From NCBI GenBank assembly GCA_036279355.1, contig DASUJH010000044.1, positions 3,926 to 67,925 of the forward strand: a stretch of 64,000 nt of DNA, read 5' to 3'. The number at the start of each line of letters is the position of its first letter. Position 1 is the stretch's first letter. Both the position numbers and the translations under genes were made by a program. The stretch comes from Gemmatimonadales bacterium. Its GTDB lineage: Bacteria; Gemmatimonadota; Gemmatimonadetes; Gemmatimonadales; GWC2-71-9. The notes under the pieces were generated by a model. It was not told the origin of the DNA. It made no database searches and saw nothing but the letters and a program-made list of their open reading frames with translations. Below are positions 1 to 64,000 of the stretch, piece after piece.

Positions 1-1
1 C

Positions 2-364
2 GGCCGGCTCGTCGCGTGGGCGGTGGTAGGCGTCGATCCCACAATCATGGGCATCGGACCCGCGCCCGCCGCGCGAGAGGCGCTCGCGCGCGCGGGCCTC
101 ACGCTCAATGCGATGGACCTGATCGAAGTGAACGAGGCGTTCGCCGCCCAGTACCTGGCCGTCGAGCGCGAGCTCGGTCTGCCTCGCGAGCGCACCAACG
201 TCGACGGCGGCGCGATCGCCCTCGGCCATCCCCTCGGCGCGAGCGGCGCCCGTATCACCGCGCACCTGCTGCACGCGCTTCGGCGCCGCGGCGGGCGCTA
301 CGGCCTGGGCAGCGCCTGCATCGGCGGCGGCCAGGGCGTCGCGATCGTGGTCGAAGCCCTGTAG
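2..364 (+). CDS. acetyl-CoA C-acetyltransferase (thiolase), C-terminal fragment; 5' end lies outside the window
   Basis: Frame is open to the window edge. Thiolase C-terminal motifs [24 protein letters not shown] and CIGGGQG. Stop TAG 362-364. Confidence 0.9.
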
Positions 365-382
365 CACGCACCTGGAGGTTTC

Positions 383-1363
383 GTGGATCTTCTCGGCATC
401 GGTATCGCAGTCGCGGTGGGCTATGTGTTTCTGAGCCTTCGCGTCATCCGGCAGTACGAGCGCAGCGTCGTCTTCTTCCTCGGCCGCGTCTGGGGCACGA
501 AGGGGCCGGGGATGGTATTTCTCCCCGCCGGCTTTGTGCAGCAGAAGCGGATTTCGCTTCGGGTCATGGCGCTGGACATCCCGCCGCAGGACGTGATCAC
601 CCGCGACAACGTCTCCGTCAAGGTGACCGCCGTCCTTTACATGAAGGTCGCCGAGCCAGCCAAGGCGGTGATCGAGATCGAGGACTATCTCTACGCCACG
701 AGCCAGTTGGCGCAGACGACGCTTCGCTCGGTCCTGGGCGAGGTGGAGCTGGACGAGCTCTTGAGCGACCGCGAGAAGATCAACGCCGTACTCAAGCGGA
801 TCATCGACACCCGCACTGAGGCATGGGGCATCGAGGCGTCCGCGGTCGAGGTGAAGGACGTAGACCTCCCCGACCAGATGAAGCGCGCGATGGCGCGACA
901 GGCGGAAGCGGAGCGCGAGCGCCGGGCCAAGGTGATCGCCGCGCAGGGCGAGCTGCAAGCGTCCCAGACCCTCGCCGAGGCCGCGCGCACGCTGGGCGCC
1001 GAGCCAAACGCGATCCAGTTGCGCTATCTCCAGACGGTCACCGAGATCGCGACCGAGAACAATTCCACCACACTCTTCCCCATTCCGATCGAAATGTTTC
1101 GGCCGTTCATCAACGCCGCTGCCTCGGCCGCGGGCACCGGGCACCCATCGGCCGCGCAAACTCCGATGCCGGCGCCGCTGCCGCAGATCTCCGCACCCGG
1201 CGCAAGCGCGCCCGGCGCAAGCGACCTTCCGCCCGAAATCCAGAAGGTCCTCGGCCATGCGGCAACCGAGCCTGGCGGCATGCCGTCGGACCAGATCAAC
1301 GACATCATCCAGCAGCTCAGGGTCGATGCGGCCAAGCGGTCGGGCCAGGGGCAGGATGGGTGA
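383..1363 (+). CDS. SPFH/band-7 (stomatin-like) membrane protein
   Basis: N-terminal TM segment, then a stomatin core ([57 protein letters not shown]). GTG start with GGAGG 5-9 nt upstream. Confidence 0.85.
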
Positions 1364-2186
1364 GGAGCCACCCGGCCGGCTCGACCGGGCGGCGCTCGAG
1401 CGGATCATCCGCCGGGCCGCCGAGCTGCAGACGAGCGGACGGGAGATCGGCGAGAGCCTGACGCCGGATGAAGTGATGGCGCTGGGCCGCGACGTGGGCA
1501 TTCCGCGCCGCTACCTGCAACAGGCGCTGCTCGAGGAGAACGCGCGGCTGCCGGACCAGCCGGAGGCCGATGCGTGGACCAGGCTCGCGGGCCCCGGCGT
1601 CGTGCGGACCCACCGCGTGGTGCGCGGTGACCAGGCAGCGCTCGAGCAGACGCTGCTCCGCTGGATGGAACAGCAGGAGCTGTTCTGCGTGCAGCGGCAG
1701 CAGCCCGGGTGGATCACCTGGGAGCCGATCGGCGGTTTCCAAGCGGCCATCCGGCGGTCCACCGGCGCGATCGGCGGGCGGCGGCCGCTCATGCTCTCGA
1801 AGGCGAGCACGGTGAGCGCGACGTTCACCCCGCTCGAGGACGACTACCAGCACGTGGCGCTCGAGGCCGACGTGCGCCCGGTGCGCACCGCGCATCTGGG
1901 CGGCGCCGCCACCGCGGTGGGGGCGGGCGCGGCGGCGAGTGCCACGCTCGTCGCGCTGAGCGCACTGCTGCCCGTGGCATTGGTGCCGCTCCCGATCGGC
2001 GTGGCGATCGGCTGGTCGGCGGTCCGACAGTACCGGCCGGTGCCGCGGCGAGTGCTGCTCGGACTCGAGCGCGCGCTCGACCAGCTCGAGCAGGGTGGCG
2101 TGAAGCCGAGCCACCGCATTCCCCCGCGCACGGCGGGGATCATCGAGCTTCTGGCGGACGAGATCCGGCGATCGCTCAGTCGATGA
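1356..2186 (+). CDS. hypothetical protein with C-terminal hydrophobic segments, coupled to the SPFH gene
   Basis: ATG 1356 overlaps the SPFH stop (ATGGGTGA). Plausible composition; two predicted TM stretches near the C-terminus. No family recognised; it is not NfeD-like. Confidence 0.55.
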
Positions 2187-2209
2187 CGTTCTGACGGAAG
2201 GCGGCGCGC

Positions 2210-3106
2210 ATGGCGGCTGACGCGGTCGGCGTGAAGCGGGTCGGCGTGCTCGGCTCCGGGCTCATGGGGAGCGGCATCGGTCAGGCGAGCGCGGCGGCGG
2301 GATATCCGACCGTCGTGCGCGACGTAGTGCCGGCCGCGCTCGAGCGCGGCCGCGCGGCCATCGCATCCTCGCTCACGAAGCTCTCGGAGAAGGGAAAGCT
2401 CCCGCCCGCCGGCCGGGACGCCGCGCTTGCCCGCCTTACGTTCACCACCGATCTCGCGGCACTCGCCGACTGCGACCTCGTCATCGAAGCCGTCACCGAA
2501 GACCTCGAGCTCAAGCGGGCGCTCCTCGCCGAGCTCGACCCGCGCTGCCCGCCCGCGACGATCTTCGCCTCCAACACGTCGAGCCTCACGATCGGCGCGC
2601 TCGCGGCCGGCACCTCGCGCCCTGACCGCTTCCTCGGGCTGCACTTCTTCAATCCGGTGCCGATCATGCCGCTCGTGGAGGTGGTCCGCGCCATCACCAC
2701 GAGCGCGGAAACGTTCGAGCGCGGCATGGCGTTCGTGCGGAGCCTGGGCAAGGAGCCCGTCGCGGCGCGGGACACATCCGGTTTCCTGGTGAATCTGCTG
2801 CTCGTGCCCTATCTGCTCGACGCGGTGCGCGCGCTCGAGCGCCGCGTCGGCAGCGTCGCCGATCTCGATCTCGCCATGCGGCTCGGCGCCGGACACCCGA
2901 TGGGACCGTTCACGCTCCTCGACTTCGTCGGCATCGATACCACGGTGCGCATCGCCGAAATCATGTTCGACGAATACAGAGAGACCCGCTACGCCGCGCC
3001 CCCGCTGCTCCGCCGCATGGCCCTGGCGGGCCTTCACGGCCGGAAGACGGGCCGCGGCTTCTACGATTACACCTCCGACCCGCCGGTGCCCGTCCCCTTC
3101 GACTGA
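2210..3106 (+). CDS. hbd: 3-hydroxybutyryl-CoA / 3-hydroxyacyl-CoA dehydrogenase
   Basis: Rossmann motif GVLGSGLMGSGIG, plus FASNTSSL, HFFNPVPIMPLVEV and GFLVNLLL motifs. Full-length, about 298 aa. Confidence 0.88.
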   Translation: MAADAVGVKRVGVLGSGLMGSGIGQASAAAGYPTVVRDVVPAALERGRAAIASSLTKLSEKGKLPPAGRDAALARLTFTTDLAALADCDLVIEAVTEDLELKRALLAELDPRCPPATIFASNTSSLTIGALAAGTSRPDRFLGLHFFNPVPIMPLVEVVRAITTSAETFERGMAFVRSLGKEPVAARDTSGFLVNLLLVPYLLDAVRALERRVGSVADLDLAMRLGAGHPMGPFTLLDFVGIDTTVRIAEIMFDEYRETRYAAPPLLRRMALAGLHGRKTGRGFYDYTSDPPVPVPFD

Positions 3107-3184
3107 GTGCCCGGAACGGTGTTACCGTTCACGGGTCGCGCAGGTCCCGCGGCACACGTCATCGCCCTCTTTTCCGGAGACCCG

Positions 3185-3823
3185 ATGCTCGGCTACGACT
3201 GGCCCCGCGTGCACGGCATGCTCACCGCGCTCCCGGTCGCCCTGCTCTCGCTCGCGGTGGCACTGGAGCTCGCGGCGATCGTCTTGAAGCGCGAGCGGTT
3301 GCACGGCACCAGTCTGCTCATCCTCGTGCTCGGTGCCATCGGTGCCGGGGTGACCGTGCTCGCCGGGCTCGAAGCGGAGGACCACATAGACCACGGGCCG
3401 GCCATCCACGAAATCATGGAAGAGCACAAGGAGCTCGCGCTCATCACGCTCGGCATCTTTGCGGTGCTGCTGATCTGGCGCCTGATCCGCGAGCGGCGCA
3501 TGGGAATGGCGGAGCGGTATGCCGCGCTCTTTCTCGGCTTCGTCGGCTTCGGCTTTCTCGCGGCGACAGGTCACCACGGCGGCGAGCTCGTCTTCGAGCA
3601 CGCGGCCGGCGTGCCCAACGCGATGCTCAGGGCCGAGCTCGGCAACCGGGCCGAGGGGCACCATCACCACGGCGAGGACGCCGAGGGCGCCGACCACATT
3701 CACGCAGCCGAGGGCGACTCGGCACACGAGCGCGGGGCGCCGGGCACCCCGGCAGCCGACTCCGCCGCCTTGGAGCCGCCCGGACACGAGCATCCGCCGG
3801 GCACCCCGCCGCACGAGCACTGA
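3185..3823 (+). CDS. DUF2231-like integral membrane protein with a His-rich C-terminal tail
   Basis: Four hydrophobic helices and a HHGGELV motif. Tail reads GHHHHGEDAEGADHIHAAEGDSAHE...GHEHPPGTPPHEH. Start taken at ATG 3185; the ORF is open from 3107. Confidence 0.6.
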   Translation: MLGYDWPRVHGMLTALPVALLSLAVALELAAIVLKRERLHGTSLLILVLGAIGAGVTVLAGLEAEDHIDHGPAIHEIMEEHKELALITLGIFAVLLIWRLIRERRMGMAERYAALFLGFVGFGFLAATGHHGGELVFEHAAGVPNAMLRAELGNRAEGHHHHGEDAEGADHIHAAEGDSAHERGAPGTPAADSAALEPPGHEHPPGTPPHEH

Positions 3824-3827
3824 CGCG

Positions 3828-4457
3828 ATGCGCGGGCACCGGCGCACGGCCACGCGACGAGCCGTTGCCGGCGTGCTCGGCGGCGCTCTTGCGGCCGCGT
3901 GCGTGATGTCCACCGCTCGTCCCGACATCACGCCGCTCCCCGAGGCGGTCCATGCGAGCGTTGACCTCCCAGTCCGCGACGCGACACAGCGACTCGCCGA
4001 AGGACTGCGGAGCGACTCGATTCCGGTCACGAAGATCGAGCCGCGCGACGGCTACCTCGAGACGCCATGGTTCGACGCCGAATCCGGCACGCCGACCGAC
4101 CGCTCGCCGCTCGGCCCGGATGTGGTGAAGGTGCGCGCGTTCATCGATCCGGCGCGCGTGGGCCAGAGCGACCTGGACGTGGAAACGGTATTCCGGGGAG
4201 TTTCAAATCCGGCGGTGCCGAGCCGGGAGCTCGAGCAGATCGTGCCGTCGGACCACGTGGTGGTGAAGCGGGTACAGGCGGCGCTCGACGAGCTGGTCCG
4301 CCGCTACGGTGAGCCGGCGCCCGCTGCCGCCGTTGCTCCGGCGACCGGGGACACCACTCGGCCCGACTCGGTCCGCGTGGATTCGTTCCAGATCGCTCCG
4401 CCCGCCGCCGATTCCATCCGAGCCGATTCGAGCCGGATCAGACCACGTAGGCCCTGA
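3828..4457 (+). CDS. hypothetical lipoprotein
   Basis: ATG 3828 lies inside ORF 3519..4457. Signal peptide with a lipobox-like LAAAC. The upstream part of the ORF overlaps the previous gene and is Arg/Ser/Thr junk. Confidence 0.55.
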   Translation: MRGHRRTATRRAVAGVLGGALAAACVMSTARPDITPLPEAVHASVDLPVRDATQRLAEGLRSDSIPVTKIEPRDGYLETPWFDAESGTPTDRSPLGPDVVKVRAFIDPARVGQSDLDVETVFRGVSNPAVPSRELEQIVPSDHVVVKRVQAALDELVRRYGEPAPAAAVAPATGDTTRPDSVRVDSFQIAPPAADSIRADSSRIRPRRP

Positions 4458-5232
4458 CCCACTCCTCCAGCCGGCCGAGGTCGAGCCCCGCATCCTTGCA
4501 GGGTCCCCAGGGCAGCGTCATCGTGAGCCCGAGCACCGGAACCTTGCCGGCGACGTCGTGCAGGCCGCTCACCATGTCGCGCTCGCATGCCACCGCCACC
4601 ACCGCGCGCGGGCGGCGCTCGCGGATCACTCGGCGCGCGAGCTGGCCGCGGGTCGCCACGAACACCGGAACGCCGTACTTGCCGGCGATGCCGAGCACGC
4701 CGTCGAGCGTTTCCTTGGAGAGGCAGCGGGGGATGAGGAGGAGCAGCTCGCCGGTGCCGACCTTGCGGGATCGGGTGAGCGCCAGCGCGTTGTAAACCTT
4801 GACCGCCGCGTTCTCCACCCAGTCGCGCCGGCCGAAGCGATTGGCCACGCGCGACGTGAGGCGCATGAGACGGAGGAAGAGCCCCCGCTCGGCGAGCCGC
4901 TCCGGCAGGATGGCCTTGCCCCTCGCGAAGGCGATCGCAAGCAACGCCCACCAGAGGATGAGCAGCGCGCCGGCCGCCGCCCATGCAGCCCAGAGCACAC
5001 GCGGGATGAGGCGATGGACGAGGGCGAGCCGGGGCCCGAGCAGATAGAGGGCGAAGGCGGAGAGAAGGCCGGCCACAGCGAGCGCCGCCGCCGACCAGGC
5101 GAAGAAGAGCACCGGCGCGGAATCGTAATTTCCGCGGTTGGGCAGCGGGGCGCCGTCCCACTCGTCCCACTCGTGCCCGAGCCGCCGGTCGACATCGATG
5201 TGGATGAGCTGCGCCCGCTGTGCGTCGGCCAT
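4438..5232 (-). CDS. DUF116-family membrane protein
   Basis: Two N-terminal TM helices, then LLLLIPRCLSK...VAVACERDMVSG...PWGPCKD, the pattern I recall for DUF116. Start taken at MADAQ (5232). Confidence 0.6.
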   Translation of the reverse strand: MADAQRAQLIHIDVDRRLGHEWDEWDGAPLPNRGNYDSAPVLFFAWSAAALAVAGLLSAFALYLLGPRLALVHRLIPRVLWAAWAAAGALLILWWALLAIAFARGKAILPERLAERGLFLRLMRLTSRVANRFGRRDWVENAAVKVYNALALTRSRKVGTGELLLLIPRCLSKETLDGVLGIAGKYGVPVFVATRGQLARRVIRERRPRAVVAVACERDMVSGLHDVAGKVPVLGLTMTLPWGPCKDAGLDLGRLEEWVRAYVV

Positions 5233-5345
5233 GGCAAGAGATATTCTCACGGGTCGCCCGGCGCTTGGCAAGGCCGGCGGGCCACGATGCCGCAGGCGCA
5301 ATGCAGGCGGCCGAGGGCCCGGCCCGGGCGGTTTAGCTTTCCGCG

Positions 5346-6983
5346 ATGCGGCGCACTCCTCCTGTCCGAGGCCCCTTCCGAACCGACCGCCGGGCGCGGG
5401 CCGCGTACGCGGAGGGCGCCGGCATCTATCGCATCGTGCCGCGCGCCGTCTGCCTTCCCGCCGACATCGATGATCTCGTCTCGCTCGTGCGCTGGGCGGC
5501 CGACAAGCGGGTGCCGCTCGTGCCGCGCGGCGCGGGCAGCGGCATGCCGGGTGGCAACGTGGGCGACGGCATCGTGGTCGACGTTACTGGGATGGCGGGG
5601 CCGGCGCTCCGCGTGGACGCCGCCGCACGGCGCGCCGTGATGCGCGCCGGCGAATCGCTCGGTGCGCTCGAGGCCGCCGCCGCGCCGCTCGGCCTGCGCC
5701 TGCCACCGGACCCGTCGAGCTGGCGCTGGGCCACCGCGGGCGGTGTCGTGTCGACCAACGCCGCCGGCGCGCGGTCGGTGCGCTACGGCAGCATGCGTGC
5801 GTGGGTGGAGAGCGTCGAGCTCGTCACCGCCGACGGTGACATTGCGTCGCTCCGGCGCCGCGGCGAAACTCGGTCCGGGCCCGCGGCGCTCGCGCGCTTC
5901 GAGCACGACGCGGCGCCCGCCATCCGCGCCGCGGCACCGCTCATCTCGAGCCGCTTTCCCCGCGTTCGGAAGAACTCCTCCGGCTACGCGCTCGACGCCT
6001 GGCTTCGAAGCGGCGACGCGCTCGACCTCGTGGTGGGCGCCGAGGGTACCCTCGGCATCATCGCCGCGGTCGAATGGCGGCTCGATCCGGTGCCGCCCCA
6101 TCGCGCAGGGCTCCGCGTGATCCTGGCGGAATACGCGGCGCTCCCCGAGGTGGTGGCCCGACTCCTCGCACTCGAGCCTTCGGCCATCGAGCTGCTCGAC
6201 CGGACGTTTCTCGAGCTGGTGGCCGCCCCCGGCACCGACGCGTTCACCGGGAATCGCGGCGCCGAGGCCGTGCTGCTGGTCGAATTCGAGAATGAGGACG
6301 CGGCACGCCTCCGCGAGACCGTCGGGAGGGCGGTGGCGGCGGCGCGCCCGCTCGCCTTCGGTGTGGACGCGGCGCTCTCGCCCGCGGGCGCCGAGCGCCT
6401 CTGGCAACTCCGCCACGCGGCGAGCCCCATCCTCGCGAGTCTCCCGCCCGATCGCCGCTCGCTCCAGGTGATCGAGGATGCCTGCGTGCCGGTGCCCAAG
6501 CTTGGCGAGTACGTCGCTGCGGTGCGGCGCGCGGCGGAGGCGCGCGGGCTCCAGGTCGTCGTCTTCGGCCACGCGGGCGACGGCAACGTCCACGTCAACG
6601 TGCTGCCCGAGCTGGCACGGAGCGGTTGGGAGCAGGCGATCGCCGGTCTGCTCGACGAGGTGAGCGACGCAGTCGTGCGCATGGGCGGCGTACCCTCGGG
6701 CGAGCACGGCACCGGTCGCCTTCGCGCGAGCCTCCTCGAGCGGATCTACGGCGAGGAGATCGTCGCGCTCTTCCGCCGGGTAAAGGCGAGCTTCGATCCC
6801 CTGGGAATCCTGAATCCCGGCGTTATCCTTCCGTCCGGCGAGCCGCCGATCGGCCGGCTCAAGGCGGGGAGCTCGGCGGCGGCGCTGCCGGCGGACATCG
6901 CCGGCGCGCTGCGCGAGATCGAGCAGCATGCGGGCTACGCAACACCCCGGCTTCCACTCGCGGATCGCCGCCGTCGCCGGTAA
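5346..6983 (+). CDS. FAD-binding oxidoreductase (GlcD / D-lactate dehydrogenase family)
   Basis: PCMH-type FAD-binding N-terminus (VPLVPRGAGSGMPGGNV) and a C-terminal GHAGDGNVHVN ... SGEHGTGRLR motif. Confidence 0.8.
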   Translation: MRRTPPVRGPFRTDRRARAAYAEGAGIYRIVPRAVCLPADIDDLVSLVRWAADKRVPLVPRGAGSGMPGGNVGDGIVVDVTGMAGPALRVDAAARRAVMRAGESLGALEAAAAPLGLRLPPDPSSWRWATAGGVVSTNAAGARSVRYGSMRAWVESVELVTADGDIASLRRRGETRSGPAALARFEHDAAPAIRAAAPLISSRFPRVRKNSSGYALDAWLRSGDALDLVVGAEGTLGIIAAVEWRLDPVPPHRAGLRVILAEYAALPEVVARLLALEPSAIELLDRTFLELVAAPGTDAFTGNRGAEAVLLVEFENEDAARLRETVGRAVAAARPLAFGVDAALSPAGAERLWQLRHAASPILASLPPDRRSLQVIEDACVPVPKLGEYVAAVRRAAEARGLQVVVFGHAGDGNVHVNVLPELARSGWEQAIAGLLDEVSDAVVRMGGVPSGEHGTGRLRASLLERIYGEEIVALFRRVKASFDPLGILNPGVILPSGEPPIGRLKAGSSAAALPADIAGALREIEQHAGYATPRLPLADRRRRR

Positions 6984-7011
6984 ACTCAGCAGTCCAACCC
7001 GAGACACGCCC

Positions 7012-7764
7012 ATGGAAATCTTCCGCGAGCCCCGCGTCACCCTCGTCGCGCGCCCCGAGTTCATCGAGCCCGCGCACCTCGCGGTCGAATGGAGGGGCGC
7101 GGCTTCGGGCGGCGAGCGTCTCGCCGAGTTCGCCGGACGGCTCTGCTACATGAGCCAGCACAACCCGGCCGGCCGCACCACGGCCGAGTACCTGGAGAAC
7201 ATCCTGAAGCAGGGGCACGGCTCGGTCTTCGAGCACGCCGTGTACGTCCTTCTGATCGAAGGGATTTCGCGCTCGTGCAGCCACGAGCTGGTCCGGCACC
7301 GCGCTGGCTTCGGCTACTCTCAGCTCTCACAACGGTACGTCGACGAGTCTCAGGCCGCGTTCGTGATGCCGCCGGCGGTTCAAGGTGACGCCGCGCTCGA
7401 GGCGGCGTGGACGGAGCAGGTGACTTCGGCGCAGGCGGCCTACGTGACTGCCGTGGCCGACCTCATGGCGCGCTACGCGTCGGAGAGCGACCGCGTGCAC
7501 CGCAGGAAGATGGCGCGCGAGGCCGCGCGGAGCGTGCTGCCCAACGCGACCGAGACGAAGATCGTCGCGAGCGCCAACGTCCGCGCCTGGCGCACCATGC
7601 TCGAACTGCGACTCGCGGAAGGCGCGGAGCTCGAGATCCGCCGCATGGCGGTGGCCTGTCTCAACGTGCTCGCGGCGGAAGCGCCCGCGCTCTTCCGTGA
7701 TTTCGAGATCTACCGCGCCGCGGACGGCGCAGACGCCGGCCGAGTCGCCTATCACAAGGTGTGA
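7012..7764 (+). CDS. thyX: FAD-dependent thymidylate synthase
   Basis: ThyX signature RHRAGFGYSQLSQRY, plus HGSVFEH. ATG 7012 follows an implausible in-frame N-terminal extension. Confidence 0.9.
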   Translation: MEIFREPRVTLVARPEFIEPAHLAVEWRGAASGGERLAEFAGRLCYMSQHNPAGRTTAEYLENILKQGHGSVFEHAVYVLLIEGISRSCSHELVRHRAGFGYSQLSQRYVDESQAAFVMPPAVQGDAALEAAWTEQVTSAQAAYVTAVADLMARYASESDRVHRRKMAREAARSVLPNATETKIVASANVRAWRTMLELRLAEGAELEIRRMAVACLNVLAAEAPALFRDFEIYRAADGADAGRVAYHKV

Positions 7765-7857
7765 GCGAGAAAAAAGTCGCGACCAATCCTGAAAAAACTA
7801 TTGTGCGTCGCTCCGGCAGTTCTTAGTTTATTGGTGTGAGGTAACTCAACCCGACTC

Positions 7858-7885
7858 GGCTCGTCTCGTGCGGACGGCCTTTTTT
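7858..7885 (+). terminator. intrinsic-terminator-like hairpin plus T-tract
   Basis: GGC(T)CGTC - TCGTGCG - GACGGCC followed by TTTTTT. It lies about 95 nt after the thyX stop and 8 nt before the next start. Confidence 0.6.
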
Positions 7886-7892
7886 GTAGAGG

Positions 7893-9005
7893 GTGCCTCT
7901 GCCAGTTCGAATCGGACTCGCCTTCAACGTCAAGCCAAAGGCTCCGGCCACCACCGCCGGGGCGACCGCCGAGTCTCCCGCATCACACGAGCCCATCAGC
8001 CGGGCGCTCCGCTCCGATCTCCAGCAGCCCGACCTCTACATCGAGTGGGACGAGCCCGCTACGATCGACGCGGTCGAGCGCGCGCTCGCCACGGTGGGCG
8101 ACGTGATCCGCCTCGAGGCCGATCAGGATTTTCCGCAGCGGCTGCTCGACTATCGTCCGGATTTCGTCTTCAACATCGCCGAAGGCCTCGTGGGTCAGAA
8201 CCGCGAGAGCCACGTCCCGGCCATCTGCGAGTTCCTCGGCGTGCCGTGCCACGCGTCTGACCCGCTCGCCCTGGCACTCGCGCTTCACAAGGGCCGCGCC
8301 AAGGAAATCTTCGAGCAGCACGGCGTGCCCACCGCGCCCTTCCGCCTCGCCCGCAGCGTGGCCGACGCGCGGAGCACGCGGCTCCCGTTTCCGCTCTTCG
8401 TGAAGCCGGCGTTCGAGGGCTCCGGCAAGGGCGTCAGCGTGCGAAGCCTCTGCCGTGATCGCGCCGAGTTGGTGGCGCAGGTGGGCGCGTTGCTCGAGAC
8501 GTACCGCGAGCCGGTGCTCATCGAGACCTACCTGCCCGGCCGCGAGTTCACCGTTGCCATTCTCGGCAACGGTGAGGAGGCGCGCTGCCTCCCGATCGTG
8601 GGCATGTGCTTCGACAGTCTGCCGGCCGGCGCGCCGCCCATCTACGGCTATGAGGCCAAGTGGGTGTGGGACACGCCGGAGCGGCCGCTCGCCATCTTCG
8701 AGTGCCCCGCGCAGGTCCCCGAGGCGCTCGCCGCAGAGTTGAGATCCGTGGCGCTCGCCGCGTACGCCGCGCTCGACTGCCGCGACTGGTGCCGCGTCGA
8801 TCTCCGCTGCGATGTCGCGGGCCGGCCGATGGTGGTCGAGCTGAATCCGCTCCCCGGCGTCCTCCCCGACCCGCGGGAGAACTCCTGCTTCCCCAAGGCC
8901 GCCGCCGCGGCCGGGATGTCATATGAGGAGCTGATCTGCACCGTGGCGGACATCGCCTGGCGCCGGATCAGTGGCCGTTCGCTCCTGGCGGAGGTTGCCT
9001 CGTGA
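7893..9005 (+). CDS. D-alanine--D-alanine ligase-family ATP-grasp enzyme (paralog 1)
   Basis: ATP-grasp layout: HKGRAKEIFEQHGVPTAPF, FPLFVKPAFEGSGKGVS, VLIETYLPGREFTVAILG, RVDLRCD...VVELNPLPG. Not located in a mur/fts context. Confidence 0.8.
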   Translation: MPLPVRIGLAFNVKPKAPATTAGATAESPASHEPISRALRSDLQQPDLYIEWDEPATIDAVERALATVGDVIRLEADQDFPQRLLDYRPDFVFNIAEGLVGQNRESHVPAICEFLGVPCHASDPLALALALHKGRAKEIFEQHGVPTAPFRLARSVADARSTRLPFPLFVKPAFEGSGKGVSVRSLCRDRAELVAQVGALLETYREPVLIETYLPGREFTVAILGNGEEARCLPIVGMCFDSLPAGAPPIYGYEAKWVWDTPERPLAIFECPAQVPEALAAELRSVALAAYAALDCRDWCRVDLRCDVAGRPMVVELNPLPGVLPDPRENSCFPKAAAAAGMSYEELICTVADIAWRRISGRSLLAEVAS

Positions 9006-10015
9006 GAGCCGCGGTCATCTACGACGCGGGCAGCGAGGACTGGTCGCCGCAGGACGTGGCCGCGGTGCTGAGCAACGTGCACGAAGTCCGCGCCTCGCTC
9101 CGGCGGCGGGACGTCGAGGTGGGCCTTGTGCCGGTGCGGCTCGGCGGGTTCCACTGGCTCTCGCGCGCCCGCCGGGCCGATGTGATCGTGAACCTCTGCG
9201 AGGGCATCAACGGGCACGCGCGGTTCGAGGACTACGTCGTCAACACCCTCGAGCTTACCGGGCTGCCGTTCACCGGCTGCCGCGCGTGGCCGGTGAGCGT
9301 GTGCCACCGGAAGCACGTGGCCAACACGCTGCTCGCCAACGCCGGCGTGCCGGTGCCCGCGTTCGTGCTGGCGCAGGGCGCCAATCGCATCCCGGCCGAC
9401 TTCCCCCTGCCCGCCATCGTGAAGCCCGCGGCCGAAGATGCGAGCGTCGGCATCGACGCGAGCGCCGTCTGCACCAGCCGCAAGGCGCTGCGCAAGCGGG
9501 TGGCGCAGATGACGGAGCAGTTCGACGAGGTATTGGTCCAGGCGTACGTGGCGGGCCGCGAATTCAACGCCGGATTCATCGGCAAGCAGGCGCTGCCGCT
9601 CGCCGAGATCCGGTTCGACGCCATGCCGGCGGGGAGCTGGCCGATCGTCACCTATGCCGCCAAGTGGTCCAGCGGCAGCCTCGACGATCTCGGCACCATG
9701 CCCGTCTGCCCGGCTGAGGTGCCCGCCGAGCTCGGCCGCCGGATCGTGCAGACGGCGTGGCGCGCGTGGGAGCTCCTCTGCGATGCGCAGGGTTACGGAC
9801 GGGTGGACCTCCGGCTCAGCGCCGACGGCGAGCCGTATGTGCTCGAGGTGAATCCCTGCCCCGACCTTTCGAGCGGCGCCGGGCTCGCCCGCATGGCCCA
9901 CGCCGCCGGCTGGACCTACGACGACCTGGTGCACGCGATCGTGGACGAAGCGCTCGAGCGTTCCCGGAGCGCGCGCTTTGCCGCGGCGCTTGCGAGTGGG
10001 GTGCCCGCCGCCTGA
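9002..10015 (+). CDS. D-alanine--D-alanine ligase-family ATP-grasp enzyme (paralog 2)
   Basis: GTG 9002 overlaps the upstream stop (GTGA). Motifs: PAIVKPAAEDASVGI, VLVQAYVAGREFNAGFIG, GRVDLRLSADGEPYVLEVNPCPD. Confidence 0.8.
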   Translation: MRAAVIYDAGSEDWSPQDVAAVLSNVHEVRASLRRRDVEVGLVPVRLGGFHWLSRARRADVIVNLCEGINGHARFEDYVVNTLELTGLPFTGCRAWPVSVCHRKHVANTLLANAGVPVPAFVLAQGANRIPADFPLPAIVKPAAEDASVGIDASAVCTSRKALRKRVAQMTEQFDEVLVQAYVAGREFNAGFIGKQALPLAEIRFDAMPAGSWPIVTYAAKWSSGSLDDLGTMPVCPAEVPAELGRRIVQTAWRAWELLCDAQGYGRVDLRLSADGEPYVLEVNPCPDLSSGAGLARMAHAAGWTYDDLVHAIVDEALERSRSARFAAALASGVPAA

Positions 10016-10509
10016 TACACACCCTGGCTGCCGCTCCGCCCCGGCTTCGTGGCCTCACGGCCGCCGATCGCGACCGCGTGGCCGCGATCACTCGCGCGGT
10101 TCGCCTCTTCCGCGAGGACGAAGTGCCGGTGGCCCTCGAGGTCTTCGACGGCGCGGTCGCGGGATCTCCGGACTATCTCGCCTTCGGTGCCGATGTGAGC
10201 GACACGCTCGCCGGCTGGATCTGCTGGGGGCCCACGCCCTGCACCCTCGGCACCTACGATCTCTACTGGATGGCGGTGGATCCGCCCTGGCAGCGCGCCG
10301 GCATCGGCAGCGCGCTTCTGGGTGAGATGGAGCGGCGGCTCCGGGGCCATGCACGGCTGGTCGTGGTCGAGACCGCCGGCCGCGCGGATTACGGCCCCAC
10401 CCGGCGCTTTTACGAATCCCGCGGCTACGCACGCGCGGGGCGGATTCCGGAGTTCTATGCCCCGGGCGACGATCTCGTCGTCTACACCAAGGTTCTCACG
10501 AACGGGTGA
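10012..10509 (+). CDS. GNAT-family N-acetyltransferase; start codon unresolved
   Basis: Acetyl-CoA motif WQRAGIGSALLGEME, and a C-terminal FYESRGY. Domain-like sequence begins right at the upstream stop. The only in-frame candidates are CTG 10012/10024 or GTG 10078. Confidence 0.7.
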   Translation: MIHTLAAAPPRLRGLTAADRDRVAAITRAVRLFREDEVPVALEVFDGAVAGSPDYLAFGADVSDTLAGWICWGPTPCTLGTYDLYWMAVDPPWQRAGIGSALLGEMERRLRGHARLVVVETAGRADYGPTRRFYESRGYARAGRIPEFYAPGDDLVVYTKVLTNG

Positions 10510-11675
10510 CGTCAATGGAGAGCTGGCAAGAGGTCCTGCGAAAGAACTCGATACACTCGCTCGACGCGCTCGCGGAGCGGTTCGGGCCCGAGCACTTTCC
10601 CGAGCTGGATCGGCTGCGTCAGGCCGCCGAGAACTTCGAGTTCCGGATTTCGCCGGCGATGCTGGAGCTCATCCAGTCGCCCGACGACCCGATCTGGCGG
10701 CAGTACGTGCCCACGGTCGAGGAGCTCGAGGTGGTGGACGGCATCGTCGATTCGCTGAGCGAAGATCGCGACAGCCCGGTGCCCAACATCACGCACCGCT
10801 ACCCCGACCGCGCGCTCTTTCTCGTCTCCCCCGTCTGCGCCAGCTATTGCCGCTTCTGCACCCGCCGGCGCAAGGTGGGCGATCCGCAGAAGATCCCGAT
10901 GTCGCAGTTCGAGAGCGCCTTCCGATATCTCGAGGAGCACAGCGAGATCCGCGACGTGATCATGAGCGGTGGCGACCCGCTCCTGCTCAACGACCGGCGG
11001 CTCGAGGCCATCCTCACCCGGCTCCGGGCCATCCCACACATTGAGATCATCCGGATCGGGAGCCGCGTTCCCTGCCATCTTCCCGAGCGGATCACGCCGG
11101 AGCTCTGCGCCATGCTGCGGCGGTTCCATCCGCTCTTCATCAACACGCACTTCAACCACCCCGACGAGCTGACACCCGCGGCCGTGCACGGGCTTGGCAT
11201 GCTGGCGGACGCCGGCATTCCACTCGGCTGCCAGACGGTGCTGCTCCGCGGCGTCAACGACGATCCGCTCGTCATGCGGCGCCTCATGCAGCGGCTGCTC
11301 ATGGCGCGGGTGCGGCCCTACTACATCTACCAGGCCGACCAGGTGGCCGGCGCCGAGCATTTCCGGGTGCCGATCGAGCGTGGCCTCGAGATTATGCAGG
11401 CCCTCCGCGGCTGGACCAGCGGCCTCGCGGTGCCGTACTACGTGATCGACGCGCCCGGCGGTGGCGGCAAGATCCCGCTGCTGCCGGAGTACGTCGAGCG
11501 GATCACCGAGGACGAGGTGGTGCTGCGCAACTTCCAGGGCAGGCGCTTCGTCTACAAGCAACCGCAGGAGCCGGTCGAGGTGGGCGCGGACCCGGAGTTC
11601 TTCGTGCCGCCCAAGTTTTCGCTTGAGGCGCCGCGTCGCAAGCGACAGTCGAAGATTCGGCGGAAGTCGGCGTAG
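10506..11675 (+). CDS. KamA-family radical-SAM aminomutase (lysine 2,3-aminomutase-like)
   Basis: CASYCRFCTRR (CX3CX2C), SGGDPLL, and DAPGGGGKIPL (PLP-lysine region). GTG 10506 overlaps the GNAT stop (GTGA); ATG 10515 is an alternative start. Confidence 0.88.
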   Translation: MTSMESWQEVLRKNSIHSLDALAERFGPEHFPELDRLRQAAENFEFRISPAMLELIQSPDDPIWRQYVPTVEELEVVDGIVDSLSEDRDSPVPNITHRYPDRALFLVSPVCASYCRFCTRRRKVGDPQKIPMSQFESAFRYLEEHSEIRDVIMSGGDPLLLNDRRLEAILTRLRAIPHIEIIRIGSRVPCHLPERITPELCAMLRRFHPLFINTHFNHPDELTPAAVHGLGMLADAGIPLGCQTVLLRGVNDDPLVMRRLMQRLLMARVRPYYIYQADQVAGAEHFRVPIERGLEIMQALRGWTSGLAVPYYVIDAPGGGGKIPLLPEYVERITEDEVVLRNFQGRRFVYKQPQEPVEVGADPEFFVPPKFSLEAPRRKRQSKIRRKSA

Positions 11676-11706
11676 CGCCGGCCCGATACCCCCGGGGGCG
11701 TGATGC

Positions 11707-13326
11707 TCAGTGCACTGTCCAGCGCGGGAGCGCGCTGAGCCAACTATACGGATCGATGGCCACGTCCCCCAGGCGGCGGCTCACCGCCGCCGAGTTGTCA
11801 GGCGAATAGAGAAAGATCGCGGGCGCGTCCGCATTGAGTGTGTCCATCGCCTCGCGGTAGAGGCGCGCTGCGGCTTCCGGCGCCCCCTCGCGGGTGGCCC
11901 GCGTGAAGATCGAATCGAATCGCGGGTTGGCATAGTGCCCGTAGTTGAGCGCGCCCCACCCCACCCGGGTCCACTGATCGGCCAAGCCGCGCGGACTCGG
12001 CTCGTCGAGCCAGGCGCCGATGTAGCTGTCGAACTTTCCCTGCCCCAAACGCTCCTGGAACACCGGAAAGTCCACCGCCGTCACCGTCAGCCGCGCGCCG
12101 ACGGCGCGCCAGGCCTCCTGCAGCGCGATGGCGAGCTGCCGGCGCGAGGTGCTCGTGGCGGGCACCAGCACGTCAAAGGCGAGCGCGGCGCCGCCGCGGT
12201 GCCGGACGCCGTCGGAGCGCAGGCGCCAACCTGCGGCATCGAGCGCGCGCCGGGCCGCGGCGGTGTCGTACGGAATCGTCCGGATGCTGTCGCTCCAGAT
12301 CCAGAGCAGGCGCGACATCGGACCCGGCGGTGCCACGGCGCGCGGCCCGAGCACCGCATGCGCCAGTGACGCCCGATCGATGGCCATCGCGAGCGCGCGC
12401 CGGGTCGCGCGATCGGTGAGCGCCAGCCGGGTTCTACCTCCGGCACCCGGCGCGGCGAGATTGAAGCCGAGGAAGCCATACGCGGCCGAGGGGTAGGAGA
12501 CCACGCGAAAGGCCGTGTCGCGCTCCACGCGCGCCACGCCGGTGGGCGTCGCGGCCAACTCCATGAGATCGGCGGCGTGGCTCAGGATGAGGTTGAGCGT
12601 GGCTTCCGGATCGGGGGCAAAGCGCCAGACCAGCTCGCGGATGTTGGTCCGGGCCTCGTCGCGGGCGCCGAGCTTGAGATACTGGCCGCGCTTCCACTCG
12701 GTCACCCGATACGGGCCGCTGCCCACGAGATGCGCGAGTGCGGTGTCCGCCGCCCACTCCTTGCGCGGAATTTCCGCCCAGATGTGGGCCGGCATGATTC
12801 GGACGTGGTACGTCGCGTCGTAGAGCTGCTCGGGATACGCCTCGGTGAACGCGATCCGCACCGTGGCCGAATCCTCCGCGGTCACCGTCATGCGCCCCGC
12901 GATGTTCGGGCGCGCGGGCGAGTCGAGCACCGAGTCGGCGTACGCATCGAATGAAAACCGCACATCTTGGGCGGTAATCGGAGCGCCATCGGCCCAGCGC
13001 GCCGTCGGTGAGAGGTGGAAGCGCCACGTGCGCGCGTCGACCCGCTCCCAACCCTCGGCAAGGCGCGGGCGATACGCGGTGGAGTCGATGGTCGGCCGGC
13101 CGGGCTCGAGGTCGGCGAGTCGCTCGTAGACCATGTCGCCGATGTCGCGGGCCACCGTTTCGTCAGCGAGCGGGGGCAAAATGGTGACCGGCTCGCCCGT
13201 CGCCGCGACCACGACGGCCGCGCGACCGCGGTCCGCGCCATCGGCCCGTTCCCGGCAGCCGCTCGCCGCCACCGCCGCGCCCGCCGCCATACATATCGCC
13301 ACCATCTCGCGCCACCCGTGCGGCAT
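11707..13326 (-). CDS. ABC transporter substrate-binding protein, family 5 (peptide/nickel type); orphan
   Basis: Signal peptide with lipobox (AVAASGC). About 540 aa with a DppA/OppA-like architecture. No permease or ATPase genes adjacent. Confidence 0.75.
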   Translation of the reverse strand: MPHGWREMVAICMAAGAAVAASGCRERADGADRGRAAVVVAATGEPVTILPPLADETVARDIGDMVYERLADLEPGRPTIDSTAYRPRLAEGWERVDARTWRFHLSPTARWADGAPITAQDVRFSFDAYADSVLDSPARPNIAGRMTVTAEDSATVRIAFTEAYPEQLYDATYHVRIMPAHIWAEIPRKEWAADTALAHLVGSGPYRVTEWKRGQYLKLGARDEARTNIRELVWRFAPDPEATLNLILSHAADLMELAATPTGVARVERDTAFRVVSYPSAAYGFLGFNLAAPGAGGRTRLALTDRATRRALAMAIDRASLAHAVLGPRAVAPPGPMSRLLWIWSDSIRTIPYDTAAARRALDAAGWRLRSDGVRHRGGAALAFDVLVPATSTSRRQLAIALQEAWRAVGARLTVTAVDFPVFQERLGQGKFDSYIGAWLDEPSPRGLADQWTRVGWGALNYGHYANPRFDSIFTRATREGAPEAAARLYREAMDTLNADAPAIFLYSPDNSAAVSRRLGDVAIDPYSWLSALPRWTVH

Positions 13327-13350
13327 GACTCCCCCTGAGGCCGAGCGCGA

Positions 13351-13380
13351 GCGCGCGCTTATATAGCGCGCGCTTATATA
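13351..13380. repeat. perfect 15-bp tandem duplication (GCGCGCGCTTATATA x2)
   Basis: Read directly: 13351-13365 equals 13366-13380. A TATAAT hexamer spans 13377-13382. Confidence 0.95.
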
Positions 13381-13401
13381 ATGAAAAGAACGGCACGGCC
13401 G

Positions 13402-13420
13402 CTGTAACGCGGCGTTACAG
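13402..13420. promoter_or_regulatory. 19-bp perfect palindrome CTGTAACGC-G-GCGTTACAG; candidate operator
   Basis: Read directly. It lies in the 243-bp divergent intergenic region, 20 nt downstream of TATAAT. Function is inferred only. Confidence 0.4.
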
Positions 13421-13569
13421 TCTGTATTATTGTGTGCGTGAGCCGGCAGCGCCGCGAGTCTGGCGCGTTCGGCTAAGCCAATCTACCTCAAGAGCTTACT
13501 GCGAGACAACCGGGCGGTCCCCGGTTTGCCATGGGCGGGTGCGGCAGTACTTCCACCTTCTCACGGAGC

Positions 13570-14451
13570 ATGACCATGCAGACCTCTCGCTCGCTCGCGG
13601 CCGCCTTGCTCGCGGGCGCCCTCGTCCTCGCGGCGTGCAGCGGCGATACGACCGCGCCGGGCCCGCAGGGGCGGATGACCATGAGCCTGGCCTCTCGCGC
13701 GAGCGGCGCGCCGAGCGCGCGCCTCGCGTCTTTCGATATCACGTCGCCGACGCCGGGGACATTTTCCGATGGCACCAATACGCTGGTGCTGACCAGGGTC
13801 CAGGTTGTGCTTCGAAAGATCGAGCTCAAGCGTACCGGCGTGTCGGTGTGTGCCGACCTGCCCATGCCCGTCGAGATCAACACCGATGAGGGAAGCGGCG
13901 GGGGCAACGGGAGCGGCGAGGCCGAGCCTGGTGACGATCACGGCCACGACGGCGTGGAAGACGACTGCGAGGAAGCCGAGCTCGGCCCCATGCTGCTCGA
14001 CGTGCCGGTCGCGACGGCGGGCGCCGAGCAGTCGATCTCGGTGCCGCTCGACGCGGGCACTTACGACAGGGTCGAGTTCCAGATTCACAAGCCCACCGGG
14101 TCGAACGACGCCGCGTTCCTTCAGACCGATCCCGGATTCGACGGCGTGAGCATCCACGTCGAGGGCACCTGGAATGGCGCGCCGTTCACGTTCAACAGCG
14201 CGATCACGGCCGTCGAAGAGCTGGAGCTCGAGCCCCCGGTGACGCTCGCCGCCAACGGCACTACCGACCTTACGGTGCTGGTGGACGTGAGCCAGTGGTT
14301 CTCCGACGGCGCCGGGGCGCTGATCGATCCGTCGTCGGCCAACGACGGCCAGCCCAACGAGAGCCGCGTGCAACAGAACATCCAGGCATCGTTCCATGCC
14401 TTCGAGGATGCGAACGAGGACGGGAGGGACGACCACGGGACCAACGGCTGA
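13570..14451 (+). CDS. hypothetical secreted lipoprotein
   Basis: Signal peptide plus lipobox LVLAAC. Acidic GDDHGHDGVEDDCEEAE loop. Start is ATG 13570 or 13576 (GGAG at 13565-13568). Confidence 0.65.
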   Translation: MTMQTSRSLAAALLAGALVLAACSGDTTAPGPQGRMTMSLASRASGAPSARLASFDITSPTPGTFSDGTNTLVLTRVQVVLRKIELKRTGVSVCADLPMPVEINTDEGSGGGNGSGEAEPGDDHGHDGVEDDCEEAELGPMLLDVPVATAGAEQSISVPLDAGTYDRVEFQIHKPTGSNDAAFLQTDPGFDGVSIHVEGTWNGAPFTFNSAITAVEELELEPPVTLAANGTTDLTVLVDVSQWFSDGAGALIDPSSANDGQPNESRVQQNIQASFHAFEDANEDGRDDHGTNG

Positions 14452-15793
14452 TTCGATCTGGATCGCGCTCGTGCGCCTCTCCGAAAGCTTTCGGTCGGCC
14501 TTAACGGGACTGGCGGCCGAGATCGGGGTGGACTTGCTCGAGTGGGCGCCGGCAGGGGGCGATTCGCCTCCGGCCGGCGCCGCGCTGGTTCTCGTGCTCG
14601 CGGGCGGCGAGGAAGCTGCGGCGCTCGAGACCGTCGCCGAGCTGGCAGCCTCACCGGGCCCGGTATATCTGGTCGGCGGCGCGCCAGATCATCGCATCGC
14701 CGCATCGGCCTTGCAGCGCGGCGCGCGCGATTACTTCGCGCTGCCGGACGATCTCGACCTGCTGCGCCGCTCGCTCGAGCGCGAGCTGCGCGAGGCCCGG
14801 GGGCATCGCGATGCGGTGCGCTTTGCCGACGCCGAGCGGAGGGTCGCCGGCTTCGAGGCCATCCTGGGGCGGAGCCCGGCGCTGCACCGGACCCTCGCGC
14901 AGGCGGCGCGGGTGGCGCCGCACCCGGACGTGACCGTGTTGGTGGGCGGCGAGACGGGGACCGGCAAGGAGTTGCTGGCCCGGGCCATCCACTACAACAG
15001 CCCGCGCTCGGCGGCCCCGTTCGTCGAGATCAACTGCGCCGCGATTCCGGGGACGCTGCTCGAGAGCGAGCTCTTCGGGCACGAGAAGGGTGCGTTCACC
15101 GGGGCCATCGCCGCCAAGCCGGGGCTCTTCGAGATGGCGCACGGCGGCACGCTCTTTCTGGATGAGGTGGGCAACCTGCCCATCGAGCTGCAGCCCAAGC
15201 TGCTCCGCGCCCTCGAAGGCCGCGAGATCCGGCGGGTGGGTGGCCAGGCGGTGCGGACGGTGGACGTCCGCGTGATCGGTGCGACTCACGTGGATCTCGC
15301 GGCCGCGGTACGCAGGGGAGAGTTCCGCGAAGATCTCTTCTACCGGCTCAATGTCGTGGCACTGACGCTCCCGCCGCTGCGCGAGCGCGACGGCGACATC
15401 GAGCTCCTCGCGGAGACGTTCCTCGCGCGCCTTGCCACGAGCTACGGTCTGCCGGTGCCGCCACTCACGCCGGAGGGCCGCACGCTGCTCCGGATGCACC
15501 CCTGGCCCGGCAACGTGCGCGAGCTTCGCAACGCGATCGAGCGGGCGCTCGTGCTCTCGCCGCCGGGCACGCTGCGATCCGAAGAGTTGCAGCCGCCCTC
15601 CGCCGATCAGCGCCCCGGGCCGCGCGCGCCGGATGCGCTGCCGTTTCCGTCCGATCTCGCCGCCCTCGCGCGCGCGGCGGCGGCCCGGATGCTCGAGCTC
15701 ACCGGCGGCAATAAGAGCGAGGCCGCGCGCCGGCTCGCGATTTCGCGCCCGCGGCTCCAGCGGCTGCTCGACGGCCTGAGCGACGACGCCTGA
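14396..15793 (+). CDS. sigma-54-dependent transcriptional activator (NtrC/Fis family) with a degenerate receiver-like N-domain
   Basis: AAA+ core GETGTGKELLARAIH, ESELFGHEKGAFTGA (GAFTGA), and a C-terminal HTH (GGNKSEAARRLAISRPRLQRLL). Start is uncertain: ATG 14396/14408 overlap the upstream gene, or GTG 14471. Confidence 0.88.
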   Translation: MPSRMRTRTGGTTTGPTADSIWIALVRLSESFRSALTGLAAEIGVDLLEWAPAGGDSPPAGAALVLVLAGGEEAAALETVAELAASPGPVYLVGGAPDHRIAASALQRGARDYFALPDDLDLLRRSLERELREARGHRDAVRFADAERRVAGFEAILGRSPALHRTLAQAARVAPHPDVTVLVGGETGTGKELLARAIHYNSPRSAAPFVEINCAAIPGTLLESELFGHEKGAFTGAIAAKPGLFEMAHGGTLFLDEVGNLPIELQPKLLRALEGREIRRVGGQAVRTVDVRVIGATHVDLAAAVRRGEFREDLFYRLNVVALTLPPLRERDGDIELLAETFLARLATSYGLPVPPLTPEGRTLLRMHPWPGNVRELRNAIERALVLSPPGTLRSEELQPPSADQRPGPRAPDALPFPSDLAALARAAAARMLELTGGNKSEAARRLAISRPRLQRLLDGLSDDA

Positions 15794-15817
15794 CCCGAGA
15801 CTTGGAGAGAATCACCA

Positions 15818-16450
15818 ATGCGTTCGTTCCCGTTCCGATCGATTCGCCCTTTTTTCGCCAGCCTGCTCGCGGCCGCGGCCGTGGCGGCGTGCTCCGATTC
15901 GACGGCGCCGCCCACACCGCGCCCGCAGAACGAACTCCGGATCGTGACCCTCGCGCCGGACGCGCCGCCGCTGCTCGCCAACAGCGTCACGTTCAACGCC
16001 TGCAAGGGAACGAACGCCGAAGGACGGCTCTTCTTTGCCGGCATCGGCGGGACGGAGGGCGAGGAGTTCGCCCGGCTCAAGCTCGACAACGAAACGCTGC
16101 TCGCTCGGCCCGACGGAACTCCGATCGCCGACGGCGAGTGCGTCGCCGTCACGATGGGGCTCGCCGACCCGCTGTCAAAACAGCTGCTGCTCCAGCTCGA
16201 GCCGAGCGGGCTCAAGTTCGATCCGGCCCACCCGGCCGAGCTGCGGCTCGATTACGGCGAGGCCGATCTGGATTTGAACGACGATGGCAACGTCAATGCT
16301 TCGGATGCCCAGATCGAGCAGCAGCTCTCGATCTGGCGACAGGAGACGCCGGGCGATCCCTTCGTACAGTTGCCCACCACCCGCAGCGTGAGCGGGCGCA
16401 CGGGCACGTCGCTGATCACCGGCTTCACCCGTTACGCGTACGCGTTCTGA
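15818..16450 (+). CDS. hypothetical lipoprotein with a dockerin/EF-hand-like Ca-binding loop
   Basis: Lipobox AVAAC. DLNDDGNVNASD encoded at 16271-16306. C-terminus ends in YAYAF. Confidence 0.65.
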   Translation: MRSFPFRSIRPFFASLLAAAAVAACSDSTAPPTPRPQNELRIVTLAPDAPPLLANSVTFNACKGTNAEGRLFFAGIGGTEGEEFARLKLDNETLLARPDGTPIADGECVAVTMGLADPLSKQLLLQLEPSGLKFDPAHPAELRLDYGEADLDLNDDGNVNASDAQIEQQLSIWRQETPGDPFVQLPTTRSVSGRTGTSLITGFTRYAYAF

Positions 16451-16465
16451 CACCGGAGCCCGCGC

Positions 16466-17479
16466 GTGCCCGACGGTTCCTCTCCCTCACCTGACCCGGC
16501 GCGCGAGCTTCGCGCGCTGATGGCCGAGGGTCGCTTTCAGGATGCGCTGGCCGCGTTCGAGCGCGCCGAGGATCCGGGCGTGCGCCGACGCCCCGAGCTG
16601 CTGCTGCTCGCCGCATCGGCGGCAACGCGGGTGGGCAACTGGCGGGCGGGGGCATCGCACGCCGAGGCGGCGCTCGACGGCTTCGAGGCGCGCGCCGACG
16701 CGGATGGCCAGATGCGCGCGCTCAACCTGCTCGGCATCCTGGCCCTGGAGCAGGGCCATCTGACCGGCGGCGTGCGCCAGCTCGATCGCGCACTGCACCT
16801 TGCACGGCAGCTCGGCGACAGCCTGATGACCGCCCGCGTCTCCAACAATCTCGCGAGCGCGGTGCACCAGCAGGGCAAGCTGGCGGCGGCGCTCAGTCTC
16901 TTCCGCGCATCGCTTCTGAGCTACCAGCGCCTGGGCGACCGCCGCGGCACCGCGGAGACCTACCACAACCTGGGCGTCGTGTTCCGGCAGCAGGAGGAGT
17001 GGTCGGAGGCGGAGGAGGCATCGTCGCAGGCGGTGCGCCACGCGGAGTTAGTGCAGGAGCGCGCGCTCGTCGCGCAGGCGATGATGGGGCGGGCCGAGAT
17101 CCACCTTGACCGGCGCGAGCTGGCGGTGGCCCGGCGCGAGCTGGCGCGCGCCGCCCAGATCGCGGCGGAGGCGCACGACGAGATCGGGCTCGCCGAAGCC
17201 GCGCGCCTGCGTGCGCTCATGGCGCTCAACGAAGGCGATGCAGCGCTCGCCCTCAGCGAAGCGGAGGCGGCGCACGCGGCGGCGCTCGCCCACGGCAGCG
17301 CGCTGCAGCAGGCCGAGTGCGTGGCCGTCGCCGCGCGCGCGCTCAGGGCCGCGGGCCGCGGCCAGGAGGCGGAGGCGCGCCGCGTCGAAGCTGTCCGCCT
17401 CTTCGGCGTCCTCGGCGCCGTCAAGTGGCTGGCCGACTTTGCGGAGAAGTGGGAGGGGGACGCCTCGAGCGAGCGGTGA
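16466..17479 (+). CDS. tetratricopeptide-repeat (TPR) protein
   Basis: Repeated Ala/Leu-rich 34-aa-like helical repeats (NLLGILALEQG, NNLASAVHQQG, YHNLGVVFRQQ). GTG start with GGAG upstream. Confidence 0.7.
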   Translation: MPDGSSPSPDPARELRALMAEGRFQDALAAFERAEDPGVRRRPELLLLAASAATRVGNWRAGASHAEAALDGFEARADADGQMRALNLLGILALEQGHLTGGVRQLDRALHLARQLGDSLMTARVSNNLASAVHQQGKLAAALSLFRASLLSYQRLGDRRGTAETYHNLGVVFRQQEEWSEAEEASSQAVRHAELVQERALVAQAMMGRAEIHLDRRELAVARRELARAAQIAAEAHDEIGLAEAARLRALMALNEGDAALALSEAEAAHAAALAHGSALQQAECVAVAARALRAAGRGQEAEARRVEAVRLFGVLGAVKWLADFAEKWEGDASSER

Positions 17480-17807
17480 CGACGCTGTAGATCGCGAGAT
17501 TGAGCCCGACCACGAACATGCCGAGCGCCACCTGCACGCCGTGCGTGAGTCCCGCCGGATACAGCACCGGCAGGATGTAGTGACCCACGAAGTCTCCCGC
17601 GTACGCCGGCTGGCCGGACGCAAGCCGGAGCGAGTTCTCCAGCGGAGTGAGCGGACAGACGCGCCCGCTGAACTCGATCCATGCCCCCCAGGCGGCGGCT
17701 GGGAGGTGGGCCCACGCGACCCACCCCCACCGAAGCACCAGCAGCCCACCCAATACCACGAACAGCACGAACGCGACGTGAAACAGCACGACGAGATCGG
17801 CGATCAC
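17421..17807 (-). CDS. small integral membrane protein, DUF2784-like
   Basis: Sequence ADLVVLFHVAFVLFVVLGGLLVLRW...CPLTPLENSLR. GTG 17807 overlaps the EF-G stop (GTGA). It is the terminal part of the composite 876-aa ORF. Confidence 0.65.
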   Translation of the reverse strand: MIADLVVLFHVAFVLFVVLGGLLVLRWGWVAWAHLPAAAWGAWIEFSGRVCPLTPLENSLRLASGQPAYAGDFVGHYILPVLYPAGLTHGVQVALGMFVVGLNLAIYSVVTARSRRPPPTSPQSRPAT

Positions 17808-19870
17808 GACGCGGCCGCGTGCTCCTTCTGATTCTCCTCGGCGACTTTGGCCGCCACCTCCGGTGGCGCCTCGGCGTACCCGCGGAACGCCTGCCGATAG
17901 GTGCCGCGCCCGTGCGTGATCGAGTGCAGCGTGGTGGAGTATCGGTAGAGCTCCGCCTCGGGCAGGATCGCCCGCACCTTGGTGAGCCGCCCATCCTGCT
18001 CGGTGCCGAGGATCTGCCCGCGGCGTGAGCTCAGGTCGCCCATCACGTCGCCCAGCACGTCTTCCGGCGCCCACACCTCGACGTCGGAAAGCGGCTCGAG
18101 CAGCACGGGGCGCGCCTTCGGCGCCACCATCCGGAACGCGAGGATGCCGGCCATCTTGAACGACATCTCGTTGGAGTCGACGTCGTGGTACGATCCGTCG
18201 AAGCACTCGGCGGTGAAATCCACCAGCGGATAGCCGGCGATGACGCCGCGCTCGGCCGCTTCCTGGATGCCGCGGTCCACCGCCGGGATGTACTTGCTGG
18301 GAATGACGCCGCCCACGATGCTGTCGACGAACTCGTAACCCGAGCCGCGCGCCTGCGGCGCGAGCCGGATCCAGCAGTCGCCGTACTGCCCGCGGCCGCC
18401 GGTTTGCTTTTTGTGCTTGCCCTGGCCCTCCGCGCGCCCCTTGAGCGTTTCGCGGTAGGCCACCTTGGGCCGCACCAGGTCCGCGTGCACGCCGAACTTG
18501 CGCGCCAGCCGGCCGAGAATGGTCTCGAAGTGACGCTCGCCCATCCCGTGAATCAGCGTCTGGCCCAGCTCCGAGCTGTACTCGAAATGGAAGGTGGGGT
18601 CCTCCTCGTGCAGCTTGTGCAGACCCGCCGCGAGCTTGTCCTCCTCGCCGCGCTGCTTCACGATCACGGCCGACGTCGCCACCGCCGCGGGGAACGGGAT
18701 CGGCGGGAGCCGCACCGGGTGATCGCGGCGGCAGAAGGTGTCGCCGGTATGCGTGTTCTTGAGTTTGGCGACCGATCCGATGTCGCCGGCCGAGAGCCGT
18801 TCCACCTCGATGCGCTCCTTGCCCTGCTGCACCGACAGGTGATTCAGCTTTTCCGACACCTCGTGCTCCGCATTCCAGACCTCGTCGCCGTTCTTGAGCT
18901 CGCCGGCGTAGAGCCGGAAGAAGCTCACGTCGCCCACGTGCGGCTCGGAGACGGTCTTGAACACGCGGCCCAGGAGCGGCGCGTCCTTGGGCGCGCCCTC
19001 GGGCAGCGGCGCCTCGAGCGGCGAGGGGAACAGCTCCACCATCTTCTTGAGCAGCGCGCGCACGCCGTAGGTCAGCTCGGCGCTCCCGCAGAAGAGCGGG
19101 ACGATGGCGCCCTCGCGCATGCCGCGGTGCATTGCCTGGATCACCTCGTCGCGCGCGATCGGCTCGCCGCCCAGATAGCGCTCGATCAGCGTGTCGTCGG
19201 TCGAGGCGACCGTCTCCGTGAGCTGCTCGGTGTACTGGTCGAAGCGCGCCTGGTACTCCGGCGGCACCGGCACCACGTCGTACTCGCCCGTCTTGGTGCC
19301 GTGCTTGTAGAAGTGGCAGTGCCCGGAGAAGAGATTGATGATGCCGTGAAAGTCGTGCCCGTCGCCGATGGGAATCTCGACCGGGACGACCTTGGGCGTG
19401 AGGTGCGTCTTCACGTCCTGGAAGACGCGCTCGAAGTCGGCGTGCTCCTTGTCCATCGCGGAGACGAACAGGATGCGGGCCAGGTGCAGCTGATCGCACA
19501 CCTCGTACGCCTTCTCGGTGCCGACCTCGACGCCGGCGGTGCCGTTCACGACCACGACCGCCGCATCCGCCGCGTGAAGGCCGGTGACCACTTCGCCGAA
19601 ATAGTCGAGATAGCCCGGGGTGTCGATCAGGTTGATCTTCGTATCCAGCCACTCGGCGTACGCGAGACTCAGGCTGATGGAGTGCTGGCGTTCGATTTCG
19701 TCGGGGGAGTAGTCGGTGAGCGCGGTGCCGTCCTTGACCGAGCCGTGTCTGCGGCTCGCACCGGAGACGAAGGCCAGGGCATCCACCAGCGAGCTCTTGC
19801 CGCTGCCTCCATGGCCGACCAGCGCGACGTTCCTGATGGCGTTCGAGCCATAGACCTTCATGGCCGCCAC
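17804..19870 (-). CDS. elongation factor G paralog (EF-G2-like translational GTPase)
   Basis: 688 aa. G1 is GHGGSGKSS instead of the canonical AHIDAGKT. DTPGYLDF-type G3 motif. Domains II-V are recognisable. Confidence 0.85.
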   Translation of the reverse strand: MAAMKVYGSNAIRNVALVGHGGSGKSSLVDALAFVSGASRRHGSVKDGTALTDYSPDEIERQHSISLSLAYAEWLDTKINLIDTPGYLDYFGEVVTGLHAADAAVVVVNGTAGVEVGTEKAYEVCDQLHLARILFVSAMDKEHADFERVFQDVKTHLTPKVVPVEIPIGDGHDFHGIINLFSGHCHFYKHGTKTGEYDVVPVPPEYQARFDQYTEQLTETVASTDDTLIERYLGGEPIARDEVIQAMHRGMREGAIVPLFCGSAELTYGVRALLKKMVELFPSPLEAPLPEGAPKDAPLLGRVFKTVSEPHVGDVSFFRLYAGELKNGDEVWNAEHEVSEKLNHLSVQQGKERIEVERLSAGDIGSVAKLKNTHTGDTFCRRDHPVRLPPIPFPAAVATSAVIVKQRGEEDKLAAGLHKLHEEDPTFHFEYSSELGQTLIHGMGERHFETILGRLARKFGVHADLVRPKVAYRETLKGRAEGQGKHKKQTGGRGQYGDCWIRLAPQARGSGYEFVDSIVGGVIPSKYIPAVDRGIQEAAERGVIAGYPLVDFTAECFDGSYHDVDSNEMSFKMAGILAFRMVAPKARPVLLEPLSDVEVWAPEDVLGDVMGDLSSRRGQILGTEQDGRLTKVRAILPEAELYRYSTTLHSITHGRGTYRQAFRGYAEAPPEVAAKVAEENQKEHAAAS

Positions 19871-20004
19871 CTCCTCGGGTATGGTGAATTTCCATTTTGC
19901 GGTGCGGGCCCGCCGATGTCAAATCAGGCGCAGCGTGATGGCGGTCACGTTGCCGGCGCCGCGCGGCGAGCACCTTGCTGTGACACGCGTGAGGGAGTCG
20001 TGCC

Positions 20005-20415
20005 ATGGAATCAGCCGGCGATGCGGGTGCCTTGCTGCACCTGAGCGACACCGATCTTGCCCTGGAGAACCCGGTCTGGGACGTCCGGGGCCGTAAGGTC
20101 CTCGATGCGGACGGCGAGGAGATCGGCGAGGTGGACGATCTGTTGATCGACGCCGCCGAGCGGCGGGTGCGGTTTCTTCAAGTGTCGTCGGGTGGATTTC
20201 TTGGGCTGGGTGAGACCCGGTTCCTGATCCCGAGCGGAGCGGTGGACGAGGTAACGCCGGAGCACGTGCGGGTCGGACGGCACCGCGAGCACGTGGCCGC
20301 CGCACCGCGGTACGACCCGACGGTGGTGGACGAGCATTACCTGGCGGATCTCCACGGCTACTACCAGATGCCGCCCTACTGGGGGCCGGCGTATATGCGG
20401 GGGCCGTATTTCTAG
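20005..20415 (+). CDS. PRC-barrel domain protein
   Basis: Sequence VRGRKVLDADGEEIGEVDDLLIDAAERRVRFLQV...FLIPSGAV is typical of a PRC barrel. Confidence 0.7.
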   Translation: MESAGDAGALLHLSDTDLALENPVWDVRGRKVLDADGEEIGEVDDLLIDAAERRVRFLQVSSGGFLGLGETRFLIPSGAVDEVTPEHVRVGRHREHVAAAPRYDPTVVDEHYLADLHGYYQMPPYWGPAYMRGPYF

Positions 20416-20451
20416 GCGCGACATCGCGCCGGAGCCGCCCCGGACGCGGCG

Positions 20452-22341
20452 CTATCGATACCCCGCCGCCTGCAGCGAAAACAGCTCCGCGTAGAGGCCA
20501 CCCTCCGCCACCAGCGCCTCGTGCGTCCCCTGCTCGACGATTTCCCCGTCCCGGAGCACCAGAATCCGGTCCGCCATGCGCACGGTCGAAAACCGGTGCG
20601 AGATGAGCACCGCCATCTTCCCCGCCGTGAGCTCCGAGAACCTGAGAAACACTTCGTATTCCGCCCGTGCATCGAGCGCCGCGGTGGGCTCGTCGAGAAT
20701 GAGCAGTTGCGCTTCGCGCAGGTACGCCCGCGCAAGCGCCACCTTCTGCCATTCGCCCCCCGAGAGATCGACCCCGCCCTCGAACCGCCGCCCCAGCATC
20801 TGGTCGTAGCGATCGGCCAGGCGCCGCGCCACCGAGTCGGCGAGGCTACGCTCGGCCGCGCCTTCGATCGCGGGCTCGTCCTCGCGGCGTTCTATGTTGC
20901 CGACCGCGATGTTCTCCCGCAGGATGAGATCGTAGCGCACGAAGTCCTGAAAGATCACTCCGACGTTGCGCCGGAGGCTGTCCACGTCGTACTCCCGCAG
21001 GTCCACGCCGTCGAGCAGGATACGCCCTTCGGTCGGGTCGTAGAGCCGGGCGAGGAGCTTCACCAGCGTGGTCTTGCCGGCGCCGTTCTCCCCCACCAGC
21101 GCGAGCCGCTCGCCCGGGGCCAGCGAAAAGTCGAGCCCGCGCACCGCCCAGTGCTCGGAGCCCGGATAGGCAAAACCCACCCGCTCGAAGACGAAGCCCT
21201 GCCGGATCGGCACCGGGACCTTGCGCGCTCCCGGATTCGCACGGATGCGGGGCTCGACCGCGAAGAAGCTGAACAGGTCGTCGAGGTAAAGGCTCTGCTC
21301 GTACACCTGCGAGAGCGAGAGCAGCACGCGTTGAATGAGATCTCGGCTCTGGCGGAACGAGCCGGCGAGAAAGGTGAGCACGCCGATGGTGAAGAGCCCG
21401 GCGGGTCCGCGATGGCCGATCACGGTGAGATAGATGATGACGACATATGCCGCGTAGTAGCCGAGCGTACCGACCACCGCGAGCGCGGACGACACGACGC
21501 TCCGGCGCACGGCGAGCGCCTTGTTCGCATCGTAGAACTCCTGGCTCAGCCGGTCGTAGCGCCCCACGAGAAAATCCGAGAGCCCGAAGAGCTTCACCTC
21601 CTTGGCCGAGATGTCGCTCGCGCCGACGTAGCGGAGGTAGTCGAGCTGGCGCCGCTCCGGCGTCCACGAATAGAGGAGCGAGTAGCCAAGCGAGGCAAAG
21701 TGGGTTTCGCCGAGGAGCGACGGCAGCACCGCGAGCACGAGCAGCACGAGCAGCCACGGCACGTAGGCCACGAGCGCCGCGGCGAGTGAGAACAGCGTGA
21801 TTGCGTCCTGCAGCGAGCTCAGCAGCAGCGTGAAGAGCCCGATGCGCCCCACCGTCTGCCGCCGTGCGCGCTCCAGCCGGTCGTACAGCTCGGCGTCCTC
21901 GAACTGCTCCAGGTCGAGTATCGCGGCGTGGCGCATCAAATCCACGCTCGTGCGGTTGGCGAAGAGGTCGCCGAGCAGGCTCTCGAGCAGCGCGGAGAGG
22001 CGGCTCAGCCCTTCGCCCGTCACCGCGATGGCGAACTCGGTCCCGAGCAGCATGCCAAGCCGGCGCCAGTCGGCGTGGCCCCCGTTCCGGGTCACCGCGT
22101 CCACCACCTCGTCCACGATGAGCTTCCCGATCCAGAGCACGCCGAGCGGCACCGCCGCGCGCACGATCCGGAGCACGAGGATGCCGGCGACGTAGCGCGG
22201 CTCGGTGTGCCACACGAGGCGCAGCAGGCGCGGGAGGTGCCGCATGGCGCGCAGGCGTTCGCGCCAGGTGGGGGGCGCGGCGGCCGGCTTACGCGGACCG
22301 TGATTCCGGCGTACGATCGGGGGCACCGCGGGGAAGGTCAT
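20452..22341 (-). CDS. ABC exporter, fused permease/ATPase (MsbA-like type I exporter)
   Basis: Six-TM N-domain; Walker A GENGAGKTT; signature LSGGEWQKV; Walker B LLILDEPT. Start at ATG 22341 (MTFPAV). The longer ORF extension to 22740 is implausible. Confidence 0.85.
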   Translation of the reverse strand: MTFPAVPPIVRRNHGPRKPAAAPPTWRERLRAMRHLPRLLRLVWHTEPRYVAGILVLRIVRAAVPLGVLWIGKLIVDEVVDAVTRNGGHADWRRLGMLLGTEFAIAVTGEGLSRLSALLESLLGDLFANRTSVDLMRHAAILDLEQFEDAELYDRLERARRQTVGRIGLFTLLLSSLQDAITLFSLAAALVAYVPWLLVLLVLAVLPSLLGETHFASLGYSLLYSWTPERRQLDYLRYVGASDISAKEVKLFGLSDFLVGRYDRLSQEFYDANKALAVRRSVVSSALAVVGTLGYYAAYVVIIYLTVIGHRGPAGLFTIGVLTFLAGSFRQSRDLIQRVLLSLSQVYEQSLYLDDLFSFFAVEPRIRANPGARKVPVPIRQGFVFERVGFAYPGSEHWAVRGLDFSLAPGERLALVGENGAGKTTLVKLLARLYDPTEGRILLDGVDLREYDVDSLRRNVGVIFQDFVRYDLILRENIAVGNIERREDEPAIEGAAERSLADSVARRLADRYDQMLGRRFEGGVDLSGGEWQKVALARAYLREAQLLILDEPTAALDARAEYEVFLRFSELTAGKMAVLISHRFSTVRMADRILVLRDGEIVEQGTHEALVAEGGLYAELFSLQAAGYR

Positions 22342-22360
22342 GGCGGAATTTAGGCGCACG

Positions 22361-22450
22361 GGCGGACAGGCGGACGGACGGACAGATGGACAGGAGCTCC
22401 GAGTACCACCGATGTTTCTGACGGCCTGTCCCGCCGTCCGCCTGTCCGCC
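22361..22450. repeat. long inverted repeat (25-bp arms with 2 mismatches, 39-nt spacer)
   Basis: GGCGGACAGGCGGACGGACGGACAG (22361-22385) against CCTGTCCCGCCGTCCGCCTGTCCGCC (22425-22450). The outermost 17 bp of each arm (distal to the 39-nt spacer) pair perfectly. Confidence 0.85.
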
Positions 22451-22465
22451 TGAGAGGAGCTCTCG

Positions 22466-23062
22466 ATGATCAACGCGTTCTGGCCGACCCTGTGGCACAA
22501 CCTGGTCCACTTCGGCGCGCCGAGCACGCCGGTCTCGCTAGTCGAGAAGGTGGTTCGGCCCGTGGTGGTGTACGTGGCGCTGGTGGTCTGGCTCAAGCGG
22601 TGGGGCAAGCGCATCCTCGCCCAGCTCAATCCGTTCGATTTCGTGCTGCTGCTCATGCTGTCGAACACGGTGCAGAACGCGATCATCGGCAACGACACCT
22701 CGCTCACCGGCGGGCTGCTGGGCGCGGCCGCGCTGCTCACCGTGAACTGGGTACTGGTGTGGTACTACTATCGCGGCCCGTCGATCGATCGGCTCTTTCG
22801 CGAGGACGGTGACATGTGCCTCATCGACGGCGGCCGGGTCGAGGAATCGGATCTGGCGCGCCTCCACATCAGCCGCGGCGAGCTCATCGCGAAGGCGCAC
22901 GAGCGCGGCTTCGATGACCTGGATGAAATCGATCACGCGGTCCTCTATCCCAATGGCACCATCTATTTCCGCGGCCGCCGTCCCGACGAGGCCGAGCGCC
23001 GCCACCGCGAGCTGATGGAGGGGATCGAGCACATCCAGCGGGAGCTGGCGGGGAGGAGATAG
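22466..23062 (+). CDS. DUF421 (YetF-like) membrane protein
   Basis: Sequence LNPFDFVLLLMLSNTVQNAIIG and the C-terminal soluble domain typical of DUF421. GAGGAG RBS at 22453-22458. Confidence 0.75.
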   Translation: MINAFWPTLWHNLVHFGAPSTPVSLVEKVVRPVVVYVALVVWLKRWGKRILAQLNPFDFVLLLMLSNTVQNAIIGNDTSLTGGLLGAAALLTVNWVLVWYYYRGPSIDRLFREDGDMCLIDGGRVEESDLARLHISRGELIAKAHERGFDDLDEIDHAVLYPNGTIYFRGRRPDEAERRHRELMEGIEHIQRELAGRR

Positions 23063-23098
23063 GCGGCCCGCCGCCAGTCCGCCCGACTATCTTCCCGC

Positions 23099-23800
23099 AT
23101 GCCCATCTGTCTCGTCACCGGTGCCACCGAAGGCATTGGTCGCGCCACCGCATTCGCCCTTGGTTACGGCGGCTGGCAGGTGGGCGTGTGCGCCCGCACG
23201 CGGGCCAAGATGGATGCACTCGTCGAGGAGCTGGGCGCCGCCGGCATCCGCGCGGCCGGACACGCGGGCGATGTGGCCTGCGAGGCCGATGCGCACGCGA
23301 TCGTCTCCACCGTCACCACGGCACTCGGTTGCGTCGATGCGCTCATCAACAACGCCGGCGTCGCCATCGTCAAGCGGTTCGAGGAGTTGACGCTCGCCGA
23401 CTGGGACGCCACGATGGCCACCAACCTGCGCGGGCTCTATCTCATGACGCGTGAGGTGCTGCCCGGCATGCGGGAGCGCCGCCACGGTGCCATCGTGAAC
23501 GTGGCCAGCCTCGCGGGGCGCCATGGTTTCGTCGGCGGCTCGGCCTATGCCGCGTCCAAGCACGGCGTGCTCGGCTTCAGTCGGGCCCTCATGCTCGAGG
23601 TGCGGAAGGAGAACGTGCGCGTGATCGCCGTCTGCCCGGGCTCGGTCGACACCGCAATGATTCGCGGGCATCCCCTTCTCAAGTCCGACCCCAGCCGGAT
23701 TCTCCAACCCGAGGACGTCGCCGCCACGATCGCCCACGCGCTGGCGCTCCCCGAGCGCGCGCTGGTGAGCGAGCTGGACATCCGGCCGACCAATCCATAG
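23099..23800 (+). CDS. SDR-family short-chain dehydrogenase/reductase
   Basis: TGATEGIGRA (TGxxxGxG), NNAG, and the catalytic motif YAASKHG. Confidence 0.85.
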   Translation: MPICLVTGATEGIGRATAFALGYGGWQVGVCARTRAKMDALVEELGAAGIRAAGHAGDVACEADAHAIVSTVTTALGCVDALINNAGVAIVKRFEELTLADWDATMATNLRGLYLMTREVLPGMRERRHGAIVNVASLAGRHGFVGGSAYAASKHGVLGFSRALMLEVRKENVRVIAVCPGSVDTAMIRGHPLLKSDPSRILQPEDVAATIAHALALPERALVSELDIRPTNP

Positions 23801-23811
23801 CTCCACTGCAC

Positions 23812-24006
23812 GTGTCCATCACCGTCTCGAAGTGCATCTGCCGGGATATGCCGTTCGCGCGGCTGCTCCCGCTCGCGCGGCGCGCCGGGTGGGATCTCGA
23901 GGCGCTGATGCGGGAGACCGGCTGCGGCGCACAGTGCGGGCTCTGCCGCCCCTACCTGCGCCGCATGTTCGAGACCGGCGAAACCGCATTCCACGAACTA
24001 CTGTGA
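23812..24006 (+). CDS. BFD-like [2Fe-2S]-binding domain protein
   Basis: 64 aa with the Cys pattern C-x-C ... C-x3-C-x-x-C (CICRD ... GCGAQCGLC). Confidence 0.7.
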   Translation: MSITVSKCICRDMPFARLLPLARRAGWDLEALMRETGCGAQCGLCRPYLRRMFETGETAFHELL

Positions 24007-25103
24007 CCGCTTTACCTTGTATCTCCAGAATCGTTGCGCTGGCGCTCGGCGCCGGCCTGGCGGTGGCTGCCGCCGGCTGCAAGCCGGAGGATCCACGTCT
24101 TTCCCCCGGCGGCCTCTACGGCACCGAGCTGATCCCACCGCGGGTGAAGCCCGACTTCACTCTGACCGCTACCGACGGCATCCGATTTCCTTTTCGCGCC
24201 CGCACCGACGGCTATCTCACGCTGCTCTTTTTCGGCTACACCAACTGCCCCGACATCTGTCCGGTGCACATGGCCAATATCGCGGCCGTGATGAAGAAGC
24301 TCCCGGCGCGGGTGACCGAGCGCATGCGCGTCGTCTTCGTGACCACCGATCCCGCGCGCGACACGCCGGAGCACCTGCGCCGCTGGCTCGACGGGTTCGA
24401 CCCCACGTTCATCGGGCTCACCGGCACCGACGACGATATCCGGCGCGCCGAGGATGCCGCGGGCGTGCCGCCGGCCGCGCGCGAGGTGCCGGGCGCCGAC
24501 TCCGCGGATGCCGCGCCGGCGAGCACGGTCGCGGCCACCGGCACCGCCGGTACCGGTGACTCCGCCGAATACACCGTCGGGCATGCGGCGTACGTGATCG
24601 CTTACGCCCCTGACAATCGCGCGCACGCCATGTATCCCTTCGGCACCCGACAATCGGACTGGGCGCACGACCTGCCCAAGCTGGCCAACGTGACCGCATC
24701 CGCCTCATCGAGCGCCGCGTCTCCCGCCGGACCTCTGGTGGACGTGACCGGCGCGCGCGTGCTGGCCACCCCGGGCGCCGACGTCGCGGCCGGGTACTTC
24801 CGGGTACGGAACGCCGGCACCGTGCCGCTTACGCTCGTCTCGGTGTCGGCCGTCGGCGCGCGACAGGTCTCGTTGCACCAGGAGCGCCGCGCCGGCAACG
24901 TCATGCGCATGGTGCCCGCGGGGCCGTTCACGATCGAGCCGGGGAAATCGCTGGTGCTTTCACCGGGCGCGGCGCATCTCATGTTGAGTGGCCTCGCTCG
25001 GCCGCTCGCGCCGGGCGACACGGTGCAGCTCACGCTCACGTTCGAGGGGGCGGGCTCGCTCACCGTCGAGGCCCCGGTGCACCCATACGGAGAGGACGAC
25101 TGA
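24003..25103 (+). CDS. Sco1/SenC thiol:disulfide copper chaperone fused to a PCu(A)C (DUF461) copper chaperone
   Basis: GTG 24003 overlaps the upstream stop (GTGA). Lipobox AAAGC. Sco motif YTNCPDICP plus VGHAAY. C-terminal H..M..HLM pattern (HQERRAGNVMRM ... AAHLML). Confidence 0.8.
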   Translation: MTALPCISRIVALALGAGLAVAAAGCKPEDPRLSPGGLYGTELIPPRVKPDFTLTATDGIRFPFRARTDGYLTLLFFGYTNCPDICPVHMANIAAVMKKLPARVTERMRVVFVTTDPARDTPEHLRRWLDGFDPTFIGLTGTDDDIRRAEDAAGVPPAAREVPGADSADAAPASTVAATGTAGTGDSAEYTVGHAAYVIAYAPDNRAHAMYPFGTRQSDWAHDLPKLANVTASASSSAASPAGPLVDVTGARVLATPGADVAAGYFRVRNAGTVPLTLVSVSAVGARQVSLHQERRAGNVMRMVPAGPFTIEPGKSLVLSPGAAHLMLSGLARPLAPGDTVQLTLTFEGAGSLTVEAPVHPYGEDD

Positions 25104-25107
25104 CGCG

Positions 25108-25980
25108 ATGAAGTGGTGGTGCTCGGCGAGTGCGACGCCATGGGAGTGGATCTGGCGACCCTACCCCGGCGTGTGGCTCCTCATCGCGGTCGTGCTCTGG
25201 CGCTACGTCCGGCTACGCCGGGCGGACGCGCGGGCCGGCGCGGCCGGCGGCGAACGCAATGCCGAGCCGGGCGCGGCCAACGGCTGGAACACTGTGGCGT
25301 TTGCGCTGGGTCTCGCGACGCTCTGGGCCGCGCTCGACTGGCCCCTGGGTCCGCTCGGCGCCGGATACCTGGTGAGCGTGCACACCGTGCAGTACCTGCT
25401 GCTCAACTTCGTCGCCGCGCCGCTGCTTCTACTCGGCGTGCCGCCCGCGTCGTGGCGCCGGCTTGCCCGGAGCGGCGCCATCGGCGCCGTGCTCCGATTC
25501 GCCGTGCGGCCTCTCGTGGCGCTCATCGGCTACGACGTCATCATCGTCGTCACCCACGTTCCGAGCCTGGTGGACGGGCTCATGGCTCAGCAATTGGGCA
25601 ACATGGTGATCGACCTCGCCTGGCTCGCGTCGGGGCTTCTCCTCTGGTGGCCCGTCGTAGCACCCGACGACGTGAGCCGGCTCGCCCCGCTCCTCAAGAT
25701 GGGCTACCTGTTCGCGACCACGATCATTCCGACCGCGCCGGCCGCGTTCCTCACCTTCTCGGACTATCCCGCGTACTCGATCTTCGAGCTGGCGCCAAGG
25801 GTCTATGGCATCGGCGCGCTGCAAGACCAGCAGACCGCGGGCATCCTGATGAAGCTCGCGGCCGACCCATTCATCTGGCTGGCGATGGGGATAGTGTTTT
25901 TCCGGTGGAGCGGCGAAGCGGAACGGGAGGAGGAGGCGCGCCGACTGGCCGTCAGCCGACCCGCTTCCACCCGGGTATGA
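25108..25980 (+). CDS. ctaG: cytochrome c oxidase assembly factor CtaG (caa3-type) membrane protein
   Basis: Polytopic membrane protein with HTVQYLLLNFVAAPLL and QTAGILMKL motifs. ATG 25108 lies 5 nt after the Sco stop. Confidence 0.7.
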   Translation: MKWWCSASATPWEWIWRPYPGVWLLIAVVLWRYVRLRRADARAGAAGGERNAEPGAANGWNTVAFALGLATLWAALDWPLGPLGAGYLVSVHTVQYLLLNFVAAPLLLLGVPPASWRRLARSGAIGAVLRFAVRPLVALIGYDVIIVVTHVPSLVDGLMAQQLGNMVIDLAWLASGLLLWWPVVAPDDVSRLAPLLKMGYLFATTIIPTAPAAFLTFSDYPAYSIFELAPRVYGIGALQDQQTAGILMKLAADPFIWLAMGIVFFRWSGEAEREEEARRLAVSRPASTRV

Positions 25981-27517
25981 ACGGCGCCGGCAGCATCGCC
26001 GTCCGCCGCATCAGCTCGACGTAGGGTGCCACGAGATCGGCGACCTGCTGGGCGTGCGGCACATCCCCGCGGCCGATCGCGCCCCGTCCCCGCGCGGCGA
26101 GCACGAGGGCGCCGAGCACGCGCCCCGCCGCGCGCATGGGCACCATCACGACAGTTTCCGTGCTGCTCTCCGTCATGGCGTCCGCAAGGTCGCCCCTAAG
26201 TAGTTCTCCGAGTGGTGTTCCCGCAATCGGCACGAGCGGCAGGTCCGCGAGATGCCTCGTCTCCCCCGGCGGCACCATCACCACCCGATCTCCCTCGCTC
26301 AAGCGGATCGCGAACGCGAGTCCATCGCAGGGAAACATCGCCCGCACCTCCTCGGAGAGCCGCTGCGTCGCCTCCGCGAAGCGAGGTGTGGTCGCGAGCA
26401 TGTCCGCGATGCGGGCGAGGTGCTCCGGCGCGCTTCGAAGCGCCCCGAGCTGCTTGCGCAGCGTGTAGAGCTGGGAGCTCAGCACGTACCCTTCGAGCCG
26501 AGGCGCCACCAGCCGCGCCACCTCGGAGAGAGCCACGAGATCCTCCGCCTGGTACAGCCCCGGAGCGGCGCCGCCGGCCAGGAGATGCGCTATTAGCCGC
26601 CCGCCCGACCACACGCGCACCACGAGCAGCGATCGGATCGTCTGCCCTTCGGGCAACTCCTCGGCGAGAAATCCCTCGGGCCACCGCGCGGCGCCATCGG
26701 ACACCGCGGGACGGGGTACCGCGAGGTCGGCGACGACCGCCTGCCCTTCGGGGCCCGCCAGCACCGCCAAGTCGAGCGTCTCCCGCGGCACGATGAGCGA
26801 CGGCTCCGCCCAGGGCGGCCCGCCTGCATGTGAGCCGAGCCGATACTGCTGCCCGGGCGCCGGGCCGGGGATCAACACCTCGAGCCGGTCGTGCAGCACG
26901 ATGCGCTGCACCGCGCGCGAGAGCAGCGAAACGAAGTCCTTCGGCGAGCGCGCCTCGGTCCATCCCGCCGTCACGTCGCCCACCACCTCGTCCAGCAACG
27001 CGGGCTCAGCCTCCGCCTGTACGGCGCCCGGCGGCGTCCACTGAAACGCCGCGCGGCTCAAGGTCGGCGCGATCGCCTCGGCGAGCCGTCCCACGAGCGC
27101 ATGTTCCGCGTCGCCGAAGCGCCCCGGCTGGAGCGCGGCCACGAGCAACAGCCCCACGTCGGCCGAGCTGAACGACACCGGCACGCACACGACCGAGGGA
27201 TACGCGCGCCGCACGACATCGGCCAGCTCGTCGGCAGCAGCCTGCGTGAGCCGCGGCCGGGGCAGCGGGACGTCGAGATGATCCTGCGCCAGCGCCTCGG
27301 GACCCAGCAGCACCACGCCGCCGGACGCGGGGTAGAGCCAGAGGGCCAGAAGGTCGTGCGGGAGTTCCTGGGAGACCGAATCCGCGAGCGCCTCGTGCCA
27401 GGTCGCGAGCACGACCGGGTCGGCCACGGCTTCGCCGGGCCGGAGCAGCGGAATGAGTGGGATCGACTCGGCGGGTTGTGCGTCGCGGGGCATGTCTCGC
27501 GGTCGAGCAGGAGGCAT
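25952..27517 (-). CDS. multi-GAF-like domain protein, no recognisable output domain
   Basis: About 520 aa with three repeated GAF-like segments (…VVCVPVSF…LLVAA…, …LLVVRVW…, …VVMVPMRAAGRVLGALVLA…). Assignment is weak. Confidence 0.5.
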   Translation of the reverse strand: MPPARPRDMPRDAQPAESIPLIPLLRPGEAVADPVVLATWHEALADSVSQELPHDLLALWLYPASGGVVLLGPEALAQDHLDVPLPRPRLTQAAADELADVVRRAYPSVVCVPVSFSSADVGLLLVAALQPGRFGDAEHALVGRLAEAIAPTLSRAAFQWTPPGAVQAEAEPALLDEVVGDVTAGWTEARSPKDFVSLLSRAVQRIVLHDRLEVLIPGPAPGQQYRLGSHAGGPPWAEPSLIVPRETLDLAVLAGPEGQAVVADLAVPRPAVSDGAARWPEGFLAEELPEGQTIRSLLVVRVWSGGRLIAHLLAGGAAPGLYQAEDLVALSEVARLVAPRLEGYVLSSQLYTLRKQLGALRSAPEHLARIADMLATTPRFAEATQRLSEEVRAMFPCDGLAFAIRLSEGDRVVMVPPGETRHLADLPLVPIAGTPLGELLRGDLADAMTESSTETVVMVPMRAAGRVLGALVLAARGRGAIGRGDVPHAQQVADLVAPYVELMRRTAMLPAPFIPGWKRVG

Positions 27518-27669
27518 GCCGAGGCGGAGCCGGCTCTAACCCACTGGCTGAAAGAGCTTTCGGACGAGGAGGGCGAATCGCGCCGTGCGGTTCGCGGGGT
27601 CTGCTGTGCGTACTGCCGGCATGTCAGGCCGGCTCGACCGGACCGGCCTGGGATCGCTCTTCCGATCTG

Positions 27670-27699
27670 TTGACATACCCCTACCCCCTATGCTAGACT
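27670..27699 (+). promoter_or_regulatory. sigma-70-type promoter TTGACA-N18-TAGACT whose spacer carries a C-tract motif; candidate CsoR operator
   Basis: TTGACA 27670-27675, TAGACT 27694-27699. The spacer contains CATACCCCTACCCCCTATG. It lies 41 nt upstream of copZ. Confidence 0.55.
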
Positions 27700-27739
27700 C
27701 GGGACCGGTGAATGCTAACCCCAGCGATCGAGGCACACG

Positions 27740-27946
27740 ATGACCAGTCTCACACTCCATCCCGAAGGCATGAGCTGCGGCCACTGTGTGGAGGCCGTCC
27801 GACGCACGCTTTCCGCGCTCCCCGGAGTCGAGGTCGATTCAGTCGACATCGGGCGCGCCAAGCTCCGCTACGACGAGTCGGTGATCCAGGAAGGTCGGAT
27901 CGAGGTCGCACTCGCGGAAGCCGGTTATCCCCCGGCCGCAGAATGA
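27740..27946 (+). CDS. copZ: heavy-metal-associated (HMA) copper chaperone
   Basis: 68 aa with the GMSCGHC metal-binding motif. Confidence 0.9.
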   Translation: MTSLTLHPEGMSCGHCVEAVRRTLSALPGVEVDSVDIGRAKLRYDESVIQEGRIEVALAEAGYPPAAE

Positions 27947-27964
27947 GCGCACTCGGAGGACAGC

Positions 27965-28348
27965 ATGACGACAGCAGAGCTCGTAGTCACCTTCGCCGGC
28001 CTCGCCGCCATTCTCTGGGTCAACTGGTATTTTCTCCTCGCAGGTGAAGCTGCTGCAGCGGGTTCCGCAGCCGGTCCGCAGCGCTTCCGGATCGAGGTGA
28101 ACAACTCGTACTCGCCTTCGGCCATCCGGGTCCGCGCGGGCGAGCCGGTGCAGCTCGATTTCCATCGAACTGACCGATCCTCCTGCACCGAAGAAGTGGT
28201 GCTGCCCGAGTTCGGGATCCGGCGCTTTCTCCCCACCGGCCAGACCACGAGCGTCGAGTTCACCCCGCGCGCGCCCGGGAGCTACGGCTTCGAGTGCGGC
28301 ATGGGGATGGTGCGAGGAAAGATCATCGCGGAGGAGGCGGAGAGCTGA
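27965..28348 (+). CDS. membrane-anchored cupredoxin-like domain protein
   Basis: N-terminal TM helix, then a beta-rich domain with potential ligands CTEEV ... FECGMGM. This is the position typical of Cupredoxin_1 proteins upstream of copA. Confidence 0.65.
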
Positions 28349-28350
28349 GC

Positions 28351-30597
28351 ATGGCGGAAACGTGCGAGATCCCCGTCGGCGGGATGACGTGCGCGGCGTG
28401 CAGCGCCCGGGTGCAGCGCACCCTCGAAAAGACGCCGGGCGTCGAGCGCGCGGCCGTCAACCTGATGACGGGCACGGCGCGGGTGGACTACGACCCCAGG
28501 GCGGTGTCGCCCGAGCGGTTGGTCGAGACGATTCGGGGCACCGGCTACGGCGCCGAGCTGCCCCGCCCCGAGGCGAGCATCGAGTCGCTCATGGAAGCGC
28601 AGGATGCGGAGCGCGCCGGGGAGACGGCCGACCTCAGACTCAAGTTCTGGGTCACGATCGCCATCGCCGTGCTGGCGGCCGGCATGGGCATGCCCCTCAT
28701 GGAAAACCAGAGCGGGCCCTCGGCCGAGCTGGGCCGCTGGTTCCTCCTGGCGCTCACGCTGCCCGTGGTGTTCTGGAGCGGCCGGCACTTCTACACCCGT
28801 GCGTGGGCGGCGTTCCGGCACCACAGCGCGGACATGAACACGCTCATTGCGGTCGGGACCGGAGCCGCGTTCGTCTTCAGCGTCTTCATGACGGTGGGGG
28901 CGGAGTGGGTGCGCGCCCGCGGGCTCGTGCCTCACGTGTACTTCGAGGTCGTGATGTGGGTGGTGGCGCTCATTCTCCTGGGCAACCTGCTCGAGGCGCG
29001 CGCCAAGGGCCGCACCTCGGATGCGATCCGGCGGCTCATCGGACTCCGGCCCGATACCGCGCGGGTGGTGCGCGGCGGCGCCGAGCTGGAGGTGCCGCTG
29101 GCCGACGTGCGGGTTGGAGATGAGCTCCTGGTCCGGCCCGGCGAGCGGATCCCGACGGACGGCGTCGTGCTCGACGGCACCAGCACGGTGGATGAATCGA
29201 TGCTCACCGGCGAGCCGCTGCCGGTGGCGAAGTCCGCCGGGAGCGAGGTCACCGGGGCCACGATCAACCGGAACGGGGCGCTCCGCATCCGCGCATCTCG
29301 CGTGGGCGCCGACACGGTGCTGTCGCGCATCATCCGCCTCGTGCGCGAGGCGCAGGGCTCCAAGGCCCCCATCCAGCGCCTCGCCGACCGGATCTCGGCG
29401 GTGTTCGTCCCCGTGGTGATCTCGATCGCGATTGCCACGTTCGTCATCTGGTTCGACTTGGGCCCGGCACCTCGGCACCTGCACGCGCTCGTTGCGGCGG
29501 TCACGGTGCTCATCATCGCCTGCCCATGCGCCATGGGGCTCGCGACACCGACCGCGGTGATGGTCTCCACCGGCCGAGGCGCCGAGCTCGGCGTGCTCAT
29601 CCGCGGCGGCGAAGCGCTGCAGCGCACTGGGGACGTCGACCTGGTGGTGCTGGACAAGACCGGCACGATTACGGAAGGCGGGCCGGCGGTGACCCGAATC
29701 GAGCTGGACGACGAAGGGCTCCGGCTCGCGGCGTCGCTGGAGCAATTGAGCGAGCACCCGCTGGCTGAAGCAATCGTCGCCGCGGCGCGCAAACGCGGGC
29801 TCGCCCTGGAGGACCCGGAGCGGTTTGCGGCCGAGCCGGGGCGAGGGGTTGTGGGACGGGTTGCGGGGCACGATGTGGTGCTGGGCAACCGGTCGCTTGC
29901 GGAGGAGCACGCGAAGGCCGCGCGGTCGATCGAGGAGACGGCCGCGGAGCTGACCCCGCTCGACGTGCACGCCGCCGCGATGGCGGAGGATGGAGCGACA
30001 CCGGTCTACGTCGCGGTGGATGGCCGGCTGGCGGGAGTCGTGGCGATCGCGGACCCGATCCGGCCCACGAGCCGCGATGCCGTGGCGCGGCTTCGCGGCA
30101 TGGGGCTCGCCGTGGTCATGCTCACCGGCGACGACCGCCGCACTGCCGACGCCGTCGCCCGCCAGGTCGGTATCGACCGGGTCGTGGCCGAGGTGCTGCC
30201 GGACCGGAAGCTGGCGGAGGTGGAGCGGCTCCGCGCCAAAGGCAACGTCGTGGCGATGGTGGGCGACGGGCTCAACGACGCCCCGGCACTCGCGGGCGCG
30301 GACGTGGGCATCGCCATCGGCACGGGGACCGATGTCGCGATGGAGACCAGCGCCGTCACGCTCATGCGCGGCGATCTGGGCGGCGTGGCGGATGCGGTGG
30401 CGCTCTCGCGCCGGACTCTGCGGGTGATGAAGCAGAATCTTTTCTGGGCGTTCATCTACAACGTGATCGGCATTCCGATCGCGGCGGGCGTGCTATACCC
30501 GGCCTTCGGCGTACAGCTCACGCCGGCGTTCGCGGCCGCGGCGATGGCGGTGAGCAGCGTGAGTGTCGTGACCAACAGCCTGAGACTGAGGAGCTGA
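28351..30597 (+). CDS. copA: copper-translocating P1B-type ATPase
   Basis: N-terminal [11 protein letters not shown] domain; TGEP; CPC ([11 protein letters not shown]); DKTGTIT; [10 protein letters not shown]. Confidence 0.95.
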
Positions 30598-30600
30598 GCG

Positions 30601-30951
30601 ATGTCGGACTCGACGATCCCGGCGTGTCCCTGCGCGGCGGACCTCCGCCCGGGCGATGGCACGCACGCCGTGGCACTCGATCCGGACGTGAAGCAGTCGG
30701 TGCTCACTCGGCTGCGCCGGATCGAGGGGCAGGTGCGTGGGCTCCAGCGGATGGTGGAGGAGGAGCGCTACTGCGCCGACGTGTTGACCCAGGTGTCGAG
30801 CGTGCAGGAGGCGCTCCGCGGCGCCGGCCGCGCGCTCCTGCACAATCACCTGCGCCACTGCGCGAGCACGGCCATCCGCTCGGGCGAGCCGGAACGCGCG
30901 GAGGCAATGTACGAGGAGTTGCTGGATCTGGTGTATCGGAACGCGCGGTAG
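30601..30951 (+). CDS. csoR: CsoR/RcnR-family metal-sensing repressor
   Basis: DUF156 core LTRLRRIEGQVRGLQRMVEE, with RYCADVL ... HNHLRHC (the C-H-C Cu(I) ligand set). Confidence 0.88.
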   Translation: MSDSTIPACPCAADLRPGDGTHAVALDPDVKQSVLTRLRRIEGQVRGLQRMVEEERYCADVLTQVSSVQEALRGAGRALLHNHLRHCASTAIRSGEPERAEAMYEELLDLVYRNAR

Positions 30952-31315
30952 GGCGGCTGCACGTGTAGACCGGCGGACAGCACAGCGCTGGCGCCGCTTC
31001 CGGTGCGTCTTGGATGGGGTCGAATAGCGGCGGAGCAGGCCGGCCCGGAAAGCTACAGGCCTGTGAGGTGAGACGCGAGGGCGTGGTCGAGCTCGAGCGC
31101 GACGGCCAGAGCCGTAGCACCTATCGCCAGATCGTGCAGATCTCTGCATAGAGCGGCGCCAAGCACTGGGCCGAGCAGACCTTCGAGCGTCTCGCGCGTG
31201 ACCACGTATCCGTAGCGGCGCACGCGCGAGATCGCGACCCGAGAGGTCACGAGTTATCTGCAAGGTCTCTGACAATGAGTTGCAAGCGGACGGCCGGACG
31301 ATCACGTCCCCGGCC

Positions 31316-32893
31316 TCACGCTGCAGAACTGGACGGCGGACTCGGCCTGAGCACCCGGCCGCTCGTCGCTTCCTCCTGCGCCCGCGCGCGCCGCATGTCC
31401 GATCCCACCGTACGCGCGGCGGCGAGCATCAGGATCCCGCCCACCACCGCCACCGCCGGCAGCAGGAACACCGCCCGCTCGATCCCGAATCGATCCGAGA
31501 GCGCGCCAATGAGCGGAAACGAAATCGTGTCGCCCGCGAGGTGAATGAACAGAAGATACGCCCCCACAACGGTCGCGCTGATCCGCGCCGGCACCACGTC
31601 GAAAATGACGGCGGTGATCGGCCCGTTGAACCACGTGAGGAAGAAGAACGCCGCGCAGAAGACCGGCACGAACACGTCGAGGTCGCGGATCCCGAGCAGC
31701 CAGAGTGCGAGCGGTCCGCCGATCAGCAAGCCTATCGACACGGTGAGCGCGCGGCCCCGGTCGGTGTATCGCCGCATCCAGTCGGCCAGCAGGCCGCCGG
31801 CGATCGAGCCCAGAATGCCCGCCGCGAGTCCGGGCACGCCCAGCAGGTCGGCAAAGGCGCCGGCCGTGAGCCCGAACACGCGCGCCACGAGCGAGGGTGC
31901 CCAGGCGAGCAGTCCGTTGAGCCCGAACGAGACCAGCGCGCCCGCGATGAACACGTAGACCAGCGTCGGCGTGCGGAGCACCGCCTGCGCGGCGCGCATG
32001 AGGTCGCCCAGCGGGCCGGGGCCGCCGGCCGCGGTGCCCAACATCGCCGGGACATATGATTCGCCCGATTGCACCGGCACGAGCTTGCCCGCGCGCGCCG
32101 CGGCCCGGCTCTGCTTCACCCACGAGCGGATGTTGAGCGCGAGCCCGATTCCCACTGCGGCGCCGAGTGCCGCGACGTCCGCCTTGGACGTGGCGCCGTA
32201 GACCCGATCGAGGACCACGGCGGCCACGGTGCCGATCGCAACGCCGACCGCGAGCGGGATGCACTGGCTGAGCACGGCCGACGCGCCGACGCCCAGGCTC
32301 CGCAGGTACTCGCGCAGCGGCATTGCGGCCGGAGGCCGCACCGGCTCCGCAAGCCGCGCCGCCAGCACCGCGCCGGCGAACCCCGGCAGCCCGACCGCCA
32401 TCAGCGCGGCGCGCCAGCCATAGATCACCTCGAGATGGCCGCCGAGCCAATACGCCAGGCCGCCGCCAAGTGCAAGGCCCGCGGCCAGCACGCCCATGGC
32501 GAGCGCGCGGCCCTTGCCGGGGAAGTAGTCGGCCGCGAGTGAGGTAGCGGCTGTAAGAAAAGCGGCCCCGCCGATGCCCACCGCAGCGCGGCAAACGAAG
32601 AGCTGGCCGAATCCCTCCACCAACCCGCTCAGCACCGTCGCGGTGCTCCAGAGCGCCACGCCGCCTACCACCACCGCGCGGCGCGACCGGAGGTCGCTTA
32701 CCACGCCGAACGGCAACACCGCTATCGAGAACACCAGCACGTACGCCGACGCGAGCCAGCCGAGTTGTGTATCGGTGAGCGCCAAGTCGCGCTTGATCGG
32801 CTCGAAGAGCGCGAAGAGGATGTTGCGGCTTACGTAATTGAGGATGTTGAGGACGGAGAGGAGCCCGAGCGCGTACCACCGGTACCAGGTCAC
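31316..32893 (-). CDS. MFS transporter
   Basis: 12 or more TM helices. N-terminal [20 protein letters not shown] ... SDLRSRR motif A. GTG 32893 overlaps the upstream stop (GTGA). Confidence 0.85.
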
Positions 32894-34050
32894 GGGTGTT
32901 CCCCCGCTGCTGCCTCCGCATCCGCCATCGACTCGTCGGCGCGCCGGTCACGAAACGCGAGCGCCGCCCGATATTCCTCGATCAACCGCGCGAGCATCGC
33001 GTCCCGCCGGCCGTAGAGCCGTTTGAGCTGTCTCGGCTCGTGCCGGTTGAGCGCGTACGCGGTGAGAAGCGGGAGCGCGACCGAGTTGTCGACATAGACC
33101 ACCACCGTGCCCGGAAGTTGATCGGGATCGATCTTCCCCCAGCTCACCGCCTCGGCCGGCGTGGCGCCGGAAAGTCCGCCCGTATCGGGGCGCGCATCGG
33201 TCATCTGCAGGAAGTAGTCGTGGCCCCGCTCGTCAATGCCGAGCACTTCCTGGATTTGCGGCTCAGTCTGGAGCATGAAGTTCTTGGGGCTGCCGCCACC
33301 TACGATGAGGCAGCCGCTCTTGCCGCCGCTCCGCTTGGCCTCGAGCACGATGGCCGCCGTCTCGTTCACGTCGGCGCTCACGTCGAACCGGAGCTTGCTG
33401 CCCGCCAGCGCCTGCTCGGCCACGTTCATGCCGATGGAGCTGTCGCCGGGGGAGCTGGTGTAGATCGGAACGCCCAGATCATGCGCGGCGGCGAGCACCG
33501 AGCGGCGCGCCGCGGCCACCGCGCGCTCGCGCTCCAGCAGGTAGCCGCCGAGCATCCAGTGATATTCGGCCGTGCCCATCGGACGCTGGAACTCCTCGCG
33601 CGCTGATACCTCGCGCACGAACTTGTCGGTCGAGAGCAGCACCGAGTAGTCGAAGAAGATGTCGTAGATCCGCACCACGCCGTGGTCGCGCAGCTCCACG
33701 TCGTCCGCGTGGGGCGTGCCGCGGTGCATCGCGAGGCCCAGCGCGAAGTGGGCGTCGTGATACAGATTGGCGCCAGTCGAGATGATCCAATCGACGAACC
33801 CCGCCTCCATGAGCGGCACCAGGCAGCTCATGCCGAGGCCGGCCGGCGTCATCGCGCCGGTGAGGCTCATGCCGACGGTGGCGTCCGGTGCCAGCATGCG
33901 CTCGACGAAGAGCTGGCAGCCCTCGCGCAGCCGCCCCGCGTTGTACGCGAGGAACGCGTTGTCGATGAGGTCGGCCGCCGTCTCGGTGCCCGTCACCGCG
34001 CGGGGCTCGATCCGCTGGCCGCGGAGGTACTGCGCGGATGGGCGGGTCAC
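32890..34050 (-). CDS. deoxyhypusine synthase-family protein
   Basis: Motifs [34 protein letters not shown], and [12 protein letters not shown] (Lys-containing C-terminal motif). Confidence 0.8.
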
Positions 34051-34060
34051 GATCGCATCC

Positions 34061-34804
34061 TCAATCCTTGGCGGCGCGCGCCCGGGTCACGATTCGCAGC
34101 ACTTCGGCGGGATCGTCGGTGACGTGGAAGAGTTCGAGGTCGCCGATATTGATCTTCCGCTCCGCCGCCACGGTGTGGTTCAGCCAGTTGACCAACGCGC
34201 TCCAGTACGTACGGCCGAAGAGCACGACCGGAAAGTGCTTGACTCTCCCGGTCTGGATGAGCGTCAATGCCTCGAACAGCTCGTCGAGCGTCCCGTAGCC
34301 CCCGGGAAAGACCACGAACGCGGTCGAGTACTTCACGAACATCATCTTCCGGACGAAGAAGAAACGAAAGTTGATCGCACGCGTGACGTAGGCATTGGTC
34401 CCCTGCTCGAACGGCAGCTCGATGTTGCAGCCGATCGACAGCCCCCCACCCTCGATCGCGCCCCGGTTGGCCGCCTCCATGATCCCGGGGCCGCCGCCAG
34501 TGATGATGGGGATGCCCTCCTGAGCCAGGAGCCGCGCGGTCTCGACCGCGGCGCCGTAATGCGGGTCGGCCGGCAGCGTGCGCGCCGAGCCGAAGATGGT
34601 CACACCGTCCTGCACGTCGCCAAGGCTGTCGAACCCCTCGACGAACTCGCCCATGATGCGGAGCACCCGCCACGGATCGGTCTTCCGGAGCGCGTCCGGC
34701 CGCTCGGCGGGCTGGCGGCTGTCGAGCAGCTCCTCGTCCTCGGTCGGACGCCGGTTATCGCCGCTCGCGCGGAACGGCGTGTTGGTCATCTTGTTCGCGG
34801 TCAT
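34061..34804 (-). CDS. LOG-family (TIGR00730) nucleotide phosphoribohydrolase
   Basis: Motifs [24 protein letters not shown], and [12 protein letters not shown]. Confidence 0.88.
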
Positions 34805-35970
34805 GACGTGAGCAGCTCCAGCAGCGCGAGATGGTCGTCGCGCACGTTGTAGAAGTACGGCGAGACCCGGACGTGGCGGGGCCGCGCGTCGGCCACGATG
34901 CCAGCCTCGGCCAGGCGCCGCACGTCGGCGGCGGGATCGACGCGCGGCAGCATCACGATGGCGGAGCGCGCCGCGGCGCTCGCCGCCACCTTCGGCGCGA
35001 GGCCCGCCGCGCGCGCCTGCTCAACCAGATCGTCGGTCAGCTCGCCGGTGATCCGGCGCACCTCATCCGGTCCCGCGTCCTCGAGCACTTCGAGCCCGCC
35101 GAGCTGCGCGTACACCGACGCGACCGCCGGCGTGCCCGCCTCGAAGCGGCGGGCGTCGTCGTGCGGGTGCAACGCGCGCGAATCGAAGCGGAACTGGTCC
35201 CGGTCGCCGAACCAGCCGGCAGCCCGAGGCGCGAACTCCTGCACGAGATCGGGCCGTACGTACAAAAACGCGATCCCCGACCCGCCGAGCAGCCATTTGA
35301 GTCCGCCGGCGCAGTAGAAGTCGACGCCTGCCGCCGCCACGTCGACCGGCACCTGCCCGACGGCCTGGTAGCCATCCACCAGCAGCAGCGCGCCGCGACG
35401 GTGCGCGATGCGGGCGAGCGCGGCGACATCCTGGACTGCGCCCGAGGTGAAGAAGACGTGGCTCGTGGCGACGAGCGCGGTGCGCCCATCGACCGCGCGC
35501 TCGATCGCGTCGAGCGGCACCTCGTTGCCGTCCGGGCTCTCCACCACCACCACGTCCACACCCTCGCTCCGCTTGGCGAGCCACTGATAGCTGATCGTGG
35601 GGAAGTCGAGGCTCGTCACCACGACTCGCGGGCGAAGTCGGTAGTCGAGCGATTCGGCGACGGCGGTGAGCGTGGACGAAATGTTCGGGTGCAGCGCCAC
35701 GTCCGCCGCACGGGCGCCGACCATGCGGGCGTAGCCCCCCCGGAGATCGGCGAGCGCCGACCACCAGATCTCGTACCATGCCGCGGCGCCGTGCCGCTCC
35801 CAGAGGTCGAGGTAGTCGGTTACCCGCTCGCGCGACCGGCGCGAGAGCGCGCCGAGCGAGCAACTGTTGAGATAGACCGAGTGGCGGAAGATCGGGAAGT
35901 CGTCCCGGTACTGCCGCCGCCGGGGCGCATGCAGCGGAGCGGCAACCATAGGGTGCGGAATATACCCCAC
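34801..35970 (-). CDS. aminotransferase class-V fold PLP-dependent enzyme
   Basis: About 385 aa. Sequence YLNSCSLGA ... LLVDGYQAVG ... GGLKWLLGGSG (candidate PLP Lys). Its stop overlaps the LOG start (ATGA). Confidence 0.7.
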   Translation of the reverse strand: MGYIPHPMVAAPLHAPRRRQYRDDFPIFRHSVYLNSCSLGALSRRSRERVTDYLDLWERHGAAAWYEIWWSALADLRGGYARMVGARAADVALHPNISSTLTAVAESLDYRLRPRVVVTSLDFPTISYQWLAKRSEGVDVVVVESPDGNEVPLDAIERAVDGRTALVATSHVFFTSGAVQDVAALARIAHRRGALLLVDGYQAVGQVPVDVAAAGVDFYCAGGLKWLLGGSGIAFLYVRPDLVQEFAPRAAGWFGDRDQFRFDSRALHPHDDARRFEAGTPAVASVYAQLGGLEVLEDAGPDEVRRITGELTDDLVEQARAAGLAPKVAASAAARSAIVMLPRVDPAADVRRLAEAGIVADARPRHVRVSPYFYNVRDDHLALLELLTS

Positions 35971-35992
35971 GCGACGGGATTATCTTAAGGCC

Positions 35993-36253
35993 ATGAGAGC
36001 GTCCTGGACCGCGCTCACGCTGCGCCTGGCCGGGCATGCGGCCATCCGGCCGAGGCTGGCGGCGGATCTGCTCAAGACGGCGTGGGCTTTCCGGCGGCGA
36101 GACTGGTGGGAGCGCGCGCCATGGCTTCCGCTGCCGGACCGGACGTACCTGCGGTGGCGCATGCACACCGCTTACGGAGATGACAATGCGGTGCCGCCGG
36201 CGGACGACGTCATCCGCTTTGCCCGCTGGCGCCGGGAGACGATGGGTCTGTGA
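35993..36253 (+). CDS. small hypothetical protein
   Basis: 86-aa ORF, Trp/Arg-rich, coupled to ndh by a GTGA overlap. No family recognised. Confidence 0.4.
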   Translation: MRASWTALTLRLAGHAAIRPRLAADLLKTAWAFRRRDWWERAPWLPLPDRTYLRWRMHTAYGDDNAVPPADDVIRFARWRRETMGL

Positions 36254-37641
36254 GGCTCATAGGGGCGAGTGATGGAGCGCGGAGCCGTATATCGAGCGGC
36301 ACGCTTGCGCGGGGTTCGATCGACAGCCGGCCGCACGTCGTCATTCTGGGCGGCGGGTTCGCCGGACTGTACGCCGCGAAGGGGCTCAAGGGCGCGCCGG
36401 TGCGTGTCACCGTGGTGGACCGGCGCAATCACCATCTGTTCCAGCCCATGCTCTACCAGGTGGCCACTGCGGCGCTCAACCCGAGCGACATCGCGAATCC
36501 GATCCGTTCGGTGCTCCGGCGGCAGCGCAACGCCGAGGTGATGCTGGGTGACGTGGTCTCGATCGACGCCGCGGCGCGTGAAGTGTTGCTCGGGAACGGC
36601 ACCAGCCTCGACTACGACTACCTCATCGTCGCCACCGGCGCTCGGCACTCGTACTTCGGGCACGACGAATGGGAGCCGCTCGCTCCCGGCCTCAAGAGCA
36701 TCGAGGACGCGCTCGAGATCCGGAAGCGAGTGCTGCTCGCCTTCGAGCAGGCGGAGCGCGAAGCCGTGCCGGCGCTCCGGCAGGCGTATCTCACCTTCGT
36801 GATCGTGGGCGGCGGCCCCACCGGCGTGGAGATGGCGGGCGCAGTGGCGGAGGTGCGCAATTTCGCCCTGCGGCGCGACTTCCGGCATATCAATCCCCCC
36901 GACGCGCACGTCGTGCTGGTCGAGGCCGGACCGCGGCTCCTCGCGAGCTACCCCCCGAGGCTGAGCGAGCGCGCGCTGGCCGAGCTTCGCCGGCTGCGGG
37001 TCGACGTGCGGCTCGGCACCATGGTGCGCGACGTCGAGCCCTGGTCCGTGCGCGCCGGCGACGAGGTCATCCCCACCCGCACGGTCATCTGGGCCGCCGG
37101 TAACATGGCGAGTCCGCTGCTCAAGACGCTCGGCACGCCGCTCGACCGCCAGGGCCGCGCCATCGTCGAAGCCGATTGCAGCATTCCGGGCCATCCCGAG
37201 GTCTTCGTCCTCGGCGACGCCGCCCACTTCCAGCACGATACGCCGGAACCGCTGCCGGGCATCTCGCCCGTCGCAATCCAGATGGGCCAGTACGTGGCGA
37301 AGCTGATCCGGCGCGAGACACGCGGCACGGCTGGTCGCCCGCCGTTCCACTACTTCAACAAGGGCCAGCTCGCCGTGATCGGGCGCGGGCACGCGGTAGC
37401 GGATATCTGGAAGCTCGGATTCGGCGGCTTCGTCGCGTGGCTCCTCTGGATTTTCGTCCACATCTTCTTCCTGATCGGGTTCCGCAATCGGGTGCTCGTC
37501 ATGCTGGAGTGGGCATGGTCGTACCTCACCTACCGGCGCGGCGCTCGGCTCATCACGGGCGAGCTCGGGGGCGGCACGCCGACCGAGCCGCTCCGCGAGC
37601 TCTCGATGACGCCCCGCGAGCTCACGCGCAGCGCTCCGTGA
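36250..37641 (+). CDS. ndh: type II NADH:quinone oxidoreductase (NDH-2)
   Basis: Two dinucleotide folds (VVILGGGFAGLYAA and FVIVGGGPTGVEMAG), plus HLFQPMLYQVATA. Confidence 0.85.
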   Translation: MRLIGASDGARSRISSGTLARGSIDSRPHVVILGGGFAGLYAAKGLKGAPVRVTVVDRRNHHLFQPMLYQVATAALNPSDIANPIRSVLRRQRNAEVMLGDVVSIDAAAREVLLGNGTSLDYDYLIVATGARHSYFGHDEWEPLAPGLKSIEDALEIRKRVLLAFEQAEREAVPALRQAYLTFVIVGGGPTGVEMAGAVAEVRNFALRRDFRHINPPDAHVVLVEAGPRLLASYPPRLSERALAELRRLRVDVRLGTMVRDVEPWSVRAGDEVIPTRTVIWAAGNMASPLLKTLGTPLDRQGRAIVEADCSIPGHPEVFVLGDAAHFQHDTPEPLPGISPVAIQMGQYVAKLIRRETRGTAGRPPFHYFNKGQLAVIGRGHAVADIWKLGFGGFVAWLLWIFVHIFFLIGFRNRVLVMLEWAWSYLTYRRGARLITGELGGGTPTEPLRELSMTPRELTRSAP

Positions 37642-39176
37642 GGCTGGCGCCGGAGCGCGTGAAGGCCCGCGCGCTCGAGCTCGGCTTCATCGCGTGCGGC
37701 GTGACCGACCTCGCACCCAGCGCACGCGGCGACGCGCTCGACCGCTGGCTCGCCAACGGCTACGCCGGCACGATGCGCTACATGCATCGGCAGGCCGCCC
37801 GGCGAAAGGCGCCGCAGCGCATCGCGCCCGCGGCGAGGTCCGTGGTCGTGGTGCTGGATAACTACTACTCGGCCGATCGCCCGTCCGATGCGCGGGCGCC
37901 GCGCATCGCGCGGTACGCGCGCGGCACCGATTACCACCGGGCTACGGTGCGCCGGCTCGAGCTGCTGGCGGAATACCTCCGCGAGCACGGCGCCGGGTTC
38001 ACCCGCTGCTTTGCCGATGCCGGCCCCGTGCCCGAGCGCGAGCTGGCGCAGCGTGCCGGGCTCGGCTGGATTGGCAAGAACACGATGCTCATCCGGTCGG
38101 ACGCCGGCTCGTTCTTCTTCATCGGCTCGGTATGCACCGACCTCCCGCTCGAGCCGGATCTTCCCTATGAGATGGACCGCTGCGGCAGCTGTACGCGCTG
38201 CCTCGATGCGTGCCCGACGAACGCGCTTGCCGAGCCGCGCGTGCTCGATGCGACGCGGTGTATCTCCTATCTCACGATCGAGCAGAAGGGCCCCATTCCG
38301 GCCGGCCTGACCGGGCGGCTCTCGGGGTGGGCGTTCGGCTGCGACATCTGCAACGACGTATGTCCCTGGAACGAGCGGTTCGCGACGGAGACCGGCGTGG
38401 CCGAATTCCGTCCGCGTATCGCCGCGAGCGAGCTCGATCCGGACATATTCGAGCGGATGGACGAGTCAGAGTTCGCCGAGCGCTTCGGCGACACGCCGCT
38501 CGAGCGGGCCGGACTCGCTGGGATGCGGCGCAACGTCCGCGCGGCGCTCGAGAGCGTGGCGTCCACGCCGGTGATCCGCGCGGCCGAACCGACCGACGCG
38601 CAACGTCTCGCCGAGTTCGGCGCGCGCACGTTTGTCGAGACGTACGCGGCCGACATGCCCGGGGTGAATGTCGACGGCTACGTCGCCCAGAACTACGGCG
38701 AGCGCCAGCAGGCAGCCGAGCTGGCCGATCCGCGGAACAGCTGTCTCCTCGTCGAATTGGGCGGCGCGCTCGCGGGCTTCGCCCTGCTGCGCGACGGGTG
38801 CGCGCCGCCGGTCGCATTGCCCTCACGCACATCGCCTGCGCTGCCCTCGCCCGCATGGCCGTCGCCCGGGCCGGCTCTTGCGCCCGGCGCCCCGGTTCAG
38901 CTCGCACGCTTCTACGTGGACCGCCCGTGGCACGGGCGCGGCATCGCGCAGGCGCTCATGCGGGCGACCGTCGAGCACGCGGCCGCGCGCGGCGGCGCCC
39001 TGCTCTGGCTCACCGTCTGGCAACAGAACGCGCGCGCGATTGCGTTCTACGGCAAATCGAGCTTCTCCATCGCCGGCAGCGTCAAGTTCCGCATCGGCGA
39101 CGAGGAGCAGGACGACCATTTGATGGTGCGCCACCTCCCCGCCGGCCCGGCGCCGGCCGCATCGTCCTCCGCATAG
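37638..39176 (+). CDS. queG: epoxyqueuosine reductase QueG with an in-frame C-terminal GNAT acetyltransferase domain
   Basis: QueG motifs: GLGWIGKNTMLI, CGSCTRCLDACPT, CISYLTIE, CDICNDVCPWN. The frame then continues without a stop into a GNAT domain (RFYVDRPWHGRGIAQALM ... AFYGKSSF). GTG 37638 overlaps the ndh stop. Confidence 0.8.
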   Translation: MRLAPERVKARALELGFIACGVTDLAPSARGDALDRWLANGYAGTMRYMHRQAARRKAPQRIAPAARSVVVVLDNYYSADRPSDARAPRIARYARGTDYHRATVRRLELLAEYLREHGAGFTRCFADAGPVPERELAQRAGLGWIGKNTMLIRSDAGSFFFIGSVCTDLPLEPDLPYEMDRCGSCTRCLDACPTNALAEPRVLDATRCISYLTIEQKGPIPAGLTGRLSGWAFGCDICNDVCPWNERFATETGVAEFRPRIAASELDPDIFERMDESEFAERFGDTPLERAGLAGMRRNVRAALESVASTPVIRAAEPTDAQRLAEFGARTFVETYAADMPGVNVDGYVAQNYGERQQAAELADPRNSCLLVELGGALAGFALLRDGCAPPVALPSRTSPALPSPAWPSPGPALAPGAPVQLARFYVDRPWHGRGIAQALMRATVEHAAARGGALLWLTVWQQNARAIAFYGKSSFSIAGSVKFRIGDEEQDDHLMVRHLPAGPAPAASSSA

Positions 39177-39679
39177 TGCCCGAGCCTGCCGAAGCGCCCC
39201 CCGCGCTCGGCGCCCCCGAGCTGCGTCGATACCAGCGCCTCGAGCGCGCAAGCTGGCTGCTCGACAACGCCGTCCGCATCCCCTTCACCCGCTTCCGCAT
39301 CGGCCTCGATCCGCTGCTCGGCCTCGTGCCGGGCGTAGGCGACGCGATCGGCGCGGCGATCTCGGGCTGGATCGTGGTCGAGGCCGCGCGCTTCGGCGTT
39401 TCGCGCAGCATGCTCCTCAGGATGCTCGGCAACATCGCGATGGATACCATCGTGGGCTCGGTGCCCGGCATCGGTGATCTCTTCGACTTCGCATGGAAGT
39501 CCGACGCGATGAACCTGGCGCTCCTGCGCCGGCATCTGGGCCAGCCCGAGAAGGCGCGCGCGCCGAGCCGCCGGCTCGTGGCCGCGGTGCTCATTGCGGT
39601 GCTGCTGCTCGCCGTCGCGGCCGTGGTGGGCGCGGCCTTCCTGGTCAGGTATCTTGCGGGACTCTCTCACATTCTTTGA
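39176..39679 (+). CDS. DUF4112 membrane protein
   Basis: Sequence GLDPLLGLVPGVGDAIGAAIS ... VPGIGDLFDFAWKSD. GTG 39176 overlaps the TAG of queG by 1 nt. Confidence 0.7.
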   Translation: MPEPAEAPPALGAPELRRYQRLERASWLLDNAVRIPFTRFRIGLDPLLGLVPGVGDAIGAAISGWIVVEAARFGVSRSMLLRMLGNIAMDTIVGSVPGIGDLFDFAWKSDAMNLALLRRHLGQPEKARAPSRRLVAAVLIAVLLLAVAAVVGAAFLVRYLAGLSHIL

Positions 39680-39685
39680 GCGACC

Positions 39686-40816
39686 ATGCGATTCGAGACG
39701 CTCGCCGTGCACGCCGGGCAGCGCGCCGATCCGGCAACCGGGGCCGTGACGCTCCCGATCCACCTCTCGACCACGTTCGAGCGCGCCGCCGACGGTTCCT
39801 ACCCCGGCGGCTACGTGTACGCGCGCGATGCCAATCCCAACCGGCACTCGCTCGAGGAGTGCCTTTGCCGGCTCGAGGCGGGCGCCGCGGCCGCCGCGTT
39901 CTCCTCCGGCATGGCGGCGACCATGGCCGTCTTCCAGGCCCTCGCTCCCGGCGACCACGTGCTGGTGCCGCAGGACGTCTATTACGGCACGCTCAAGCTG
40001 CTGGAGGATCTCTTCGCGCGGTGGGGGCTCGAGCACACCGAAGTCGACATGACCGACCCGGCTGCGCTGGCGCGCGCCGCGCGTCCCACGACGCGCCTCG
40101 TGTGGCTCGAGACGCCGTCGAATCCGCTCATGCGCATCACCGATGTCGCGGCCATCGCCGATGTGGCGCACCGGGCCGGCGCGCGCGTTGCGTGCGACAA
40201 CACCTGGGCCACGCCGCTCCTCACCCGGCCGCTCGAGCTCGGCGCCGATCTCGTGATGCACGCGACGACCAAGTACCTGGGCGGTCACAGCGACGTGCTG
40301 GGCGGCGCGCTCGTCGCCCGGGAAAACGACGCGTTCTTTGAGCGGATCCGGCTGGTCCAGACCAAGGGTGGCGCGGTCGCATCGCCTTTTGACTGTTGGC
40401 TCGTGCTGCGCGGCATCCGTTCGCTGCCATGGCGCATGCGGGCGCACTCGGCCAACGCGCTCGCGGTGGCGCGCTGCCTCGCGGCGCATCCGGCGGTGGC
40501 GGCCGTGCACTACCCGGGGCTCGACGCTGATCCGGGCCACGCCGTTGCGAGGCGACAGATGACCGGCGGCTTCGGCGGAATGCTCTCGTTCGAGGTGCGC
40601 GGCGGCCGTGCCGAGGCGATGGCGCTCACCGGCCGCCTCCGCCTGTTCACCCGCGCGACCAGTCTCGGCGGCCCTGAAAGCCTGATCGAGCACCGCGCGT
40701 CCGTCGAGGGCCCGCGCACCCGCGCACCCGAAGGGCTCCTGCGCGTTTCGGTCGGGCTCGAGCATGCCGACGATCTGGTCGAGGATCTGGCCGCCGCACT
40801 GGGCCCACCCCGATGA
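39686..40816 (+). CDS. Cys/Met-metabolism PLP enzyme (cystathionine gamma-synthase / gamma-lyase family)
   Basis: N-terminus TLAVHAGQ; SSGMAA; PLP-Lys motif ATTKYLGGHSD; C-terminal SLGGPESLIEH. Confidence 0.85.
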   Translation: MRFETLAVHAGQRADPATGAVTLPIHLSTTFERAADGSYPGGYVYARDANPNRHSLEECLCRLEAGAAAAAFSSGMAATMAVFQALAPGDHVLVPQDVYYGTLKLLEDLFARWGLEHTEVDMTDPAALARAARPTTRLVWLETPSNPLMRITDVAAIADVAHRAGARVACDNTWATPLLTRPLELGADLVMHATTKYLGGHSDVLGGALVARENDAFFERIRLVQTKGGAVASPFDCWLVLRGIRSLPWRMRAHSANALAVARCLAAHPAVAAVHYPGLDADPGHAVARRQMTGGFGGMLSFEVRGGRAEAMALTGRLRLFTRATSLGGPESLIEHRASVEGPRTRAPEGLLRVSVGLEHADDLVEDLAAALGPPR

Positions 40817-41175
40817 TCCGCGCCATGCACAGCGTGGCCGTGTTCGTGCACGACATTGACCGCGCCATCAAATTCTACGAGGAGGACCTGGGGCTCACCC
40901 TCGCTCGCCGCGGTGCGTTCGGCGCCGAGTTTCTCGACGAGGAGCCGCACCTGGGCGTGCACCCGGCCGTGCACGCGGACGCCAAGGCGCTCGTGGGGCG
41001 ACATACCGGCGTCACCTTCCATGTACCGGAGCTGGTCGAGCTCTGTGAGCGGCTGCACGCGCGCGGCGTGCGCTTCATCGCCGAGCCGACTCAGCAGGAG
41101 TTCGGCATTATGGCCATGATCGCCGATCCCGACGGCAACATCTTCGCTCTCTGGGACGCGCGTACTCCGGCGTGA
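40813..41175 (+). CDS. VOC/glyoxalase-family protein
   Basis: 120 aa. Sequence VAVFVHDIDRAIKFYEEDLGL ... IADPDGNIFAL. Confidence 0.75.
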   Translation: MIRAMHSVAVFVHDIDRAIKFYEEDLGLTLARRGAFGAEFLDEEPHLGVHPAVHADAKALVGRHTGVTFHVPELVELCERLHARGVRFIAEPTQQEFGIMAMIADPDGNIFALWDARTPA

Positions 41176-42218
41176 AGGACTTCGCGTCCGACAACACCGC
41201 GGGCGTGCATCCGCTCGTGCTCGACGCGCTTTCCCGCGCCAACGCCGGCCGCGCGCCCGCCTACGGCGACGATGAGGTCACCGCGCGGGCCGCGGCGCGC
41301 GTACGCGAGCAGTTCGGGCCAGAGGTCGAGGTGTTCTTCGTCTGGGGCGGCACCGCCGCGAACGTCCTCGGCCTCTCGACCATGCTCGCGCCATACCAGG
41401 GGGTGATCTGCACCGACATCGCCCATATCGAAGAGGACGAGTGCGCCGCGCCCGAGCGCTTCACCGGCAGCAAGCTGCTTCCGGTGCGCTCACGCGGCGG
41501 CAAGCTCACCGGCGAGGACGTGGCCGCCCGCGTGCAGGGCGTCAACTATCCGCACCAGGTGATGCCGCGCGTCGTCTCCGTCACCCAAGCCACCGAGTAT
41601 GGCACGGTGTACACGCCGGCCGAGCTGCGCGCCATCAGCGACGCGGCGCGGGCACACGGGCTTCGGGTGCACATGGATGGCGCCCGGCTTGCGAACGCCG
41701 CGGCGGGTCTCGGGCTGCCGCTCCGCGCGCTCACGGCGGACGTCGGTGTTGACGTGCTCTCGTTCGGCGGGACCAAGAACGGCGGGCTCGCGGCCGAAGC
41801 GGTGGTGCTCTTCGACCCGGCGCTGGCGCGCGACTTTCCCGCCCTCCGAAAGCAGGGAATGCAGCTCGCGTCGAAGATGCGCTTCGTCTCGGCGCAGGTC
41901 GAGGCGCTGCTCACGGACGACCTCTGGCTCCGCAACGCGCGCTGTGCCAACGCCATGGCGCGGCGGCTCGCGGAGCGTGCGTCGGCCGTCGAGGACATCA
42001 CCATCACGCAGCCGGTCGAGGCCAACGCCGTCTTCGCCATCGTGCCGGCGGCGGCCGTGCAGCTGCTGCAGCAGACGTTCAGGTTCTACGTGTGGAACGA
42101 GCGCACGTCGGAGGTCCGCTGGATGACGTCGTTCGATACCTCGGAGCCGGACGTCGATGCGTTCGCCGACGCGATCGGCTCGGCGGTGCGGGCGGCCCGC
42201 GTCTCAGGCGGCCGGTAG
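41172..42218 (+). CDS. ltaE: low-specificity L-threonine aldolase
   Basis: Sequence FASDNTAGVHP ... YGDD ... GTAANVL ... FGGTKNG (PLP Lys). Confidence 0.8.
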   Translation: MKDFASDNTAGVHPLVLDALSRANAGRAPAYGDDEVTARAAARVREQFGPEVEVFFVWGGTAANVLGLSTMLAPYQGVICTDIAHIEEDECAAPERFTGSKLLPVRSRGGKLTGEDVAARVQGVNYPHQVMPRVVSVTQATEYGTVYTPAELRAISDAARAHGLRVHMDGARLANAAAGLGLPLRALTADVGVDVLSFGGTKNGGLAAEAVVLFDPALARDFPALRKQGMQLASKMRFVSAQVEALLTDDLWLRNARCANAMARRLAERASAVEDITITQPVEANAVFAIVPAAAVQLLQQTFRFYVWNERTSEVRWMTSFDTSEPDVDAFADAIGSAVRAARVSGGR

Positions 42219-42703
42219 GGCGACAGCTCGCGCGCCAGCGGATCGCCGCGGAAGCAATCCTCCACGATCTGTCCCTGCTGCTCCATCCCGTATGTCTCGA
42301 ACGGCCGCGGGCCATGCGCCGCGCAATCCCCGGCGTAGTCGTACGGGCTCGGGCCCCGGCCGAGGCGGTGGCGGACCTCGCGCGCGCGATCGGCGAGCGC
42401 GCGGGCGAAGTAGCGAAGCGGCCCCCACGCGTGGTACTGCGCGCAGTGCGTGAGCTCGTGCGCGAGCACCGGGAGCGAGCGGCAGCACGCGTCGGACAGG
42501 AAGACGTCGTTGCCGAGTGCGATGGCGCGGCCGCCGCTCGCACCCAGAACAGCGCGCCGCAGCGCGCGGCGCAGGCGTCCGCCCTCGCCGCGGTGCAGCC
42601 GCACCCTGGCGCAAACGACCCGGTCGGCGAGCGTGCCCAGCGCCCGCAATTCTTCGTCGGTCACGCGGCAGCGTTCATCCGCCATCGACAATCCGTGGCC
42701 CAT
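42086..42703 (-). CDS. DUF4157-like zincin domain protein (HExxH)
   Basis: GRAIALGNDVFL ... LAHELTHCAQY matches my recollection of DUF4157. The 3' end overlaps ltaE by 133 nt. Start is 42703 or 42685. Confidence 0.55.
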   Translation of the reverse strand: MGHGLSMADERCRVTDEELRALGTLADRVVCARVRLHRGEGGRLRRALRRAVLGASGGRAIALGNDVFLSDACCRSLPVLAHELTHCAQYHAWGPLRYFARALADRAREVRHRLGRGPSPYDYAGDCAAHGPRPFETYGMEQQGQIVEDCFRGDPLARELSPYRPPETRAARTAEPIASANASTSGSEVSNDVIQRTSDVRSFHT

Positions 42704-42709
42704 TTACCG

Positions 42710-43849
42710 TCATCTGCCGAGAAACTCCCCGATCGGCGCGAGCGTCTCGATGTGATCGCAGAAGATCTTGAGTGTCGCGAGTAGCGGCACCGCGATGAAC
42801 GCGCCGGGCACGCCCCAGATCCACCACCAGAATGCGAGCCCGATGAAGATCGCCACCGGATTGAGCGTGAGCCGCTGCCCCATGATGAGCGGCGAGACCA
42901 GATTCGACTGCACGAAATTCACCACGAGGTACGCGCCCGGCACGAGCAGCGCGTGCCCCAGCGTATCGAACGTGGTAAGCCCGGCGGCCGCCAGAACGAG
43001 CAGCAATACCGTGGGCCCGATATAAGGAATGAACTCCACGAGCCCGGCCAGCACGCCCCAGAGCAGCGGGTTCGGCACGCCCACGAGGTACATCGCGCCG
43101 GTCACGGCGAGGGCCTCGCCCACGTTGAGCAGTGTGAGCGTCACGAGATAGGTCGAGATCGACGCCTCCGTTTCCCGCGCGATCTCCACCGCACGCCGCT
43201 TGTCCCCAAAGCTCGGCAGCACGTTGATCATCTTCTGGAGAAAGAGATCGCCGGCGGCGAGCAGGAAATAGAGCAGGATAAGCACTTCGATCGCGCCGAT
43301 GACGATGGTCTGCGTCGTGCCGAAGAGACGCTCCGCGGCGGTCGGCCCCTTGACGACGACCTCCGCTGGCCCGGATTCCGACGCCGGGGCCCTCGCCGCC
43401 TTCTCCACCTGCTCGGCGGCCCGGCTCACTTCCTGCACGGGGCGGCGGATGAGGCGGAGCTTGCCCCGGATCTGTTCCATGCTGGCGGGCGCCCGCGACA
43501 CCCAGCTGCGGGCCGGCTGGGCCAGCGAGTACGCACCCGCACCCACGAAGCCAAGCAGGCCGAGGATCACGAGCGCCGCTCCCACCGGCTCCGGAATCCG
43601 CCCGCGCTTGAGGATGCGGAGGACGGGACTGAACAGGAAGTCGAGCAGGATCGCGAACACGACCGGCAGGAAGAACGCACGAGCGAAGTAGAGCGTGTAG
43701 AACGCCGCGAGCACGAAGAGTCCCGTGATCGCGAGCGAGCGCACCTCGACCCGGTCGCGCAGCGCGGTGCTGAGCTTGTGCAGATTCGGCTCCGGCCCGG
43801 TGGGCGTCGGGCCGGCCTCGACCGGCGGTTCGAGCGACGAGCGCGGCAT
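42710..43849 (-). CDS. AI-2E family (PerM/YhhT-like) transporter
   Basis: Eight TM helices. Sequence LLNVGEALAVTGAMYLVGVPNPLLWGVLAGLVEFIPYIGP. ATG 43849 lies inside the composite 693-aa ORF. Confidence 0.8.
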   Translation of the reverse strand: MPRSSLEPPVEAGPTPTGPEPNLHKLSTALRDRVEVRSLAITGLFVLAAFYTLYFARAFFLPVVFAILLDFLFSPVLRILKRGRIPEPVGAALVILGLLGFVGAGAYSLAQPARSWVSRAPASMEQIRGKLRLIRRPVQEVSRAAEQVEKAARAPASESGPAEVVVKGPTAAERLFGTTQTIVIGAIEVLILLYFLLAAGDLFLQKMINVLPSFGDKRRAVEIARETEASISTYLVTLTLLNVGEALAVTGAMYLVGVPNPLLWGVLAGLVEFIPYIGPTVLLLVLAAAGLTTFDTLGHALLVPGAYLVVNFVQSNLVSPLIMGQRLTLNPVAIFIGLAFWWWIWGVPGAFIAVPLLATLKIFCDHIETLAPIGEFLGR

Positions 43850-44005
43850 CGATTCCACGGCGTACCCTTGTCTCTGAGCGAGGAGCCGCGGTAAGGTTAC
43901 GCCGCGGCCGCCGCGCGGACTGTGCGCTGGCGCACCCGGCCGCGCCGCCGGCCCTTGCGCGTATGAACCTGCCGCCCGCCGGCCACCCCGCAGCCGAGAC
44001 CTCGC

Positions 44006-44764
44006 ATGGCGCGCGTCTGGCAATCCATATTCTCCGTCTGGGCGTGGCTCGTGCTGGGCACCTGCGTCGTGCTCTGGCTGCCGCTCATGGCCGCGGTCCG
44101 CCTGATCACCGCGCGCTCCGATCCGGGGCGGTACACGGTCGGCCTGCTCTTCCGAAAGATCGGCGTCATCATGGCGACGCTCAATCCGCTCTGGCGGTTC
44201 CGCTGCTCCGGCACGCCGCCCGCCGATCCGCGCCGCCCCTACGTCGTCGTCTCCAATCACGAATCCTTCGCCGACATCCTGCTCATCAGTCACCTGCCAT
44301 GGGAAATGAAGTGGCTGTCGAAGGCGGAAATGTTCCGGTGGCCGGTGCTGGGCTGGCTCATGCGCGTCGCGGGAGACATCCCGGTGCGCCGCGGCGAAGG
44401 ACGGAGCGCTCTCGAGGCGCTGCACAACGCCCGCGGCGTGCTCAAGAACCGCGTCTCGGTGATGATCTTTCCCGAAGGCACCCGGTCGACGGACGGCGAG
44501 ATGCTGCCCTTCAAGGACGGCGCATTCCGGCTCGCGATCAGCGCCAAGGTTCCCATCCTGCCGCTCGCCCTCTCCGGCACCGGCACCGCGTTGCCGAAAA
44601 AGGATTGGCGCCTCGGCCGCTCCGTGGCGGAAGTGCGCGTGCTTCCGCCGGTCGAGACCGAGGGGCTGGCCAACCGCGACGTGCCGGCGCTCAAGGCGCG
44701 GGTGCAGGCGATGATCTCCGCTGCGCGCGACGAGCTCAGGGCCGAGGCCGCCCGCGCACGCTGA
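44006..44764 (+). CDS. plsC: 1-acyl-sn-glycerol-3-phosphate acyltransferase
   Basis: Motifs NHESFAD (HX4D), FPEGTRS, and an N-terminal TM helix. Confidence 0.85.
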   Translation: MARVWQSIFSVWAWLVLGTCVVLWLPLMAAVRLITARSDPGRYTVGLLFRKIGVIMATLNPLWRFRCSGTPPADPRRPYVVVSNHESFADILLISHLPWEMKWLSKAEMFRWPVLGWLMRVAGDIPVRRGEGRSALEALHNARGVLKNRVSVMIFPEGTRSTDGEMLPFKDGAFRLAISAKVPILPLALSGTGTALPKKDWRLGRSVAEVRVLPPVETEGLANRDVPALKARVQAMISAARDELRAEAARAR

Positions 44765-44787
44765 CCGGGTGCCGCGCGGCGCGCTGC

Positions 44788-45735
44788 TCAATCCATCGCG
44801 AGATCCCGCCCCAGATCGACCGGCGCCCGCGCCCGCCCCACCGCGCCCGCAAGCGCGAAGAGCGTGAGCAGGTACGGCAGCGTGAGGAAGAGCTGATAGG
44901 GCACGTTGAGCCCGAGCGCCTGAAGCACGAACTGCAGCGCGGTCGCCGCGCCGAAGAGGAGAGCCGCCACCGCCACCCCAACCGGATGCCAGCGGCCGAG
45001 CACCACGATGGCGATCGCGACATAACCTCGGCCCGCCGTCATGTTCTCAGCGAACGTCCCCACCTGTGCCAGCACCAGGCTCGCTCCCGCAACGCCCGCG
45101 AGCGCACTCCCGAAGACCGTCGCCCAGAAACGGATCGCGCGCACCCGCACCCCGGCCGCTCGCGCATCGCCCGGCGCCTCCCCCACGGCCCTGAGTGCCA
45201 GGCCCGGACGCGTGCGGTAGAGGAACCACGCGATGACCGGCACCGCGACGAAGGCCAAATACGTCGTCGCCGGCTGCGCAAAGATGCTCGGGCCCACGAG
45301 GGGAATCCGCGAGAGCAGCGGCACCGGCCACGCCACGAGCGTCGGCAGCGAGAGCCCGGCTCCGGCGCTGCCGTACGCCTGCCGATAGATCGTGCCGGTG
45401 AGCCCCACGCAGCCGAGCGTCACGGCGGCGCCGGCGATGATCTGGTTGGCTCCCGCGTACACCACGACGGCCGCGAACACGACGCCCACTGCGATTCCGG
45501 CCGCTGCGGCCGCCGCCACACCCGCCCACGCCCCGCCGGTGCCGCCGAGCGCCGACGCCCCGAGCGCGGAAGCGAGTGCGCCGGCGAGCATCGCGCCCTC
45601 GACCCCCAGATTGATCACGCCGGCCCGTTCGGTCACCGTCTCGCCCACGGCCGCGAGCAGGAGCGGCGTCGCGACCCGCACGGTGGCGGCGAGAAACCCG
45701 GTCAGCGCCCCGGAACTCGCGAGCTCCGCGCTCAT
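44788..45735 (-). CDS. ABC transporter permease (BMP/nucleoside-type importer)
   Basis: Polytopic. N-terminus ATPLLLAAVGETVTERAGVINLGVEG is typical of this permease family. Confidence 0.8.
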   Translation of the reverse strand: MSAELASSGALTGFLAATVRVATPLLLAAVGETVTERAGVINLGVEGAMLAGALASALGASALGGTGGAWAGVAAAAAAGIAVGVVFAAVVVYAGANQIIAGAAVTLGCVGLTGTIYRQAYGSAGAGLSLPTLVAWPVPLLSRIPLVGPSIFAQPATTYLAFVAVPVIAWFLYRTRPGLALRAVGEAPGDARAAGVRVRAIRFWATVFGSALAGVAGASLVLAQVGTFAENMTAGRGYVAIAIVVLGRWHPVGVAVAALLFGAATALQFVLQALGLNVPYQLFLTLPYLLTLFALAGAVGRARAPVDLGRDLAMD

Positions 45736-46792
45736 GCCGCCCTCGCCTCGGCCGCCGCGGCGTCATCCGCCTCGGCGACCCTGCCCGCGGCCCGTCGCGC
45801 CCATGCTTCCGCCAACAGGACCACGATGATGATCACCGCCTCGACCACGTACACGGCCACCGCCGGAATCCCCGCCTCGCGTTGCATGGCGCCGGCGCCC
45901 GTCTCGAGCGCGCCGAAAAGGATGCCGGTCGCGAGCACGCCGAGCGGCCGGAGCCTGGCCAGCAATGCCACGGCAATGCCCGTGAACCCGTATCCGGGCG
46001 AGAGATTCTGATAGAGTGCGTACGACACGCCGCCCACCTCGACCCCGCCGGCCAGGCCCGCCAGCGCGCCCGACGCCACCAGCGCCACCGCCGCCACGAC
46101 CTTGGGTGAGATGCGGCCCGAGATCTCCGCCGCGCGCGGCCCAGTGCCGACCGCGAGCAACTTGAACCCCCACACCGTCCGTGCGAGCACGTACCAGCTG
46201 AGCACCGCCGCGAGCACCGCCAGCAGGAATCCCAGGTGCAAGCGCGTTCCCGGCAGCACCGGCAGCCGCGCCGCCTCGCTGATCGGATCGCTCTCGGGAT
46301 AGATTCGCGTCGCCTCCTGAAGCGGACCCTGCACCATCCAGCTCACCAGCGATTCCGCGACGAAGTTGAGCAACAGTGTGCTGATCACCTCCAGCACGCC
46401 GAAACGGAAGGTGAGCCAGGCCGGCAGCGCGGACCACGCCGCGCCCGCGAGCGTCGCCGCGGCGAGCACGGCGGCGACGGCGAGCGGCGCGGGCCAGCCA
46501 CCGGTATGAAGTCCCACCCAGGTGGCCGCGATGGCGCCCGCGTAGAACTGCCCTTCCGCGCCGATGTTGAACGCGGCAGCGCGGAAGGCGACGCAGATGC
46601 CGAGCCCGATGAGGATGAGCGGCACCGACCGCACGAGTGTCGCCGAGCCGATGGCGTACCATGAACCGAATGCCCCGCGCCAGAGCGCGCCGAGCGCGGC
46701 GACGGCATCGTACCCGCCGGCCCAGAGGCCGAGCATCAGCACGACCAGCCCGGCGATGACCGCGAGTGCGCCGGTGCGAAGGCTCGCGATGT

Positions 46793-46796
<4 letters not shown>
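45732..46796 (-). CDS. ABC transporter permease (BMP/nucleoside-type importer)
   Basis: Polytopic. Contains FNIGAEGQF. Coupled to its neighbours by ATGA overlaps on both sides. Confidence 0.8.
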
Positions 46797-48363
<1,567 letters not shown>

Positions 48364-48367
<4 letters not shown>

Positions 48368-49185
48368 AGTCCGGTGGGATGCCGGTGGAACTCCCAGGGC
48401 AGGCCGAATCGGTCGGAGAGGTGCTGCGCCAGCGCCTGCACGCCCACCTGCTCGGTGGCGTAATGCCCCGCGTATACCGCGTTGACGCCCAACTCCATCG
48501 CGTCGAAGTAGGTGTGGTGTGCCCCCTCGCCGGTCACGAGCGTGTCGAGCCCCGCATCGCGCGCCTCCGCGATCGCGCTGCCGCCCGCCCCGGTGAGCAC
48601 GCCGACCCGGGCCGTGCGCTGCGGCCCGCCCGGAATGAGCCGTGCGCTCGTGCCGAGGAGCCGGTTGAGCTCGGCCACGAGCCGATCGCGGTCGTCGAGC
48701 GCGGCGGGTGGCCGACCCCATACGCCGATCGGGATGCCGCCGTGCTCACCCCACCAGCCCTCGATTCCGATTCCGAGCTGCGAGGCGAGCACCACGTTGT
48801 TGCCCACGTCCGGGTGGACGTCGAGCGGGATGTGGGCGGAGTAGAGCGCCATGTCGCGCTCGAGCAGCGCGCGCACCCGCCGCAACCGGCGCCCGGTGAG
48901 TGGAATGCTTCCATTCCAGAAGAGCCCATGGTGCACGATCAGGAGCGTGGGCCCGGTGGCGTTTTCCGCGCCCTCGATCGCCTCGAGCGATGCGTCGACC
49001 GCGGCTACGATGCGGGCTACGCGCCCGCCATTTTCCACCTGCAGCCCGTTCAGCGCGTTGGGCGAATCGGGTACCTCATCGACGCGGAGATACCCGTCCA
49101 AATATCCCGCGATCTCGGCCAGCGCGACGCCGGCATCGCCGTCGGCGGTCCGGTTAGCGGCGGTGCCGCCGCGCGAGCCGCTCAC
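48364..49185 (-). CDS. Nif3-like dinuclear metal centre protein (NIF3 / GTP cyclohydrolase I type 2 homolog)
   Basis: Sequence NGLQVENG ... LLIVHHGLFW ... LYSAHIPLDVHP ... TGEGAHH. Confidence 0.8.
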
Positions 49186-50234
49186 CGCGCCGCCTCGGCC
49201 ATCGGCGCGGGCGGCGCAGGCACCAGCGTTCCCGCGGAAATCGACTCCGCCGCCGCCCTGACCCGCGCCGTGAGCGCGGCCGGCACCAGACTGTCGAGCG
49301 CCGGATTTGCCTCGTAACGCACCACGCCGCTCGCGAGCCCGAACGACTCGACCTTGGGCCGGAACCGCCCCTCCTCCACCTCGCGGCCGACGAGCAGGAA
49401 CGCCCTCGGCAGATCGATCACGGCGGAGCCGAGCACGTGCTTGGGCGCGAGGTGGGTCTGGTCGGCGTTGGCGCCGAACGCGTAGACCCCCGGACTCTCC
49501 TTCACAGCCTGAAAGAGCCCGAGCGCCGCCGCGTCCGCGTTGTGGTGGAACATGTCGGCGCCGGCCCGGATCAAGGCGATCGTCGCCTCCCGGCCCGCCG
49601 CCGCATCATCGAAGTTATTGAGGTAGACCTGACGCGACTGCACCTTGGGATTCACCGCCCGCGCACCCCGCACCCATCCGCGATATGCCGCCTCGATCGG
49701 TGGCAGCCGGATCCCGCCGACAAAACCGATCACGTTGGTGCGGGTCATCCCGCCGGCCACCATGCCGGCGAGATAGCTGGCCTCCTCGAGCCGGAAGATG
49801 AGCGGCGCCACGTTGCCCTGCGCGCGCTCGCCCGACGTCACGATGATGATGGTCTCCGGATACTGCGCCGACACCCGCTCAGCCAGCCGCTGAAACTCGA
49901 AGCCGTGGGCAAACACCAGCCGGTAGCCCTGCGCCGCGTAGGTCCGGAGCGCCTCCTCCTGCTCCGCAGGGGTGCGCGCTTCCACCTGCGAAATCCTGGC
50001 GTGCAGCGAATCGCGGAGCTCGACGAGTCCAGCGTACGCTCCGGAGTTCCATGCCGCATCGGCGATCGAGCCGGGCGTGATCAGGCCGACCCGCATTCCG
50101 TCCCCGCCGCCATCTGCCTCCCCACGATGCGAAGGGCCGCCACGCGTGCAGGCGCCGGCGGCCAGCATTACGACTACAAACCAGCAGCTTCGGCTCACCG
50201 CGCTATGTGCCGCTGGTGACCACCGCGTCGGCAT
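49182..50234 (-). CDS. BMP-family ABC transporter substrate-binding lipoprotein
   Basis: Lipobox LAAGAC, plus VGLITPGSIADAAWNSGAYAG and FAHGFEF. Alternative GTG start at 50198 would remove the 32-nt overlap with the bactofilin gene. Confidence 0.8.
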   Translation of the reverse strand: MPTRWSPAAHSAVSRSCWFVVVMLAAGACTRGGPSHRGEADGGGDGMRVGLITPGSIADAAWNSGAYAGLVELRDSLHARISQVEARTPAEQEEALRTYAAQGYRLVFAHGFEFQRLAERVSAQYPETIIIVTSGERAQGNVAPLIFRLEEASYLAGMVAGGMTRTNVIGFVGGIRLPPIEAAYRGWVRGARAVNPKVQSRQVYLNNFDDAAAGREATIALIRAGADMFHHNADAAALGLFQAVKESPGVYAFGANADQTHLAPKHVLGSAVIDLPRAFLLVGREVEEGRFRPKVESFGLASGVVRYEANPALDSLVPAALTARVRAAAESISAGTLVPAPPAPMAEAAR

Positions 50235-50622
50235 GCGCGTCCTGAATCCGCACTTCGCCGCTTACCCGCCCGCCTTCGAGCACCGCGATCCGGGGGGTCA
50301 CGATGTTTCCCGTCACCGACGCGGTCGCCTGAAGCTCCACCCGATCGGTCGCGTGGATCGAGCCCGTCACCTCGCCGCCGATCACCGCCTCCTTGGTGTG
50401 CAGATCGCCCTCCACCCTCGCGCCCTGCCCGACGAGCACCTGCGCCGCCGCGCGCACCGTCCCTCGGATCTGGCCCTCGATGCGCACCACGCCCTCGGTC
50501 TCCAGGTCCCCCACGATCGTCATGTCCTTGGCAACGATCGAGAACGGCATCTGGTCCGAGCGGCGCCGGCGCAGCTCGTTTCCCTGCTCGTCCCGCGCCG
50601 GCGAATTCGCGAAGATGCTCAT
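50203..50622 (-). CDS. bactofilin (DUF583) cytoskeletal protein
   Basis: Beta-helical repeat pattern (IVGDLETEGVVRIEGQIRGTV ... VEGDLHTKEAVIGGEVTGSI ... TGNIVTPRIAVLEGGRVSGEV). Confidence 0.8.
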   Translation of the reverse strand: MSIFANSPARDEQGNELRRRRSDQMPFSIVAKDMTIVGDLETEGVVRIEGQIRGTVRAAAQVLVGQGARVEGDLHTKEAVIGGEVTGSIHATDRVELQATASVTGNIVTPRIAVLEGGRVSGEVRIQDAHADAVVTSGT

Positions 50623-51413
50623 GGCCTGGCCTCCTTGACCATCGTCAGTGGGTCGAGCGAGACACCCTGGCGGCGGATCTCGAAGTGAAGGTGCGGTGCC
50701 GTGGACCGGCCGCTGTTGCCGGTGAGCGCGATGACCTGCCCTGCTTGCACGGTGTCGCCCTGTGCGACGAGGCGCCGGGAAAGGTGACCGTACATTGATT
50801 GGTAGCCGTCAGGATGCTGGATCAGGACGAACCATCCGTACTGGGGGTCCTCGCCGCTCTCCGCCACCACCCCGCCCCCTGCCGCGCGCACCATGCTGCC
50901 GACTGGCACGGCAATGTCGATGCCGGGATGCGGCTCGTCCCTGGCGTTCTGATTGACCTGGCCGCGGGTGACGAAGCCGGCGTCGTCGAGCGGCCAGTAG
51001 CGCGGCGGCTCGGCCCCCGCCGCGTAGCGCGGCGAACCGCCGGCCGGGTATGCGCGGATGGCCGGCGCGATCGGCAACGTAGTCATGGCCCGCACCGGGT
51101 CCGGCACGATGTCAGCGCCGATCATCTTCCGTACCTGGGCGTAGCGTTGCTCCAGGCTGTCGACCGCCGCGCTCAGCTCGATGATGCGCGCGTTGTCAGC
51201 CTTGAGCCGGGCGACCTGGCGCTCGAGCCCCGGCACCCGGGCGGCGGAGCGCACGATCGGCGCGTAGCCGACCACGCCCGCCGCCACGAGCACCACCAGA
51301 CCGGCCGACGCCCAGCTCCCCGCGCGCAATACCCAGCGTGGCACCCGGTAGGTGCGCGATTCCAGCGCGCCGTCGCGCTGCACCATGATGGTGTAGGCGC
51401 GGCCCGGTTTCAT
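50619..51413 (-). CDS. M23/LytM-family metallopeptidase with N-terminal TM helix and coiled coil
   Basis: Motifs HPGIDIA (HxxxD), MYGHL, HLHFEIR (HxH). TM segment AGLVVLVAAGVVGYAPIV, then a coiled-coil segment. Confidence 0.85.
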   Translation of the reverse strand: MKPGRAYTIMVQRDGALESRTYRVPRWVLRAGSWASAGLVVLVAAGVVGYAPIVRSAARVPGLERQVARLKADNARIIELSAAVDSLEQRYAQVRKMIGADIVPDPVRAMTTLPIAPAIRAYPAGGSPRYAAGAEPPRYWPLDDAGFVTRGQVNQNARDEPHPGIDIAVPVGSMVRAAGGGVVAESGEDPQYGWFVLIQHPDGYQSMYGHLSRRLVAQGDTVQAGQVIALTGNSGRSTAPHLHFEIRRQGVSLDPLTMVKEARP

Positions 51414-52327
51414 CCCGCGTACGCTTCGCCCAGCATGAGCTCGAGCAGGCGCGCGAGGTCGTCGTTGGAGTAGTAGTTGATCGTGAGGAACCCTCGGCCC
51501 CTGCGCCGAGGGTGGATCCTGACGTCGGTGCCAAGGCGCTTGCGCAGCACGTCCTCGACGCGGCGCGCATCGGGGGAGAGCATGCGCCCGTCGCGCCTGC
51601 GGCCACTCGCGTGCCCTCCGCCAGCCTTCACGCCGTCCGGGGCTTCTTCTGCCGGCAAGTCATCGCCGCGCCGCACCCGCTCCTCGGTGTCGCGAACCGA
51701 CCACCCCTCGTCGGCCGCCTGGCGCGCCATGCGCAGCAAACGCGTTTCGTCTTCGATCGTAAGCAGGGCGCGGGCATGGCCTTCCGACAGCCGACCCTCG
51801 TGCACGAGCGCCTGCACCTCTGCGGGCAGCCGCAGCAGCCGGAGCAGGTTCGCGACGGTCGAGCGATTCCGCCCGACGCGGCGCGCCACCTCCGCTTGCG
51901 CCACCTCGAACTCTTGCATCAAGCGCCGATAGCCGAGCGCTTCATCGATGGCCGAGAGGTCGTTGCGCTGAAGGTTCTCGATCAGCGCGAGCGTGAGCAG
52001 CGTCTGGTCGTCGGCTTCTTTGACCACGGCGGGTACGGTCGCCCAGCCGAGCCGCTGCACCGCACGCCACCGCCGCTCTCCGGCGATCAGCTCGTAACCG
52101 GCGCCCGCAGCGCGCACGAGCACGGGCTGCAAGAGCCCTGATGCTTCGATCGACGCCGTGAGCTCGGCGAGCGCCTGCTCGTCGATGCGGGTGCGAGGCT
52201 GGAACGGGTTTGGCCGCACCGACGCGACCGTCAGCTCGCGCAGCGCACCGGAAGCCTCGGCCTGCTCGCGGGAAATCGGGCCAAGCAATGCACCGAGCCC
52301 GCGTCCGAGTCGCTTGGTTTCGGTCAT
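51410..52327 (-). CDS. parB: chromosome partitioning protein ParB
   Basis: Sequence KRLGRGLGALL ... NPFQPR ... LLQPVLVR ... GERRWRA ... LIENLQR. ATG 52327 overlaps the parA stop (ATGA). Confidence 0.92.
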   Translation of the reverse strand: MTETKRLGRGLGALLGPISREQAEASGALRELTVASVRPNPFQPRTRIDEQALAELTASIEASGLLQPVLVRAAGAGYELIAGERRWRAVQRLGWATVPAVVKEADDQTLLTLALIENLQRNDLSAIDEALGYRRLMQEFEVAQAEVARRVGRNRSTVANLLRLLRLPAEVQALVHEGRLSEGHARALLTIEDETRLLRMARQAADEGWSVRDTEERVRRGDDLPAEEAPDGVKAGGGHASGRRRDGRMLSPDARRVEDVLRKRLGTDVRIHPRRRGRGFLTINYYSNDDLARLLELMLGEAYAG

Positions 52328-53205
52328 GAGGTCACCTCGGGCGTCTCCTCGACGATGGGTTCGGGCGGCGCGGGCGTCGCTTCGATCGGCCCGCCTTCGA
52401 TTCGATGGATCAACTCCTGCGCGACGGCGAGATAGCTCTTGGCGCCAACCGACTGCACGTCGTACAGAAGAATCGGCTTGCCGAAGCTCGGCGCTTCCGC
52501 CAGACGCACGTTCCGCGGCACCGGCGTGCGGAACACCTTCGAGTCGAAATACTCCTTTGCGTCCTCGGCCACCTGACGGCAAAGGTTGAGGCGCGAATCG
52601 TACATCGTGAGCAACACGCCATCGATGGCGAGCGGCGGATTGAAATTCTGCTGCACGAGACGCACGGTGTTGAGCAGTTGTGAGATGCCTTCAAGTGCGT
52701 AGTACTCGCACTGAATAGGAATGAGCACGCCCTGCGCGGCGGCGAGCACGTTGAGCGTGAGGAGACCCAGGGACGGCGGGCAATCGACGAGAATGAAATC
52801 GTAGCTTGCCGCGGCGGGGGCGAGAACGTCCCGCAACGCGCGCTCGCGCCCTTCGCGTTCGACGAGCTCGAGCTCTGCGCCGACGAGATCCTGGGTGGCA
52901 GGGACGAGGTCGAGATGGGGCAGCAGCGTGCCGCGAAGAAGGATGTCGCCGATGGGCCGGCCGCCCATGAGCGCATCATAGAGCGACGCGCCGAGCGAAC
53001 CCTTATCGACGCCGAGCCCGCTGGTTGCGTTGCCTTGCGGGTCGGCATCGACAAGCAAGGTCCGGCGCTCCGCGCTGGCGAGCGACGCCGCGAGGTTAAC
53101 GGCCGTGGTGGTCTTACCGACGCCGCCCTTCTGGTTGGCGACGGCGATTACCCTCGCTTGGGTGCGATTTTCTAAATCGTTGTATGACAAAGACTTAAAT
53201 GCCAA
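52324..53205 (-). CDS. parA: chromosome partitioning ATPase ParA/Soj
   Basis: Deviant Walker A NQKGGVGKTTT, plus LLVDADPQGNATSG and DFILVDCPPSLG. Confidence 0.92.
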   Translation of the reverse strand: MAFKSLSYNDLENRTQARVIAVANQKGGVGKTTTAVNLAASLASAERRTLLVDADPQGNATSGLGVDKGSLGASLYDALMGGRPIGDILLRGTLLPHLDLVPATQDLVGAELELVEREGRERALRDVLAPAAASYDFILVDCPPSLGLLTLNVLAAAQGVLIPIQCEYYALEGISQLLNTVRLVQQNFNPPLAIDGVLLTMYDSRLNLCRQVAEDAKEYFDSKVFRTPVPRNVRLAEAPSFGKPILLYDVQSVGAKSYLAVAQELIHRIEGGPIEATPAPPEPIVEETPEVTS

Positions 53206-53288
53206 ACCGACCGGGGTTGTCTTGCGAGTGGGCCTCAGGGAAACTCGCCGAATATACGAAGTGATGCCGCGCGGGTAAACCGGGTGCC

Positions 53289-53304
53289 CGTTTCACGTGA
53301 AGCC
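53289..53304. promoter_or_regulatory. parS-like site (13/16 match)
   Basis: CGTTTCACGTGAAGCC compared with consensus TGTTTCACGTGAAACA. It lies in the intergenic region upstream of parA. Confidence 0.55.
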
Positions 53305-53435
53305 GCCCGACTACAGCCGGTCCGGGCAGGTAGTCCGGTTAGCGGCAAGGCATCGCCCGCGGCGCTCGGTACGCGTGCTCGGCATTGTACCGGGCGCCTA
53401 CCGACGTCGAAGAAATTTGGTTCGAGCGTGGATCG

Positions 53436-55373
53436 CTAGTAGGCTTGCGGCCGCGAGCTCTCGACCGGGCATGTCCTTGCGGTGGAGTCAAGCTCTGTTT
53501 CACGTGAAACTCCACTGCGGCGAGCGCGGACCAGGGCGGAGACGACCGCCTGCAGGTCGCTGGGTGAGACTCCGGGAATTCGCCCTGCCTGTCCGAGCGT
53601 GCTGGGGCGGATCGAAGAAAGCTTCTCACGCGCTTCGAAGGATACCGAGTGAAGCTCGCCATACGATAGATCCACGGGCAATGGAAAGTGTTCGAGTTCC
53701 AGTAGCCGCTCGGCCTGCGCGCGTTCGCGCGTGAGGTAGCCCTCGTATTTGAGCTCGATCTCCGCCCACTCGCACTCGTCGGCCAAGATCGGATTCTCGG
53801 CCCCGGCCGAGAGAAGTAGAGCGGCCAAGCTCACGCCAGGCCGCTTCACGAGCTCGGCGACGCATGCCGCAGCACGAAGTGGCTCGGCGCAGGCCTTCTC
53901 GAGAATGGGGTTGGCGCCCGCCGGCGCGATCGTCGTTTCCCCAGCAAGCTCGGCCACGCGCTCTTCTCTGGCCAGCCGCTCGTGCGCGTTCCGCAACTCG
54001 GAGTTGCTGAGAACGCCGAGCCGCTCCGCCAAGGGGAGCAACCGGCGGAGCGCGTTGTCCTGCCGCAGGAGGAGCCGGTACTCTGCTCGGGATGTGAACA
54101 GCCGGTACGGCTCGTCCACACCTTTGGTCACGAGGTCGTCGGCCAGGACGCCGATGTACGCCTGAGCCCGGCCAAACACGACCGGCTCACGATCAAGCGC
54201 TAGGGCTGCCGCATTCAGGCCCGCCAGCGCTCCCTGACCCGCAGCTTCCTCGTAGCCAGTGGTGCCGTTCACCTGACCGGCGAGAAAGAGGCCCCGGACT
54301 GCCTTTGCTTCGAGAGTCGGCCCAAGCTGCGTCGGAGGGATGTAGTCGTACTCTATCGCGTAGCCGGGGCTCGTCATCTCGACGCGCTCGAGCCCTCGCA
54401 CCGAGCGGAGCATTTCGAGCTGAATGTCGGGTGGCAGAGAGGTCGAGAGCCCGTTCACATACAGCTCTGACGTGTCGAGACCCTCGGGCTCGAGGAACAC
54501 CTGGTGCCGCTCGGCGTCCGGGAACTTGACGATCTTATCTTCGATGGACGGGCAGTACCGCGGGCCTCTGGAGCTGATCGCGCCACCGTACAGTGCTGAC
54601 TCTCCAAGATGCCGTTCGACGATGGCCCGCAGCAGAGCATCGGTGTGGGTCAAATGACAGGGCAACTGGGGAGGGTGCTCAGCGCGCTCGTGGAACGAGA
54701 ACCAGTAGGCGCCCGGATCGCCATCTTGGCGAGCAAGACGCGAGAAATCGACGGAGCGACCATCAATTCTCGGCGGGGTTCCAGTCTTGAAGCGATGTAG
54801 CGTAAGCCCAAGCACATCAAACGCTTGCGATATTGCATTGGCGGGAGCCTCGCCTGCCCGGCCGGCGGGAATTCGCATCGACGTGCCGATGTGAATCGTG
54901 CCTCGCATGAACGTCCCTGCGGTGACCACGATCGCCGGGGCGTCGTACCGCCGCCCGGCGGTAGTCACGATGCCGTCCACTCGAAGGCCGCTCACTCCGA
55001 TCGACGCCACATCACCCTGCACCAGTTCCAGGCTCGGCCGGCGCTCGAGCAGCGAGCGCACGGCGTGCCGGTAGAGCTTCCGATCGCACTGCGCTCTCGG
55101 CGCCCAGACCGCCGGCCCCTTCGAACGGTTCAGCATCCGGAACTGGATCCGCGCCCGATCGGTGGCGCCGCCCATGATTCCACCGAGCGCGTCGACTTCG
55201 CGCACCACGGTGCCTTTGGCAATGCCGCCGATGGCGGGATTGCACGACATCTGCCCGATGGTGTCGAGATTGTGCGTGATGAGCAGGACCCGTGCGCCCA
55301 CACGCGCGGCCAGGGCGGCCGCCTCTGCTCCAGCGTGCCCACCGCCAATCACGATGACGTCGTAGCGCGCCAT
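53436..55373 (-). CDS. mnmG: tRNA uridine 5-carboxymethylaminomethyl modification enzyme MnmG (GidA)
   Basis: Sequence [16 protein letters not shown] ... [13 protein letters not shown] ... RFKTGTPPR ... [13 protein letters not shown]. Confidence 0.95.
53496..53511. promoter_or_regulatory. parS centromere site (15/16 match)
   Basis: TGTTTCACGTGAAACT compared with consensus TGTTTCACGTGAAACA. It lies inside the 3' end of mnmG. Confidence 0.85.
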
Positions 55374-55400
55374 GCTCCTAATATCCAGCCGGTAGACTGA

Positions 55401-55685
55401 CTAGACGCCGAGTGATCCCAGTGGAGTGATTGAAATGACGTCGGCCGATAGCACCACCAGGTGCTTGTGCTCTCCGCGCACACCGAAGGCAGCGCTCCGC
55501 CGGACGAACTCGTCCCTCGCCGGCGTGCCGGCTTCCGACTGATGCCGCGCGACGTCGAGCAGATGCACCCCCGCCGCATCCTGCGTATCGAAGCGCCCGA
55601 TATAGGTGATCCCGCCGCGGGCCTCGAGAACGACGGTAACTCCGTGGAACGCCTGGTGACCGGGGTGAAAGACGTGGCCCGCCAT
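55401..55685 (-). CDS. small hypothetical protein
   Basis: 94-aa ORF with plausible composition, immediately downstream of the bacilliredoxin gene. No family recognised. Confidence 0.45.
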   Translation of the reverse strand: MAGHVFHPGHQAFHGVTVVLEARGGITYIGRFDTQDAAGVHLLDVARHQSEAGTPARDEFVRRSAAFGVRGEHKHLVVLSADVISITPLGSLGV

Positions 55686-56114
55686 CTAAACCGTCGCGCC
55701 GCAGTATTTGTCGAACGCCGCCGTGAGGTTCGCCGCGACGGCCTGCGGGCTCTGGCCTTCGATCTGGTGGCGATGAATGAAGTGCACGACCTCGCCATCC
55801 CTGAACAGCGCCATCGACGGCGAGCTCGGCGCGTATTCGGCGAAGTACTGCCGAGCGCGGGCGGTGGCGTCGACGTCCTGTCCTGCGAAGACGGTCACGA
55901 TGTGCCCCGGTCGGACGGCGTTCCCGAGTGCCAACGCGAGCGCCGGGCGCGCATTCCCTGCGGCACAGCCGCACACCGAGTTGACGAAGACGAGCGTCGT
56001 CCCCCGCTGGTCGCCGAGCGCGTCGTCCACCTCGCCGGCCGTCTTGAGCTCCTTTGCGCCCATGCGCACCATTTCATCGCGCATCGGGGCCACGAGTCGG
56101 GGATCGTAAGGCAT
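55686..56114 (-). CDS. BrxA/BrxB-family bacilliredoxin (DUF1094)
   Basis: Sequence MPYDPRLVAPMRDEM ... LVFVNSVCGCAAGNARP (CGC redox motif) ... MALFRDGEVVHFI. Confidence 0.8.
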   Translation of the reverse strand: MPYDPRLVAPMRDEMVRMGAKELKTAGEVDDALGDQRGTTLVFVNSVCGCAAGNARPALALALGNAVRPGHIVTVFAGQDVDATARARQYFAEYAPSSPSMALFRDGEVVHFIHRHQIEGQSPQAVAANLTAAFDKYCGATV

Positions 56115-56168
56115 GAATTCGATTCCTTTGTAGAGAGAGTTGCCAGTCCATCGGGCGCGATTGGCGCC

Positions 56169-56638
56169 CTACTCGGTCGACACCGCCGCGAGCGATGCCG
56201 CGTCGGCCGCCGGAGCATCGAGCGCCGCCTTGAGCGCGTGCCACGAAAGGCTGGCGCACTTGACCCGCACCGGAAACTCAGAGATGCCTGAGAACACCAC
56301 CAGCTTGCCGATTGATTCCCGAGCCTTGTCGGGCGCAAGCGTGCCGGTCACCAGTTGATGAAAGCGCTCGAACAACCGCTCGACCTCCGACCGCGTCTTG
56401 CCCTTCACCGCCGCGGTCATCAGCGAGGCCGATGCCTTGGAGATCGCGCACCCGGAGCCCTGAAAGGTCACGTCGGAGATCACGTCGCCGTCGAGCTTGA
56501 GCCAGACGGTGAGCTGGTCGCCGCAGAGCGGGTTGCGGCCCTCGGCGAGGCGATCGGCATCCTCCATCGCGCGGTAGTTCCGCGGCGCGCGGTTGTGCTC
56601 CAGGATCACGTCCTGATACAGCTCGCCAAGGCTGCTCA

Positions 56639-56639
<1 letters not shown>
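56169..56639 (-). CDS. sufU: SufU/IscU-like Fe-S cluster sulfur-transfer protein
   Basis: Sequence LYQDVILEHNRAPRN ... NPLCGD ... GSGCAIS ... CASLSW. Confidence 0.85.
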
Positions 56640-57904
<1,265 letters not shown>

Positions 57905-57914
57905 GGGCGCAGCA

Positions 57915-59210
57915 TCACTCGATCCCGCCCAGGCGCTCGAGCACCAGGCGGTCGAGCGTCCGGCGCACCGGCTCCAGCGCCACTTCGTTCACGACTTCTG
58001 CCGCGAAGGCGTAGGTGAGCAGCCGCTTGGCAACCGGCTCGGGAATGCCGCGGCTCCTCAGATAGAAGAGTCCGAGCTGGTCCAGGTATCCCACAGTCGC
58101 GCCGTGGGTGCACTTCACGTCGTCCGCGAAAATCTCGAGCTGCGGCTTGGTGTCGACCTTGGCGCCGTTCGAGAGCAGGAGGTTCCGGTTGGTCTGCTTG
58201 GCGTCCGTCTTCTGCGCCTCGGGCCGCACGAGCACCTTGCCGTTGAACACTGCGCGCGACCGTCCGTCGAGCACGCCCTTGTAGACCTCCCAACTATTGC
58301 ATTCGGGGTGGTCGTGATAGATGGCCGTGTGATTGTCCGCCAACTGATCGCCGCGGGTGAGATAGAGCCCGTACATGAGCGTCTCGATCCCGGGCGCATT
58401 GAGCCGCACGTGCAGGTTGTGCCGGCTGATGGCTCCGCCCATGGCCAGGGTGAACGAGCGGTAGTGGCTGCCGCGCGCCTGGTCCACCTGGGTGAGCCCA
58501 ACGTGATACGCCGCCTCGCTCTCGCGCTGGATTCGGGTGTGCTCGGTCCAGGCGCCCTCGCCCGAGGAGACTTCGGTGACGGCGTTGGTGAAATAGGGGG
58601 CGCCCTCCGCCAGCGTGACGTAGCTCTCGACCACCGAGGCGCGCGCCTCGCGCTCGACCACGATGAGGTTGCGCGGGTGGGTAACCGCGCCGGCGGCATC
58701 GGGACTTGTGACGAAGATGAGATGGATGGGCTGCTCGAGCACCGTGCCCGGCGGCACGTAGACCAGCGCGCCGTCTTCGAGGAACGCGGTGTTGAGCGCC
58801 GTGAACGCGCTGCCCTCGACCGGAGCGTGACGCGTGAGATGGCGCTCGATCACGGCGGGATCGCGGTGCAGCGCGGCCGACAGGCTCTCGAGCCGGACCC
58901 CCGTCGGCATTGGCGGAAATATGGAGAGCGCGGGCGACAGCCGGCCGTTCACGAACACCAGCTGCGGCCACTCCGGATGGCCGAACAGAAACGGCGCCAG
59001 CGCCTCGCGCCGCACCGTCGCCGGTGCGGCCGGCCGGAATGCCTGCTGCGAAATGGGCCCGAGCGGCGTGAAGCGCCACTCCTCATCCCTGGCGGTCGGG
59101 AAGCCGACCTCGGCAAAGCGGTTGATCGCGGCGCGCTGCAGCTCCGGCAGCCAGACCGGCGCTCCGTTGGCCGGGCGTGCTTCGAATTGGCGCACATAGG
59201 TTTCGATCAC
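57915..59210 (-). CDS. sufD: Fe-S cluster assembly protein SufD
   Basis: About 431 aa, with the C-terminal SufB/D beta-helix ([12 protein letters not shown] ... [13 protein letters not shown]), positioned between sufC and sufS. Confidence 0.88.
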
Positions 59211-59992
59211 GCCACGCCTGCCTCGGCCTCGACCCAGTCGTAACCGCGGGCCTCGAGCTCCTGCGCCAGCTCCTTGCCGCCGGATTTGACGATCCGTCCG
59301 TTCGAGAGCACGTGCACGAAGTCCGGTACGATGTAATTGAGCAGCCGCTGGTAGTGCGTCACCACGATGAACGCGCGGTCCGGGCTCCTGAGCTGGTTCA
59401 CCCCCGCAGCGACGATCCGGAGCGCGTCGATGTCGAGCCCCGAGTCGGTCTCGTCGAGAATGGCCAGCCGCGGCTCGAGCACCGCGAGCTGCAGGATTTC
59501 ATTTCGCTTCTTCTCGCCGCCCGAGAAGCCTGAGTTCACCGCGCGGCTCATGATCTCGGGGCCCCAGTCGACAATCTTGAGCTTCTGCTCCAGGACCTCG
59601 ATGAAGTCGATCGGGTCCACCTCGTCCTCGCCGCGCGCCTTGCGGATTTCGTTGTAGGCCGCCCGGAGGAAGTAGGCGTTGGTGACGCCCGGGATTTCGA
59701 CCGGGTACTGGAAGGCGAGAAACAACCCCGCCTGCGCTCGCTCCTCGGGCTCGAGCTCGAGCAGGTCGCCGCCCTCGTAGCGCACCTCTCCGCCGGTGAC
59801 TTTGTAGGCCGGGTGGCCGGCCAGCACCTGGGCGAGCGTGCTCTTGCCCGAGCCGTTCGGGCCCATGATCGCGTGCACTTCGCCGGCATTGACGGTGAGG
59901 TTTACGCCGCGGAGGATTTCCGTGTCGCCGGCCGCGGCGTGGAGTTCGCGGACCTCGAGCAGGGGAGTTTCCTGCGCCTTGCGGTTAGCCAA
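59207..59992 (-). CDS. sufC: Fe-S cluster assembly ATPase SufC
   Basis: Motifs [33 protein letters not shown]. Confidence 0.93.
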
Positions 59993-61418
59993 CGCTGCCC
60001 TCCAGACTGACGCCGAGAAGCTTCTGGGCCTCGACCGCGAACTCCATCGGCAGCTCCTGGAAGACCTCCTTGCAGAAGCCGTTCACGATCATCGAGATGG
60101 CGTTCTCGGTGTTGAGGCCGCGCTGCTTCAGATAGAAGATCTGGTCCTCACCGATCTTGGACGTGGACGCCTCGTGCTCCACCGACGCGGTGGGGTTCTG
60201 CACGTCGATGTACGGGAACGTGTGCGCGCCACAGCGATTGCCGATGAGCATCGAGTCGCACTGGGTGTAGTTGCGCGCGCCTTCGGCACGCGGAAGTACC
60301 TTGACCAGACCGCGATAGCTGTTGTTGCCGCGGCCCGCGGAGATGCCCTTCGAGACGATCGTGCTGCGGGTGTTGCGCCCCAGATGGATCATCTTGGTGC
60401 CGGTGTCCGCCTGCTGCCGGTTGTTGACCACGGCTACGGAGTAGAACTCGCCGACGGCGTTGTCGCCCTGGAGGATGACGCTCGGATACTTCCAGGTGAT
60501 GGCCGAGCCGGTCTCGACCTGGGTCCAGGAAATCTTGGCGTTGCGCAGCGCCTTGCCGCGCTTGGTCACGAAATTGTAAATCCCGCCCCGCCCCTCTTCG
60601 TCGCCCGCGTACCAGTTCTGCACGGTGGAGTACTTGATCTGGGCGTTGTCGAGCGCCACCAGCTCGACCACCGCGGCATGGAGCTGGTTGGTGTCGCGCT
60701 TGGGCGCCGTGCAGCCCTCGAGGTAGCTCACGCTGGCACCCTCGTCCGCAATGATGAGCGTGCGCTCGAACTGCCCGGTGTCGGCCGCGTTGATCCGGAA
60801 GTAGGTGGACAGCTCCATGGGGCACTTGAGCCCCTTGGGCACGTACACGAACGAGCCGTCGCTGAAGACCGCGGCGTTGAGCGCGGCGAAGAAGTTATCA
60901 CTCGCGGGCACGACCGACCCCAGGTACTTCTCGACCAGCGCGGGATGCTCCTGCACCGCCTCGCCGAACGAGCAGAAGATGATGCCGAGCTCGGCCAGGC
61001 GCTTCTTGTAGCTGGTGCCGACCGAGACGCTGTCGAAGATCGCGTCCACCGCAACGCCCGCGAGCACCTTCTGCTCGGAGAGCGGAATGCCGAGCTTGTC
61101 GTAAGTCTCGCGCAGCTTGGGGTCCACGTCGTCGAGGCTGCCCAGCGGCTGCTTGGTTCGAGGCGCGGCGTAGTAGCTGATGTCCTGGTAGTCGATAGTC
61201 GGATAGGTGACGTTGGACCAATGCGGCTCGCGCATCTTGAGCCAACCGCGGAACGCCTTGAGGCGCCACTCGAGCATGAACGCCGGCTCGCGCTTCTTCG
61301 CCGAGATGAGGCGGATCACGTCTTCGTCGAGTCCCTTGGGCGCAACGTCGGCTTCGATGTCGGTGACGAAACCGTACTTGTATGCGCGGTTGACCAGCGT
61401 TTCGACTGGCGAGCTCAT
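59985..61418 (-). CDS. sufB: Fe-S cluster assembly scaffold SufB
   Basis: Sequence YKYGF ... EWRLKAF ... [18 protein letters not shown] ... CDSMLIG ... [18 protein letters not shown] 61418 lies inside the composite 723-aa ORF. Confidence 0.93.
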
Positions 61419-62128
61419 GCCGTCTCCTCTGTTCCTGCCGCCGCCGGGCCCTCGGGCCCGGCAAACCGCACGTGGTACTCGCAGGCGGTGCAGCCTTCGA
61501 GAATGTGTGCCCGGCGATCCACGGGCGCGCCGAGCACGTCCTCCAGGAAGCGGGCTTCCGCCGCGCAGAGCTCGGGAAATCGCTCGGCCACGGACTGGAT
61601 TGCGCAATTGTGTTCCGTGAGCGTGCCCGACGCGTGCTCGGTGGGCGCGGCGGCCTGCCACTCCGTCATGTATCCCTCGTCCGCAAGAGTACGGGCGACG
61701 GCTTCGAGCCGGCGTGCCGGCGGAGCGTCGGCGAGCTCGGTCTTGAGCCGGTGGGCGAGATCGGCGTAGTGGGCTTCGAGCATCCGGACCGCCGCCGCCC
61801 GGCCCTCCCGCTCCACCATGTGGTCGAGCAGCTCGAAGAGCGTCGCCTCGTAGCGGCGCGGGAAGAGCGCCTCCGCCTCCGCGCTCAGGCGATAGGCAAA
61901 GACCGGGGCGCCTACGCCACGGTGCTGCCGCTGGTATTGGATGAGCCCGTCGGCCTCGAGCTCCTTTAGATGATGTCGCACGCCGTTGAGCGAAACGCCG
62001 AGCTTGCCCGCCAGCTCCTTGGCCGAGAGCGGCTGCGCGTGCTTGAGCTCGACCAGGATGGCGCGGCGCGGGCCTTTGTGGCCGGTCGGAAGATTGCTCG
62101 GGCCGGGCTGCGGGATCGGAATTGCCAT
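61415..62128 (-). CDS. winged-helix transcriptional regulator with a C-terminal Cys cluster (SufR-like)
   Basis: ArsR/DeoR-type wHTH ([43 protein letters not shown]). C-terminal cysteines HNC, ELC and GCTAC. First gene of the suf operon, with an ATGA overlap to sufB. Confidence 0.7.
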
Positions 62129-62180
62129 GCCGCAAGGCTAATCGTTGTAATGGCAATTGTCAATTTGTACGAGCAAATTG
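62120..62180. promoter_or_regulatory. two inverted repeats in the AT-rich suf/def divergent region; candidate operator or 5'-UTR structure
   Basis: AATTGCCAT (62120-62128, covers the sufR ATG) pairs with ATGGCAATT (62150-62158). CAATTTG-N6-CAAATTG spans 62161-62180. Confidence 0.35.
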
Positions 62181-62368
62181 GTAATAATGCTGTAACTAAT
62201 TATGTTAGTGCGCGTTAGCATCGTAGTATGCATACATACTATCTTGGATTACCCAGTAGCAATCTCGCCGCCGTACACCTCCCGCTGGTCAGAGTGTCGC
62301 CCTTCATTCATATTGGGCGGCGAGCCGGCCCCACCCAGGGCCGTTCCCCACACTCGGCAGGTCGCCCC

Positions 62369-62941
62369 ATGACGATCCACCGCATCCGCCTCCTCGGCGA
62401 TCCGATTCTCCGCACCCGCTGCGAGCCCATCACCAAGCCGGGGTCCACTGCCGTCCGGGTCATCATCGATGACCTGCGCGAGACACTGCGCGACTGGCAA
62501 TCCCGCTTCGGTGCGGGGCGGGCCATCGCGGCTCCCCAGATCGGCGCGCCGGTGCGCGTGGTGTACGTCGAGATGGACCGGCCCTGGCCGCTGGTGAATC
62601 CGGAGATCATCGACATCGGGACCGAGGATTTCTGGGTCTGGGATGACTGTTTCTCCTTTCCGAACATGCTGGTGCGGGTCTCGCGCGCGTACCGCATCCG
62701 GATACGCTACCAGGATGTGAAGGGCGCGTGGCATGAGGAGGAGCTCGAGGGCGACCGGGCCGAGCTCCTGCAGCACGAGCTCGACCACCTCGACGGTGTG
62801 CTTGCGGTCGATTGCCCGCATGGCCTGGATCCGTTCTGCCTGCGCGAGGAGTGGAACCGCATCCACGCGCACCGCGGCCGATACGGGCCACCGGAGCCGC
62901 GCACCGAGACCTACGCGGGTGCGGCCTCCGGAGATCTGTAG
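62369..62941 (+). CDS. def: peptide deformylase (divergent type)
   Basis: GRAIAAPQIG (motif 1), DDCFSFP in place of EGCLS (motif 2), QHELDHLDG (motif 3). ATG 62369 gives the canonical N-terminus MTIHRIRLLGDPILR. Confidence 0.8.
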   Translation: MTIHRIRLLGDPILRTRCEPITKPGSTAVRVIIDDLRETLRDWQSRFGAGRAIAAPQIGAPVRVVYVEMDRPWPLVNPEIIDIGTEDFWVWDDCFSFPNMLVRVSRAYRIRIRYQDVKGAWHEEELEGDRAELLQHELDHLDGVLAVDCPHGLDPFCLREEWNRIHAHRGRYGPPEPRTETYAGAASGDL

Positions 62942-64000
62942 GTGACAACGACGGTTGCGGAGGCCACGGCGGGCGCGCACATGCCTCCGTGCGACTACGC
63001 ACCGCGCCCCTACGACGGTCCCTCGCGCGACGAGGTCCTGGCGCTCCGCCGCCGCTACGTCCATCCCTCGCTCTTTACGCTCTATCGCGAGCCGCTCATG
63101 CTGGTCGAGGGCCACATGCAGTGGCTCTTCGACGAGACGGGGCGCCGATACCTCGATCTCTTTGCCGGCATCGCCACTGTCTCCTGCGGCCATGCCCATC
63201 CCAAGGTCGTCGCTCGCATCGAGGCGCAGGCGGAACAGCTCCAGCACGCTTCCACGATCTATCTACATCCGACCTTGCCGCTCCTTGCCCGGGAGCTCGC
63301 GGCCCGGATGCCGCCTGGACTGGATGTCAGCTACTTCGTGAACAGCGGCAGCGAGGCAAACGACCTCGCGGTGACCATGGCGCGGCTGTACACCGGCCAC
63401 ACCGACGTGGTCGCGGTACGGAACGGCTATCACGGTGGCTCGCCCACCACGATGGGGCTCACGTCGCATCACACCTGGAAGTTTCCCACCCAGGTGAGCG
63501 CGGGCGTTCACCACACCGTCTGCCCCGATCCGTATCGAAGTGCCTTCGGCGGCACGCCCGAGGCAATCGCGACCCAGAGCGTGGCGGAGATGCGCGACCT
63601 CATCCGCTACGCTACCACGGGGCGGATCGCGGCATTCATCGCGGAGCCGATCCAGGGCGTCGGCGGCGCGACCCTCGGCGCGCCCAACTACCTGCGCGAG
63701 GCGTACGCCCTCACGCGGGAGCACGGCGGCCTCTGCATCTCCGACGAGGTGCAGACCGGATTCGGGCGCACCGGTGAGCAGTACTGGGGCTTCCAGAACT
63801 CCGGTGTCACGCCGGACATCGTGACGATGGCCAAAGGCATCGGCAATGGGATGCCGCTCGCCGCGGTCACCACGCGCCGGGACATCGCCGATGCGCTCAC
63901 CCAACGGATCCACTTCAATACGTTCGGCGGCAACCCCGTCGCGATGGCGGCTGGCCTTGCCGTGCTCGAGGTGATCGACGAGGACGGCTTGCAGGAGAAC
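62942..64000 (+). CDS. class-III (AGXT2/GabT-like) PLP aminotransferase; 3' end lies outside the window
   Basis: Not in the ORF track because no stop is reached. My own translation gives ...[16 protein letters not shown] ... [12 protein letters not shown] ... [13 protein letters not shown] ... [15 protein letters not shown]. Start is GTG 62942 or ATG 62981. Confidence 0.85.

Follow-up and report, generated by a model that had tools for sequence, protein, structure and literature searches.

Four overlapping genes in the window, a 64,000-nucleotide stretch of a Gemmatimonadales metagenome-assembled genome (MAG), encode two Ddl-like ATP-grasp ligases (types AG1 and AG2), a small GNAT N-acetyltransferase and a KamA-family aminomutase, and belong to a module conserved across many phyla. 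There seems about an even chance that these genes are a self-contained module for making a small cationic beta-lysine-containing amide (a pseudopeptide), perhaps a compatible solute. Neither the open-access literature nor the curated families have a description of this uncharacterised four-gene module, the combination AG-AG-GNAT-KamA bringing together chemistry of known kinds.

The initial annotation had placed four same-strand overlapping genes at 7893-11675, and all four ORFs are present there (Table 1), each with codon GC of the coding type (GC3 0.85-0.90). As it had also proposed, the first two genes are paralogous (about 34% identity between AG1 and AG2), the Ddl-type ligases lie in a window without any mur/fts gene, the GNAT has its acetyl-CoA motif in the form QRAGIG, and the KamA homologue carries both CASYCRFC and GGGGK. 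The junction tetranucleotides are also as it described them, GTGA at 9002-9005, CTGA at 10012-10015 and GTGA at 10506-10509. The CTGA junction does not supply a canonical start for the GNAT, the codon there being CTG. This CTG at 10012 takes the exact place of ATGA, GTGA or TTGA in relatives (an NTGA start/stop overlap), and with the next in-frame canonical start, GTG 10078, about 20 conserved residues would be lost; GNAT translation probably starts at CTG 10012 or by reinitiation. KamA has two candidate starts, the GTGA overlap at 10506 (giving 389 aa) and ATG 10515 (386 aa), where the database copy begins. The annotated start of AG1 is GTG 7893, and the TTG start used in relatives corresponds to window position 7899, here a CTG. 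The GC composition of the window reveals no island.

Table 1. Coordinates of the four genes and of the leader features in the window
Feature	Position	Strand	Details
Promoter-like conserved boxes, operon leader	7798..7831	+	CTATTGTG, about 14 nt, then TTCTTAGTTTA
GC-rich hairpin (GGCTCGTC...GGACGGCC) then T6	7858..7885	+	conserved; directly 5' of ribosome-binding site and start codon
AG1, Ddl-like ATP-grasp ligase type 1	7893..9005	+	370 aa; Pfam Dala_Dala_lig_C, 116 bits
AG2, Ddl-like ATP-grasp ligase type 2	9002..10015	+	337 aa; Pfam Dala_Dala_lig_C, 98 bits
Small GNAT N-acetyltransferase	about 10012..10509	+	about 165 aa; Pfam Acetyltransf_1; QRAGIG motif
KamA-family radical-SAM/PLP aminomutase, lysine-type pocket	10506..11675	+	Pfam Radical_SAM + LAM_C

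Upstream of AG1 the conserved boxes resemble the Bacteroidota-group promoter type (-33 TTG / -7 TAnnTTTG), are kept in 12 Gemmatimonadales loci and remain adjoining AG1 even with a thyX-AG1 spacer of 679 nt; they are a putative promoter. The hairpin and T6 tract that follow look like a terminator or attenuator within the 5' leader. This hairpin is the sole consensus structure from RNAalifold on 12 leaders (8 pairs, 1 compensatory), and more distant Gemmatimonadota have another stem sequence in the same hairpin+T6+GTAGGAGG layout; a comparison of the AG1 leader with Rfam gave no match.

Conservation of the module was addressed with 80 genome loci picked by similarity to AG1, and so the co-occurrence figures are valid for the AG1 sub-family and not for all Ddl-like ligases; 73 loci had enough sequence to test, and 63 of these show the order AG-AG-GNAT-KamA, in seven phylum-level groups (Gemmatimonadota, Bacteroidota/Ignavibacteriota, Kryptonia, Acidobacteriota, Desulfuromonadales, Planctomycetota and KSB1). 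Chance falls far short of explaining a four-gene order shared to this extent. Desulfovibrio, Woeseia and further lineages have the genes permuted, as KamA-AG1-AG2-(deacetylase)-GNAT, with the deacetylase often present, and the module stays together in at least nine phyla. Four of the 73 loci are without a nearby KamA, and in variant loci a class I methyltransferase is in place of KamA; the GNAT is also missing from four (Rokubacteria and two Gemmatimonadaceae among them), so acetylation is not essential. The case for conservation of the module is strengthened by gene fusions. Proteins that join KamA and a ligase exist with either partner first (P0262, P0304, P0336, P0322), the ligase part being always of the AG1 type. 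Of the best 150 family representatives, 41 have two ligases in one protein, and those looked at contain one AG1-type and one AG2-type domain. Hosts come from soil, freshwater, sediment and hot springs rather than being halophiles.

Within Gemmatimonadota the module has a fixed syntenic position by thyX and an FAD oxidase, with identities that resemble those of neighbouring housekeeping genes, which argues for vertical inheritance and not for a mobile biosynthetic island. Among the module-flanking genes no other family is common to different phyla, and the module has no conserved exporter or importer of its own, MFS and APC transporters flanking some loci. These surroundings bear on whether the product is a secreted bioactive metabolite, such as a beta-lysine antibiotic or a signal, for which the GNAT, and the deacetylase where there is one, would protect the producer itself or handle a pro-drug, in the way that streptothricin is acetylated. 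Beta-lysine is found in several antibiotics, acetyltransferase/deacetylase pairs are typical of self-protection, and MFS transporters do adjoin some loci; however, the vertical inheritance implied by the thyX and FAD oxidase synteny, the lack of a conserved exporter and the absence of an island in the window GC make this decidedly unlikely.

The two ligases have in common with Ddl and VanA the Pfam domain and all the ATP-grasp catalytic residues, but differ from them in their substrate-site positions and in a genomic context of KamA rather than cell-wall genes. Their Ddl-model scores are 164 and 128 bits, where the NCBIfam cut-offs are 243 bits or more, and both fail every NCBIfam Ddl/Van cut-off. 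H63E and Y216W, at Ddl substrate-site positions, are invariant in both, and the Glu at position 63 would fit a more cationic substrate. AG1 keeps the catalytic K97, K144, E148, K215, R255, D257, E270 and N272 as well as S150, G276 and S281, whereas AG2 combines its retained catalytic residues with the acceptor-site changes S150A, G276D, S281A and L282G, consistent across phyla. Judged by sequence, AG1 and AG2 are two distinct orthologous types with phylum-independent acceptor-site signatures, and their co-conservation with KamA extends to an archaeon (L073). A housekeeping Ddl role for AG1 or AG2 is already contradicted by the sub-cut-off scores, by H63E/Y216W, by the context free of mur/fts genes and by archaeal occurrence, the module being present in Bathyarchaeia and a relative in Nitrososphaerales, both groups without peptidoglycan. 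Although the best PDB and Pfam matches of the ligases are Ddl, it is thus extremely improbable that one of them is the cell's D-Ala-D-Ala ligase or serves peptidoglycan modification.

A different use of two such ligases would be as a template-independent polymerase, working together as the paired active sites in cyanophycin synthetase do, that makes a beta-lysine oligo- or polyamide, for example a cationic polymer serving inside the cell as a store or counter-ion, whose chain ends the GNAT caps or regulates. The ligase types are always paired, often as one fused polypeptide of about 650-730 aa, the module brings along no further conserved biosynthetic enzyme, and the family profile has a weak match (E about 5e-7) to the ATP-grasp domain of cyanophycin synthetase. 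That profile is however far nearer to Ddl, its best PDB match (E 1e-55), than to any ATP-grasp enzyme that forms polymers. Genes for a primer, depolymerase or peptidase are not conserved alongside the module, and the clustered deacetylase resembles enzymes acting on small acetylated amines; we regard a polymer as unlikely.

Sub-classification of the KamA homologue by HMM gave 440 bits with AblA (NCBIfam cut-off 525), 390 with glutamate 2,3-aminomutase (650) and 229 with EpmB (369). AblA is the nearest model, yet module KamAs lie under its equivalog cut-off in every phylum tested; no curated equivalog cut-off is reached, and since only the generic KamA family model is passed the protein is not of the EpmB clade. 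The match to the C. subterminale lysine 2,3-aminomutase 2A5H is strong (E 2.7e-111), with C125, C129, C132, R134, D293, D330 and K337 kept and the Zn-site cysteines absent, and in all 73 KamAs linked to a module the CX3CX2C cysteines are intact, as are R134 and the two ligands of the lysine epsilon-amine, D293 and D330. Because the clade falls below the AblA cut-off, the substrate may nevertheless be other than lysine despite D293/D330.

Modification of a macromolecule, for example attachment of beta-lysine to EF-P or another protein by an ATP-grasp enzyme that replaces EpmA where this is missing, appears quite improbable. Protein-modifying ATP-grasp enzymes such as RimK and TTL exist, and the vertical inheritance of the module is like that of a housekeeping function; but KamA is outside the EpmB clade, efp adjoins the module in none of about 90 loci, the ligases are of the small-molecule Ddl family and not RimK or TTL, and a deacetylase of the acetylpolyamine type suits a small molecule. 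Beta-lysyl-lysine is what EpmA/EpmB form on EF-P, in favour of such a role, whereas Desulfuromonadales relatives are reported to have yjeA/yjeK besides a separate LAM-type gene, which speaks against it (PMC2821294). It is also very improbable that KamA and the GNAT act as an AblAB-type pair with the two ligases doing something unrelated, even though AblA is the nearest curated family and a KamA together with a GNAT makes up the AblAB enzyme set (PMC3543383, PMC9337991). KamA is accompanied more constantly by the ligases than by the GNAT, as AG-AG-KamA loci without a GNAT and the KamA-ligase fusions indicate, KamA scores below AblA's threshold, and the GNAT, a RimI-like protein of 165 aa, has no match to the AblB family model at E<=0.01.

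The GNAT has an orthologue-level match (E 1.4e-28) to PDB 2R7H, an orphan structural-genomics entry titled 'putative D-alanine N-acetyltransferase of GNAT family'; a protein 99% identical to 2R7H (P0415) sits within a KamA-AG1-AG2-GNAT module, and the title looks like a guess based on the adjacent Ddl-like genes. Desulfovibrio mangrovi, Desulfuromonas, Woeseia and two further lineages have an accessory deacetylase clustered with the module, which was not found in the window nor in any Gemmatimonadota locus retrieved. The deacetylase domain of this accessory protein is like that of acetylpolyamine amidohydrolases (APAH; PDB 3Q9B, 6PHR, 9GKZ; E 1e-71 to 1e-63), from which it differs by a fused N-terminal GNAT-like domain, and it matches no NCBIfam model.

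For the favoured product, a small beta-lysine amide, the chemistry would consist of formation of a beta-amino acid, one or two acyl-phosphate ligations and N-acetylation. The sub-classification of KamA and of the ligases and the conservation survey, all suggested in the initial annotation, turned out in favour of its interpretation, and they add the two distinct ligase types, the dispensability of the GNAT in some lineages and the extra deacetylase of others. KamA would convert L-lysine to beta-lysine, as its conserved catalytic and lysine-binding residues suggest, and AG1, given its fusion and adjacency to KamA, would take beta-lysine directly and form an amide bond via an acyl-phosphate intermediate. 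AG2, with its different acceptor pocket, could then make a second, different amide bond, and the GNAT may acetylate a free amine of substrate or product as a cap or transient protecting group, which in other lineages the APAH-like deacetylase could take off, so that acetylation is possibly reversible. The Ddl family works on small molecules, and a small-molecule product would be in keeping with the APAH-like deacetylase, the methyltransferase variants and the flanking MFS/APC transporters. Host habitats do not particularly favour an osmolyte role.

Several known systems share parts of this logic. N-acetylated dipeptide solutes are made by a GNAT with an ATP-grasp enzyme, as with Ngg (NAGGN) and NAT8L with RIMKLA/B (NAAG), N-acetylation and an ATP-grasp amide bond yielding a small N-capped peptide; their ligases are of the RimK/cyanophycin type, unlike the Ddl type here, and work without an aminomutase or a beta-amino acid. 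In EpmA/EpmB a KamA-family aminomutase provides the beta-lysine that is then joined to an amine of lysine by an amide bond, whereas the module KamA is not EpmB and its neighbourhood has neither an EpmA-like tRNA-synthetase paralogue nor efp. The closest mechanistic precedent for a lysine isomer plus ATP-grasp is PylB/PylC of pyrrolysine synthesis, where a radical-SAM rearrangement of lysine is followed by ATP-grasp ligation to another amine via an acyl phosphate. PylB is not a KamA-family/PLP enzyme, PylC is not among the listed PDB matches of AG1, of AG2 or of the family profile (for the profile, the best 60 of 96), and the module lacks PylD while having a pair of ligases and an acetyltransferase. 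The AblA/AblB pathway to N-epsilon-acetyl-beta-lysine, present in methanogens and some bacteria, has as here a KamA-family aminomutase clustered with a GNAT, and AblA is the nearest curated model for the module KamA (440 bits, below the cut-off of 525, with Asp293/Asp330 kept); the module is set apart from it by the RimI-like 165-aa GNAT, by another gene order and by the two ATP-grasp ligases as constant partners.

The four genes of the module, coding for a type-1 and a type-2 Ddl-like ATP-grasp ligase (AG1 and AG2), a small N-acetyltransferase (GNAT) and a radical-SAM/PLP aminomutase (KamA), lie in a window of about 70% G+C. The overlapping junctions read in the initial annotation, GTGA (9002), CTGA (10012) and GTGA (10506), match exactly, and the motifs it described are present, being CASYCRFC and GGGGK in KamA and the acetyl-CoA motif QRAGIG in GNAT. 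AG1 is 100% identical to the hypothetical protein VFW66_10680 from a Gemmatimonadales bacterium MAG. Upstream of the module are an FAD-linked oxidase and ThyX, and downstream a family-5 solute-binding protein in convergent orientation, a hypothetical protein and a sigma-54 activator, the last 2.7 kb 3' of the module and syntenic in the related locus L001. Gene starts are accurate only to within a few codons. The overlap of GNAT start and AG2 stop takes the form NTGA, which is ATGA, GTGA or TTGA in relatives and CTGA in the window (10012-10015) and in L005, the closest relative of the window in this comparison, and the TTG start of AG1 in relatives is likewise CTG in the window (7899-7901) and L005. 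L005 has no alternative in-frame start downstream of a preceding stop, and use of CTG initiation or of termination-reinitiation in this lineage is suggested.

Coordinates of the module, its leader and other features in the window and in related loci (L numbers)
Feature	Sequence	Positions	Strand	Basis or content
Leader	window	7798-7892		conserved upstream of AG1
AG1	window	7893-9005	+	ORF with coding-type codon composition; Pfam Dala_Dala_lig_C
AG1 insert	window	7935-8030		residues ~15-45
AG2	window	9002-10015	+	ORF with coding-type codon composition; Pfam Dala_Dala_lig_C
GNAT	window	~10012-10509	+	ORF with coding-type codon composition; Pfam Acetyltransf_1
KamA	window	10506-11675	+	ORF with coding-type codon composition; Pfam Radical_SAM + LAM_C
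Sigma-54 activator	window	14396-15793
EF-G-like GTPase paralogue	window	17807-19918	-	all five EF-G domains
EF-G-like GTPase paralogue	L003	13451-15547		all five EF-G domains
Deoxyhypusine synthase homologue	window	32893-34086	-	Pfam DS, E 4e-67
Divergent KamA-family gene	L001	12683-14057
Divergent KamA-family gene	L011	10589-12100
thyA + folA (DHFR)	L002	5928-7225
Sigma-54 enhancer-binding protein	L085	2857-4569
Sigma-54 enhancer-binding protein	L086	2874-4465

Among NCBIfam models KamA passes only that of the generic KamA family (TIGR00238, 286 bits, cut-off 199), the nearest equivalog being AblA (TIGR03820) at 440 bits against a cut-off of 525, which the orthologues in Stygiobacter, Trichloromonas, a Bathyarchaeon and a proteobacterium also fail to reach at 465-497 bits. 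Glutamate 2,3-aminomutase (390 bits, cut-off 650) and arginine 2,3-aminomutase (317 bits, cut-off 600) are likewise not reached. The alignment with the Clostridium subterminale lysine 2,3-aminomutase (2A5H) extends over 341 residues (E 2.7e-111), and in the 2A5H numbering the window protein keeps C125, C129 and C132 of the CX3CX2C motif and the PLP lysine K337; of the 73 module-linked homologues all have the cysteines and 72 the lysine. Also kept, in the window and in all 73 homologues, are Asp293 and Asp330, which we take from 2A5H and the glutamate 2,3-aminomutase work to bind the lysine epsilon-ammonium, and Arg134, which by the 2A5H work binds the carboxylate. The clostridial-type Zn site and C-terminal multimerisation region (Cys268, Cys375/377/380) are not kept, position 268 being Asp and the C-terminal tail free of cysteine. 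On these residues and scores the module KamA seems to represent a separate sub-family within KamA, uncurated and having a lysine-type pocket. In two Gemmatimonadales, L001 and L011, the canonical KamA position after GNAT is occupied by a very divergent gene, 27-29% identical, with CPQYCGHC and with VCDVPFVGKRW in place of DAPGGGGK; it has no Pfam match, is a KamA-family relative below cut-off in NCBIfam, and in L001 is broken by a frameshift.

A rival explanation is that the module beta-lysylates EF-P. The NCBIfam sub-classification places KamA outside the EpmB clade (TIGR03821, 229 bits against a cut-off of 369), and neither the window nor any of about 90 related loci contains efp or epmA. 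Furthermore, relatives of the Desulfuromonadales hosts have been reported to carry yjeA/yjeK besides a LAM-type gene (PMC2821294), which also argues against a role for the module in EF-P modification. Lysine fermentation was considered and rejected, kamDE, kdd, kce and kal-like genes being neither in the window nor conserved with the module.

For the Ddl fold of the two ligases the sequence-profile evidence is overwhelming, with PF07478 scores of 116 bits for AG1 and 98 bits for AG2 (gathering threshold 24) and distant matches to Ddl structures at E 2e-28 and 1e-21 respectively. Both are nevertheless well under every Ddl/Van cut-off, reaching 164 and 128 bits on the NCBIfam Ddl models against cut-offs of at least 243. 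Residues were compared across 23 AG1/AG2 orthologue pairs from all phyla, aligned to E. coli DdlB, of which residues 69-305 were confirmed and the N-terminus is consistent with the E15/H63/E68 numbering; the comparison leaves aside the equivalent of E15, where the alignment is unreliable.

Residues of AG1 and AG2 at functional positions of E. coli DdlB
DdlB residue	AG1	AG2
K97, K144, E148, E187, K215, R255, D257, E270, N272	kept	kept in the window and nearly all orthologues, with E270D or E148Q/D as rare substitutions in a few
H63	Glu	Glu
Y216	Trp	Trp
S150	kept	Ala/Gly (window S150A)
G276	kept	Asp, Cys in proteobacteria (window G276D)
S281	kept	Ala/Thr (window S281A)
L282	Cys	Gly

From the DdlB mutagenesis and structure literature we take H63, Y216 and S281/L282 to be substrate-site residues. 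The patterns point to two ancient and non-redundant ligases, predicted to be catalytically competent and to differ in their acceptor pockets. The extra acidic residues, that is Glu at 63, Asp at 276 and the conserved E-x-D and NxxEG motifs, would fit cationic substrates. That either ligase is the housekeeping Ddl is ruled out by scores, by residues (H63E and Y216W in both), by context and by presence in archaea; the initial annotation had set them outside any mur/fts context, and indeed no ddl, mur or fts gene was found within the 64-kb window. AG1 of Gemmatimonadales also has an insert, about 30 residues long, of low complexity and rich in Ala, Pro, Ser and Thr, which separates the first beta-strand from the conserved E-x-D motif and is missing from most relatives in other phyla.

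The third protein is a RimI-like GNAT (PF00583, 39.8 bits, gathering threshold 20.7). Its NCBIfam matches at E<=0.01 are RimI, AAC(6')-Ia and PRK03624 only, all below cut-offs, and AblB is not among them. It matches the orphan structural-genomics structure 2R7H at orthologue level (E 1.4e-28), the name given to 2R7H being apparently only a guess.

Defined as an AG1-type and an AG2-type ligase, a 2R7H-type GNAT and an AblA-like KamA, adjacent and on one strand, the module is present in the window and well beyond it. AG1 relatives at 70-83% identity make up more than 120 clusters, nearly all of them in Gemmatimonadota, and those of KamA are distributed in the same way. An exhaustive search gave 991 clusters (50% identity) at E<=1e-30. 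When GTDB was scanned, one genome for each species, with a 10-sequence alignment of diverse relatives, 80 loci came out, onto all of which the four window proteins were mapped, and counts were made on the 73 that are non-redundant and leave room of 3.9 kb or more. The order AG-AG-GNAT-KamA on one strand is found in 63/73, a figure that holds for the AG1 sub-family, since loci were picked by similarity to AG1; the arrangement is conserved across several phyla. By the labels of the MAG records, at least one of which looks wrong (L008), the 63 comprise Gemmatimonadota (26), Bacteroidota/Ignavibacteriota/Chlorobiaceae (28), Desulfuromonadales (4), Acidobacteriota (2), and Kryptonia, Planctomycetota and KSB1 with one each. 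GNAT is absent from four further loci (both Rokubacteria and two Gemmatimonadaceae) and KamA from another four, and a Bathyarchaeon has KamA-AG with the second ligase on the opposite strand. The L008 locus (JBLMWC010000013.1; protein P0009), labelled 'Bacillota bacterium', shows a synteny specific to Gemmatimonadales, FAD oxidase-ThyX-AG1-AG2-GNAT-KamA, its proteins being 63-82% identical to those of the window, and was probably mis-binned or mislabelled.

When all ORFs of the loci were clustered all-against-all, no other cross-phylum gene family emerged beside the module, the only extra 'families' being antisense ORFs within the four genes, and no neighbouring transporter, peptidase, precursor peptide or efp was common across phyla, so the four genes form a self-contained module. 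On three long Gemmatimonadota contigs they follow the FAD oxidase and ThyX (or ThyA+DHFR) and the downstream genes are unrelated; the FAD oxidase/ThyX adjacency is simply Gemmatimonadota synteny. In L002 thyA and folA take the usual thyX position, a non-orthologous thymidylate synthase replacement at a fixed locus. The window and nine Gemmatimonadota loci have an EF-G-like GTPase paralogue a few kb 3' of the module, probably by synteny only. A deoxyhypusine synthase homologue, here in a bacterial genome, adjoins an MFS transporter gene of the window some 21 kb away from the module; it could be a homospermidine-synthase-like enzyme and has no linkage to the module in other loci.

A second gene order was found by searching with the 2R7H sequence and then examining contigs encoding relatives. 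KamA-AG-AG-GNAT occurs in Desulfovibrio mangrovi, Woeseia, four other lineages and an Oleidesulfovibrio-like organism with a GNAT 99% identical to 2R7H, the KamA-adjacent ligase being of the AG1 type and the second of the AG2 type. Fusions are also found among the 150 best family representatives, with 41 double-ligase proteins, those examined pairing one AG1-type with one AG2-type domain in either order, and four KamA-ligase fusions in both orders, in which the diagnostic residues make the KamA-fused domain AG1 type. As classical Rosetta-stone evidence these fusions suggest that the KamA product feeds AG1 and that AG1- and AG2-type ligases act in pairs. In five lineages (D. mangrovi, L088, Woeseia, L091 and Desulfuromonas L051) a 500-585-aa protein lies within or directly beside the cluster, its N-terminal domain GNAT-like and its C-terminal domain resembling acetylpolyamine amidohydrolases (E 1e-71 to 1e-63), with HDAH-type/histone deacetylase matches far weaker. 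A class I methyltransferase follows the ligases in place of KamA in two deltaproteobacterial loci and one Thermodesulfobacteriota locus.

The leader conserved upstream of AG1 (window; L001, L005-L014) has the boxes CTATTGTG and TTCTTA(C/G)TTTA, with the look of a Bacteroidota-type -33/-7 promoter, and a sigma-70 promoter scan gave no match. It stays adjacent to AG1 even where a 679-nt spacer separates thyX. Less than 20 nt 5' of the start codon is a GC-rich hairpin followed by T6, and because every transcript must read through this terminator-like element an attenuator is suggested. In a search for a riboswitch upstream of the operon the window gave no Rfam match at gathering thresholds, the sole match near the leader being a chance-level SymR, and RNAalifold gave only a simple hairpin. 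In Desulfovibrio a sigma-54 enhancer-binding protein is encoded directly upstream of the module, D. mangrovi (L085) has a canonical -24/-12 promoter, TGGCATATCTGTTGCT (TGGCAT-N5-TTGCT), upstream of KamA, and repeated CGGAACA-N-TGTTCCG palindromes precede KamA in both loci examined (L085 and L086).

Overall the four genes are, as judged from their sequences, co-inherited, co-oriented and often overlapping or fused, each with an intact catalytic apparatus. In the proposed pathway KamA very probably makes beta-lysine and AG1 very probably consumes it, AG2 would form a second and different amide bond, and GNAT would acetylate a free amine. The acetylpolyamine amidohydrolase-like enzyme, where present, would remove acetyl again, in line with a protecting-group logic or else with an acetylated solute being turned over. 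The chances are about even that the four enzymes acting together make a small cationic pseudopeptide, a reading favoured by the Ddl family acting on small molecules, by the likeness of the deacetylase to enzymes of small acetylated amines, and by precedents that include NAGGN and NAAG. Another such precedent is N-epsilon-acetyl-beta-lysine (PMC3543383, PMC9337991). What probability remains is shared among a polymer, a bioactive compound that is secreted, a macromolecule modification and plain acetyl-beta-lysine synthesis. As to the polymer, it is rather improbable that paired or fused AG1 and AG2 act as a two-site template-independent polymerase giving a previously unknown polyamide that contains beta-lysine, cationic, cyanophycin-like, acetyl-capped by GNAT and present in nine or more phyla of bacteria and archaea.

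The conservation of the module in phyla of soil and sediment that are abundant though poorly cultured (among them Gemmatimonadota, Ignavibacteriota, Acidobacteriota and Rokubacteria) suggests that its product may be a metabolite common in environmental metabolomes yet unrecognised there. Cultured and partly tractable hosts also exist, in Oleidesulfovibrio alaskensis G20-like organisms, D. mangrovi and Stygiobacter electus, and for one component the crystal structure is already in hand; the module genes are not mentioned in the G20 transposon-library paper. No equivalog in NCBIfam (June 2026 release) covers any of the four proteins, and genome annotation routinely mislabels the enzymes as 'D-alanine-D-alanine ligase' and 'lysine 2,3-aminomutase'. 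A search of the open-access literature, beyond the reach of which lay the survey of Iyer et al. 2009, found no paper linking the aminomutase with these ligases. That survey (Mol Biosyst 5:1636) reportedly covers ATP-grasp/amidoligase neighbourhoods and may mention the association in silico. The module is one of known chemistry, widely distributed, and would give the Ddl family two new substrate specificities and perhaps also reveal a protect/deprotect logic, based on acetyl groups, for diamino acids. Beta-lysine has few known fates, namely as an acetylated osmolyte, in the modification of EF-P, in lysine fermentation and in a few antibiotics, and to these the module would add another.
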